Source of the DNA: Octopus vulgaris
Taxonomy: Eukaryota
Length of the DNA: 64,000 nucleotides
Assembly (NCBI GenBank): GCA_951406725.2
Contig: OX597814.1
Span: 62,434,001-62,498,000 of the forward strand
Direction of reading: 5' to 3'
The notes below the pieces were generated by a model. It did not search any database. It had not been told where the DNA came from and saw only the letters and a program-made list of their open reading frames with translations. Of the stretch, positions 1-64,000 are shown piece after piece (positions within the stretch are counted from its first letter, which is position 1; every line of letters starts with the position of its first letter). The position numbers and the translations under genes are program-made.

Positions 1-444
1 AAGCTAATAACTCATTTCTTCTCTTCAGTATATCTATTTGATATTACTATAAAGCAATGGAAAACGATACTACCGCCACCAGCAGTAGCCGCAATAGCAA
101 AAAAAAAAAAAAAAAAAAAAAAAGATAGGAAAAAAGAAAAAGAGGGAAAGGTAGTGAGATCGGTGGGTGTATTTGTCAATGTAGAACGTGTCTAAGGCGC
201 CTCTATTTGATTTTGCTAGCCTAAAGAATGAACTTATCCTGAAAAGTTAATTGAATTTTAACGACTTGTTGGACGGAAAATTGTGTGCCATTATGTCAAG
301 TGTTAGAAAAAAATAACCCGAATTCTTATAAGATTGATTTCACTAAAACTTAGTTTTATGTTTTTCACATTTTTTCCCTTAACAATTCGGAGTAATAAAA
401 AAAAAAGTCATGCTTTTTAATTAAATTTTCTGCGAAAGAAAGGT

Positions 445-608
445 ATGTATGTATGCATGCATGCATGCGTGCAAGCACGTATGTATGTATGTATGTATGT
501 ATGTATGTATGTATGTATGTATGTATGTATGTATGTATGTATGTATGTGTATGCATGTAACTATTGATTTATATATATATTTAAATCTCTATATGTACAC
601 ACACATAC

Positions 609-653
<45 letters not shown>

Positions 654-699
654 GACTGTTTATGCATGTACATATATATATGATTGTATATATATGTAT

Positions 700-755
<56 letters not shown>

Positions 756-935
756 ATATATACACATACATACATATATGCATATGTATGTGTATATATG
801 TCTGAATATATGTATAGATGTGTGTATGTGTATGTATGTGTGTGTATGCGTGTGTATGTTTATGTGCGTGTGTATAGTGTGATGTGTGTATATACGCGCA
901 TGTGTGTATGTTAGTGCATGTCTTTGTGTGTGTAA
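445..935. repeat. Compound microsatellite (ATGT)n/(TA)n/(TG)n
   Basis: Simple repeats read directly; they explain all ORFs at 365-945. Confidence 0.95.
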
Positions 936-1949
936 TGTAGAACATTCATAAATGCATTACTCCAATATTCTTTTTATATCGAAATTAGTTCCAACTATTG
1001 ACAGACGCCATTATAAAGGTAATTTTTCTTTGGGGAATGCATGCAAGAAAAAAAAGTGAAAAAATATTTTTTCTACTGAAGACATAAAGTAAATAATGTT
1101 ATTGCCAAGAGAGAAACTAATGAAACGATTGCGTAAGATAATTGATCGAAACTTATCGATCCGTATATTTACTTTCTTCCTGTTTTTCGGTCATTCGTTT
1201 TTCTTTCATTATAGCCATTCTGCTGGATCTCCTCCGACCAAGTTATCTGTATATAGAAACGTGAATTTTCCGTGTGTCCGCTTTTTATTCAGTATCCAGA
1301 AAACGGACGTACATACAAAATTGTACGGTTAATACTTAGTAAGAAACCGATTGGTAATATTACATAACACTGTATATATTATAATTACACGTCTCACAGG
1401 GAAGGGTTGTATGATACTTATCTTGATGTGTAAACAGCAATGGGACATTTTTTAAAATTACGTAATCTTATCGAAAAAATCTGACCATTTTGTCATTCAA
1501 CTATTTTTCTTTCTCAGTTCCCAAGAAGAAGAGAAAGGATAAAAGAAGGGAAATGTGTAGGATACGAGAGAAAATCAAAGAGAAAGTGGATTAGAGAGAT
1601 ACAGAATAAGAGATACGTGTGAGAGAGAAATCGATTGAAAGTGTGTGAGAGAGAGAGTGGGGAGAGGAGTGGTAATTTTGATAATGAGAGAGTTACTGAC
1701 ACGTAGATAAACAGATAGAAAAAGAAGGAAAATATGCTTTCAATCTAGTAGTGTATTCTGGGACCATTGTTGGAGATTCTTGATCACCTAGAATTAATAA
1801 CCAAATCACATCACTGTAGTTTTTGTATAGACAAAATGTTTATTATGTTACAACGCAGTTCATGTGGTAGCATGGCTATCAAATCTATAGATATATTCTA
1901 TCATGAACATCATCTAGTCGAGCTTGCTCAGGCATTTTTAACCTGCACA

Positions 1950-3360
1950 CTCAATCCAGCCCGGGCCTGCATAATGAGAGATCTTCGGGGAGGCATCCAG
2001 TGTCTCTGGTGAGTTGATCTACATCCATAGTTTTCGGACGACCTGCTCGAGTGCGACCATACTTCGGCATCCATAGCAGTAGGTCATTTGTCAGCTCTTG
2101 TTTAGTTCACCAGCAATTTCCCGCAAAGTGTAAGTACTTTCCCCTTATATTGGTGGAAACAGGCTAGGGATTTCCATCCAGCTGTTTCTTGGTGGGATAA
2201 GTCCTCCAAGATATGTTTAAAACCGCTCTTAGGATTTGGGTGTAAGTTCCATCTAGCTTGGATTCCAGTTGTTTTGGTAAGCGTTCAGGCTGTTGCTCCA
2301 TATAAAAGGACTGACTCTCCTATTGCATGGAAAGATTCCTCTTAAGGTTATCCGACAGGGTTGATTTCCAGACGACATTCAGTTTGTTTAGAGCCGATCA
2401 TGTTTTGACTGCCCGAGTTTCTACATCCTTTTTAGTTGAGACTATCTCAGACCCTAAATACGTGAAATCATCAACTGATGTTGGTGATGGATTCGCGTTG
2501 AGTGTGAGCAACAAATTTGGTTTTACTAGATGTAGTCCAACATCATGTGCAGCTAATTCTAGACAATGAAGTAATTGGATGGAGTTTGATATTGCGTCAG
2601 AGAGCAAGGCTAAATCATCAGCATAGTTTACATTGGTTATTTTTTGAGCAGGATGCCCGATCGATCTTCTTTTCGTGAGTGTGAAATCGAGGCTGTTTAG
2701 ATTGTCAAGTGATGTCCTGAGGGCATAGGCCAGAGTGATCACAAAGGCGCCAATGTGTACCCCTGGAGTACTCCGGCTCTGATAACAGAGATACTTGTAT
2801 CTCCATCTGGGTATCGTGCCATTCATTTGGTGTTGTTATAGAGCATCTGCTTATTTCATTTACTGCCAGTCAGGCTAGTGATGTCTAATTGTTTTCAGCA
2901 GTGTATTTGATTAGATTTATTATACTTTGGATGTAGTTTTGTTGTTGTAATTGATATAAGTCGAATAGTTCTTTCTGTTGCTTTTTGAAATTAGTTTCAT
3001 TTGAGGTGATTAGATGTATAATTTCAGCTTGAGTCTCTTCTTTGAGGTTGTTTATCTGGTTTTTTATCTCTTGGTCATCCCAGGGGAGACGTTTATTAGT
3101 CTTTTGATTTTATGGGTATGATCTCTTTTGCAATTTATGTGTGAGACGCTATAAAATAATTGTATGCTGTGTTGGAGGAGTTTTCTTCATTTTCATTTGT
3201 TGTATGGTGTATTGATTGCGGATTTCTCTGTTGTTGATTAAAACTGATCAGTAATATGCGGGCCTAGAAGCTGATTTGGTTTTCCTAGCTCTGAGGCTAA
3301 GGCGAAATTTTGATGTGATAGTTTTGTAGTCGTTGTTTATTAACTTGTAATCTAGTTGGG
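1950..3360 (-). mobile_element. Degraded RTE-clade LINE (RT and C-terminal region)
   Basis: The minus ORF 2398-2826 has the RT motif NYADDLALL and FTYLGS. Downstream frames read LLLWMPKYGRTRAGRPKT..DQL.RDTG, a typical RTE C-terminus. Many stops and frameshifts. Confidence 0.8.
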
Positions 3361-4654
3361 CATTTCCCTCCGCTACAAATTTGTAGCGGAGGGAATATAG
3401 TTAATTAAATTGGATCCAGCATAATTACTAGTTTTATAGAGCAATTGGTGAGATAAGAGAAAGTCTGCACCGGTCAGATTTTGAATAAGAATGTAAGATG
3501 ATGTAAAAGAACACTGCAAGATTCTTAATCCGGTCTAGAAAAAAGTTATTTCTCTAATTCCGTCGGTGGTTGAGAGCCTAAAAGTATCGATTTTTAGGCC
3601 ACAGTTCACAAACTTTGTTCATGATGCATTAAATCGATTTAATGAACTTGATTGTAATTATTAATCGATTCTGAATGATTAAAAGGTAAGTTGACCTCGT
3701 AGAATTATGTAATACAATACAGAGAGATATTTACTTCAATAACACCACGCTTTTTGCAAATATAAAATTATGCATGGCAAATATTTCATAACTGCACAAG
3801 AAAGAATGAAAAAGAGTTGAGTCTATGGAAAAATTTAAAATATCTTATAAGGCGTTGGGCGACGATATAAGTTTTCAATATTAATTATAATTAACATATA
3901 TGTAGATTATATCGTCAGCAGAAAATGTCCGTCGGGAATTTTCGTATTTTTATTTCAAAATATATTTGTTTTTAAGATGTATTTTTAAAACTAATTCAAC
4001 AAAGACGGAGATGGAGTAAACGAAAGGCTTTAGCGGCCATCTTAGGCTAGAGAGACTGAAGTAGTCAATGTTTTGTAGACCATCGAGTGCAGGGGGAAAA
4101 AAGTGAGTATTTCAAAGGGTTACAATCCGGGAAGGAAGGTTTGCGAAATGAAAATATAGTGAAAAGACGATGAAAGGAAGAACGATAGAAGAGCTTGATA
4201 GATTCGAGAAACTGAGACTGATAACTAATGGGAGAAGTGGTGAACAGAGGAGACAGCATGTTTGTGAACCAATGATTATAGAGAACTCAGATATATGAAA
4301 ACTACTCTAATGTTGGGGATACTCGAGCATTGTTGGACGAAAGTGCTAAAATATTCTTTTGATTCAGCAGATGAATCCTACGTTTTGGGGGTAAATTATA
4401 CATGTCCTTCCTCCTCAGCACCATTAGATTGCCGAACGAACACCGATGGCTCCTTTGAGCAGCTCTTATGTCCTTGCCATAGAATTTTCGTGGAAAACTA
4501 TAAAGGTGATTCTCCGTTACATTCATTTCAGTTATTTCACACGAGAAACCATCGTATTAGCTAAAACAGATGCATTTACCCAGCTTACTTCGGTATTCAC
4601 AAAGTAAAGAGATGAATACGCCAAGGTTCTCATAATTTTTTCAGTCTACCGTCC

Positions 4655-4800
4655 TGGGCTGGTACTTTATATTATCGATACCGAAATCATGAAAAAGAAA
4701 GTTGATCTCGGCCGGTTTTAAAATTACAACGTAAAGAATCGGAACAAATAGTGCAAGATATTCTGCTTGACACGCAAAAAATTATGCAGACCACCGCCAT
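4655..4800 (-). mobile_element. Degenerate tRNA-derived SINE (Nin-domain-like family A)
   Basis: ctggtacttt..atcgataccgaaatcatgaaa..aagttgatctcggc resembles the better copies at 13071-13623 and 60349-60543. Confidence 0.65.
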
Positions 4801-4844
4801 GTTATTTTGTTTGTAAGTATGAGAACGTATGTATATACATATAC

Positions 4845-4963
<119 letters not shown>

Positions 4964-4974
4964 ATATCTATCTA

Positions 4975-5042
<68 letters not shown>

Positions 5043-5045
<3 letters not shown>

Positions 5046-5335
5046 TAAAAGCAATTAAGATTCAAGTCAGTTCTAATGAATTCACTTGAATGCGGTACTT
5101 AACTTAGATGCACCAGAAAACTATATGGTATTAACCATACAATAATGTGGGGTGATTATAAACGAGAAAAAAAACAACAAGAATGGATTAGTTTTTTAGT
5201 ACAATTGTTTCATACAAAGACAGGCTTTATTAAAAGCTGCAAATATTGCAGCAAAATATTGCAGCTTTTAATAAAGCCTGTCTTTGTATGAAACAATTGT
5301 ACTAAAAACTAATCCATTCTTGTTGCTTTTTTCTC

Positions 5336-5342
<7 letters not shown>
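5043..5342. mobile_element. Fold-back insert in a (TA)n tract, probably head-to-head PLE 3' ends
   Basis: Inverted arms ~5157-5242 and ~5259-5342. The left side extends to 5043 and both ends abut (TA)n. Confidence 0.7.
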
Positions 5343-5389
<47 letters not shown>

Positions 5390-5713
5390 GTATACATTCA
5401 TATATACACATATATATATAGGCTGTATGGTAGGTTGACATTACAACCTACCATACAACTTAATTATCATTCAAGAGAATTCAGCTTTCTCAAGAAAGTT
5501 TTAACCTAATAGAGACTATATAAAGCGAAGATGATGACTTAGCTGACTGAAATTTCGAAGTCACTGTCAATACTATTCCTCATAAAGAATAATAAATTTT
5601 GTTCTCTACCGAATGTATTGAGTAATCCTTCAATTTAATAGAAAATTGTTATTATAACATAAAAACAGACATTAATGTGTATATATATATATATATATTC
5701 GATCTAATCTTAT

Positions 5714-5803
<90 letters not shown>

Positions 5804-5814
5804 TTCTAAGCAAA

Positions 5815-5854
5815 ACTGTTCGACGAACGGGAATGTGAAACTCTGAGTAACAGT
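5815..5854 (+). ncRNA. Minimal type I hammerhead ribozyme-like motif (variant core)
   Basis: ACTGT-TCGACGA-ACG GGAA TGT-GAAA-CTC T GAG-TA-ACAGT gives stem I ACTGT/ACAGT, stem II, GAAA, stem III and a GUA site. Sister copies lie at 45123-45208. Confidence 0.65.
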
Positions 5855-5959
5855 CTTTGTGATATTTTTGCTGCTTATTACTCTACCTCTGGTATTCGAG
5901 TACTTTTTTTCCACCTTGTTTTGCATTTATGTGCTCACCCCGGTATATATATATATATA

Positions 5960-7229
5960 CTGGGTTTGGACAAAATAATGGAATCACCTTAAAATTTCAA
6001 AGAAATTAATTTTAATATGGAGTAGGACCGCCTTTGGCGGCAGTAATTACAGCTTGAATTCTACGAGGTATGGACTTGCACAAAGTTTGAATTCTTTCCA
6101 GAGGAATTTTTGTCCATGCTTCAGCTAAAACAGTCTCCAGCTCTTGTAGTGATGATGGTGGAGGATATCCTTGTTTTTCTAAAATGCACCATAAATGTTC
6201 AATAATATTGAGATCTGGGGACTGTTGTGGCGAAATAAGATGTTCAACTTCACTAGAATGTTCTTCGTGCCACTCAGTAACAACTTTACCTGTGGGAATT
6301 GGTGAATTATTATCCTGAAAGATTGTGTTTCCCCCCGGAAACAGTTTCGCAACCATAGAATGAATTTGATCAGATAAAATACTTAAATAGTCTTGACTAT
6401 TAATTTTGCCATGAAGGAAAACCACTGGGCCGGCAGATTTCCAAGATATCGCCACCCCCCAGATCATCACAGATCCTCCTCCATGTTTAACAGTTGGAAG
6501 AAGGCAGTCTGGGTCAAATGCTTCTTTTGGCTGTTTCCACACCTATACTCGGCCGGTGGGCAGAAATAGGGTAAAGGATGACTCGTCCGAGAAAATAACA
6601 TTCTTCCACTGCTCTAGGGACCAATTCTGTAGGTTTTTACTCCACTCTAAACGCTTTGCAACGTTTGTTTTTGAAAGTAGTGGTTTTCTGATTGCAGCCC
6701 TCCCGTGAAATCCGGCTTTGTGCAGCACCCGGCGAACAGTTTTTGTGGAAACTAGGTTCTCGAGGTGGCTATTAAGCTCTGCAGTAATTTTGGGAACTGT
6801 ACTTTTCTGATCCTTTCTAACAAGTTGCGTAAGAGTCCGACGGTCCCTATCTGAAAGTTTTGGTTTTTTTCCGGATTTTTGTTTCGACGAGGAGGTTTTT
6901 CCCTCTTTCTCAAAGGCAGTCATTGCTTTTGAGACAGTACTTCTTGATACACCAAACATTTCAGCTGTTTTCGTTACGCTAGCGCCTGCCATAGAGCACC
7001 AATAATTTGACCTGTTTGAAAGTCCGTTAGATCTGTCATTTTAATGAATTCTAATTACCTTTTTCTGACGATATCTGGAAAGTAAGAGCAATTTTAGCAA
7101 AACATATTAAGCAACACTGATAATAAATCAAAAGAATATATAAATAAACAAGCTTTTGACGGTTTTATAGGTGTTTCAAAATTATGATGCTATGATGCTA
7201 GGTGTTTCCATTATTTTGCCCAACCCCTG
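5960..7229 (-). mobile_element. Full-length Tc1-family DNA transposon
   Basis: TIRs ctgggtttggacaaaataatggaatcacct / aggtgtttccattattttgcccaacccctg, with TA on both sides and a transposase inside. Confidence 0.95.
6012..7039 (-). pseudogene. Tc1 (DD34E-type) transposase with an in-frame stop at 6543-6545 and a 5' frameshift
   Basis: HTH AGASVTKTAEMFGVSRSTVS, VIFSDES, TVKHGGGSVMIWG, FQDNNSP, SPDLNIIEHLW and GGPTPY. The probable original ATG is at 7039. Confidence 0.93.
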
Positions 7230-7239
7230 TATATACATA

Positions 7240-7453
7240 CAGGGTTGGGCAAAAGTCACTTGACAGTAAATGAAAGCCGTTTAATTCCAAGATTTATTCT
7301 TGTTTAACAACTGAATGAATTTAATATAAGCGTCTAATATGAAAATTGTTCAAACTGAAGTCCTTCTTGAGCGACACATTCAAGTCAATACAGAATTACA
7401 GATAGTATTTATGGAATTTTGATTTACTGTCGGGTGACCTTTGGCCAACCATG
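7240..7453. mobile_element. Tc1/mariner-type MITE
   Basis: Imperfect TIRs cagggttgggcaaaagtcacttgacagtaaat / atttactgtcgggtgacctttggccaaccatg, TA flanks, no ORF. Confidence 0.85.
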
Positions 7454-7486
<33 letters not shown>

Positions 7487-7535
7487 TTACTTGGAAATAG
7501 ATGCATCACGTTCAATTAAATAGTAAATAATAAAT

Positions 7536-7608
<73 letters not shown>

Positions 7609-7858
7609 TATACATATATGGGTACAGGACGTCACCAACGGTGCAAATAACATAAAATACGTGAGCAAATGAGAGAAAAACGAGTAAAATACGCAAAGAA
7701 GAAAAAATGTAAAACCAGAATGAGAGGAAAATAGTGAACACTGGGAGAAACATTTCTTTTGAAAAGTGAAACGATAGAAGAGAGAGAGAATAGCGCCCGT
7801 TCATTTAAACGTCCGAGCAGGAAAAAAAGATCGACGATGGTCACGTGTGAGCAACGAC

Positions 7859-7933
<75 letters not shown>

Positions 7934-8062
7934 AAACGGCGAAGGAGGGAGAAGAAAAAGAGAATTAGAGAAGGATGGAGGAAGAAAACAGCATAGAGTA
8001 GTGAGTGGCATCAAAAAGGTGAAGATAAATTTACTTGGAAATAGATGCATCGTGTTCGATTA

Positions 8063-8095
<33 letters not shown>

Positions 8096-8103
<8 letters not shown>

Positions 8104-8726
8104 ATGTTACATTACTCGGTAGTCAAGATAAAACTCTGAGTTTCAGATGCCGAAGTGGAAATCCACAACACCATCTCTTCGGTTATCTGGCTATTTGAAA
8201 ACGTTATGAAAAAATACCGTTAAAAATGAAGGGAAATTACTCTGTTGTAACTCTGCTTTGCCTGCGTACTTATACATCGCTCGCATTTTTCGTCATAAAA
8301 ATTATATAAAAATACATAAAAATATATAAAAATATATAAAAATATATAAAATCTTCTTGGGACATAACACAGAAAGCATGTTCTATCCGTTTTCTTTAGG
8401 GGACCAAAAACGTAACAGGAATTTAGTCACATGTGGGCATGATCCGAAAAGCTCTGTCCTTGTATTTAGACATGTGGTAGGGTCTAAGCTGCTTTTCCAG
8501 ATAAGCCATCTCTCCATGTCGCATAAACCGCACCTTCCGCTGCCGTTAGTATAGGGCTTACATCTGGCCAAAATCTTCCATTGTATGTTATAATCGACAC
8601 CTTTATCTCTTAAAGACCAAATATGATTGGATAATTGTGTCGCTTTTCTTTTGTTCCAGTGCCTAAAGCTCAAAGTGTGGTTATTGAACCTGGCCTTGAA
8701 ATTACCCTCTGTCAGGCCCACGTATT
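8096..8726 (-). repeat. 3' pseudo-LTR of the PLE
   Basis: ~630 bp, near-identical to 10685-11315 (one substitution noticed, ttgaa/ttaaa). It contains the ORF C-terminus and 3' UTR. Confidence 0.93.
8126..8188 (-). ncRNA. Hammerhead ribozyme-like motif in the 3' pLTR
   Basis: Sense strand reads AGATAA-CCGAAGA-GATG(gtgtt GTGG attt CCAC ttcgg)CATC-T-GAAA-CTC A GAG-TT-TTATCT. Confidence 0.65.
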
Positions 8727-10509
8727 TCTTCGTCGAAACGGTGTCTTTAGTGGTTATAGAGTTTACGGTAGCTTCATATATGATGGTCTTGGACATGCAA
8801 GCTCCATTTAGCGGGCACAATTCTTTATTCCTGCATGAACAGCTGTTTTCTTCTTGTGTTTTTTGTATGTTATGATTGAATATGTTTTTAAAATTGGTAG
8901 TTGAACTAAAACTAATTTTTAAATTGTGTCTATTGAAGAGTTTCCTATAAGCATAGTTAACTGGAAAATGTCTATCTATCAGTGCTAGGAAATATTTACC
9001 TATATTGAAGGCCACCTCGGGTGAGTAAGGGGGCGTAAACCAGATGACCTTCCTATTTCTATTATTCCTTTTCCTTATTGTTGGGCTGGTGATAGGTGTA
9101 TATTTTATTTTTTCGCTAAAACCACTATCTTTTAAAGCTTTATTATAAACTGGGGCAACGCTATTGAAGATGTCCTCATTAGATGAGAGGCTAGAAATCC
9201 TCTTACTAATATTTTTAACTAAATTTTTGAATACTATAGGGGGATGGCATGAACCTACATTAATATAACTTAGTCTATCATTGGGCTTCCTATAAGGCTT
9301 ATAAATATTATTATTAAGATCTAAGGAAACGTCTAAGAAATTGACAACCGTCAGGTTAGTGTCTATAGTTATACTAAGTCCGAAGTGTTTCATTAACTGG
9401 ATAATATCCTTCCTAAAACGATCTTGTGCTGGTCCATTTGTATTAGCTGTTAAGGCGAGGGCATCATCTTTGTAGATGGCGAAATGTACGTTAGGGAATG
9501 TCTTACCGAAGGTATCTAGGAGAAAGAGTCCAATTAGATCACAGATGCCTGCCCCATCATATGAACCCATGCTCACATCGAAAGCGCCCTCCGTGTCGGT
9601 GTTTTTTACCCACTTTGCATTCTCACTGAAAAGTAATGTCTTTCTAGCATGGAAGATTATATCCTTATCATTGGTACTAATTTCTATGAAGTCACTAGCG
9701 AAGATTAGGGCTTTATCTAGCAGTTCTTTAGAGATAGAGGCATAAAAATCAACAATATCGAATTGTGTAAACCTCGCTTTTTTCTTATTCTTAATAGCTT
9801 TAAACCAGTCTACGACTTCTATACTATTGGACCATTACACTAGCCTAGTATCGGTCTTAATTTTCGTATTTATTTTATCTAAAATTTCTTTGCTAATAAT
9901 CCCTAGTTCTGACTTGGCTGGGTTGATAAGCCTACATTTAGGGTTGGAAAGGAAGTTTTCTTTGTGGTCTTTAATAGTAATAAAGGCCTCTTTTTGGGGG
10001 AGGGTTTCTATTTTTTTATCTAATTTAAGTTTAGCGGCGATGACGCTAGCTTCTTTATTAATTTCGTTATATGTCTGTGCCCTAGCCTTAGTATAATTAT
10101 TAATGATGCTGTTGTGTAAGAGTTGTGTGTATTTGCTGTTATCTACCAGGTATAAGTTCTTGGTTTTATCCGAAAAAAGTGCTTTTTTCTTGGAGCTTTT
10201 TATATGATCAATATCTTTTTTCAATTTATGTTGGAAATTGTTAAAAGACTTACGAAACTTTATTTTGCTCATGATCTTCAGCAGGTCCGCTTCGAAATCT
10301 TCCAAGCCTTTAATCCTAGGAGGGAATTTTTTGGATTTTATCCGATAGCAAATGTTTTCCTTGGTGTTCGCTTCTGTGTCAAAAAAGAAAGCCTTCCATC
10401 TCATACGCTTAATTACATCAGTAATTTTTTGCAGAAGTTTCTTAGAGTAAAAATCCTTTGATGGGATCGGTATATTTTTCATAGAATAATCTATGTGATA
10501 TGCGTCCAT
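8383..10509 (-). pseudogene. PLE RT/GIY-YIG polyprotein, 709 codons, single premature TAA at 9835-9837
   Basis: The two track ORFs are in frame and bridged by WSNSIEVVDWFK..FTQFDIVDFYASI..FDVSMGSYDGA. Motifs include YKDDAL (RT), VNFLDV, CSCRNKELCPLNGAC, IIY..KYVG (GIY-YIG) and CGLC..CPH. Confidence 0.93.
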
Positions 10510-10684
10510 ATTAGATTCTTTTGTTTGTGAGAGTCCTCAACCGATGTTAGGCGATAATCCCAAAAAGGTCGTATTAGCTCTTAGTTGAGAATAACGTCGT
10601 CCGGGAGGTGATTTATTGATAAAACGGTAAGATAACAAAAGAAAGAAAGAGACCTCAATATTATGTAAATAGAGGAAATTTATC

Positions 10685-11315
10685 TATACAATATGTTACA
10701 TTACTCGGTAGTCAAGATAAAACTCTGAGTTTCAGATGCCGAAGTGGAAATCCACAACACCATCTCTTCGGTTATCTGGCTATTTGAAAACGTTATGAAA
10801 AAATACCGTTAAAAATGAAGGGAAATTACTCTGTTGTAACTCTGCTTTGCCTGCGTACTTATACATCGCTCGCATTTTTCGTCATAAAAATTATATAAAA
10901 ATACATAAAAATATATAAAAATATATAAAAATATATAAAATCTTCTTGGGACATAACACAGAAAGCATGTTCTATCCGTTTTCTTTAGGGGACCAAAAAC
11001 GTAACAGGAATTTAGTCACATGTGGGCATGATCCGAAAAGCTCTGTCCTTGTATTTAGACATGTGGTAGGGTCTAAGCTGCTTTTCCAGATAAGCCATCT
11101 CTCCATGTCGCATAAACCGCACCTTCCGCTGCCGTTAGTATAGGGCTTACATCTGGCCAAAATCTTCCATTGTATGTTATAATCGACACCTTTATCTCTT
11201 AAAGACCAAATATGATTGGATAATTGTGTCGCTTTTCTTTTGTTCCAGTGCCTAAAGCTCAAAGTGTGGTTATTGAACCTGGCCTTAAAATTACCCTCTG
11301 TCAGGCCCACGTATT
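10685..11315 (-). repeat. 5' pseudo-LTR of the PLE (partial tandem copy)
   Basis: Duplicates 8096-8726 and explains ORF 10972-11310 (EN C-terminus). Confidence 0.93.
10715..10777 (-). ncRNA. Hammerhead ribozyme-like motif in the 5' pLTR
   Basis: Identical to the 8126-8188 copy. Confidence 0.65.
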
Positions 11316-11629
11316 ATTTTTATATATTTTTATATATTTTTATGTATTTTTATATAATTTTTATGACGAAAAATGCGAGCGATGTATAAGTACGCAGGCA
11401 AAGCAGAGTTACAACAGAGTAATTTCCCTTCATTTTTAACGGTATTTTTTCATAACGTTTTCAAATAGCCAGATAACCGAAGAGATGGTGTTGTGGATTT
11501 CCACTTCGGCATCTGAAACTCAGAGTTTTATCTTGACTACCGAGTAATGTAACATATTGTATAGATAAATTTCCTCTATTTACATAATATTGAGGTCTCT
11601 TTCTTTCTTTTGTTATCTTACCGTTTTAT

Positions 11630-11634
<5 letters not shown>
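11316..11634 (+). repeat. Inverted pseudo-LTR/tail copy
   Basis: Reverse complement of ~10614-10931. Confidence 0.93.
11471..11533 (+). ncRNA. Hammerhead ribozyme-like motif in the inverted pLTR copy
   Basis: Same motif on the + strand: stem I 11471-11476/11528-11533, core 11477-11483, GAAA 11515-11518. Confidence 0.65.
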
Positions 11635-11707
<73 letters not shown>

Positions 11708-11871
11708 CTCCATTTATTTACTTATACTACACAAATTACTGCACATTAACCCGGAGTTTATACCTTTGAAAAGGTCGCTTCATCCGTGTTACTTGCGTGA
11801 ATTTTGCTACCCTGGTAACTGTTTATTGAATTTTTCATGTTAACGGTAAACAAAGGATAATTCATTCATCC

Positions 11872-12469
<598 letters not shown>

Positions 12470-12563
12470 GGTATGTAGAAAAATACAACATGGACAAGAA
12501 CGTATAACTCTTAGAAGACGACACACATATATATATATATATATATGTATGTACACATATTCG

Positions 12564-12595
<32 letters not shown>

Positions 12596-13070
12596 TGTAT
12601 GTATGTATGTATCTATCTATCTATCTATCTATTTATGCACGCATATGTATGTATATATATAAAAATGTATGTGTATGTGTGTGTGTATGAGGTCGCTATG
12701 AGAGATAACCAGAGATTTCATCTTGAAGCATTTTAGTGAAATGTTTCTGATAAGTAAGAAAGTCGTAGAGCATGATTTTTACTTTGATATATGAAGCGAA
12801 GAAGTTTATGCGATGCTGAAGTGGCCAACGTTGTTGCGTCTGTTTGGGAGGTTGTTTTGAGGTAAGCATTTATTGTAACAGTGTAAGGAGAGTATGAGGT
12901 GTGAATGATGTGTATGTGTGCGCACGCGTGTGCATAACAAATAAGGAGGTATGAAAAGTGGTATCAACTACGTAGGGGTACGTATACGACAGGTAACAGA
13001 AAGCGAATTTGCATGCTAGAAATGAAGGAAGGATTTACTGACGTCAAGCTAAAATATTGGTTTCATATTT

Positions 13071-13623
13071 AGGCACAAGGTCAATAAGTTCGGTGGGAAG
13101 GGGTAAGTCGATTACATCGACCTCAGAGCTCAACTAATACTTTTTTATCGACCCCGAAAGGATGATCTCGGCGGAATTTGAACTCAGAACATAGACAAAC
13201 GAAATACCTATTTCTTTACTACCCACAAGGGGATAAACTCAGAGAGAACAAACAAGGACAGACAAACATATTAAGTCGATTATATCGACTCCAGTGCGTA
13301 ACTGGTACTTATTTAATCGACCCCGAAAGGATGAAAGGCAAAGTCAACCTCGGCAGAATTTGAACTCAGAAAGTAGCGGCAGACGAAATACCTATTTCTT
13401 TACTACCCACAAGGGGCTAAACACAGAGGGGACAAACAAGGACTGACAAACGGATTAAGTCGATTACATCGATCCCAGTGTGTAACTGGTACTTAATTTA
13501 TCGACCCCGAAAGGATGAAAGGCAAAGTCGACCTCGGCAGAATTTGAACTCAGAACGTAACGGCAGACGAAATACGGCTACGCATTTCGCCCGGCGTACT
13601 AACGTTTCTGCCAGCTCACCGTC
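13071..13623 (-). mobile_element. Three chained tRNA-derived SINEs (Nin-domain-like family A)
   Basis: The reverse strand has an A box (agctggcagaaacgttag), a B box (gttcaaat) and the central gcctttcatcctttcggggtcgata..aagtaccag. Two 184-bp units at 13208-13391 and 13392-13575. Confidence 0.88.
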
Positions 13624-14551
13624 AAGGCTAAAATATTACTTCGTGATATATATGGTTAAATGTCAGGTAGAGCTGGCTCTTCAGAAGCTTTACTTTGGGG
13701 TCATTGAGAAGAGAGAGGAAAGATTATAAAGGATTTGGTAGTTTACGAAGGTTTGCTTCACATTACATATACTGAAGTGAAGGAGATACTTTAGTAGTTG
13801 GGTGTTAGAGAAATTGGCCTTGATAGATAGATGGATAGATAGATAGATTGATTGATTAAAGCATAGTTGAGCATAGAAGTGCACTGTTAAAGAGGGAGAA
13901 AAGCCAGAACATCCGACCCAACCGAATTTTAGGGCTGAGGACATGGGGAAAGTTTTCGTATTTGGCGACTGTGTGATAGGAGGGCGTGACACAGGAATAG
14001 AACTACTATTTAAGAGAAATTTTACTGTGCGTATGCAGTGTGGAGCTAGAAGCAAAATTGGGAAATTTGTTGCAAATATGGTGGTTTAACCTTTTAACTG
14101 TGAAATTAAATTTCATGTTTTTTCCAGTAATGATGTTAAATATCTTTAAAAAAAAAATTGGTATTTTCTATAAGTCACATTGCGTCAATAAACTTGACAT
14201 ATTTCAGCAAAAGATAATTTGAAATGTGACATTCCTCAACAAAAAGATAGGTTGGTATATAAAAGTTCTTTTTCCAGTTAAGAGTAATTAAATTTTGAGT
14301 GGATGTATCTGATTCCCGCAGTTAATTTGTTAAGTAGCAGGAATACCACAAACATAGACATCTTGTTTGAGGTGTAAAAATTTTGTAAATCTACTGGAGT
14401 CTTCATTGAGATCTCGACTGCAATTTGAAAGTTTGGGGAATATGAGAAAGAAAGAGGGAAAGAGAGAGAGAGGGATGTATACATATGTATGTATGTATCT
14501 ATGTATGTATGTATGTATGTATGTATGTATGTATGTATGTATGTATGTATG

Positions 14552-14640
<89 letters not shown>

Positions 14641-14642
<2 letters not shown>

Positions 14643-15103
14643 GTAAAATATGAAAAATCAACGAAAATGCACATTTTAAATAAAAAAAGGCTATTTATAA
14701 CCGGTAGCGACAAATATATACATTTAGATTGACTGAGGTAATAATACGAGTCATAAAAGTCATTATTATGAGATGATTATAAGATGATAATAAAGTGAGA
14801 GAACAAAACGGACCATGGTTTACGCGAAGCTATTCATCGTTTACGATTCATCAAAGCGATGAATAGTTTCGCGTAAACCACGGTCCGTTTTGTTCTCTCA
14901 CTTTATTATCATCTTATAATCATCTCATAATAATGACTTTTATGACTCGTATTATTACCTCAGTCAATCTAAATGTATATATTTGTCACTACCGGTCATC
15001 AATAACCTTTTTTTTTATTTGCAATGTGTATTTTCGTTGATTTTTCATATTTTACCCTTACATTGCTACGTGTATTTTATATTTTCTTTTCGTAACATAT
15101 TTC

Positions 15104-15108
<5 letters not shown>
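14641..15108. mobile_element. Fold-back insert with ~200-bp arms in (TA)n
   Basis: Arms ~14641-14842 and ~14854-15057; the right side extends to the next (TA)n. Confidence 0.8.
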
Positions 15109-15180
<72 letters not shown>

Positions 15181-15404
15181 AGAAAGAGCGCGTGGACTGC
15201 ATCACAGGATTTCATGACACTCCCTGATGGTAGTTTTGGTCATATTTCTCTTGCAATAAAAATCTAAAGTAGGGTTTGTTGAACAATGTAATTTAAAAAT
15301 ATGAGGCGTGTTAAAGCTGTGCACAGGCGATCCGATATGGTTGGTAAGCAGGCTACTTACCACACAGCCACTCCTACGCCTATATAAATATTACTTTGAA
15401 ATTT

Positions 15405-15592
15405 TGGCACAAGACCAATCACTTCGAGGGAGAGGGTAAGTCGATTACATCGATTCCAGTGCTTAATTTATCAACCCCCAAAGGATGAAAAGCAAAGTCG
15501 ACATCTGCGGAATTTGAACTCAGAAAGTAAAGACGGATGAAATGCCGCTAAGCGTTTAACCAGGTATGCTACCGATTCGTCAGCTCGTGACC
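15405..15592 (-). mobile_element. SINE family A
   Basis: ggcacaag..aagtcgattacatcga..aaggatgaaaagcaaagtcgac..ggaatttgaactcagaa. Confidence 0.85.
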
Positions 15593-15845
15593 TTTCTTCG
15601 AATATAAATATTATTATTATGTAATCAAATTGAAAGTACTCTGTTTTTACTATGATGGTTATAAGTACTGGATTCCATCTAGATATTGGTTCTTTCTCTT
15701 ATATATTAAAAATTGCAACTTCTTTTCAAGTCACTAAGATAAAAACATTTCACGGTATATTAAATAAATTTAATATATATTTTCAGCGATTCTAAACCTT
15801 TCGATTGTCATTTCTCTGATTGTTTATGCAAAATCATTCTATCAT

Positions 15846-15934
<89 letters not shown>

Positions 15935-16123
15935 TTGTCTGTCTTTCTGTCTATCCGTCCGACCGTTTGTCTGTTTCTCTCTCACTCTTTTTTTCTTTCT
16001 TCCTCCCCCTCTCTCTCTTTCTTTAGCCGGGTTCGGTAGCAGGTCACTTGACTTAAATAAGATGAGTCTTAGTTAGATTTACATCTATATCTGTGTGCGT
16101 GTGTATGTGTACGTGAGTGTGTG

Positions 16124-16157
<34 letters not shown>

Positions 16158-16264
16158 CGCTCTTACTTGTATGTATACGTACGTATTATGGCGTGTCTTT
16201 TGCAAGTGTATTAGAAGAAAATAGGTGTAGGTGTGCGCATGTAAGAATTTGTGGGAGAAAGTTC

Positions 16265-16353
<89 letters not shown>

Positions 16354-16864
16354 TATATGTATGTATGTATATATTTATTATAGGCGCAGCGTGGCTGTGT
16401 GGTAAGAAGCTGGTTTTCCAACCACATGCTTCAGTTCAACTGCTTGACATCCCCTTTCCCTCCTAATTTCAGCTTCCCACTTTTGTAGCGTTGATTAAAC
16501 TGTTGTGTCATCACCTAATGTAGCAATCATGTCAGCATGAATGTTTGGTGGCTAAACTCTCTTGCTGCTGGTATTTTATAACACCACGATGCCAACTTCT
16601 GTCCATTTTTCAAGAGAGGTCGCAACTAGTTAGTTTTGAAGTCTTCTTTAAACAGTCACATGTCAGTTTACTTCGAAAGAAACAGGTTATTTTATTGATA
16701 ACTGCTTCTTCTAAATTCAACCCTTCTTATTGATAACTGCTTCTTTCGAAGCAGTTATCAATAAGAAGGGTTGAATTTAATGCATGCAAGAGTTCATAGC
16801 TCTAGCATCACTCCTCCATAGTCAGCCTATGAACTATTCGTCTTAGCCTCGGGCGCTCGCGAGG

Positions 16865-16936
<72 letters not shown>

Positions 16937-17972
16937 ATATATAATATATATTATATATATGTATGTTTATTCATTTATGTATGTGTGTGCATGTTAGAGA
17001 TATAGAGAGAAAGAAAGAGAGAGAGAGAAAGAAAATGTGATGCATATATGAATGTACTTATAGTGTTTCTGTAACGATTTGTATGTGTAAGAAAGTATGC
17101 GTATGTGTGGGAAGCAGTACGCCCCATGATTGTGTGTGCTACTGATAATGAAAAAAAGAGAGTTTTCGATGCCGGATATAAGGTACAACAATTTAATACG
17201 CTCAGCCTGAACAAAAATGGCTGAAACTGGGACTTACTAAGCTGTACTAGAAGAATCAATTTATCGTTCTGGTTATAGATATACCAAAGTATGTGTGAAT
17301 AAATCTATGTATCTATGTATCAATAGATATGGAACACTAGATAGACCGACAAGCAGATAGATAGACCAACGGAGAAATATATAGACAAACAGATAGACAG
17401 CTAGATAGATATAAAGGTACACTAATAAAGAAATATATAGACAGGCTGATTGACAAACACCTGGGTTGATAGACAGGGCAGGCAGATAGATAAATAAATA
17501 GATAGACTAACAGAGAAATATGTAGATAGATATACAGATAAAATAGACAGACGAATGGACAGATAAATAGACTAACAGAAAGATATACAGACAAATAGAT
17601 AAACAGATAGACAGATAGATAAATAGATAGATACATAGACGAGATTCAAAGTGAATTATTCATAGCTGTCACTCGTAAGTGAATATGACATAACATTTAT
17701 CATGCTTTGGCTAATTGTTTTAAGTGCTCGTCTAATCTCGATCAAGCACTCACATCCTTGACTAAGCTGTCTCGTTCAAGACGAGACGGATGGGAGGGGA
17801 AGCGGCTGCAAAAGAACTCGGCTGGTCCTCATTCAGCTGAGTAGGGTGGAACAATGAGAAATGTAGTTTCTAGGACACAACGCGTCCTCCGAAACCAGGC
17901 ATCGGACCCGCTACCTTAAGATCATGAGTTCAATACCCTTATCACAGCGAAAGCGGGTATGCATATAATAGA

Positions 17973-18129
17973 TGCAGGAATGGCTGTGTGGTAAGAGGTT
18001 TGCTTCCAATCACATGCTTCTGGGTTCAGTCCCACTGCATGGCACCTTGGGCAAGTGTCTTCTACTATAACCTCGGGCCGACCAAAGCCTTGTGAGATTT
18101 GTTAGGCGGAAACTTAAAGAAACCTGTCA

Positions 18130-18215
<86 letters not shown>

Positions 18216-18475
18216 CGAAAATTTAAAAAGACCCGTCATATATATATATATATATAAGGGCACACGCACGTATGTTTGACCCCCTACCCTCGCTTGACAA
18301 CCGCTGTTGGTGAATTTACGTCCTTGTAACTTAGCGGTTCGACAAAAGAAAACCGATAGAATAAGTACGAGGATTAAAGGAAAAAATGTATTGGAGTAGA
18401 TTCATTCAACTAAATTTCTTCAAGGTGGTGCCGCAGCACGGCCGCAGTCTAAGAACTGAAACAAGTAAAATATAA
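17973..18475 (+). mobile_element. tRNA-derived SINE family B (CORE-like) with an internal (CA)n
   Basis: Head tggctgtgtggtaag..gggttcagtccc, CORE-like gcaccttgggcaagtgtctt, tail cgcttgacaacc..ggccgcagtc..actgaaacaagtaaaa. Confidence 0.8.
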
Positions 18476-18794
18476 AATATAAAACAATATTTATTGTGTA
18501 AAATCCTCTTCAAACACCAACTGATAAGATAAAAATCCTTTTCAGACACCAAATGGTAATATGTATGTACTACTTTGATTTTTGTAAGCAAAACCTACAA
18601 ATAATCACTAATTCATTGGAGCAGAACTGTTGTGTTTAACTACCAAATATGTTGAATTTTTTTACGATTTATAATAAACATGCTTCAAATATATTTTATA
18701 GTCGTGTGAGTATACGATTATTTCCAATGGGTGAAGAATATCTAAAATTGCCTGGAAGCTACTACTCCCTCTCTGTCGTTACCATAGTTACCAT

Positions 18795-18795
18795 A

Positions 18796-18876
<81 letters not shown>
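18795..18876. repeat. (TAC)n microsatellite
   Basis: Read directly; it explains the poly-T/poly-V ORFs. Confidence 0.95.
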
Positions 18877-18877
<1 letters not shown>

Positions 18878-18977
18878 TATGATGGATGTTACTGTTGCTG
18901 CTGCTGATGGGGAGAAAAGTTACGCGATTGAGATAATATAAAAGCCTCTGTAACAAATAACAGAAGCTTAAAAATCG

Positions 18978-19019
<42 letters not shown>

Positions 19020-19675
19020 TTGATTGTTTTTTTTCCATATGTTTACGAATTTAATCACCTTAGAGGAGATTAAAGATTTTAATGGAAAAATTGCAGATAC
19101 GTAATTGTAGAAGATATTTCTCTATTCCACTTCCTCTCTATCTCATTCGAATATCACTCGCTATTATTTTGAAATCAGCAGCAATGAATAGTCGAATGAA
19201 TGTGCCAAACAAAAACTGAAAACTGACATAAAAAAAAAAGAAAAAATGGGGAAAGAGAAGAAAAATAATGGATTATAAAAGAAAAATTAACACAGATAAA
19301 TGAATAACCGTCAAAAGATAGTTGAATAAAAACAGCTATCAGAAAAATTAAATCATTTTTTTTAATGCGCTGATAGTTTGGAAAATGCGGATAATTCACT
19401 ACGTATTTGTTATGTCAGGTAATCATATTATCGATTAGTAAGCGATTACAACAGGCAACTGTGCTGACAAAAGAAAAATAAAATGAACCAGAAAATTGAA
19501 ATAAAAAAATTCGAATGGTGATGTCCCCTGAAACCATTAAATCGAAAGCGAATCACTGATGCAAATGCATTAAAAAATACTAATATAAATAATTTAACGA
19601 AATAACTATGTCTTTCAGAACAAGGTTTTAATTAAATGTATGAAAAGAAAGGTTATTTTATCATTATTATGAATA

Positions 19676-21310
19676 CAGTAATACCTCTAGAATATTTTCC
19701 TAAATAGATTCTTCACCAAGCATTATACAGTCTCATTTTTAAGACTGCCTAAGTAGATATAAGAGCTTGATAGGCTAATTTGAACAGAGATATGAATACA
19801 AATGGGAATGTTAGACATAACCAAATGAACTGAAATATCCAGAGACGCGCTGTCGCACGCTCCAAACACTTAATGACTTTTAGATAACCTCACATAATAT
19901 AATGTTACACATCTTGATTTAATGTTATGATAAAATAAGAAAACAAGTTTAATTAAGATCTAATGTTATCACAAAATAACGAAACAGGTTAAATTAATCA
20001 ATTTTAATTACAATTACACAAGCATACTCTCTATTAATTCAGTTGAAAAAACAGCGATGAGAAATAGAAGTAAGAGGTTATGCCTGGAAAGAGAGTCCAG
20101 ATTGTGACTTTTTCTCGCACATGAGCTGCTTTCCGAAGAATGCATCTAAAATCGTCTGCGTTTCTCTGAGACTTCTATCACAAAGCAATTCACAGTAGTA
20201 GAATATCTTGTCCAGTATACTTCTCTTTGCTTTGCTATTGTGCTCTCTGTGTCATTTTCCGTAAACCGGTTCATTATTTCCGTAAGCTTGGTGATTGATA
20301 ATTCAGAAGTATTATTTCTGGTATTACGGGCTCCATTGTAGGGTTTTCCCGTACATTTTGGACGCAATGCCGTACTAACTGCTGCAAGTCTTGAATAGAT
20401 AAATTCTTACTATGAGACTGCGTTAACTCCTCTAAATCTTCCGCATTGACCTGTAGCATTCTCTCTTTATGGGTCAACTCAAAGACATCATTGGTGACTG
20501 CTAATGCTATTGCTTTATAACATTCCAGGAAATCACTACATACTTCTGGTCATAGCTTCTTCCAAACTTCGTGCATGGATTTCTCGGTTACATCCTCCCA
20601 GACTACATTGATATTATTTATGACCTTACTGATACGGTAGTTTTCCCAAAGGTCTCTGTTCAATTAATTTTTATGTCTCTTAAGAAACTTATTTGAGTAC
20701 CTTTCCACTATCGGATAAACATGTGAGAATTTCTATTGCTACTTAGGCCTTTTTTTGATTTTCAAATTACAAGCAGATGTGTTTCTAATATTCTCCTCAA
20801 TGAACGTAGTACTTTTAGAAGATATTAGACCATTGATATCAGCTTCGAAGACACCGTTAGCATTACCACTAAATAGCAGTTTTGAACCTAGTGGCGTTGT
20901 TTTTCTCAGGATAAGGAAACAATAATACCTTTTTCATTGAATACTAATTGGATGTAGATGGGGAATTGTTGCCATACTCGATTCTTAGGAGCACAGAAAA
21001 TGATTTTGGCTGCCTGGATGTCTGCACTTGTAGCGTCTAAGATATAGATGCTTTATCAGTTATACTGCCGTTTGAATCTATCATGAGCCAATCTCTACTC
21101 GTTGAAAATGCTTCTAAATCCTTTTCTTATGTTTAAATGTTTGAAAATGTAACTTGCTTTTTCCCTTATAATAAGTTGGCTTAATTGCAGGTTCCATTTG
21201 CTGATGTGTCACGAGATTAAATCGAGATGAACGTCAGCGAAAAAAAAAAAATCGTGATTTCTATGTTTGTTAATAGTAAACTAAGATACATCTTTTCAGT
21301 TTTTCTATTT
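19676..21310 (-). mobile_element. Degraded Tigger/pogo-type transposon
   Basis: Terminus ta|cagtaatacctc. Minus-strand fragments AFSTSRDWL..RFKRQY (CENP-B-type HTH), WEDVTEKSMHEVWKKL and DLEELTQSHSKNLSIQDLQQL. Confidence 0.7.
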
Positions 21311-22188
21311 AATGTGTTTTATGTCTTGAAAGTAACTGCATCTCCGTAGGTATGAACGATGCGTATCCATTGAACTGCTATCCATTGAATAAGTGTGAAA
21401 GTGGCTGAATATTCCACATTACACATGTGCTCTGAACATATTCCTGAGGCAGGATCAGCGTGACATAATGTGTGACAAGGCCGGACCCTTGAATTACATG
21501 TACAATTCATCCAACGGACTTTTACATGGCTTCTGCTTTCCATATTTCATCCACAAGGCTGGAGTCAACACAAAGCTATAGAAAATGATATTTGCGCAAG
21601 CAGTGGAATCGAACGCGGGATCGTTCGATTGCGAAGTGAACTTCTTTACCATTCAACCATACTGCAATCAAATTCACTCCTCATCGCATTCTATTCTTAA
21701 TCAATTCTAATTAATTAAAATTCTGTGAGGTACTTCCATTGCCTTTCTTGACCAGGATTAATAATTGTATGAAAAATTCGGATGTATGTGGGAGTGTGCA
21801 CAAGAGTGAATCCTAGATTCTTAATTGTTAGTAAACTATCATTATAGTAATAGTATGGTGCTAACCCACTAATTAAGATAATGATTAATTTTTACCATGA
21901 GTTTAGTTTTAGTTAATTAAAATTTCTTGGTTCAGTACATTAAATATGTTAACGCATATTTTACTAAACATGTTGACGCCCACTTTGCTAATTGTCAGTG
22001 AATTTCCGGTTAAACCTGGCGACTTACTCCAATTACTGTAACGTTAAGCAGAGTAACAACAAATCTTTTCCTGTGTATGGCTGCAATGTGTGACAGAAAT
22101 TTTCCCAGAACTGCTGGTTCATAATGTTTCCGAAACTTACATGAACTAAGTTAAGTATAAAAAAAAAGAGCCTGTGCATGTAAATTGT

Positions 22189-22642
22189 GATTTTAAATAA
22201 TGTGGCATCGGCAATTCGAAAGCGTTCACTCGATCGTAGTGCAATAATACCAAGTAGACAAAACTGAATCATAAAATGTGTCCAACATGAACCGGTACTA
22301 ATGCGTTCTCGAAATATGTATTGTTGTTGCTGTAATTGTTTAGTCTGTGCTTTAACTCTGATCCAAAAAATAAATTAAGTACCAGTTGCGTACTGGGGTG
22401 GATCTAATCGACTGCGATTTTAAATAATGTGGCATCGGCAATTCGAAAGCGTTCACTCGATCGTAGTGCAATGATGCCAAGTAGACAAAACTGAATCATA
22501 AAATGTGTCCAACATGAACCGGTACTAATGCGTTCTCGAAATATGTATTGTTGTTGCTGTAATTGTTTAGTCTGTGCTTTAACTCTGATCCAAAAAATAA
22601 ATTAAGTACCAGTTGCGTACTGGGGTGGATCTAATCGACTGC
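22189..22642. repeat. Tandem duplication, 2 x 227 bp
   Basis: 22189-22415 vs 22416-22642, with two substitutions noticed. Confidence 0.92.
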
Positions 22643-22719
22643 CCCCCCCGCCACCTTCCCCAAAATTTGGGGCCTTGTGCCTTGAGTAGAAAAGAATATT
22701 TAAGACGATATATAAGGCC

Positions 22720-22895
22720 CTAGCTGGTAGAATCGTTAGCACGTCGGCTAAAATGCTTAGCGGCATTTCGTCCGTCTTTACGTTCTGGGTTAAAATTCCG
22801 TCGAGGTTGACTTTTCCTTTCTTCCTTTCGAAGTCGATAAAGTAAGCACCAGGAAGTTAGCTCCCCCCCCCCAGTTAGCTGGCCTTGTGCCAAAA
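22720..22895 (+). mobile_element. SINE family A
   Basis: agctggtagaatcgttagcacg..gcttagcggcatttcgtccgtctttacgttctg..gtcgataaagtaag..ggccttgtgcc. Confidence 0.85.
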
Positions 22896-23104
22896 CTTGA
22901 ATATTGTACTAAAACAATATTTAAGACAGTATATGTTCAGTATATTATTTGGCTGTTATTTCTGGCAGTAAGAGCAACTGCCATAATATCTTCTTCGTTA
23001 GCTCGAACTAAAGACAGAGCCTCTACGCTGTCGTTGATCTGTTAGAAATAGCAGCCAAATCTCTTTCAAATCAATCACCACTGTATTTTTAAAAAGATGT
23101 TGAA

Positions 23105-23365
23105 CATGGCTGTATGGTTAGAAGTTTATTTCCCTATCACGTGGTTTTAGGCTCAGTCCCACTGTGTAGAACCTTAAGTGGCTGTCTTCTATTCTAGCCC
23201 CGAGTAGACCAAAGCTTTATAAATGGATCTGCTAGAAAGAAATTGAAACAAGCCCTCTCTGTAAAAAAAAATCGCTCATACACAAATATGTATGTATACG
23301 TGTCTGTATCTGTCATCCTACCGCTTGACAACCGGCGTTGCTAACCGAGAGAATAAACAGCAGAC
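23105..23365 (+). mobile_element. SINE family B, degenerate
   Basis: tggctgtatggttag..cagtcccactg..tgtcttctattctagccc..gaccaaagc..cgcttgacaacc. Confidence 0.7.
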
Positions 23366-23997
23366 AATGTTCAAGGGAAAACAATGGATTTGAAACCTCA
23401 TCCGTTATCCATTTAGACAGGAGCTAACGGACTTTCCACTGCACGATTGCTCGACTAACTGGAAATAATAGCCAAATCGCCTACAGATAATAGTGAGAAG
23501 AAGCAAGGACACATTTGATGATGTAATCCGAGTTAGACTGCTTATGGAAAACAAAAAAGAATGGATGGTCACACTTGGACTGCCTTTTTATCAGAGATCT
23601 ATTTGATGATAATTGATCTCAGAGAGATTGCATCAGTTAAAAATTCACATTGCATCACTTATCGTATCAGTTAAAAATTCACATTATCGCATCAGTTAAA
23701 AATTCACATTGAATCACTACATTTGTTTCGGTACGAAATAAACATAATTCTGTATTTAATATCGTAGTCCTAGTTTCTGAGTTCAAACGATGCTAGAATC
23801 GTATGGAGCCAGAAGCTTCTTCTCCATTTTTCATGTTCAATAAAATACGTAGCATTCATAGATCGAAATCGATTCAATCGACTTGTACTTCTCCATTACT
23901 TTGTTACATATATCTTTTTAACATAATATGTCTTGGAGAAGATCTGCTCCACACACACACACACACACACACACACATCAGAATGGAACAAGCAAAA

Positions 23998-24064
<67 letters not shown>

Positions 24065-24134
24065 CATACATACATATATACATACATATATATATATAAA
24101 TATATATATATAAACATATATATATACATACATA

Positions 24135-24197
<63 letters not shown>

Positions 24198-24458
24198 GTA
24201 TATATAACGCACACATACGCAATATACTCACAACCATACATATGTGTATGTATATATATATATATATATATATATTACGCACACACATGATATATACATG
24301 CACAATATTCCAAGAAAAGTAATAAATTAGAAAACCACAGGCCAAAATTCAATTCTATAGTTCTTTTCGTTTGCCAACCAAACATATGGTCGATTCTGCA
24401 AGCAGAGACTGCAAGAGAACAGCAATAGCGATCAATGTAAATTGCAAAGCTTATATAT

Positions 24459-24542
<84 letters not shown>

Positions 24543-25176
24543 ACATTAATTTCGTCTCCCTAGAAACGGTAAGTATAGAAACGCTTCCCATACCATTCTA
24601 ATGAGATGCAATTATATTTTTAAACGTTCTTCCGTCGGTATGGTTTAACACATGTGCATACACGTTCACACATACAGACACCAATACACGCTCAAGTACA
24701 ACCATTAAACGTATACATATATAACTACACATGTGTGTACATATTCAAGTATGAAAACATATATATGACTGAATACGTGTATTTCTCCTGCTCTATAGCA
24801 GTATGCTATAAAAGTTTTCTTCCCTTATCTTTTGAACAAAAATTTCTCTCTCTCCCACATTAAAATATATACTATATACGTTTTTGGTGGGTTTATTATG
24901 TATGGGAGATATTATCACAAAAATTACACAAAAACATTCACAAACACATTTAGGAGTACTATGTATATATTCCATGTGAGTATGTGTATGAGTGTGTATG
25001 CGTGCTTATGTATAGACATATATGCATCTCTCTCTCTCTCTACCTCTCTCTCTATCTATATACATATATACAAATTTACACATATGTGGACATATGTATG
25101 TACATATGAATATATATATGTGTGTGTGCGTATATATTACACACATATATATATATATAAATTGTATATGTGAGAG

Positions 25177-25231
<55 letters not shown>

Positions 25232-25566
25232 TGTTACATGTAGAAATCCACATTACATACAAATTTTGAAGCGTGCATGCACACACATACACACGCACAA
25301 GCACACACAAGCATACACACATGCACACACACATACACACACACACACACAAGTACACACACATGCACACGCACACGTGCACACATACATATGTACAAAC
25401 GCAATACATTCTCAGGTGTGTGTGATTATGTGTATTTCTCGTAGAGAGATCACTGATATATTGCATAAGTTGCTGTTTGTTCCGGTGCGTGCGTGCGTGC
25501 GTGTGTGTGTGTAGGCTTCAAAATATGTATGGTTATGTGGATTTTTACACGTGTCTATAATTTCTC

Positions 25567-25597
<31 letters not shown>

Positions 25598-25678
25598 TAT
25601 ATATCATTGACAATTCATACCGGAGATTCCGTGAGATATATTTTAAAACTAAAACTATATGAGTGTGTTGTGTGTTTT

Positions 25679-25735
<57 letters not shown>

Positions 25736-26397
25736 GTATATATATATATGCGCGTGTATATATATATATATATATACACACATACACATGTGTGCATATG
25801 TCTACATATATCTCATGTATACACATATGTATATACACATGTATATTTAACCTTACACACATACACACACGCACACACACACACATATATACTCATACAT
25901 AGAAGCACACCTATATAATACTACTCTTAAATGTGGATTTATAAATGTTTATGGGCAATGTTTGTGATAGTATCTCCCATACACAAACACTCATTCTCAC
26001 ATATATTCACATGTACATAAATATGATTTTAAACATTTAATTTTTTCTGGCAAGCTAGTTAAAGCACACGTTGAGACCACATGTTGATGAAATCAGTCGA
26101 ACATGTATGTACATAATACTTACACATATGAGTACATGCGTGTGTGTGTGTGTGTTTGAGTGTGTTTATATATCTAAATATTCTTGGCATCTACATCAAC
26201 GCATGCAGACATTGCAGACATTGTAATTTATCTATCTCATCGCTCTCCCCGAATTTACAATGTACTTGTGAGTTCTAGATTGTATAGCTGCTAATATCAA
26301 AAGCATACGAAAACATACAAAATATATACATACAAACACAAAAACACGCGTACACAAGCACATATAAACTCATATAATCTTTTCGCATATGACTAGA

Positions 26398-26445
<48 letters not shown>

Positions 26446-29368
26446 TACAGACAGACATATGAGTGCTAACATACTATCTTAAAGACAGACGTCTCACTAA
26501 ATAAATCTGTAAATCTATTTATTAAAATGGATTTATTCCCATTCTGAGATTTAGTTTCGTTAGGTAATCGATAGTAAAGACTGCAATCAAATATTTACGT
26601 AAGCTTTATACAGGCAATATCATTTGCCAATAAACAACTCTCCCTCAGTGCCTTCATATTTTATTTCTTCACTCTTTTTCTTTCGCTCTTTCTATTCCCC
26701 TCCTTCGTTTGCTTACTCTCATGTTATATCAATCTAACATACATTTGATATCGCTATTTTCGATTCGCTTCTCTCTGATTTTCTGCCTCTCTTTCATAAC
26801 TTTCCTCAATCCTTATTGATGCTATTATGCTGTCTCCGTTTCTTATACCATAGACACAAACGAACACACAGACACACACACACACACACATGTATCTGTG
26901 TATGTACATGTATATATATATATAAACAATTTTGTGAACTAAACAAACTTTTAAATCACTTTAAGTTTTTCTGACATATTTGACCACCAAAGAAGGCCAT
27001 TTTCACTGCGATTTGCCGCGGAGAAAATTCTCGCTTTTGGCAATAAATGTCAAAACACCACCAGTTATCTTGGGGCGTAATCTGGTAGACAGATAAATGT
27101 ATTTCTAGCTATCTGGTGATCATTAGTCCCGAAAGCTACCCAACACAGACAGCCTTGGGATGACTTTGGAAGCTATAGATTCCTTTACAGAAAATCTGTA
27201 CAAATCATTCACAAACCCGTGCGATCCGCCGCCAGGCTAGAATGGATTATCTATTATGCACGCTAAGCACTGTTGTGAACTCAACAGACTTTTAAATCAG
27301 TTCAAATATATTTCTGACATATTTGACATGTAAAAAGCCATTTTGACTGGGGTTTGTCACAGATAAAATTCTCGCTTTACGCAGATGTTTTGACACATAT
27401 TGTCTAAAGATATATCTTCGGTCTTCGAAATTATAAAAAAAAAAATACATGTTCATTATGAACTTCCGGTAATGGATGCGCAATGATATTCCCGAACCAC
27501 TTTTATACTGTCTCCGGCCGGAGTGAAGTGTTCATGACCGGTCTACAGTTTATGCGTATGCACAAACACAAGTAACCTCTCATTTGAATTTTTACGTAGT
27601 AAACATTGCATGTTCGAATGTCTCTACAACTTCATGTAGTATTTGTGAGTGATATACGGCATTCATAAATTTTCATTGCTTTTTCTTACACATTTATTAT
27701 CGGTAGTAGAATTAACTTATTACAATTTCTGTTTCATTATCTTTGTCCAGTTCATATTCTCCATTTATTCATTATTGATTTTTAATATTAAATGCACGTT
27801 CTGTTAACAACAGCTTTGCAATATTTCATCTTATTGCTGTTTCCTTTGCATTTTACATTTTCAACTATTGAATGTTTTGCCGGCGTTCTATCAAGAATTA
27901 ATACTTCATTACTTTACCAATAGTAAATATACTTTTAGTATTTTTCTTTTCAACATAAGTAATACTAAAGTTATTGTGCGTTTAGATATCTACACATCGG
28001 CTTGCTTTGCTTCACTTTCATTTTTGCTATGTACCAATATTTGGTTATATAACTGCATGTTATATATAAAGAAACAATACACTCCTTTCGTTTGGTTCGC
28101 ATAAAAAGGGAGACAATAATGTGAATGAAATGGGCTTAACTTTTCCCTACGCAAAAACGTAGATGGGATAATGGTATTTACGATGATACTGTGTTTAGCA
28201 ACGAATAATATATATAAAATTATTAGCAGTATTTAGACAGCAATTTTTCATTGCTTTATAATACATGTTCTTTTAACATAATTGCATTTCATCCTATAGC
28301 TCTATTTCCTAGTGTTGACGTTCAAGCTTCCTTCATGTTGCGTGTCTGACTGCGTTCTTCCCACATGCATGCAAGACATATACTTATGCATATACAGTAA
28401 ATATGATACAATGATGTCATATTAAAAGATAAAGTAAAAACTAGTATACATGTGTGTGTATGTGTGTATGTATGTGTGAGTGTGTGTGCATGCATGTACT
28501 CGTGTGTGTGTCTGTTGCTATGCATATATAATATGTCTACCTACACCAAGTTCTTTCTTTTTAAGGCGTTATTTGTTTTGAATTCTTTCCCTTTCTGGTA
28601 CATCATTCTTAAAGCTGTTCAAGAAAAACATCAACTATGTCGGCCTCACCTTTTTCTTAAGAACAACCATTTTTATCCAACCTCAAGCCATTAGAAAAAA
28701 ATAACAACAGCAACACAACAAACAAGCAAAATAATCCTTCGTATGATAATGGCTATAAATCGTTCATTGAATTTTGTGACTTCAAATAGCTTACGAGAAG
28801 GAGGGGAGGAAGGGGAAGAGGAGATGTAGTAGTAATAACAGTAGTAGTAATAGTAGTAGTAATAGTTGTAGTAGTAGTAGTAGAAGAAAAAGAAGAGCAA
28901 CAAGAAAAGAAAAGAAAAGAAGGAGAGGAAGAAGAAAAGAAAAGAAGAAATTCCGGGTTTTAGACATTTGGTCATTTCGAGGCAAAGTAGAAGACATTTG
29001 CAAAGATGGCGTGCTGTGGGGTGGAATCTGCAACTCATAGGTGAGCACCTTGGGTATATAGCTATGGTGCTTGAATATATAAATAGGCAAATCGAAAATC
29101 AAAAATAACAAATAACAAAACAACAAGCTAATACATTGCATGAGTTAAAAGGACGTACTCATGGAATGTGTTAGCTTGATGCTTAGTAAAGGTGGAAAAA
29201 AGAGTTGGTGTATAACGTTTCGAGTATGGCTTTTCGTCAGAAAAAGGAGAAAGGAAAGGTCCAGAGAAGGAAAAAACGTCCAAGAAAAGCATGTGTGTGG
29301 TTACACACACTCACACACACACACTCACATACACACACACTCACACACACACACACTCACACACAAAT

Positions 29369-29507
29369 ACGATGGGCTTCTTTCAGTTTCCATCTAACAA
29401 AATCCACTAGCAAGGTTTTAGTCGGCTGAGGCTACAGTAGAAGATACTTACTCACAGTGCCACACAGTGGGACTGAACCCAGAATCATGTGATTGGGAAG
29501 CAAACTT
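29369..29507 (-). mobile_element. SINE family B head
   Basis: Reverse complement of the 17973 head (cagtgggactgaacccagaa..tgattgggaagcaaac). Confidence 0.75.
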
Positions 29508-29568
<61 letters not shown>

Positions 29569-32525
29569 TTCAATCGGCCAGACTATCAGATGTTACATAC
29601 AACGCCGGTTATAATGCACTACCTCACATTGCTACGGCTTTCGAACAATGCCACCTTGCTGGCAAGGTGAGCAGGCCAACATTCTCCCTGAATGGACCAC
29701 CAGTTCGTTGCTGGGCTACTCATTTACACACCGCCTGCCTGGGAGTCGAAACCACGATCTTGTGATCATGAGTTCAACTCTTGCTCACTACATTTATATG
29801 CTCGCGCGCGCGTGTACATGTGTAATGTATGTATGTATGTATGTATGTATGTATGTATGTATGTATGTATGTATCTCCATCCTGGCTGTAACATTCGACT
29901 ATATCTGCTGGTTAGGAATTTCTGGAGTTGTGGGGAGCATGAGGTATCCCTTAATCACTATTATTTCCAGGCTCGTTACTACCCGGAACGGTAGTACCTG
30001 CCAGAGCACCATCTATGGGTTAAATAGATTTTCTAGGGATAGAGGGTGCTCCTGTTACTTTTGACAAAGCCGTGAGGAAAGCAGTTCTAGGAGAAAGATA
30101 CTCTGACATAAAACTTGCTGTCAAAATTGTACAAGTCATCTTGCACTGCTTGTCACTGGGACTTACTATGGCGACCGAGAGAGTGGCAAAAGTGGTGTAT
30201 AAACTGTTGACATTTAAAAGTCAAAGACGTATAGATGTCTCACTAGCTGTGAGACAGCTATCATATGATGATATCATAAGATGAGGCAATCATCATGTAT
30301 GTGTGTATGTCCATAACATGTGAGAACACGTCATCTAGCAAAAAAGAGGAAAATAATGCACCGAGTGAGAAAGAGAGAGAGAGAAAGGGAGAGAGAGAGA
30401 CGGAGAGAGAGAGGAAGAGAAAGAGAGGGGGAAAAGACAGATGGAGAGGAAGAGAAAGTAGGAGAGAGAGAAAGAGAGACAATGAGATAGAGAGTTAATA
30501 AAAGAGAAGCGAGGCAGCTAACGAAAGAGAAAGAGAGAAAGAGAAAATATAATATGAAGAACAGCATTGTATGACTAATCGAAGTCTTCATGACTGATAG
30601 AGGAGGTCAGCATGAGTGTTGTATTGTCAATTAAGTACAGTTCATTCATTTGATCGCTGTTTCCAAAAAAGTTTTCCCGTGAATTTTTTTTTGTTTTAGA
30701 AATTTCGGATTGATCTAAAAAGTATTTTCCATTTTTAGTTATTACATATATATATAAAAAAAAACCCGTCTAAATTCGTTTAACGCCATAAATGATAACA
30801 CGTTTTATTCACTGCCTGTAAATATTCACGTCTTTCTATTTGTATGGCATCGTTTAATAGATCTCGCTTCTTTTGTTCCATTAACTACTTATGTAGCTGG
30901 CTGGCATAACAGATTTTCATTTCAGTGTTCAGAACTGCACTGAATCGACATATCCAGGAATCCAATTTTCCGGTCATGTCACTATTTTTCACTTTCTTTC
31001 ACTAGTTATCGTCTTGTTCTGGAATGATTATGCGATCAATAAACATTTAAATCTGCAGTACATTTTCGCATTATCAGTCGGTGGGACCTACTCAACGGAC
31101 TTTCATTCAGATGTAATGCTCAGTAAGAAATATTAGCATATCTTTCAAATGAGCAATTTAGGTACCTGTCTGTATCTTCCTTATCTATCATAGTATTTTT
31201 CTTCTTAACGATCATACACTATGTAACATTATAAAAGAAATTACATCGCTTCATACCATTTCAGAAGCGGCCACATTAAAAACAACGTAATTTTTGTAAA
31301 GTTATTTCTTATATATATATGAACGCTTGGAGTGGTTAGGTTGTTTGAAACAGAAATACATGGCATACAGATCTATCTTAAAAGCGTTTGTGATGTAAAT
31401 GAAATAAAATAAAATAACGCAAATCTCGAACCTTAAAACTATGAAATGACATACGCTATCATTAGTTGTCATTAAAAATAATGAGCTCACTATGATTATT
31501 TATCCATGAGTAAATTTAGAAACAAACAAATTATTCTGTCTACTTATCTGGATTTCTAGTTATCGGGAAAGCAATTTTGAGATTGTTTTCAAGACGTTGA
31601 CATAAGAAAAGTGTAATCACAGATGTAAGATTATAGATGTATAATGGAAGCTATGTAATTAAGAATGCTTAGGAATGTCTCGTGAAATATATGTGCAATT
31701 AAGAATACGTAATTAGGATAGAAACATTAAATCAGGAATCTATAATTAGTAATATGTAATTACATAAGAACAAGATTACTAAAGATCGTTAGACAAAGCT
31801 AATAATATTCTATGAACTGTGGGCAATATATCGCTCATGGACGTGTTTAATAGGAAAAGCAGATAGACCCTCCGTCGGTTTCGACGATGAGTATTCGAGT
31901 TATTCGATCAACAGAGCTACAAACACATTGAATTACAGTAGGCTGAGTATTCCACAGATACTTCTCATCGTAGTCGTGGTCGTACGGTTTTGAAGCACGT
32001 TGAGGACATTGCGACCAAAGTCTTCTCGATTAAGATATACCGGAATTCATTCCGAATTTCTCATAGTGTTTTCTTGGCAAGGATAATTGAGTGGTTTGCC
32101 ATTACTTTCTCCAACTGAATGGCCGTTGGCTCACAAAGGGCTCATCTTTCCTTCGACAGGGCATGGTTTTCGTTCTGCTGAGTGTCCAGATACCTTCCTC
32201 ACACGAGTAGCAAGCTATTCAAGTCGGGGAACCGGTTTGTTGTCGACCACTCAACCATGGAGCAGGTAGTACTGTTTTACATGATACAAATTGCAGCTCT
32301 CATCAGTCTGTGATGAGATCACAGACCAAATACTTGTACTTTTAATATAATCTTCAATAAGAATCCGAATCAGTGTGTAGTATGACTGGCCCTCTGAATT
32401 CCATCTGATGATCATGTATGTAGTTCTAGTCGAACCAATTGTATTCACAATCCTTAAGAACTTCATGACTGAGAAGCGAGCGTCTCAATCATTCTGCCAT
32501 ACAGGTGACCTAAATATGTTTTACC

Positions 32526-32581
<56 letters not shown>

Positions 32582-32847
32582 TGCGCGCACAGACGTATGT
32601 ATGCATGTTTCTGAATGGGATTTTTTCTTTTACTGAATTCAAGCTGGCCACAAAATGATAAGACTATTTTGTTTAATGAAAGACAGCTCTTGTGACGAAA
32701 TTGTAAGGTGTTATTCAGGTACTCAGCTATGAGTTCACATCTTAAAGTGGAAACAGCTGTAAGCTAATGAAGCCCATGAGATCATCATTTATTCATTTGC
32801 CATCCCTTATATATATATATACGCACACACACACACACACACACATA

Positions 32848-33081
32848 CAGAGTGGCCCCAAAATATATTTACAGTTATTCAACTATCACTTTCGCATTCA
32901 CATATTAACAGTTTAGATCTTAATTATGAAAAAAAGAACAGAAACCGTTATTCTATGCTAATTTAATTTTGTCAAGTTCCCTTTTCAGTTTGTAAGATAG
33001 AAATTTAGATATGATAAAATGTTTTAAAAGAAATTTAAAGTGCCCACGTGATAACTGTAAACCTACTTTTGGGCCACCCTG
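32848..33081. mobile_element. Tc1/mariner-type MITE
   Basis: TIRs cagagtggccccaaaatatatttacagttat / ataactgtaaacctacttttgggccaccctg, with TA flanks. Confidence 0.85.
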
Positions 33082-33143
33082 TATACATATATATACATAT
33101 ATATATATATATATATCTATATATATATATATATATATATATA

Positions 33144-33657
33144 TCAGTATCTATAAATCTGAAATGCGAAAAGTTTGTTTGTCTGGTTTTGGCATTGGAA
33201 CGGGTTAAAGGGCACTAGATCCCGTCAGATTGACTCCAAAATTTACAGGGACATGTAAAATGAGGTGAGGATGCGAGTGGGCTAGATTAGAAATCCCCAT
33301 CTTAAAAGGTGTCGTTACTAGGGCAAAAAACGCACTCTTTGACAAGTCTCCTCTCATTCTCTTATCTGCATGTCTCTCTCTGTTTCCTCCCTTCCCATCA
33401 CATTCTCTCTATAAGGACGTTTCATAGATACTACTATCTTTCCCCCGCTGCCTTTGCCAGCGCTGTTCCTCTTTCCCCCACCGCCCTCTGTCTGTGTATG
33501 TCTGTCTGCATTCATAGAGTTTTATTATCGCCACCACCACAACCACCACCACACAATCATGAGAACAAATATTATGAATCAGATATTTATAGGGTTAATT
33601 TCTGTGTGTTCTATATATAATGTATATATATATATACAAAGTGTATATATATGTATT

Positions 33658-33718
<61 letters not shown>

Positions 33719-34702
33719 ATACATTTGTATACATAATGTGTACACACACACACACACACAGATATATATATATAATGCGTATATATATATATATATATAT
33801 ATATATAATGTGTGCATTATGTGGTCGGTTGAGCTGAAAATATGCACACCCATGTTAAAAGTGGTGGCGAGTTTGCATGGCAACTAATTTTTTCCTCAAA
33901 TGAAAGGCGTGACCCCAAGGACAAAATTCCTCATCTTATAAATTGTGGCCCGATTAGACCTGAATGAAATCGGGTTATATTAACCAAAATGTGAAAAGGG
34001 GTCTAAATGGGGCTGGAAGGGGATTAAAATTTACAGGAGCGGGTGTTTAGGAATTCTCTGTTACATCAAGCTAAAAAATTTGCGCCAGCCTTTAAATCTT
34101 CAATGTGTTGCCATCCATGATGAAGAAGTTTTGAATGCTTGCATTGGTGAGTCTACTGTCGTGAGAATCACTTCAAAACTTGGTGTTTAGGAATTTTCTT
34201 TTACATCAAGTTGAAAATTTTACGCCAGCCGTTAAACTGCCACTACGTTGCTGTCCGTCGTTAAGAAATGCCAGCCATGGCGACTCTACTATCCTCAGAT
34301 TCTATTCCTTCAAACTTTGGTTTCCAATATTTAAAAATTTTTTATTCAGCTCGCAAGTTCGTCTGTCCCTTTTAAATGTTAGTGTTTTGCTGTCTGCCTT
34401 GAAGCAGACCTTTCCGTTGTCACTGCCTGATATTTATGATTGATCTTTCAAAATATTTTATTTCTCAACTTACTCAAGATCTTTTGTTGTTTATAAATGG
34501 GAGAGAAATAGATAGAGAAAGATAGAGAGTAAGAGAAAGCGAAGGAGAATCCGAGAGAAAGGAAGAGTAAGAGAGTAGGAAAGTGAGAGAGAAAGGTGAG
34601 AGAAACAAAGAGGGATAATGTGGTGATAAAAAACAGAAAGGAAGCAACAGAAAGTAACAACCACACTCTTACCCGCACGTAGAGCGGGTCACCTTAAGCT
34701 AG
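33144..34702 (+). mobile_element. Non-autonomous Helitron
   Basis: 5' A|TC start (33144, or alternatively 33150), 3' hairpin ACCCGC-acgtaga-GCGGGT (34671-34689), then CTAG|T at 34699-34703. No TSD and no ORF. Confidence 0.75.
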
Positions 34703-34703
34703 T

Positions 34704-34757
<54 letters not shown>

Positions 34758-34761
34758 TAAT

Positions 34762-35008
34762 TGCGCCCTTTTAAAGCCTAGACAGGCTCATGGGCCCGGT
34801 TTCCCGGTTTCTATGGCGTATGTGTTCCCCAGCTGGACGGGACGCCAGTCCATCGCAGCGTTACTCATTTTTGCCAGCTGAGTGGACTGGAGAACGTGAA
34901 ATGAAGTGTTTTGCTCAAGAACACAACGCATCGCCCCGTCCAGGAATCGAAACCACAATCTTACGATCAAGATGCTGATACCCTAACCACTAAGCCACGC
35001 GTCTCCAC
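34762..35008 (-). mobile_element. tRNA-derived SINE with CORE-like and Meta/V-like domains
   Basis: The reverse strand reads gtggcttagtggttag (A box), gtttcgattcc (B box), ttgtgttcttgagcaaaacactt, then ctgcgatggactggcgtcccgtccag..agaaaccgg. Confidence 0.8.
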
Positions 35009-35564
35009 AATATAAACTTAGTAGATCCAAATATTCTTTTGGTTTATCCAGTATAAATCTGAAAAGCCTTATTAAAAAGCATCAGGTTTACGTCTATTAG
35101 GTATGCTTTGGTAGTTTAATTACTATTTTCCCAAAACTATTTTGGTAGTTTATTAATATTTTTATACGTTCACTATTCTCCAATTTATAAGTCGGATCTA
35201 TAAGCCCAATATATCTCTCTTACACACCAGATGTTTGGATAATACAGAACTGTTGCAATATTTTGAATATTTTTTGTAAAAAATTGTAATCTAGAAATAT
35301 TACAATTGCCATAATTGTTCTATTTCATCAAAGTTATTGGTATGGATACTATTGTAGTGGTCACTTATCAATAATTGCCAGAACAACGATAACAACGAAG
35401 CAGACGATATCGATGAAGTAGATGAAAGAGATAAGGCAAAATACGCAAACAATAACCGCTTTCTCTCACACATTCATACACTGGTAATGCGAGGTGTAAT
35501 GTTCAGATATACTTCATTTATTTATCTCAAATATTTACACTATTTAATTTATCTATGTATAACC

Positions 35565-35893
35565 TGAGACACCCTTCGGTCACGACACTGATCATGGGAT
35601 TGCACCTAGAAAGTTACCCTCCCAGGCACAAGTCCGGGCAACGTTGTTTATGTAAGACCAGCAGTCGTCCATGCATACCGGCCTCCCATCTCCATGCCAC
35701 CAGTGTTATCCAAGGGAAAGGGGCTGATACAGCTTGGCACCTGTGACGTCGCAACTCATTTCTACAGCTGAGTGAACTGGAGCAACGTGAAATAAAGTGT
35801 CTTGCTGAACAACACAACAGCCCGGTCCGGGATTCGAGCTCACAACCTCACGATCGTAAGCTTGACGCTCTAACCACTGAGACATGCGCCTTC
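35565..35893 (-). mobile_element. tRNA-derived SINE, same head as 34762-35008 but a different tail
   Basis: cagctgagtgaactggagcaacgtgaaataaagtgtcttgct..ctaaccactgag is shared with the 34762 copy. Confidence 0.75.
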
Positions 35894-36779
35894 GCAGTTT
35901 ACAAATAATTAATAATTTTATGAATATTTGATGGACATTTTGGTGGAAAATAACCTTGCTAACGCTAATTGTAGAGTATCATGTGGAGAAAGTATCTATC
36001 TTATACCTGTGTGCATGCTTGCACACCCATATATATACATGAATTCATATATGCATGCATGCATACATACATACATACATACATACATACATACATACAT
36101 ACATACACAAAAAGGAGAAGAAACACGCATCATTACAGCAAAAAACAACGAATAGGTACATATTTCGCAAGCTAGAGGATAACAGCAGCATTGACAGGAC
36201 GAGTGGCTGCAAAATGTTACGCGTACCTATTTACTCTTGAGATGTGATACAATGTCAAAAACTATTTATAATGCTATCCGCAGGAAGGATTGCCATAACG
36301 TATACATCAAAGGCATGTCAGAACTAGAATGTATTTATAGCTTTAAAACAAAGAATAGAGATTGATAGATTGACAGATAGACCGAAATATAATTGCGTTC
36401 ATTCGTTCAAAGAAATCCACAATTAATAGAATTCGATGGCAAAAACTGAGTTACTTTATATTAAGTGTTTTTTAAAAATAAATGTCTACTGTCCCCTCTT
36501 TAGAGACAACTAATAGTGAGTAGCTTATTGGGACCATTCTATATTATTTTTATTAGTAAGACTGGAATAACATTTTCTTACTTCTAATAATGGTAGCGGA
36601 ATTATTTAATTAGTTGTTTTCGTTCACTATGATGTGATGAAAATCGAAACATGATGGCATTTTTGCAAGGAAATTCTGAATAGAAGTAGAACTTTTAATG
36701 TATGGCAGATGCACTTTGCTAGGAATGGTCAAGTGGAGAGGCATCATTGATCCCCATTTAAATTCTAATACTCACTTGA

Positions 36780-37192
36780 CGGCTCTTTGCATCACATCCC
36801 GATATCCCACTTAATCTTGTGGGATAAACCAAGTACGGGAACGGTGTTAACCATGTACCAGTGGGCGAAAGACTCAGTAAGGCTTCCCAAGGTCAACAGT
36901 TCGAGGCCAAGGCGTATTTCAGGCAGAGGCATGGTATTTGGGGCCAACAACTTGGAAAAGAATAGGCACCGTCAATCTAACTTACTCATAATACATTAAT
37001 GTTGATAGCAACCAGACCAAAATCTATATTAGATCAGTCGTCGCCTGAATTAACTGGCGAATTAAAGAGTGGACAGGCTTCAGTGTTGCCGACCCTCAGA
37101 GGGCAGCAGAAGACCAGGAGAAGTGGAAAAATCTGGTTAGGACGTCATCAACAAATGTCACCATGACCACATGATCAAGAGATAGGAAAGGG

Positions 37193-37195
<3 letters not shown>
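36780..37195 (+). mobile_element. 3' fragment of an RTE-type LINE
   Basis: Encodes RIKEWTGFSVADPQRAAEDQEKWKNLV, a typical RTE C-terminus. Confidence 0.65.
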
Positions 37196-37259
<64 letters not shown>

Positions 37260-37265
37260 CATAAT

Positions 37266-37737
37266 AATAAATATAAGAGAGTGGTCACTATATGGCTCAC
37301 TCTAGCACCAGTTAATCCAAAAGGTTTCAACCACAAAAATACATGTTTCCCATGAAAGTCAGTACGATTGTTAGCTCACACGGACAGGGCAAATAAAAAA
37401 TAACAAAAATACAGATTATTTTGGGACAATTGTTTCGCTATTGTCCCAAAATAATCTGTATTTTTGTTATTTTTTATTTGCCCTGTCCGTGTGAGCTAAC
37501 AATCGTACTGACTTTCATGGGAAACATGTATTTTTGTGGTTGAAACCTTTTGGATTAACTGGTGCTAGAGTGAGCCATATAGTGACCACTCTCTTATATT
37601 TATTTTGTAAAAATATTATAATATATTATAAAATATTATAATAATCCAGGTTTCTCGGAGCACTAGGCCACTTGGTGTTGAATAGATATACTATTAAATT
37701 AGTATCTAATTCTCTCACCCTTATTAATTAATTATAT
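37266..37737. mobile_element. Perfect 165-bp-arm fold-back insert next to (TA)n
   Basis: Arms 37266-37430 and 37440-37604 with a 9-nt loop; the right side extends to ~37737. Confidence 0.88.
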
Positions 37738-37999
37738 ACATACATATATATTATTCATCCCTGGCACTCTTAGTCACATTTAGTGACGACTGAATTCCCC
37801 CCACCCCACATGTATATAGATATGTTTATCCATCCATCATCCATCCATACACACATACACACACATATATGAGGGTTTTGTCTCTGGCTTGCAAAATTCT
37901 TTATGTGAATTCGTGTGCTGACACACATTTTGTTGTGTCTGAGGTAGTGCGTGTGTTAATAATATTGGCATAATGACTCACTCTAGGCACAGCAAAATA

Positions 38000-38615
38000 T
38001 GTGAGGGTTCTACTGAAAGTAATGGAAAAGTGGACAAAACGTCTTTATTAACTGACACAGGTCATTCAAATTGCAATGATCGGCAAAGAAGGTCATTGAG
38101 AAAGGCATCTTTCTCTTAGATTTTCTGGAATGTGGCTGCACTGTGAACAACCAGAGCCACAAAAAATGTTTAGAGGAAGAAGCCTAACAAAAATCTGAAA
38201 AACACGTCCGCATTCACAACGAGAAAGAGCAACCGCATCCATCATTGACAACGAATCATGCAGTTTGCAAATTGGGTTGGTCAGTGGCCTTCCATCAACG
38301 ATAGAGCTCAGATTTAGCGATTCCCCAACTTCCATCTGAAGGACAGTCTTTGGCAACAACGATTTGAAGACACAGACGAGGTGAAAGTGACTGTAATTAA
38401 GTGGATATAACAATGCAACCTTGAATTTCTAATAAAGAGGTTTCGGGAGTTTGGTTTAACGATAGTGCAAACGCATTGCTTTCGTATAGAGACTAAGTTA
38501 GATTATATCTCTGTATAGAGAAAAAGTTACTCTACAAGCCTGTGTAATTTCAATGACCGAGTGTCGTTTAATAAAAAAGTTGTCTGGTCTTGCATTACTT
38601 TCGGTCCAACTTTAC
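38000..38615 (+). mobile_element. Internally deleted mariner remnant
   Basis: Ends gagggttctactgaaagtaatg / cattactttcggtccaacttta. The interior encodes a degenerate mariner C-terminus (SSDLA..LKDSL..QRFEDTDEVKVTV). Confidence 0.6.
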
Positions 38616-38644
38616 ACACACACACACGCGCACACACACACACA

Positions 38645-38686
<42 letters not shown>

Positions 38687-39656
38687 GTGCGCACGCACAC
38701 ACACACACAACGTACACACATGGGTGAATAAGATAAAGCTATTACAATAAAATTACCATATCAATTGTACTGCTACCGTGAAAGAATAATTCTATGTCTG
38801 AAATGTATGGCAAGGATAATCATATATCATAAATTTGAATCTGTTTAAATGTTGCGCCTTAATGATTCAAGATCCGAAAAATGAGCTTGTTTGTCTCACA
38901 TACAAGTGGGAAAAACACGGTTATTATGTATAAAAAATTTTTTTCTAAATCATTTACATTCGATAAAATATATATCGATAATTTTATTAGTAATTTTATA
39001 TGTTCATGCTAACTGCGGTCATCGTTATGTTACCTTGTACACACACACACACACACACATTCACCCCACCTCATTTATATGATTTCTTTCATTTAATTAT
39101 ATCAGTAGCGTCATGTCATTCTCGGATTTTATTTCAAAATTGCAGCATAAATATACCAGTCGTTTTACAAGATTTATCAGTTTAGCGTTGAACGTGGTGA
39201 ATAATTCTATTTTTTTTTTATTGACTTCATTTCTTCTAGACTGATATACTGGTTTCGACAATAATCTTCTCAAGTATCGCTTACTCTTAATCTGGCTGCC
39301 AATTTCTCTGACCGATTTCAAGTTAGAAAGCTTGTTCTATTATGGAAGATAATATTAACCTGATGAGGTCATATTATGAATATCTTTCTGTCTTTTTTTT
39401 CCACATTTTTTGTGTAAAGAGTAGGCATGATTTACTGCTTTATTCAAGCAAGCATATAATCGTGTTACATAAGTGAATAGAAATAGCTTCAAATGAGGAT
39501 ATAAATCTTGATTCCTCGGGATATTAAAGATTTCTTCGGACTATACGGAAAGTTTACTTTCTTTCATAATAGCCACCGTGGTTCGAATGTTTTCTCTTTA
39601 GATGGGAACTAAAATAACTAGGCTAATGGATACATCATTATTAATATATAACAGAA

Positions 39657-40092
39657 TGCAGCGAACTGGCAGAATCGTTAGCACGCCGGGCAGAATGCTT
39701 AAATGCATTTCTTCCATCTTCACGTTCTCAGTTCAAATACCAGCAAGTTCGATTTGATCTTTCATATTTTCGGGGTTCATAAAATAAGGACCTTTTGAGT
39801 TCTGGGGTCGATGTAATCGACTAGCCCCCTCCCACAAAATTGTTGTCTTTGAACGAAAATTTGATAAAATTATGAGTATTTAATTGAGAGCAGTGAGCTG
39901 GCAGGATCGTTAGCACGCCGGACAAAATGAATAGCCGCATTTCTTCCGGTTTTACGTTCTGAGTTCAAATGCTGCCGAGCTCGATTTTACCTTTCATATC
40001 TTCGGTGTCGATAAAATAAAAGATCATTTGAGTTCTGGGGTCGATGAAATCGACTAGACCCCTCCTCTAAAACCTGTTCGCCTTGCGCTAAA
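39657..40092 (+). mobile_element. Two head-to-tail SINE family A copies
   Basis: Heads ctggcagaatcgttagcacgccgg at ~39666 and ~39898, each followed by ggggtcgatg.aatcgactag. Confidence 0.85.
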
Positions 40093-40347
40093 ATCTGAAA
40101 CCATTAAGATGCAACTGGTATATTATACTATAGGCGCTGTAATTATGAAAGGTAATGTCGATCTTAGTGGGCGCCTAAGCCAAAAAAAAAAAAATAAATA
40201 ATAAAAACATGCAATTCACTGCCAGAATATATTTATTGATTACAGAATTACATAGTTTCTGACACCTAACCAAGACAGTACTGATTTTTCACAGAATATA
40301 GCCAAAATGAGGGCAGGGAAATTTAAAAATTAGGGTGTACATGTAAT

Positions 40348-40365
40348 CGCCACTAGGGGGCAGTA
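40348..40365 (+). promoter_or_regulatory. Candidate CTCF-binding motif
   Basis: CGCCACTAGGGGGCAGTA matches the CCACYAGRKGGC core. Sequence match only. Confidence 0.4.
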
Positions 40366-40751
40366 TTCAGAAATTATAAAGCTACGAGAGATGAGAAAGA
40401 ATGTTGGATTTGTAGGAATTTGAAGTCAGTACTTAGTTATATAGAACTAAATGTTCGAAACTACATATATTTCTGTCATTCAACCCGCATCAGCCGAAGA
40501 TAAAAAAAACCCGAAACAAAAATAGCAATATTTTCTTCTCAAAGATGAAACTTTGAGAAAAAGTAGTGACTTCAATGATTTTCGGAAACAATTATCAATG
40601 CGATTAAAATAATTATATTTCAACTTCTTAATTGAAACCCTCATCATGGAATCGATTCGCCAGCTGCTTCTGAAATCCATCAACCCATGGACGTTTCAAG
40701 TCCTTCCTCATCTCATCACTAAAATGAAGATAGTAATCATCCTTTCTAATT

Positions 40752-40952
40752 TTGGCACAGGGCTAGAAATTTTTAGGGATGGGGGAAATCCTTTACATCG
40801 ACCCCAGTGGTTAACTGGTTCTTATTTTATCGACTTCGAAACGATGATAGACAAAATCGACATCAGCGGCATTTGAAATTGGAAGATAATAACGGAAGAA
40901 TGTTGCTACATATTTTGTCCGGTGCAGTAACCATTCCGCCAGCTCGCTGCCT
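40752..40952 (-). mobile_element. SINE family A, degenerate
   Basis: ggcacagggc..tacatcgaccccagtg..aactgg..ttttatcgac..ccgccagctcgctgcc. Confidence 0.75.
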
Positions 40953-41727
40953 TCAAAGCGATGGTAATAATGGACTGTTTCTCATACACTTTGCAGTAGA
41001 CCGCAGATATCCCGGAATAATTTATTCCGCCAGATTTAAAAATTATAGTGTATGTATAACCGCCACGAGGAAAGTATTCAGAAATTGCTTAGCCTATTTA
41101 TAGAAAAGGATATAGCTTCCACACATAGCGCTAGTGACAATAGATAAGCATCGATCGATACTGAAATTAAATGGTTTTGGATAAAGCACGAAAGGTTATC
41201 TATAAATTACGGGCGACATATTGGGCAAACCGGTAAACAGATGATTCAAAGGACCCTACCGTGTGATTTAGCCTGAAGATTACGATAAGAGCAAACCATC
41301 CGTTGAATGCCACTTATACAGTATTTCATGTACTTCAATGAGTTGATAATTTTCATTTTTGAACAACCATAACACACTTATGTAGAAATCGCTACGTGAA
41401 TCTATCATATACATGCATACATACATACATTCATACATACATACATTCATACATAATAATACGCATACATAATATACATACAAACATATGCACATATGTA
41501 TTCTAATATTTCGCTTCGGCATTGCGGTACGAATATCCTGGTGTTAGAACTCGATATACATATGCTCCAGAACGAAGCGTTTGTCGAATACAGAGCGGTA
41601 ATAAGAAAATAAGATGATCGAGGAATAAACACTTACGAAGTTCATAAGATAATTGATTGTTTATTTCTTTGACAGCTCATTTTCTTATATACAGGTGTAT
41701 GTATATATATATGTGTGTGTGTGTATA

Positions 41728-42582
41728 CATGGTTTGATCAATAAGTACCTGGACTGTTGCTATAGTAACGAAGCTAAAGCTGCTTGGAACATTTTAAACT
41801 TGAACTCTGCTGTCATGTGCACTAAGTTTCAACGATCTAGCTTACTTCCGTTCTTTACAGCAGTGCTTAGCAGGAAGGTGCGTAGCGTGTGATTGTCGTA
41901 TATTGATCATGACAGACAAAACTGAGCAGAGATCTGCATCAAATTTTGCTAAAAGCTTGGCGATACCTGCTCAGAGGTTTACGCAAAGTTTTCCGAAAGT
42001 TTTCATCGTTCTTGAAACAATCAAGGAGATCTTGTGCAACTGAAATCCAAGTGTCTTTTTGGTCAGCCGAAAGCAGTTTTGGCAGACACGAGTCTCATAC
42101 GCAAATCTTCAGTGATAATGGACTGAACTGAACCGTAACTAATCTGCATAGCTTCTGATAACTCATGGATGGTGATTCGACGATTTCCCCTCACAGCTGC
42201 ACACACATCTGCAATATTTGTCTCAGTTCTGCTGGTTGCAAGTCTCCTTGAACTTTCGTCCTTATCGACATTGAAAACGTTTGAACCATCCGTACACTTG
42301 TGTGTGTCTCCTACACTCTTCTCCATACATTTTCTGCAACTTTGCGTTGGTCTCTGAGCAGGAATCGCTATGACAACTCTCTCTGTCATGGTCAATGCGA
42401 CGATCACACGCTAAACACATTCCTTCCAAGTATTGTTGTAAGCAACAGAAATGAGCTAGAACGTTAAAACTTAGTGCCCATACACGGCAGAGTCCAAGGT
42501 CAATCTGTGCCAAGCGGCTTCATTCTGCGTGCTTTAGCTTCATTACTATGGCAACAGTCTAGATACTTATTGGTCAGACCTC

Positions 42583-42583
<1 letters not shown>
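41728..42583. mobile_element. Mariner derivative made of two inverted 5' halves
   Basis: TIRs catggtttgatcaataagtacctggactgttgc / gcaacagtctagatacttattggtcagacctcg with TA flanks. The transposase N-terminus appears on both strands (minus strand: VYGWFKRF, RRITIHELSEAMQISYGSVQSII). Confidence 0.85.
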
Positions 42584-42649
<66 letters not shown>

Positions 42650-43289
42650 GGTGTGTATGTATATGTATATTTGTGCACGTATGTATATATGTATGTTGTA
42701 TTTGTGCATGTATGTATCTATGTAGTTATATATTTGTGTGTATGCGTGTATGTGTGCATGCGTGTGTGCAGGTATATAGAAGTATATGCGCATACGCGTG
42801 TGCATATATAATTTTCTTGTAGACCAGTTATGTGCTGTTAATGTTACTGAGAAATTTATTTTTCAAATTGAACAGCTGAAAGATTCAGTTGGCTATCAAA
42901 ATATAAAAATAGAAAAACGAGAAAAAAAAGCAAAAGGTCAAATAATCGGTAATCAATAATTCGATCAATGAGTATTATGATTGGAAAACGAATACCAAAA
43001 ATCAGCAATATTTATGTATTGTGATGTAATATGATAGAGAATCTGATATAAACAGAAGCCATACTACATCGGACATGACAAAAAGCCGCACACTGGTTAA
43101 TAAGATATAAGGCTATTAAAATGCAAATTATCAAATCAATCGTTGCGCAACTACTGTGAAAGAATAATTCGCTGTCTTAAATATTTTGTACTATTAATTT
43201 CTAATTCAACTTTTCTCATAACCGAATCTTTTATATTTTCTATCTACCCACCTCCCTCTCTCTCATAGGCATAGGCGAATATATATATA

Positions 43290-44950
43290 CACTTGCGTCG
43301 GAAATTAATTAGCACTTCTCAAATTTCTATATTTTCTTACATTTTCTTAATTTAATTAACTTATTATCAGAAACGAACTCGTTTTTAATCAAAAATTTAT
43401 TAAAACATATCCCAGCACACCACATAATTGTTATTAATCGTGAAATTTAGTCAATATCTTGTTGCTCCTCCTTTGGCAGCAATGACAGCTGCTACGCGGG
43501 TCGGCATGCTGTCTATGAGTGCCTGCAGGTACTGTGCAGGGATGGCCCTCCATGCAGCAAGAAGTGCCCCAAACAGCTTGTGTCGGTTCCTGTATTGCTG
43601 CACATTCAAATCCCTACCCAATCGACACCAGAGGTTCTCAATAGGGTTCAGGTCAGGTGACTGGCCAGGCCAGTCCATGACCGTCACCCCATGGTCCTTG
43701 ACGAAACTGGTTGTGAGCTTGGCTGTGTGGGAAGGCGCGTTGTCCTGCTGGAGCACGTACTCCTCGCCACCAAAGAGGTATCCCGTACTATCTCAGCGTA
43801 CTTTGCTGCGTTGATGTTGCCTTCGACGGCATAGAGCCGCCCAACACCACTGTAGCTGAACGCCCCTCACACCATCAGACCACCCCCACCATGCTTCATG
43901 GTGGGATCAATGCAGTCTTTGTTGAAGCGCTCACCCCTGCGGTGTCGCACATGGACAGGCTTGTCACTGACGAGACTGAATTGCGACTCGTCAGTGAACA
44001 TCACTGTCCACTACTGCTGCACAGTCCATGTCTTGTGGGCTGTAAGGAGCGGCTTATGGGCGGCCCTACAGGATTTTAGACCAGCTTCCAGTAATCTGGT
44101 CTTGACGGTAGTTGTAGACAACTGCTTCCCTGTCATCTTTTGCATCTCCTCCGCCAGTTGCTGGCTCGTTGTCCTTCGGTTGTACAGTAACTTTCGGATC
44201 AGCATCCGGTCCTCCAGCTGGGTCGTCAGCCTCTTCCGTCCCCTACCCTTTGCTGATCCGGTTTACTCGTATTTCTTAAATAAGCACTGAATTGTGCGCC
44301 TGGCTACACCAAGTTTTCTGGCTATTGCAGCCTCCGACAGCTTCCCACGCCACGAGAGAGCCTCGTACCGTCTCTCCAAGATCATGCGAGGTCTTGGGCC
44401 CATCTAGGAATGAACGATAAAAACCAGTTATTTTCATTAAAACTATTCATTTGAATAATGTTATGCTATAACAAAACTGCTATGAGTTATTATTCATTAA
44501 ACAAAAAAGAAAGAAAGCAGAATTTCTCACCTTATTTGATGTATAACAGAAAGTTTTGTGAACCGGAAGTGACATCATCAAGCAGAGTGTAGGAGAATTT
44601 GTGAGGAAAAAAAATCTTGCAAATACACAAATCAATTAACCTACGAGCTGTTCAAAACGTCTTACGCGATGAGAAAACTTAGTACGGTGTGATTTCGGTC
44701 CTTGCGAGGCGCTGCCTATATCTATTAAACAAAGGAAGATTTGTCTGCATCCGCACTCCAAGTTGTTGTTGCACTGCTATGTCAACATCATTAGGCTGTA
44801 GACTCTCAAACTGCTCTGCAAACAAAGTTACGTCATCGTTCTGCGCAACAGTGAACTCACAACAAAGCAATAGTTCGAGATATGGCCACTAGGTGACAGC
44901 AAATACCTTGAGTGAAGAGCAAATCAAGGGTGCTAATTAATTTCTGACGG

Positions 44951-44955
<5 letters not shown>
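43290..44955 (-). mobile_element. Full-length degraded Tc1 transposon
   Basis: TIRs cacttgcgtcggaaattaattagcac / gtgctaattaatttctgacggtagtt, with TA flanks. Confidence 0.92.
43451..44403 (-). pseudogene. Tc1 transposase with stops and frameshifts
   Basis: AIARKLGVARRTI, GRGRKRLTT, VMFTDES, QQDNAPSH, WPGQSPDLNPIENLW and GGATRY. Confidence 0.9.
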
Positions 44956-45002
<47 letters not shown>

Positions 45003-45007
<5 letters not shown>

Positions 45008-45247
45008 TAAGCACATAAATGTAAAACAAGGTGCGAAAAAGCAGTGCTCGAATACCGGAGGTAGAGTAATACGCTTTATCATTATTAAAACTTTAAAAAC
45101 GTCATAAAAATATCACAAAAAATGCTACTCAAAATTTCGTGTTTCCGTTCGTCGGACACAAACTAAACTGTCCAACGAACGGGAACGTGAAACTCTGAAT
45201 AGCAGTTTTTGTGATATTTCTGTGATGTTTTTGCAGCTTTAATAATA

Positions 45248-45250
<3 letters not shown>
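45003..45250. mobile_element. Fold-back insert with two hammerhead-like motifs, same family as 5805-5943
   Basis: Arms ~45080-45158 and ~45167-45250. The left extension is the reverse complement of ~5878-5938. Confidence 0.75.
45165..45208 (+). ncRNA. Hammerhead-like motif (degenerate copy)
   Basis: AAACTGT-CCAACGA-ACG GGAA CGT-GAAA-CTCTGAA-TA-GCAGTTT. The mirror copy on the minus strand (45123-45158) has core CCGACGA. Confidence 0.55.
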
Positions 45251-45346
<96 letters not shown>

Positions 45347-46296
45347 GCTGTGTCTGTGTTTGTCCCCCGTCACCGCTTGACAAACATTAAAATATCATTG
45401 GTATACTGACGAGTTTGGCTCGTGAAAAGTACATGAAGAAGGTCGGAGATATGTCAAGTGAATCGGCACCAAAATATTACCAAGAAAGTCTTCGTGCACG
45501 CACACGCTCTCTCTCTATCTCTCACACACACACATAAACACACACACACACATACACACAAACGCACACATACACACAAATACACACACACACACACACA
45601 CACACACAGGTACGCTCATACACTCGCACATATACATACGTATGTATCTTTAAGAAAAGAGAGGGGTGTAAGATAGGGAGAAAGAAGAAAAATAACCTCG
45701 CTGTGTAAAGTAGGACACTACCATTAAACTGAATATTAATGCAAATTAGATAAACAAATTTAGTGATTTTGTTTGAAGAATTTATGTGCGAAGAATGAAT
45801 ATCTGAATAATATATTCTGATGTCGATTAACCTGACATATACGTCTTCCATACAAAATTTGCTTTGTGCTATATGAAATCAATACACACACACACACACA
45901 CGCACGCACACACACACACGTGTGTGTGTGTATGTATGTATGCATGTATGTATGTATTACGAAATCTATTACATACAAATGCATAACAAAGAGACAATCT
46001 ATATTTTGTACTCTGATATTTATAATCGATGCTCTTTGTCAGTGAATAGTAAGCACCGTTACCTCCAGGAGAAATGTTGCACCGATCATGCACTTCTTGG
46101 CGCCAGTAAAGTAAGAACTGGCTCCTTGAACTAGAACTATCTTTTCAACGAGGCAACATGTAAGTCAACTCGGTCTCCCGATGCACCAGAAAAAGGAGTC
46201 AATTTTCTTTTAAACTTTGTCTATCCGTCTTAGACAGGAAAGTATTCGTTGGAGATTGTAGTTCAAATACACTATGATGGAAAATAGTGTATTCTG

Positions 46297-48568
46297 GCCT
46301 GTGTGGCAAATAAAGAATAAGTTTGTAGTTTGGTCTTCTTCCGTTGTAGTTTGTGATGAGTTATTCAAAACTGGATTTACTTGCTGTTTGTTGTATCATT
46401 AAGGTGTTAGTGTTTTAATTGTTTAAAAATTTTGCCTATTTGCAGGCGTTGTTGAAAAGTGTGTGCTTCCCCTACTAGGGAAGGAATTGAACTGCTTTGG
46501 ACTGTTGTTGCAGTGTTATTGACTGTTATTATGTTTTGAAGTGTTTTTCTTTGTGACTCGCCATTGACTGTTATTGACTGTTATTATGTTTTGAAGTGTT
46601 TTTCTTTGTGACTCGCATAAAAATAATATTCTCGCGACAAAGTGTTTTTAATATCAAGAATTTTTTTGTTGAAAAATTCAAAAATGGAATTAGAACAAAC
46701 AGTTGAAAATGGAAAAAAAGTTGGACTACGCAGCAGTTACAAACTTATCACATCAGGATATTATTATAACCAGGAAGGAATACCAGACATGTTACAGAAT
46801 GTTAACAGTTGATGGAGGAGATGCAAACATCTCCCCATCAAGTGAAATTACGTGTCAGAAAAACAATAAGACGATTATATATAAATGATTCGATGTGGAA
46901 GAGAAGATCTCATACATCACAAAGGAAAAAATTGAAAAATGCCTCGGGTCGATTTGGAATGACGTAACATATGTGGCCCGAGGCAAAAAGCTTGCCTCCA
47001 TCGAAGTGAGATTTATTAGTGTGGAGAAAGCTAGGGAGCACTCTGTTAGAACCCTAAAAACGAAGGAAGTCGTACTACTCCCCTCATATCTGGGACACAG
47101 AACGTCCCGGATTTGAATAGAGGAGGTACCACCCGAGGTAGACGTTACATGGATTGTCGCAGCTCTTTGATATGCAAGAGAAAATAAATTGAACATATTG
47201 CAAATAACCCGCTCTGCCTACCAAAATTGGTTAAAATAGAGCGTTGATATTCTCATCCAGGCCACACTTGGAGATTTAGAGGAAATCCCCGGTCGCATGA
47301 TGATCCGGAGAGGAGACAGTACTAAAAATTCAGGTCGAGGGAAGAAAGCCTCGATGCTTTAAATGTGGTAGAAAAGGCCACTTGAGAGTAAAGTGTGGCA
47401 CTTCTAAAAAGGCTCCCTCCCCGACCAGAGAAGAAGGAAAAACTGAAAAACAACAAGAAAATAAAGAGACAAAGAAGCAAAAGTCAAAGAAGAAGGAACC
47501 AAAGGAAAATACCAAAGATGGAGAAGAGCAGGCAGGTGCGAGTGAGGCTCTTCCTCGGGTAGACGACATGGGGATCATCATACCACTCGTGAAGTTCTTC
47601 CTTCCACAGTTGACCTCACTTCGAGATTTAGGTCCTTGGATCAGGCGAAGACCTAAGCTGGGTGATTGGCAATTAGAGTGCCAACAGGCATTCACGCTTC
47701 TCTCCTGGACAGGCAATACCGGCGGCTGGAGTTTCCTCGCGTACTTCTATAGTGGTTTGGTAGAGTATATGTCAGACGATGTCCTGGAGGAAACCCTGGG
47801 TTTCGATAGAAATCAGCTGGTCAACCTGCTCTGAAAGACTATCGGGCCGGGGTACCTGGATAATTACCAGAAATCCCTGGCCTAGTTGTGTTCCCGATCG
47901 GCCTTACTTGTTCGAGAGAGGCTATCGAGGCATGGTTATGACATCCTACCGACATGCCCGAGGTGAGGGTGGGACAGTGAAACTGTCTTGTACGTCTTCG
48001 TGCAGTGTGCGAAGATAAAGGGATTGATAGCCCATGTTGATCAGTTCTTGTCGACAAGAAGAGTACAGCTATTGGCTGAATCGATTATCAAGAGTGTTCC
48101 GCCCTCTTCCCCTAACAGGCAGTTTTTTCTGCATAGTAGCCATACCGAAAAAAATATTATGGAGGACATGGGCGAAAGGGATCGCGACAAGTACCTCTAT
48201 TTCCAGTCAAGGTCTAGTTAATTATTTTAACTATCACCTCAGAAGTAAGATCAGGCTGGAATAGAGATACCTATCGCACAGTATGTTTCGAAAAAGATGG
48301 CTGTATGTGGAAAGTTGAGGATAGAAGGAGCTGCCTGAGCCTAGCTATTCGGCCTGAAAAAAAAAAGGGAGCGTTGGGTTTATTAGCCCAGCAAACTTAC
48401 TAATTTTTATCCGATTTTATTTATTAAAAAATTTTTAACATTATATATTTTTTAGAATCATTAACGGAAAAAAAACCTCGAATTCTTTTATGTGTGTCTA
48501 CACTTGTGCCGTCCCCTCTATGTTCCGCCCTATGTGGCGAATAAAGAAAACGTTCGTGGTTTGGTCTT
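46297..48568 (+). mobile_element. Tx1/L1-type non-LTR retrotransposon deletion derivative
   Basis: Broken ORF1 from ~46709 with the gag-type knuckle CFKCGRKGHLRVKC, then an ORF2 C-terminal zinc-finger region (PTCPR..ETVLYVFVQC). No EN or RT is visible. AATAAA near the 3' end. Confidence 0.7.
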
Positions 48569-49424
48569 AAAAGTCCAGGTACAGTTTATAGTTTAAGTTC
48601 GTGTGTCGGAAATATTGATTGTTGATTTGTAAAAGATTGTTGGTTCGTAGTGTTTGTTACTGCCGCTGTTTCTCTTTTATATTGTTATAACACAGTTACG
48701 GTGTATTCTTTATCTATCGTCAACAATATCAACCGCACTACGATTTTGGTGGCTTAAGGATATAACTTAAGGATATGCTCCTGAGCATATGGTTATTCGA
48801 TTAGATCAAACTGGAAGCTGAAGAACAAACAACATCAGCAAGATCATCATTATTATCATCATCAGCAGCAATAACAACATCAACAACTACAACAACAATA
48901 ATAACATCTATAAAAAGCAATATTTTAAACGAGCCAGCGAGGCAGTCACTACCCGACTGATAACCTAGTTTGAAATAGCAGTCAAATCTCCACTAAGTTC
49001 ATCTTCCCGGTTTATTTCTCTAGATTTGGTAAAATATACACCCATATTATACCGATCGATTCATTGAGCGTAAATCTGGTATGTAATCTAAAATTTATTT
49101 CACAAAAGGAAATTAACCACGAAAATGTGGAAAATTAGGCAATTGCTTTCGTAAACAGACACGAAGGTTAAGTTTCAAGTTTCGCATGGGAGAGGAACTG
49201 AAACATTGGGGCGTTAAATGTTAATATTTTCCCAAAGGCAAAGATTTTGATCCAATTTCAGAGAAAGAATTTCTTTTATAAGCAACGACAAATAATTGCT
49301 TGAATGAAACCGATATATTATTGTGATTTATATAATTAACACACCCAATGATCGTATCATTAAATTTACTTAATCTACACAATTTCAGTTGTTTTAGACA
49401 CAACACACATGTGTATGTGTAAGC

Positions 49425-49551
<127 letters not shown>

Positions 49552-50214
49552 CGTGTGTATATATATGTATATATATATAGATGGATACAGACAAACATTT
49601 ACAGGCGTAAGAAATGTATTTATATGAAAATGTTCGTGATGAATACACTTTCCGTATAAATTCAGTTCTTACGCTTGTTATTGTGTGTCTTTCTACTTCC
49701 ATACCCACTCGATGATGATTCTTTTTATAGTTGACTTTCAACCTAACTCCTATGAAGAAGTTAGAATTCACGATTTGAGTTTCTACAATACTTGGTGATA
49801 CTCTGTACGAGGCTTACATAAACATCTTATTATCCATTCTTTATATACATGCATACATACATACATACACGGTGGCTGCACCCTCGTTATCGAGTATGGC
49901 CATTGCACGAAGTTTAATCAATGTTTAATATCGTGCAATGCCTGTGCAAGAAGATTATTTAAGTGAAGAAAGGCTGTGCACTGAGTCAATCCCACTCACT
50001 AAGCAACATCAGCCATAATCCGAAAAGAAGAACAAGTCAACATCATCGGTAACCACTGAGCCGCAGGTTTTATGTCGGAGTTATCCCAGTTACCCGAGTT
50101 ATCTTCTAGAAGGATGCCCTAACAGAGGCATACATACATACATACATACATACATACATACATACATACAATACAATACAATACATTACAATACAAAGCA
50201 AAACAAAAAAAACA

Positions 50215-50920
50215 AAACAGATGGTGAAATACTGGAAACATTATTACAGAAAATGTCAAACAGGAAATCCCCTGGCCTAGACCTCATAACAGGCTATTAG
50301 CCGAAGAAATTCACCTTTTATCGGCGATATCCCATACGGTTGTATGGAGAAAGTATCAAGGGCATACAAGAATTGTTCCAATGTTTATCAACTGTATACA
50401 ATTAACAAAATGTTCCAAGAAAAGAAAAACCCCAGAAAAAATCGCAGGGACTTAACCGTAATGTGATGGATTGCTAAAAGGCTTTTGATAATGTACTACA
50501 ACCATTACTGAGTGCTATCGAACGCCTGACCAAAACTTGGTACACCACTTTGCTCCTCAGGGGTGATAAGGAGCAAATTGAGTTGGATAGCATTCATGAC
50601 TAGAACGTATTTTTCAGGTTAAAAGTTTGTCCGTATTACTTTTTGTCTTCTCATTAAATCCACTATCATACCTGCTCACAAAACAGTGACCAGAGAAATG
50701 GATTCAGAAGTATCTCCCATCTTTTCTTTGTTGACGATCTGAAACTGTTTGGGCCAAATATCAACCACATAAAAAACAACTGAACCTTATAACCAAATTT
50801 TCTACAGACATTGGGATGAAGTTTGGTGAGACCAAATGTGCATTTTTGACAATAAAACACAGAACAATTGTACCCTACTCTGAAAGACTACAAATGAACA
50901 GCTTCACAATACAAACCTCT
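50215..50920 (+). mobile_element. R4/Dong-clade LINE, RT fragment
   Basis: NRKSPGLDLITGY, KAFDNV, ISHLFFVDDLKLF and FSTDIGMKFGETKC across broken frames. Confidence 0.8.
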
Positions 50921-51040
50921 ACGTATATTGTGGCTTGCTGTCAATAAATAAATACTATAAGACACAGTGCCTGATTTGCCTGGGCCTATAAAGCTGCTAC
51001 GACGGCCCTGGTTATATATATATCATCATCGTCGTCGTCG

Positions 51041-51122
<82 letters not shown>

Positions 51123-51282
51123 TCATCATTATTTAACATACACCTTCCATGAATGCATGGGTAGAACAGTTGAAGACTACACTAGGCTACTGGACGGTAG
51201 AAGACTACATTAGGCTACTGTGTCTGTTCCTAAAACCAACCACTCCGAAGGCTTGGTTTGGCATGATTTTTACAACGTGCAG

Positions 51283-51522
51283 GCCTTGAGCAAGACACTA
51301 TTTCGCGTTGCTCCAGTTCACCCAGCTGGCAAAAATGAGTATTACCTGTATTTCAAAGGGCCAGCCTTGCCACACTTTGTGTTACGCTACATCTCCCCGG
51401 GAATTACATTAGGGTATACGTATCTGGGGTGCGCTCAGCCATATGCACATTAATTTCACGAGCAAGCTGTGCGGTTGATCGGATCAGCTGGAACCCTCAT
51501 CGTCGTAACTGACGGAGTGACA
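51283..51522 (+). mobile_element. 5'-truncated SINE (CORE-like body as in 34762/35565)
   Basis: ccttgagcaagacact..gttgctccagttcacccagctggcaaaaatgagta. Confidence 0.7.
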
Positions 51523-51547
51523 GTATATATATACATACATACATACA

Positions 51548-51699
<152 letters not shown>

Positions 51700-51956
51700 C
51701 CACTTAAATACCTCGCTCAGAGATTTATTATTGCTTATATATATATACTTGATCGCTAAATCCACAAGTTTTATTATTTTCTCTCATTTTTTAAAATTAT
51801 CTCTCTGTTTATTTTCTCTTATTCTTTTCCGTTGAAGAGCGTCAATCAAATACACCTACTTGTTGTTTATGCACCTGTCTTCGTCTTTTTGTTTGTCTGT
51901 AAATTTCAACTGTATATATATAATACATATATACATACATATATATATATATCTTT

Positions 51957-52794
51957 ATAAATTTATATAAATAAGGAGAAGATCATTATTTGAAATACCG
52001 ATCATATCAAGTGGCCAGCGTGGGAATAAAAACCTTATAGGCAATAATTATTATTAAAATTATAAATAAGGATATCTAAAAGATATCACCATGCTAGAGA
52101 TAGCAGTCGAAAATTGTCTCTAAAACCACATCAAGTAATTCATACAACACCAGGAGAAAAGACAAAAGGGACAAATAAACTAGCAAAAAATTATTGAATA
52201 ATGCCAGAGATTTCTGGCTTTGCAAGCAATATACTCTGCCTCTTCAGTGGGATATACGCAGAAAGTATATAATTACAAATATATATACACAACATACGAA
52301 TATTTACCTATACGCACGTATACATGTTTTAAATACATTTAATTATAATTTTAATAATAATTATTACTTATAAGGGATCGGTATTTTAAATAACGACCTT
52401 ATCTTTATATAAATTCATATATTTACTTCGTCATTATATTCACTGCTGTGGTATTTTAACCATATAACACGTAGAGTTTAGACAGACAATTAAACCGGTT
52501 GTGTGCATACGCATATATGTATGTGTGTATATGTGCGTATATGTAAATATTCGTATTTTGTATATATATATTTGTAATTATGTACTTTCTGTGTATATCT
52601 CACTGAAGAGACAGAGTATATTGTTTGCAAAGCCAGAAATCTCTGGCATTATCCAATATTTTTTTGCTAATTTATTTGTCCCTTTGTCTTTTCTCCTGGT
52701 GTTGTATGAATTACTTGATGTGGTTTTAGAGTCAAGTTTTGACTGTTATCTCTAGCATGGTGATATCTTTTAGATACCCTTAATTATAATTTTA
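51957..52794. mobile_element. ORF-less inverted/permuted repeat insert (retrozyme-like) in (TA)n
   Basis: Inverted pairs 52055-52324/52526-52794 and 51957-52065/52343-52419. A 14-mer repeats at 52340 and 52781. CTGAAGA..GCC-A-GAAA motif at 52603-52639. Confidence 0.7.
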
Positions 52795-52842
52795 TATATA
52801 TACTACATACACAAGCTCACCCACTATCACATATACGTACAC

Positions 52843-52878
<36 letters not shown>

Positions 52879-53309
52879 CTGTATGTCAAAATGTTTAGTG
52901 TGTCAGTAAGGCCTTGCTGATTAATACAGCATAAGACGAACAGTCGAATGGGAATGTGTTTGTTGCTATTCTTAATCTCGGTTTCATGCTAATTTTACCT
53001 CTAGGACTGCTGCTAGAGGTATAAGATGTCAGCCCACCGGCGTGAGAAAATGTTTCCGAGTCTATCAAACTTCACGTAGCTAGTGATGCTGTCTGGCGTT
53101 TGCCTTTTATTTGGATAGAATTAAAAGCTTTATTCTTATTTTTATAAGAATGCCATATTAGTATGGCGATAACTATTATTTAAAAGGGTAATCGTTGGAA
53201 GAAAACAGAGAATGTTATTGCCAACACTTTCCTAACAGCTACTGCAATTAAGCTGAATCAAACGTATAGATTCTGCATTTGCGTTCGATATTACCAGCAA
53301 AGACGGAAG

Positions 53310-53465
53310 GCAGCTAGCTGGCGAACAGGCATAATCAGTTAGCGCATTTCTTCCAGTTATACTTTCTGCCTTCAAATTCCACCGAGATCAACTTTGCCTT
53401 TCACCATTTTGGGATGGACATAACTAGTCCCTTTTAAAATTGCTGGCCCTAATCAAAATTTAGAA
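53310..53465 (+). mobile_element. SINE family A, degenerate
   Basis: ttcaaattccaccgagatcaactttgcctttca..aaattgctggcc. Confidence 0.65.
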
Positions 53466-54729
53466 CGATATTACCTGTAAGACTGGAAGGGAGATGTTGA
53501 CATCCGCAAAAACGTTTCTCTATAATTTTGTCCAATATAGTGCTCTTGTGAGGAAACTTCAGTTACAAAACAATACGGGAAACAGCAGTTATAAGCTTTC
53601 AGCTAGAGTGACGCACTGCTCAGTGTCAAGGGTGGTTTCTGACGGTGGGAGAGGTTATTTAACTCCTTGGACACTACCGCGTGTATCAAACTAAACAATC
53701 CTTGGTTAGTAAGGTACTGTCCTGTCGTTGAGTGCACGTGGTTTATGATACTTTCAGTACATTCAGACAAGTAATCAGTCACAAGCGATTCAGCCAGCAA
53801 GGAAAATAATAACACAAACAATATAAACAAAGACGACCTCTCCAGACCACATTAACGGCATGAGTAAAATAGTCAATATAAACAGCGAGCTCTCTCACAA
53901 GCAGACGTTGTAGCGCTACACGATACCCATTTGTCAAATTTTAGAAGCCTAAAAGATGCATTAGCACCAAAGATAAGGAAGTTTGTTCTACAGAACCAGA
54001 GAAACTGATCGAACTTGATCAGTTTCCTTGCCGTATTCTTTTCTTAGCTTAGCGATAGTTTTACGCAAAACTGAGAGATTTATTTAGAAGTATAGGAAAG
54101 ATGGAAGTTAATAGTTGTTGGTGTCAAATAGAACTTCTATTTTGTAGCCTTTTACCTCATTGGAGTATTTCATATTTCAAGTTACTCAGAAAATATAGAA
54201 TAAAGAACTGAGAAAATCTTGTACTCTCAGCATATTTCTGCCTGACTGAGCAACATACGCTTCAAAAGACCACAGATTTTAGGGCTTTCATAGGAAACCT
54301 CCTTGAGGTTGAACGGCAAAATAGGATCTTCAGCATTTACGTATTTACGAGGGTAGGCTTTCTCTATATTTTCATTTTCCTGCGCCAACGATGACATCGA
54401 TTGCTTGGATATGTCCACTGCACGAATGACAGTTTCAAAAGATCTGTTCTATGGTAGTGAACTAGTATCTGAATCGAGAGACAAAGTCATGTGTACTCGA
54501 GATATGTTATTCTATAATAAAGAATCTATCTATATATAAGTTGTGTACATTTTTACACATCAAGTGTTGGCTAAAACCTATATATATATCTATATCACAA
54601 TATACTACTGAAACGAAATACTATTTACCCACTAGTAATTAGCCATCCACATTAGAAGCTAATATATCTGATTAAAATTATTTATGATGTGCATGAATGT
54701 TTTACATTTGGAATCAATGTCTTTCATAC

Positions 54730-55875
54730 CGGGTCATAACCAGTTCCCTTAGATATCGAGGACATTTCTTGCAATCCTTGGTGTTCACAATAGAGCAGAT
54801 ATCTGAATTAATGCATCTCTTGTAGTTACACCAATCTCAGTAAGAGAGCTGTTAAATCCCTTGGTGAAGATACCTAGAGCACCTATAACAATTGGAATTA
54901 CTGTTGTAGAAACCCTCCATAGTCGTCGTATTTCCCTAGTCAGATCCGAGTATTTTCCTATTTTCTCCTGTCCTTTGACCGCTACATTCATGTCCGCAGA
55001 TATAGTCACGTCTATGATTATGCACTCTTTTTACCCTTTGTCCAGAATCATAAAATCTTGTCCGGCATGAATTTCGCCATCAGTCTGTACATTAAAATCC
55101 CGTAAAACCTTATACTGACCGTTCTCTATTACACTTTTTGGTTGAAGTTCGTACTATTTTCTTCCTACCTAAGATCCTTTTTGCCGTAATATGTCCCAGT
55201 GTAGAGCTTTGCCACAGTCGTGTTTGCGTCTATATTCCTTCTGTGCCAAAGGAACTTATTATATATAACGGATTCCTCTTTCTCATTACATACTCGGCAG
55301 TTAGCACTTTTAGTGGATTTGTCTATTTTGGTATTGATGATATTCATCCGCATTGACTGGCTTTGAGCAACCATTATAAAGCCTCCTGTTTCTTTCTTAA
55401 ACTCTCCATTCTTCAGCCTTAAGTAAGACTCCTCTGCTGCAACATTTTGCGTTTGTCTGAGATGCTGATCGTGTAGTTCTTTCCCCCAGATGTTTGTTTC
55501 TCGCTGTTTTCTTCTTTCCTTGTATTTCGTTGCCATCTCTACAGCTTCTTTCTCCTCTCCTCTGGTAGCTGAAATCAGTCTTCCTAAGTTGCTTCCACAT
55601 ACTCTTCTATATCATGTCTTGCCCTTTCCATACAATTTTCTATTGATATCATTCTTCTCCCCCTCCTTCAGAGGTAGATATAATCTATCGCCATTGTTTC
55701 TAGGATGTAGCGCCTTGTACATGGCCATTGTCTTCCTGGTTTTACAATCTGTCTCTTAGTTCTTCCTTAGTCCAGTTCAAGGAAGCAGCAGAATATCGTT
55801 TGTATTTTCTGCAGAGATGATTTTCCCTCCATTCAGTTTTGAGTTTATCACCCTTTTTACTTTCGTGAGATATCC
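54730..55875 (-). mobile_element. R4/Dong-clade LINE 3' part (zinc knuckle + restriction-like endonuclease)
   Basis: RLYLP, WGKELHDQHL, CRVCNEKEESV, DFNVQTD, IIIDVTISAD..EKIGKY.DL..EIRRLW..VIPIVIGALG. Confidence 0.82.
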
Positions 55876-55877
55876 AT

Positions 55878-56071
55878 TTCTTCTTCTTCTTCTTCTTCTT
55901 CTTCTTCTTCTTCTTCTTCTTCTTCTTCTTCTTCTTCTTCTCCTCTCCTCTCCTCCTCCTCCTCCTCCTCCTCCTCCTCCTCCTCCTCCTCCTCCTCCTC
56001 CTCCTCCTTCTTCTTCTTCTTCTTCTTCTTCTCCTTCTCCTCCTCCTCCTCCTTCTTCTTCTTCTTCTTCT
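55878..56071. repeat. (CTT)n/(CCT)n microsatellite
   Basis: Read directly; it explains the poly-E/K/L/P ORFs. Confidence 0.95.
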
Positions 56072-56074
56072 TAA

Positions 56075-56903
<829 letters not shown>

Positions 56904-59900
56904 TTATCCTTAATAAATATGGGTTATATATAAAATATATCCTTTAAAAATAGAAACCATATATTGCAAAAAATACTGTAAATATTTTAAAATTATTTCA
57001 CAGAAATAGAAAGCGGAAACTGAGAAGAGCAACCGAGTTTTTTAATGTATAGACGGAGATAAAAAACTTATTAGAGGAGAAAATATGAGAAAATATGATC
57101 GTGTTCCCTTCAGGCAAAAGCAAAGGCTTTGATCATATGGGAATAAAAACTGGAGTGTGGTTTCGGTTTTTTAGGAAACAACAGCTACAACATGATATTG
57201 TAAACTGGTAGTTAAGACATTGGAGATTGTTAAGAGGATGAAGTGTTGGAATTAATTACATTTAATTTGAACCTTTAAAGTTCAGTGTGTGTGCGTGCGC
57301 GCGCGTGTGTGCGAAGATATATAAGCAGTAAAAGTGTTCCATCCTGCTCTCATATCTGAATCGATCGTCTCTGTTAATCAGTAATTAATTCCATTGACTT
57401 CAGGGGAAATATTTTGTGGCGATCGTGCTCTTCACACGGCACCAGTAAAGTAAAAACTGGCACTTCGAGCTATAAAACTATCTTTTCAATAAATGAACGC
57501 ACGAGTCTATACACTGTCATTTGAATCGCTTAAAACTGTGGCGAAATCTACTTCGGATCATACTTGTCGATTTTAAATGGAATGATACATTGGAAAGTGT
57601 AGTGTAAGAGGAACTACGCTGGAAAATATGACAGAACGGCTTTGACTGGAACACCGCAGATTATATGGCTAGATCAGGGTCGATCAGAAACTGAACAATA
57701 ATAGCAGAATTTACGGGCAGTATGTGATCTCTGACCTGTTAGAAAGAGCAACCAAATCTTCACTTGGATCATTTGTAATATTTACTTGACAAGAGTTGAT
57801 AAGTACCAGCATTATATTAGTCGAGTCACTAGAGTATAGCACAAAAGTACAAACACTGGGTTTAAATTCAATAAAAATAATTTCCTTTGCAAGAAATAAA
57901 GAAAATATTTCTTGAAAGAAATCCGATACATTATTGGTATTTATTTAACCGAAAAACTTAACGATTGTGCCATAAAATAAACATTATTCACTGAATTTCA
58001 ATTGTCTTAGACATAACAACACACAAACATACTTATGTATAAATGTTGTGCGCGCGCGTGCCCGTGAGTGTCTGTCTTAGAAATTGATTGGCGTGCTGTG
58101 TTTTGTATGTCAGCAAAGTAATCTATGTCCTTGTGACCTTCCAGCTTTCAGTCTCTTACTGTAGTTGCCTAACAGCAATGAGAAAGGGACAGCTGAGTGC
58201 ATAAATCTTTTTCTACTATATATACCCTCTCCAGTCACTTGCCCTAGATAATATCTATTTGTACTGACACGGTAAGTGCCTGCAATTCCCAGCTAAATTT
58301 AGTAGGGATCAGAGGTGATCTGCCTCTCGAGATATAGTATGTAAGCCTACCGGCGTGCGAAAATCCTCAGCTATGGATTAAATAGTGTCATTGCCTTGTA
58401 GCTGCATTTAGTTTGAATAATGTTAGTGGAGTAAACCTTGGAAGAAAATCTGGAATGTAGACATATAGTCCGTGTAATGCTGTTGCCAACACTATCCTTG
58501 CAGCTAGTGTAATTAATCTTTTCCCAAACATATTGGTTCTGCCTTTTCTTTCCATATTACCACTAAGAAAGTAAAGGGGATGCTGATGCTGTGCCAACTA
58601 AAGGTCTCTATATCTTTACCCGTATAGTGCCTTTGGGTGGAAACTCCAGTTAAAAAATACAACACAGGAATGATAGTAACAAATTATAAACCTTCAGCGT
58701 ATTGCTAGGTACCAGGGCTTTTACTTGAGGGTGGGAGATTTTATCTAACAGCAACAGCAGTTCACGTAGGTTGCTCTTCCTGGATGCAGCTCCGGAAACA
58801 TCAAATACAGTTGTTTCGTCTTAGGTTCTAAGAGCCGGCCTGTAGATCGAGGGGCTCCCAATTCCAGCCATAATTCGCGGCAAGAGATGGAAATCAGCAG
58901 GTGTGGCAGATTGATGGAGGCAGCAAAAAGAGTAATAAAATAAAATAAAATAAAAGAATCCGAAGATAACGTAAAAAATGCACGAGAAGTTCATCTCCCC
59001 ACTACGACAAACTGAAATTCTTAATTTTTAGCAAAACAAACTGCTAGAACTACTAAATGACCTCTTGAGTGTAGCAATGTGTTGAGAATGAGATGGAGTC
59101 CGCCTTTATAGAACGTCCAAATTATAAACTTCTTGTGAGAACCACAAATCATTATGAACTGTTACTGTGCAATTTAATAGAGGATATTGATGGGTGGGAG
59201 GTTTAAACTGTGTCCGGCATCAAGGAAGTTCACGAGAAATTCCGGTTCTAAACATGTTGATGAGTGACTGAAGAACTGTGTCAATCACATTGATGGCTGA
59301 GCAGATATTAAATTCATATTACCAAATAATAATTTAATATCGTTATATTTGGTCCACCAGTAGAATGCTTTCAAAACATTGCTAAAAATTATGTAGGGTA
59401 TTGCTGTTTGCGTATGCCCTAATTTTGGAAGCATATTGATTTGTAATATGAATCTGAATAGATAATAGCTGGATACGAGAACGTATTTCATTGAAACTCA
59501 GAGACGTAAATGATACAATCATCGCTGGCATGATTTGTTGATGACTTCTTAAAATTTGAATGCAATATGTTGTTCTCTTAAATAAAACACGCACGATGTA
59601 AAGGTCGTTCTGATCGAGTTTCCGTTGTCATGACAACATCTGATGTTTAACTTTAAATTATCTATGACACATCGTCTAATATTTGCCTAAGCGAAGACTT
59701 CTTTATTAAATCAAAAAAAGTTGACAAGATTTTTAATATCCGATTACTCATGGGGATTGATAAGAATCTTCTCTTTCATCTTTCAGGAGCCGATTTAATC
59801 GACTCCTGAAGGATGTATTTCCTTCATAATCTACTTTATCTTCCTTACATAGAACACGGTTTTATGTAAGAAACTGAATGATAGAATAAGTAAATTAGTG

Positions 59901-60348
59901 GACAAAATGCTCTGTGGGATAAATCAGAAGACGAATCGGTTTGTGGTATAAATCTACATCATTTATATTCTAATTTCAAATTCGGTTTGGGCCAAATTTA
60001 GCGTTGAGTAGTGGTATCTTCCAAATGTGGGCCTATGGCTAACTTTGAACTCGTTATTACTTTTGATAAATCTGTACATGCCTTGATAGAATAGAAGATT
60101 CCGTCTGCATATGTAATTATTAATTACAGATCTTATACTGGATAAAACCGGAGAGGATACAGCAGTTTTACGTCAAAGTTTTTCAGCGAATCACATTCTT
60201 CCTTACGATTCTCTCCGATACACACATACACATACGCACGCATACACACATACACATACGCACGCATACACACCTACTTGTGAACACACACAGGTGCACT
60301 CCCTCTCTGACATACATACATACATACATACATACATACATACATACA

Positions 60349-60543
60349 TGCTTAGCGGTATTTCGTCTGCCGTTACGTTCTGAGTTCAAATTCCGCCGAG
60401 GTCAACTTTGCTTTTCATCCTTTCGGGGTCGATAAATTAAGGACCAGTTACGCACTGGGGTCGATATAATCGATTTAATCCGTTTGTCTGTCCTTGTTTG
60501 TCCTCTCTGTGTTTAGCCCCTTGTGGGTAGTAAAGAAATAGGT
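60349..60543 (+). mobile_element. SINE family A, alternative-tail subfamily
   Basis: Reverse complement of the 184-bp unit at 13392-13575. Confidence 0.88.
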
Positions 60544-60859
60544 GGAAGACTTATAACGAATGTTGCAACCGAAAGGAAAGTTAAACAGATGCCAAAAAAA
60601 AAAAAAAAATTTAAACGTTTGTCTTTACCATTTACATGTTTCAGTCATTAGACCGCGGCCAAAATCTTAAGTCGTTTTCATTGTTGCTACTTTTTTCGCT
60701 CCATATCAGTCTTGAATACACATAGTGAGATATACACAAACATGCAAACGAACGAAGGATATTATTTTACGCTTGACATAACCAAGCCCACAGCTAGCAA
60801 ACTGTTACTCACTATAATTTTGTTATTGATAATACAGTGTTTGAAAGAAGTTTAGGAAA

Positions 60860-61085
<226 letters not shown>

Positions 61086-62764
61086 AATCACACGCATCTG
61101 TTAACACACATTTAGAAATAGAGATGTACACTCACGAAGAAATTTCAATTAAAAAAATAACTGAGTAACATTTCCTCTTTTCTGTATCCACAGTCGGATG
61201 CAGAGCCCGATTTTGTTCAAATTTTCTACACTGGTGTAATTTTGTTGTTCAATTACAATAATCTTCATTTGACATATATTTAGAAATGTACAACTCGTCA
61301 AAGTTTGAAATTTTATCCAAGGGGAAGTATGTATTACAGACACACCGGATGTCACAATTTTCCTGTTTTAAACGGCAAGAAAAGGAAAAGAGTACGAAAA
61401 CTTGAAAGTTGTTTTTTTTCTCTTCTGATAAATAAAAGAATTTAATGACTACATGTGCACGAATGAATTTTATGCAGAATTAACTTCATTAAAGAAAACG
61501 TTACCAGACACATTTAAAAATGAAACAAATTTAATGAAGTAAAAATAAAAACTTTACTGAACCTTTAAAAAATATGCAATGAAAAGTACCGACATAAAAG
61601 AAAAGAAAATAAGTCAACGACATTGAAATTGTCCTATCCTTTCTGTTTTTGGATGTTGTAAAATCCGTACTTTTGCCACCATTTGATCTTGCAGAGATAC
61701 GAGTCGATCCAAGAACCATGAGTACCATAGCGACGTATATTTACCAGTTTAGGGCATCTGAATAGATAACAAATATTGGAACTTATTTCTTTGAATTCCA
61801 GGGAGCTGTAAATGACATCTGGTATGATTTGACGATAATGACGTCTTCATATCTTGCACTACAATGTAATATCGTTTTATTTTCAGAATAATGTAACGCG
61901 CATTCTGATCTCGTGTTAGTCGCCATGACAGCAGTTGATGCTTAATTGTAAAATATCAATATGTAATATTTGCATTAGAGAAAACTTCTGATTCTTCATG
62001 GAGTAGATAAAATTTTCTGCAGGTTCTCCTAATATCTCTCGTATACATCTTGGTAAGAATTCATCCTTGAACTTATACGACTCTTAATACTTCTTGTCAT
62101 CTATTTCACTTTATCGATATCGTATAAAATTTTACATTTCTATTCTGTGGTCAACATTCAATGCAACCAGAAGCATTTAATATAACCATGGTATACGTCC
62201 TGTATAGATATGTTTACCAAAAACCTGTTATAAATAATTACTATTCACCAAAAACATCAAGAAATCACAACTATGATAATTACACCTTTATTATGTATGA
62301 ACACCATACAGCTAAACTCTTCAGAAACTTCATAGTAGATCTTGTAATCTCTGATTTGTTTTTAAGCCAATCACACATCGGTAACACGGAGGAACACAGA
62401 ATTTGGAACATGGAACATTAGACCTGTTTTTAAGTAAAGTTTGGTTGCTGGTTCTATATATTCCAGTTTTTCTCTGTCAGCTCTGGTTATTGAGATATGT
62501 TATACTCCTAATTGCTATGTATACAACCGGGCACAAGGCTGGATCAGGTACAATGACTGATGAGAAAAAAATCATAATTGTTGCCCTTTGGGTAAAATAT
62601 GGCTTCATACAAGAAGAATACGCTTATTTATGATTAAATTATACAGATGGAATCAGATAATGGTGAAACGAGCGTAGAAAGTTATCTATGATACAATATT
62701 CATTTATTCAGACGTCTCACGAAAGCGGCATTTCAGAGACTTTTTTTATGTTGAGCTTCACCAA

Positions 62765-63600
62765 GTCAATCACGTCGAATGGTCAGACAGTAATCCGACA
62801 TCATATGGGTATCCTAGTGCTCATCAATGTCTTTCTTCCCTTTTCGCCCTGTTAATTAGGTCTCCACGTTCGCCTTGGAAATGATCCAAACGGCTTGGAA
62901 GGTAATGCACTTTGAAGTCCATATTACAGCTAAGTTGATGGAAAGAAGAGAGAATGTTCTTCACTAGTTCAGAGTAGTTATCTGTTGTATGACTCCTAAG
63001 AAAAATTCTTATAACCAGGGTAAACGAAGATCATGTATCTGCCTCAGCTTTGTACATTGTCTCTTAGAAAAGTGGGTCTTTCATGAATTTCTCGATTTGT
63101 GGCCCGTCGAAAATATCTGCCTTTTATCGTTTCCATACTCAAGCGCTGTAAATTTTCTGCATTCATTATCAAAGCGTTCCACAATATTTTTCTTTAAACC
63201 TAGTTTGATGTTCAGTGGTGGTAAAATGATTTTATCTCTGTCTAGCAAGGTTCTGAGATCACATTCTTTTATCCAACAACCATGAATTCTCTCAGGGGAC
63301 GTTGCTTTCGCGTACTTACATCTACTATTACAAAGACAAAAAAAGCAGCAGTAATTGTTGTGTCTATTCTGCTGACCCAGGAAAAAAAATTCACCATCTT
63401 AAGACCCACGCAGATTAGCCATTGGTCATCGTAGTATGATATCTTCTTTAAAACTAGGGCAATTGTTTACTGCTATTCAATCGTCATAGTTGAAGTGACC
63501 ATTTGGGATTGATCCACATTTATTGCTATTGAAAAGAAACGCGAATTTTAAGCTTCATTTAGAAATATATATGAAATCCGCCATTCACTTAGTTCATATT
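62765..63600 (-). mobile_element. Degraded CMC-superfamily (Chapaev3-like) transposase
   Basis: Minus-strand fragments QWLICVGLKMV, YCCFFCLCNSR, KIILPPLNIKLGL, IFDGPQIEKFMKDPLF, NYSELV and MMSDYCLTIRRD. Family assignment is from recalled motifs. Confidence 0.65.
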
Positions 63601-63608
63601 TTGATATA

Positions 63609-63836
63609 CAGTAATCCCTCGCCATACCGCAGTTCACCTATCGCAGTTTATTATTTAAGCTTACGTCGATTCCTCTGCGGTATCGTTTTGCATTTATAAT
63701 AAAATAAATATATACAAATTATAAAAATAATAAAACAAAAATTTACATTACAGTGCTGTTTCTACTTCGCGGATATGTTCACCTATCGCGGGAGGGGGTT
63801 TGGAATGTAACACCCGCGATAGTCAAGGGGTTACTG
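63609..63836. mobile_element. Tigger/pogo-type MITE
   Basis: TIRs cagtaatccctcgccataccgc / cgcgatagtcaaggggttactg, TA flanks, and an internal repeat gttcacctatcgc. Confidence 0.85.
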
Positions 63837-64000
63837 TACCCACTTTCGTTAGCAAGGCATGAATATCGTTGCAAAAAAAAAAAAAAGAATTTTCCTCCGT
63901 GAAGGGTAGTAAATCCATTTTTCTTTGCGATACGTACATTTAATGATAGTGCATTGTCTCAAAAACTAGAGCCGCTAGAAAATGAAGGTCTCATTTCTTA

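What the first reader, a model, noticed from the sequence alone, without database searches (positions are those of the whole stretch)
11471..11533. PLE pLTR hammerhead with three atypical features, present three times
The motif AGATAA-CCGAAGA-GATG..CATC-T-GAAA-CTCAGAG-TT-TTATCT occurs at 8126-8188(-), 10715-10777(-) and 11471-11533(+). It has a U4C core, an extra U between stem II and GAAA, and an extended stem II with an internal loop (GTGG/CCAC). The predicted site is GUU and stem III is near-palindromic. Two sense copies 2589 nt apart could pair as a dimer and release a unit-length RNA (inference).
Basis: partly seen in the sequence, partly recalled or inferred. Interest (0 to 1): 0.75.

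Follow-up and report, generated by a model that had tools for sequence, protein, structure and literature searches.

The report
Variant hammerhead in young Penelope retrotransposon
The three motifs are pieces of one fresh insertion of a known kind of animal jumping gene that carries a predicted self-cutting RNA; most of its oddities are common in its relatives, but the most recently spreading copies carry two new changes that likely weaken cutting, which offers a natural test of whether these elements need to cut their RNA at all.

Summary
Confirmed: three identical 63-nt type I hammerhead motifs. They are not independent; they are the two direct repeats and the inverted arm of one (TA)n-targeted Hydra-clade Penelope-like element, a clade already reported to carry hammerheads. 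The long stem II, palindromic stem III and GUU are ordinary for the clade. U4C is rare but known. An unpaired base before G12 is the unusual trait (0 of 48 related motifs). It is old: 7,533 genomic matches have it, 4 lack it. Older subfamilies have C there and U4; C4 and then U arose stepwise, and the C4/U form is the youngest and commonest (3,651 matches). Stems covary and the only shared core change in young copies is at the free position N7, so selection still acts. Copies end 31-43 or 94-107 nt past the cut site, and 96 of 100 read through it, so a linear cut monomer cannot be the template. Best reading: a slow, likely protein-assisted dimer ribozyme yielding a re-closed circle; uncut RNA is the close rival. 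Cleavage is untested. This scan noted similar Penelope hammerhead ends on other DNA.

The parts
8096..11634 (.). One insertion of a Hydra-clade Penelope-like element: 1.25 tandem units on the minus strand plus an inverted 5'-truncated arm, between (TA)n tracts
8383..10509 (-). RT + GIY-YIG ORF, 708 codons; premature stop at 9835-9837 in this copy; 5 of 2127 nt differ from an open copy (L023)
   Evidence: weak GIY-YIG hit E 0.009; 13 of 88 top genomic matches have an open frame of 717 aa or more
8089..8726 (-). Downstream repeat (3' end of ORF, 3' UTR, pLTR)
10678..11315 (-). Upstream direct repeat (partial tandem unit), 99.5% identical to the downstream one
11315..11637 (+). Inverted 5'-truncated arm with hammerhead and tail
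   Evidence: (I1)
8126..8188 (-). Hammerhead copy 1; predicted cut between 8132 and 8131
10715..10777 (-). Hammerhead copy 2; predicted cut between 10721 and 10720
11466..11539 (+).
11477..11483 (+). Core strand C3-A9 with C at position 4 (derived from U)
11484..11513 (+). Extended stem II with two conserved mismatch positions
11514..11514 (+). Unpaired pyrimidine between stem II and G12 (U here, C in older subfamilies); U is predicted to pair with A9
11515..11527 (+). GAAA, palindromic stem III with one-base loop, GUU triplet; predicted cut after 11527
10614..10680 (-). 'Tail' between the two copy-end sites (+40 and +107 from the predicted cut), inferred reverse-transcription start sites
   Evidence: PMC11167929 passages

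Best explanation
This is the pseudo-LTR hammerhead of a young, high-copy Hydra-clade Penelope-like retrotransposon, and it likely works as a slow ribozyme that is predicted to fold as a dimer, probably with help from the element's own protein, to cut tandem transcripts into a 2.6-kb unit that would be re-closed into a circle and copied into DNA. Shown: the element, the motif, its covariation, the stepwise core changes, the two fixed copy ends downstream of the cut site and read-through of the cut site. Inferred: transcription through two sense copies; pairing of the palindromic stems III; cleavage after GUU; ligation; reverse transcription starting at +36/40 and +107 and running through the resealed junction for more than one turn, which gives partial tandems, arrays and inverted arms. 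The C4 and U changes would lower the rate further (U is predicted to hold A9 in a Watson-Crick pair) without abolishing it.
For: Hydra-clade diagnostics met. Core conserved through five subfamilies while flanks change; N7 changes C>A>U; 93.1% of cells paired, with subfamily-level double changes at one stem I pair and one stem II pair. The extra pyrimidine is kept in 7,533 matches, lost in 4. In 108 young arms the only multi-locus variant inside the motif is at N7, against several in the 63 nt upstream. Two-copy minimum-energy fold has swapped stems I and a stem III duplex, -48.4 against -37.4 kcal/mol for two monomers. Copy 3' ends cluster at +31..+43 and +94..+107, none at the cut. Copies longer than one unit exist, including a four-hammerhead array with open ORFs. 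Sub-lineage variants agree between the two repeats in 14 of 15 tandem pairs, and this insertion's two private variants are in both repeats, as expected if both were copied from the same RNA bases. Precedent: low-rate dimer cleavage and the circle proposal (PMC4209133); protein-assisted cleavage and two internal start sites (PMC11167929); U4C slows a viroid hammerhead but supports infectivity (PMC3088659).
Against: No cleavage, ligation or circle was observed; available runs are contigs and cannot show ends. In the anole element, ribozyme-dead mutants insert normally in vitro, uncut RNA is the main substrate and no reads end at the cut. Read-through and matching repeats fit uncut or re-primed RNA equally. 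One of 15 tandem pairs disagrees at a shared site (L044). The strictly cleavage-ready dimer lies about 7 kcal/mol above the dimer minimum (hand-built structure missing one stem I pair), loop closure over 2.6 kb is not counted, and A9 is predicted paired with the new U (probability 0.92-0.95). Covariation counts come from 26 related copies picked as closest to their subfamily consensus, and only 4 of 25 pairs show a double change (227 of 500 shuffles reach that).
Confidence: 0.45

Rival explanations
1. The ribozyme is real but its cut is not on the path to insertion: uncut, longer-than-unit RNA is the template (with re-priming on the same RNA), and cutting only trims, releases or destroys RNA, or the fold mainly positions the protein next to the two start sites.
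For: 96 of 100 young copies pass the cut site. No sharp excess of 5' ends at +1: about 16 of 36 true truncations among 61 hits in the young subfamily and 20 of 66 among the first 100 of 229 hits in older ones fall at +1..-2 (counted by eye). Same conclusion in vitro for the anole element (PMC11167929).
Against: Needs another way to make both repeats and whole arrays match at private sites; does not by itself explain lasting selection on catalytic positions.
Confidence: 0.32
2. The youngest subfamily's hammerhead is catalytically dead or nearly so (C4, A9 paired with the new U, GUU triplet, a C.A mismatch in distal stem I) and survives only as structure; the element amplified without cleavage.
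For: Stepwise departure from consensus toward the youngest and most numerous form (2,621, 727, 3,651 matches); predicted A9-U pair absent in all older subfamilies; Naiads were reported to amplify without canonical hammerheads (PMC8557442).
Against: Shared variants in young copies avoid the core except N7 (small numbers); C4 also removes a predicted misfold between the core strand and stem III; U4C is tolerated in a viroid and occurs in another Hydra-clade element.
Confidence: 0.2
3. Chance resemblance to a hammerhead in a repeat end.
For: Fold z-score only -1.72; no Rfam hammerhead hit among those listed.
Against: Same position and architecture in related elements (48 distinct motifs from 78 loci) and in the published Hydra table; covariation and N7-only core change.
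Confidence: 0.02

Closest known systems
Hydra-clade PLEs and their hammerheads, including Hydra-1_Obim (Craig et al. 2021, PMC8557442; seen: passages, section 11, supplement parts 1-2 and a supplement search)
   Same: [quoted passage not shown]
   Different: A distinct family (protein clearly similar to but not the same as Hydra-1_Obim, compared by eye). All 26 Hydra rows of File S2 have U4; none shows a one-sided unpaired base before G12 (many have a symmetric U.U at 10.1/11.1; Hydra-1_oBim has an extra base on the 5' side).
Minimal PLE hammerheads (Cervera and de la Pena 2014, PMC4209133; seen: parts 1-2 of 4, no supplements)
   Same: Type I, short palindromic stem III, larger than usual helix II, dimer model, circle proposal, many solitary truncated copies.
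   Different: Their extra nucleotide lies between positions 9 and 10.1 (5' side); here it lies between 11.1 and 12 (3' side).
PAc, the anole Poseidon element (Frangieh et al. 2024, PMC11167929; seen: passages)
   Same: Two internal reverse-transcription start sites bounding a tail, AT-rich targets, hammerhead upstream of the start sites.
   Different: Different clade; there the cut lies inside the ORF and the tail is 30-40 nt, here the cut lies about 210 nt upstream of the ATG and the tail is about 67 nt.
Natural hammerhead core variants (Perreault et al. 2011, PMC3088659; seen: passages, section 8)
   Same: U4C known from a viroid, reduced activity in vitro; U10.1-U11.1 mismatch known.
   Different: The insertions named in the text seen are after A6, at 13a and near C3; one between 11.1 and 12 is not named there (figures not seen).

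Membership tests
Hydra-clade PLE | Single ORF, RT with C-terminal GIY-YIG endonuclease, unit under 3 kb | tested here: met
   708-codon ORF, 2589-nt unit, weak Pfam GIY-YIG hit at the C-terminal part
Hydra-clade PLE | RWK motif and DKG changed to DKT | tested here: met
   RWK at 37, DKT at 114, conserved in alignment A1
Hydra-clade PLE | CxCX5C linker, CxxC and CxH motifs, no CCHH cysteines between GIY and YIG | tested here: met
   CxCX5C at 557, CxxC at 660, CxH at 691, no C between the two motifs (definition)
Hydra-clade PLE | Insertion into (TA)n, pLTR partial tandem, inverted arm and tail | tested here: met
Hydra-clade PLE | RT phylogeny groups with Hydra reference families | not tested
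   No tree with the published references was built; similarity to Hydra-1_Obim judged by eye
Type I minimal hammerhead ribozyme | Core CUGANGA / GAAA / NUH | tested here: inconclusive
   Six of seven 5' core positions, GAAA and GUU match; position 4 is C, a known natural variant; older subfamilies match fully
Type I minimal hammerhead ribozyme | Three helices supported by covariation | tested here: met
   93.1% cells paired against 34-52% when slid; double changes in stems I and II; stem III invariant, so uninformative
Type I minimal hammerhead ribozyme | Stem II pair 10.1-11.1 directly adjacent to G12 | tested here: not met
   Preferred register leaves one pyrimidine unpaired before G12 in all subfamilies folded; the alternative register (outer base paired, inner C bulged) costs 3.4 kcal/mol with C and 5.9 with U
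Type I minimal hammerhead ribozyme | Palindromic stem III allowing a dimer | tested here: met
   Self-duplex -9.8 kcal/mol, no hairpin as monomer; dimer fold predicted
Type I minimal hammerhead ribozyme | Self-cleavage 3' of position 17 | not testable with these tools
   Needs an in vitro assay or raw RNA reads
Non-LTR retrozyme | Short non-coding tandem unit | tested here: not met
   Unit is 2589 nt and encodes RT-EN

The most novel reading that the evidence does not exclude
A hammerhead with an unpaired pyrimidine between stem II and G12, kept through at least five subfamilies, was throttled in two steps (U4 to C, then C to U trapping A9) in the lineage that went on to make the latest burst of copies: either cleavage became dispensable or weaker cutting raised transposition by sparing the template. 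This would be a natural in-genome series showing what PLE hammerheads are for.
Probability: 0.2. Interest if true: 0.62.

Novelty: new variant of a known kind. Interest (0 to 1): 0.36.

Why it matters
Why Penelope-like elements keep hammerheads is open: cleavage is slow in vitro and was not needed for insertion in the one reconstituted system. This family supplies three natural forms of one ribozyme (U4/C, C4/C, C4/U), each with hundreds to thousands of copies, and intact ORFs in the youngest. Their cleavage rates can be compared directly, and fixed copy ends make circle versus uncut-template models testable. The 3'-side extra base also explains why strict hammerhead descriptors would miss over 7,500 motifs in this genome (inference). 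As a system it is already known.

Tried and rejected
Rfam scan: no hammerhead family among 150 of 157 listed hits. Expression: no RNA holder listed on record; contigs of eight runs guessed to be RNA or of unknown kind show no GT..AG splice joint and cannot show ends, so an intron ending at stem I, as in D. virilis Penelope, is unsupported; the AG just upstream of stem I is also absent from older subfamilies. CpG decay as the source of U4 in old copies: rejected, S3 25 of 25 and S6 14 of 14 have U and none the CA product (S5 was defined with U4). Extra U as the ancestral state: my first pattern suggested it; similarity-selected copies showed C. Extra U as the clade's U10.1.U11.1 mismatch: rejected, no 5' partner. 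Genomic footprint of cleavage (5' ends at +1): no sharp spike. Idea that U4C compensates the loop III G>A change: energies are suggestive but U4 with that loop occurs in 6 of 48 related motifs, so not adopted. Double compensation in distal stem I: dropped, S3 pairs in another register. Order among the three oldest subfamilies is unresolved (divergence 0.064-0.080). Dropped rows: 2 of the 48 metagenome motifs are probably false hits (L316 at 135, L362 minus) but are left in the count; 25 of 61 and about 34 of 100 hits were set aside as indels; one internal deletion (L164) was dropped. Pfam found no RT family for the protein. Papers not held: Lunse et al. 2017 and Nelson and Uhlenbeck 2008; they, and the supplementary figures of PMC4209133 and PMC3088659, may already show a base between 11.1 and 12 or give rates for these changes.

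Full report
Observation. The 63-mer is identical at all three stated places and parses as described. All three belong to one insertion: a 638-nt direct repeat at 8089-8726 and 10678-11315 (99.5% identical, spacing 2589) and a 323-nt inverted arm at 11315-11637, with (TA)n at both ends. The copy named in the finding is in the inverted arm. Folding energy alone is not significant and Rfam lists no hammerhead hit.

The element. The minus strand encodes a 708-codon RT and GIY-YIG protein with one premature stop in this copy. The 88 best genomic matches are 99-100% identical and 13 have an open frame of 717 aa or more, so the family is very young. [quoted passage not shown] The closest described family there is Hydra-1_Obim, similar but distinct (by eye); the host is probably an octopus (inference). 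There are 1,022 protein relatives at E<=1e-20 among 7,997 candidates scored.

How atypical are the features? From 78 related metagenome loci a descriptor recovered 48 distinct motifs, 2 probably false. By my count of that output: stem II of 9 bp or more in 11; the same CUC-N-GAG stem III in 12; at the base of stem II, U.U in 20, G-C in 18, G.U in 3, C.A in 2, A-U in 1, an extra 5' base in 2 (plus the 2 doubtful rows); an extra base on the 3' side only, 0. C4 occurs in 2, one of them in the 3' UTR of another Hydra-clade element. All 26 Hydra rows of File S2 have U4, and U at position 17 is frequent. U4C is a known viroid variant with lower activity in vitro (PMC3088659). So the long stem, palindrome and GUU are ordinary, U4C is rare but known, and the one-sided base before G12 is the unusual trait. 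I did not find it described in searches, but two key papers were not held and several supplements were not seen.

History of the variant. Exact-pattern counts in the own genome, each with 0 reversed-control hits: U4 with extra C 2,621; U4 with extra U 534 (largely CpG decay of C, inferred); C4 with extra C 727; C4 with extra U 3,651; no extra base 4. Copies sort into five subfamilies: three older with U4 and C (divergence 0.064-0.080), one with C4 and C (0.056), and the window's with C4 and U (0.013). These samples were partly chosen by pattern. Older copies carry ORF remnants, several at 71-81% identity to the window's protein in the endonuclease region, so this is one lineage. The extra pyrimidine is therefore old and retained; C4 and then U are derived.

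Is it under selection as a ribozyme? In 26 copies chosen as closest to their subfamily consensus, 93.1% of cells pair, against 34-52% for slid partners; pair 10-70 changes G-C to A-U and pair 32-41 runs C-G, U-G, U-A. Only 4 of 25 pairs change on both sides, which shuffles often reach, and the rows are related. Catalytic positions stay fixed while N7 changes twice. In 108 young arms the only variant inside the motif shared by several loci is at N7 (10 arms), whereas the 63 nt upstream hold several shared variants (overlapping loci inflate counts). Folding puts G10.1 on the inner C with the extra base unpaired in every subfamily; with U, A9 is predicted to pair with it (0.92-0.95), with C never. 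That would compete with the G12.A9 pair of the active core (established knowledge, recalled). The two-copy fold of the window's motif has swapped stems I and a stem III duplex; a strictly cleavage-ready dimer lies about 7 kcal/mol higher.

What the insertions say about the template. In 60 fetched loci, copy 3' ends cluster at +31 to +43 or +94 to +107 from the predicted cut, next to (TA)n, and none lies at the cut, matching the two internal start sites and tail of the anole element (PMC11167929). Of the first 100 of 2,135 copies picked by a downstream anchor, 96 run through the cut to beyond -14. Genome-wide, 61 young copies and 229 of 4,118 older ones differ from the motif just upstream of the anchor; by eye there is at most a slight excess of ends at +1 to -2. 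A linear cut monomer would give cDNAs of at most 107 nt, so ORF-bearing copies come from uncut or resealed RNA. Longer-than-unit copies and a four-hammerhead array exist. In 14 of 15 tandem pairs sub-lineage variants agree between repeats, and the window's two private variants sit in both repeats. This argues against tandems arising mainly by insertion beside unrelated copies and for copying the same RNA bases more than once, by a circle or by re-priming; it does not separate those two.

Mechanism and verdict. I favour slow, probably protein-assisted dimer cleavage, resealing and rolling copying (0.45), the model proposed in PMC4209133, over an uncut template with cleavage as a side role (0.32; supported in vitro by PMC11167929) and a dead ribozyme in the youngest subfamily (0.2). 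RNA data could not decide. The system is known; the variant and its stepwise history are new as far as my searches reach. Papers also consulted: bioRxiv 10.64898/2026.07.22.740005 (part 1 of 5), PMC6765202 (passages), PMC13282606 (passages, no mention of hammerheads or Hydra), PMC11014351 and PMC7229834 (passages). Earlier notes of this scan describe similar Penelope hammerhead ends and circle-type copying on other DNA; none matched this sequence. Interest 0.36.

Noticed in passing
G000:C1 young copies; window equivalent 11450-11475: 5' ends of young copies pile up just upstream of the hammerhead (-53 to -78): 16 of 100 arms, 12 of 23 loci with an end in +7..-120, scan-corrected p about 0.02, giving 90-180-nt hammerhead-plus-tail inserts, often head to head. 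Not seen as a peak in 61 older arms. A transcription start in the pLTR or an RT stall are possible causes.
   Followed up: partly
L187 and L188 (G000:C1:57208200-57223300): Array with four tandem hammerheads and an inverted two-hammerhead arm; three 708-codon open frames.
   Followed up: partly
G000, e.g. C1:18116334 and C1:27789227: Multi-copy C4/U variant with a 3-nt shorter stem II and an intact core.
   Followed up: no
L319:2168 (+) and L357 minus strand near 2464: Two further hammerheads with C4 in metagenome contigs; the second lies behind another Hydra-clade ORF, the first belongs to some other element.
   Followed up: partly
window 5950-7240: Tc1/mariner transposon remnant: HTH_Tnp_Tc3_2 and DDE_3 in two frames split by a stop, about 40-bp terminal inverted repeats.
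   Followed up: partly
window 37266-37604, 14682-15014, 52165-52685, 5200-5301: Near-perfect fold-back elements with arms of about 45-165 nt, MITE-like.
   Followed up: no
window 13167-13608 and 22372-60543: Dispersed SINE-like repeat family with a 184-nt tandem.
   Followed up: no
window 47304-47834 (+): 176-aa frame with a weak zinc-knuckle hit, E 0.005.
   Followed up: no
L145 (G000:C9:80205082): An unrelated hammerhead-like motif with a different stem II picked up by the no-extra-base pattern.
   Followed up: no
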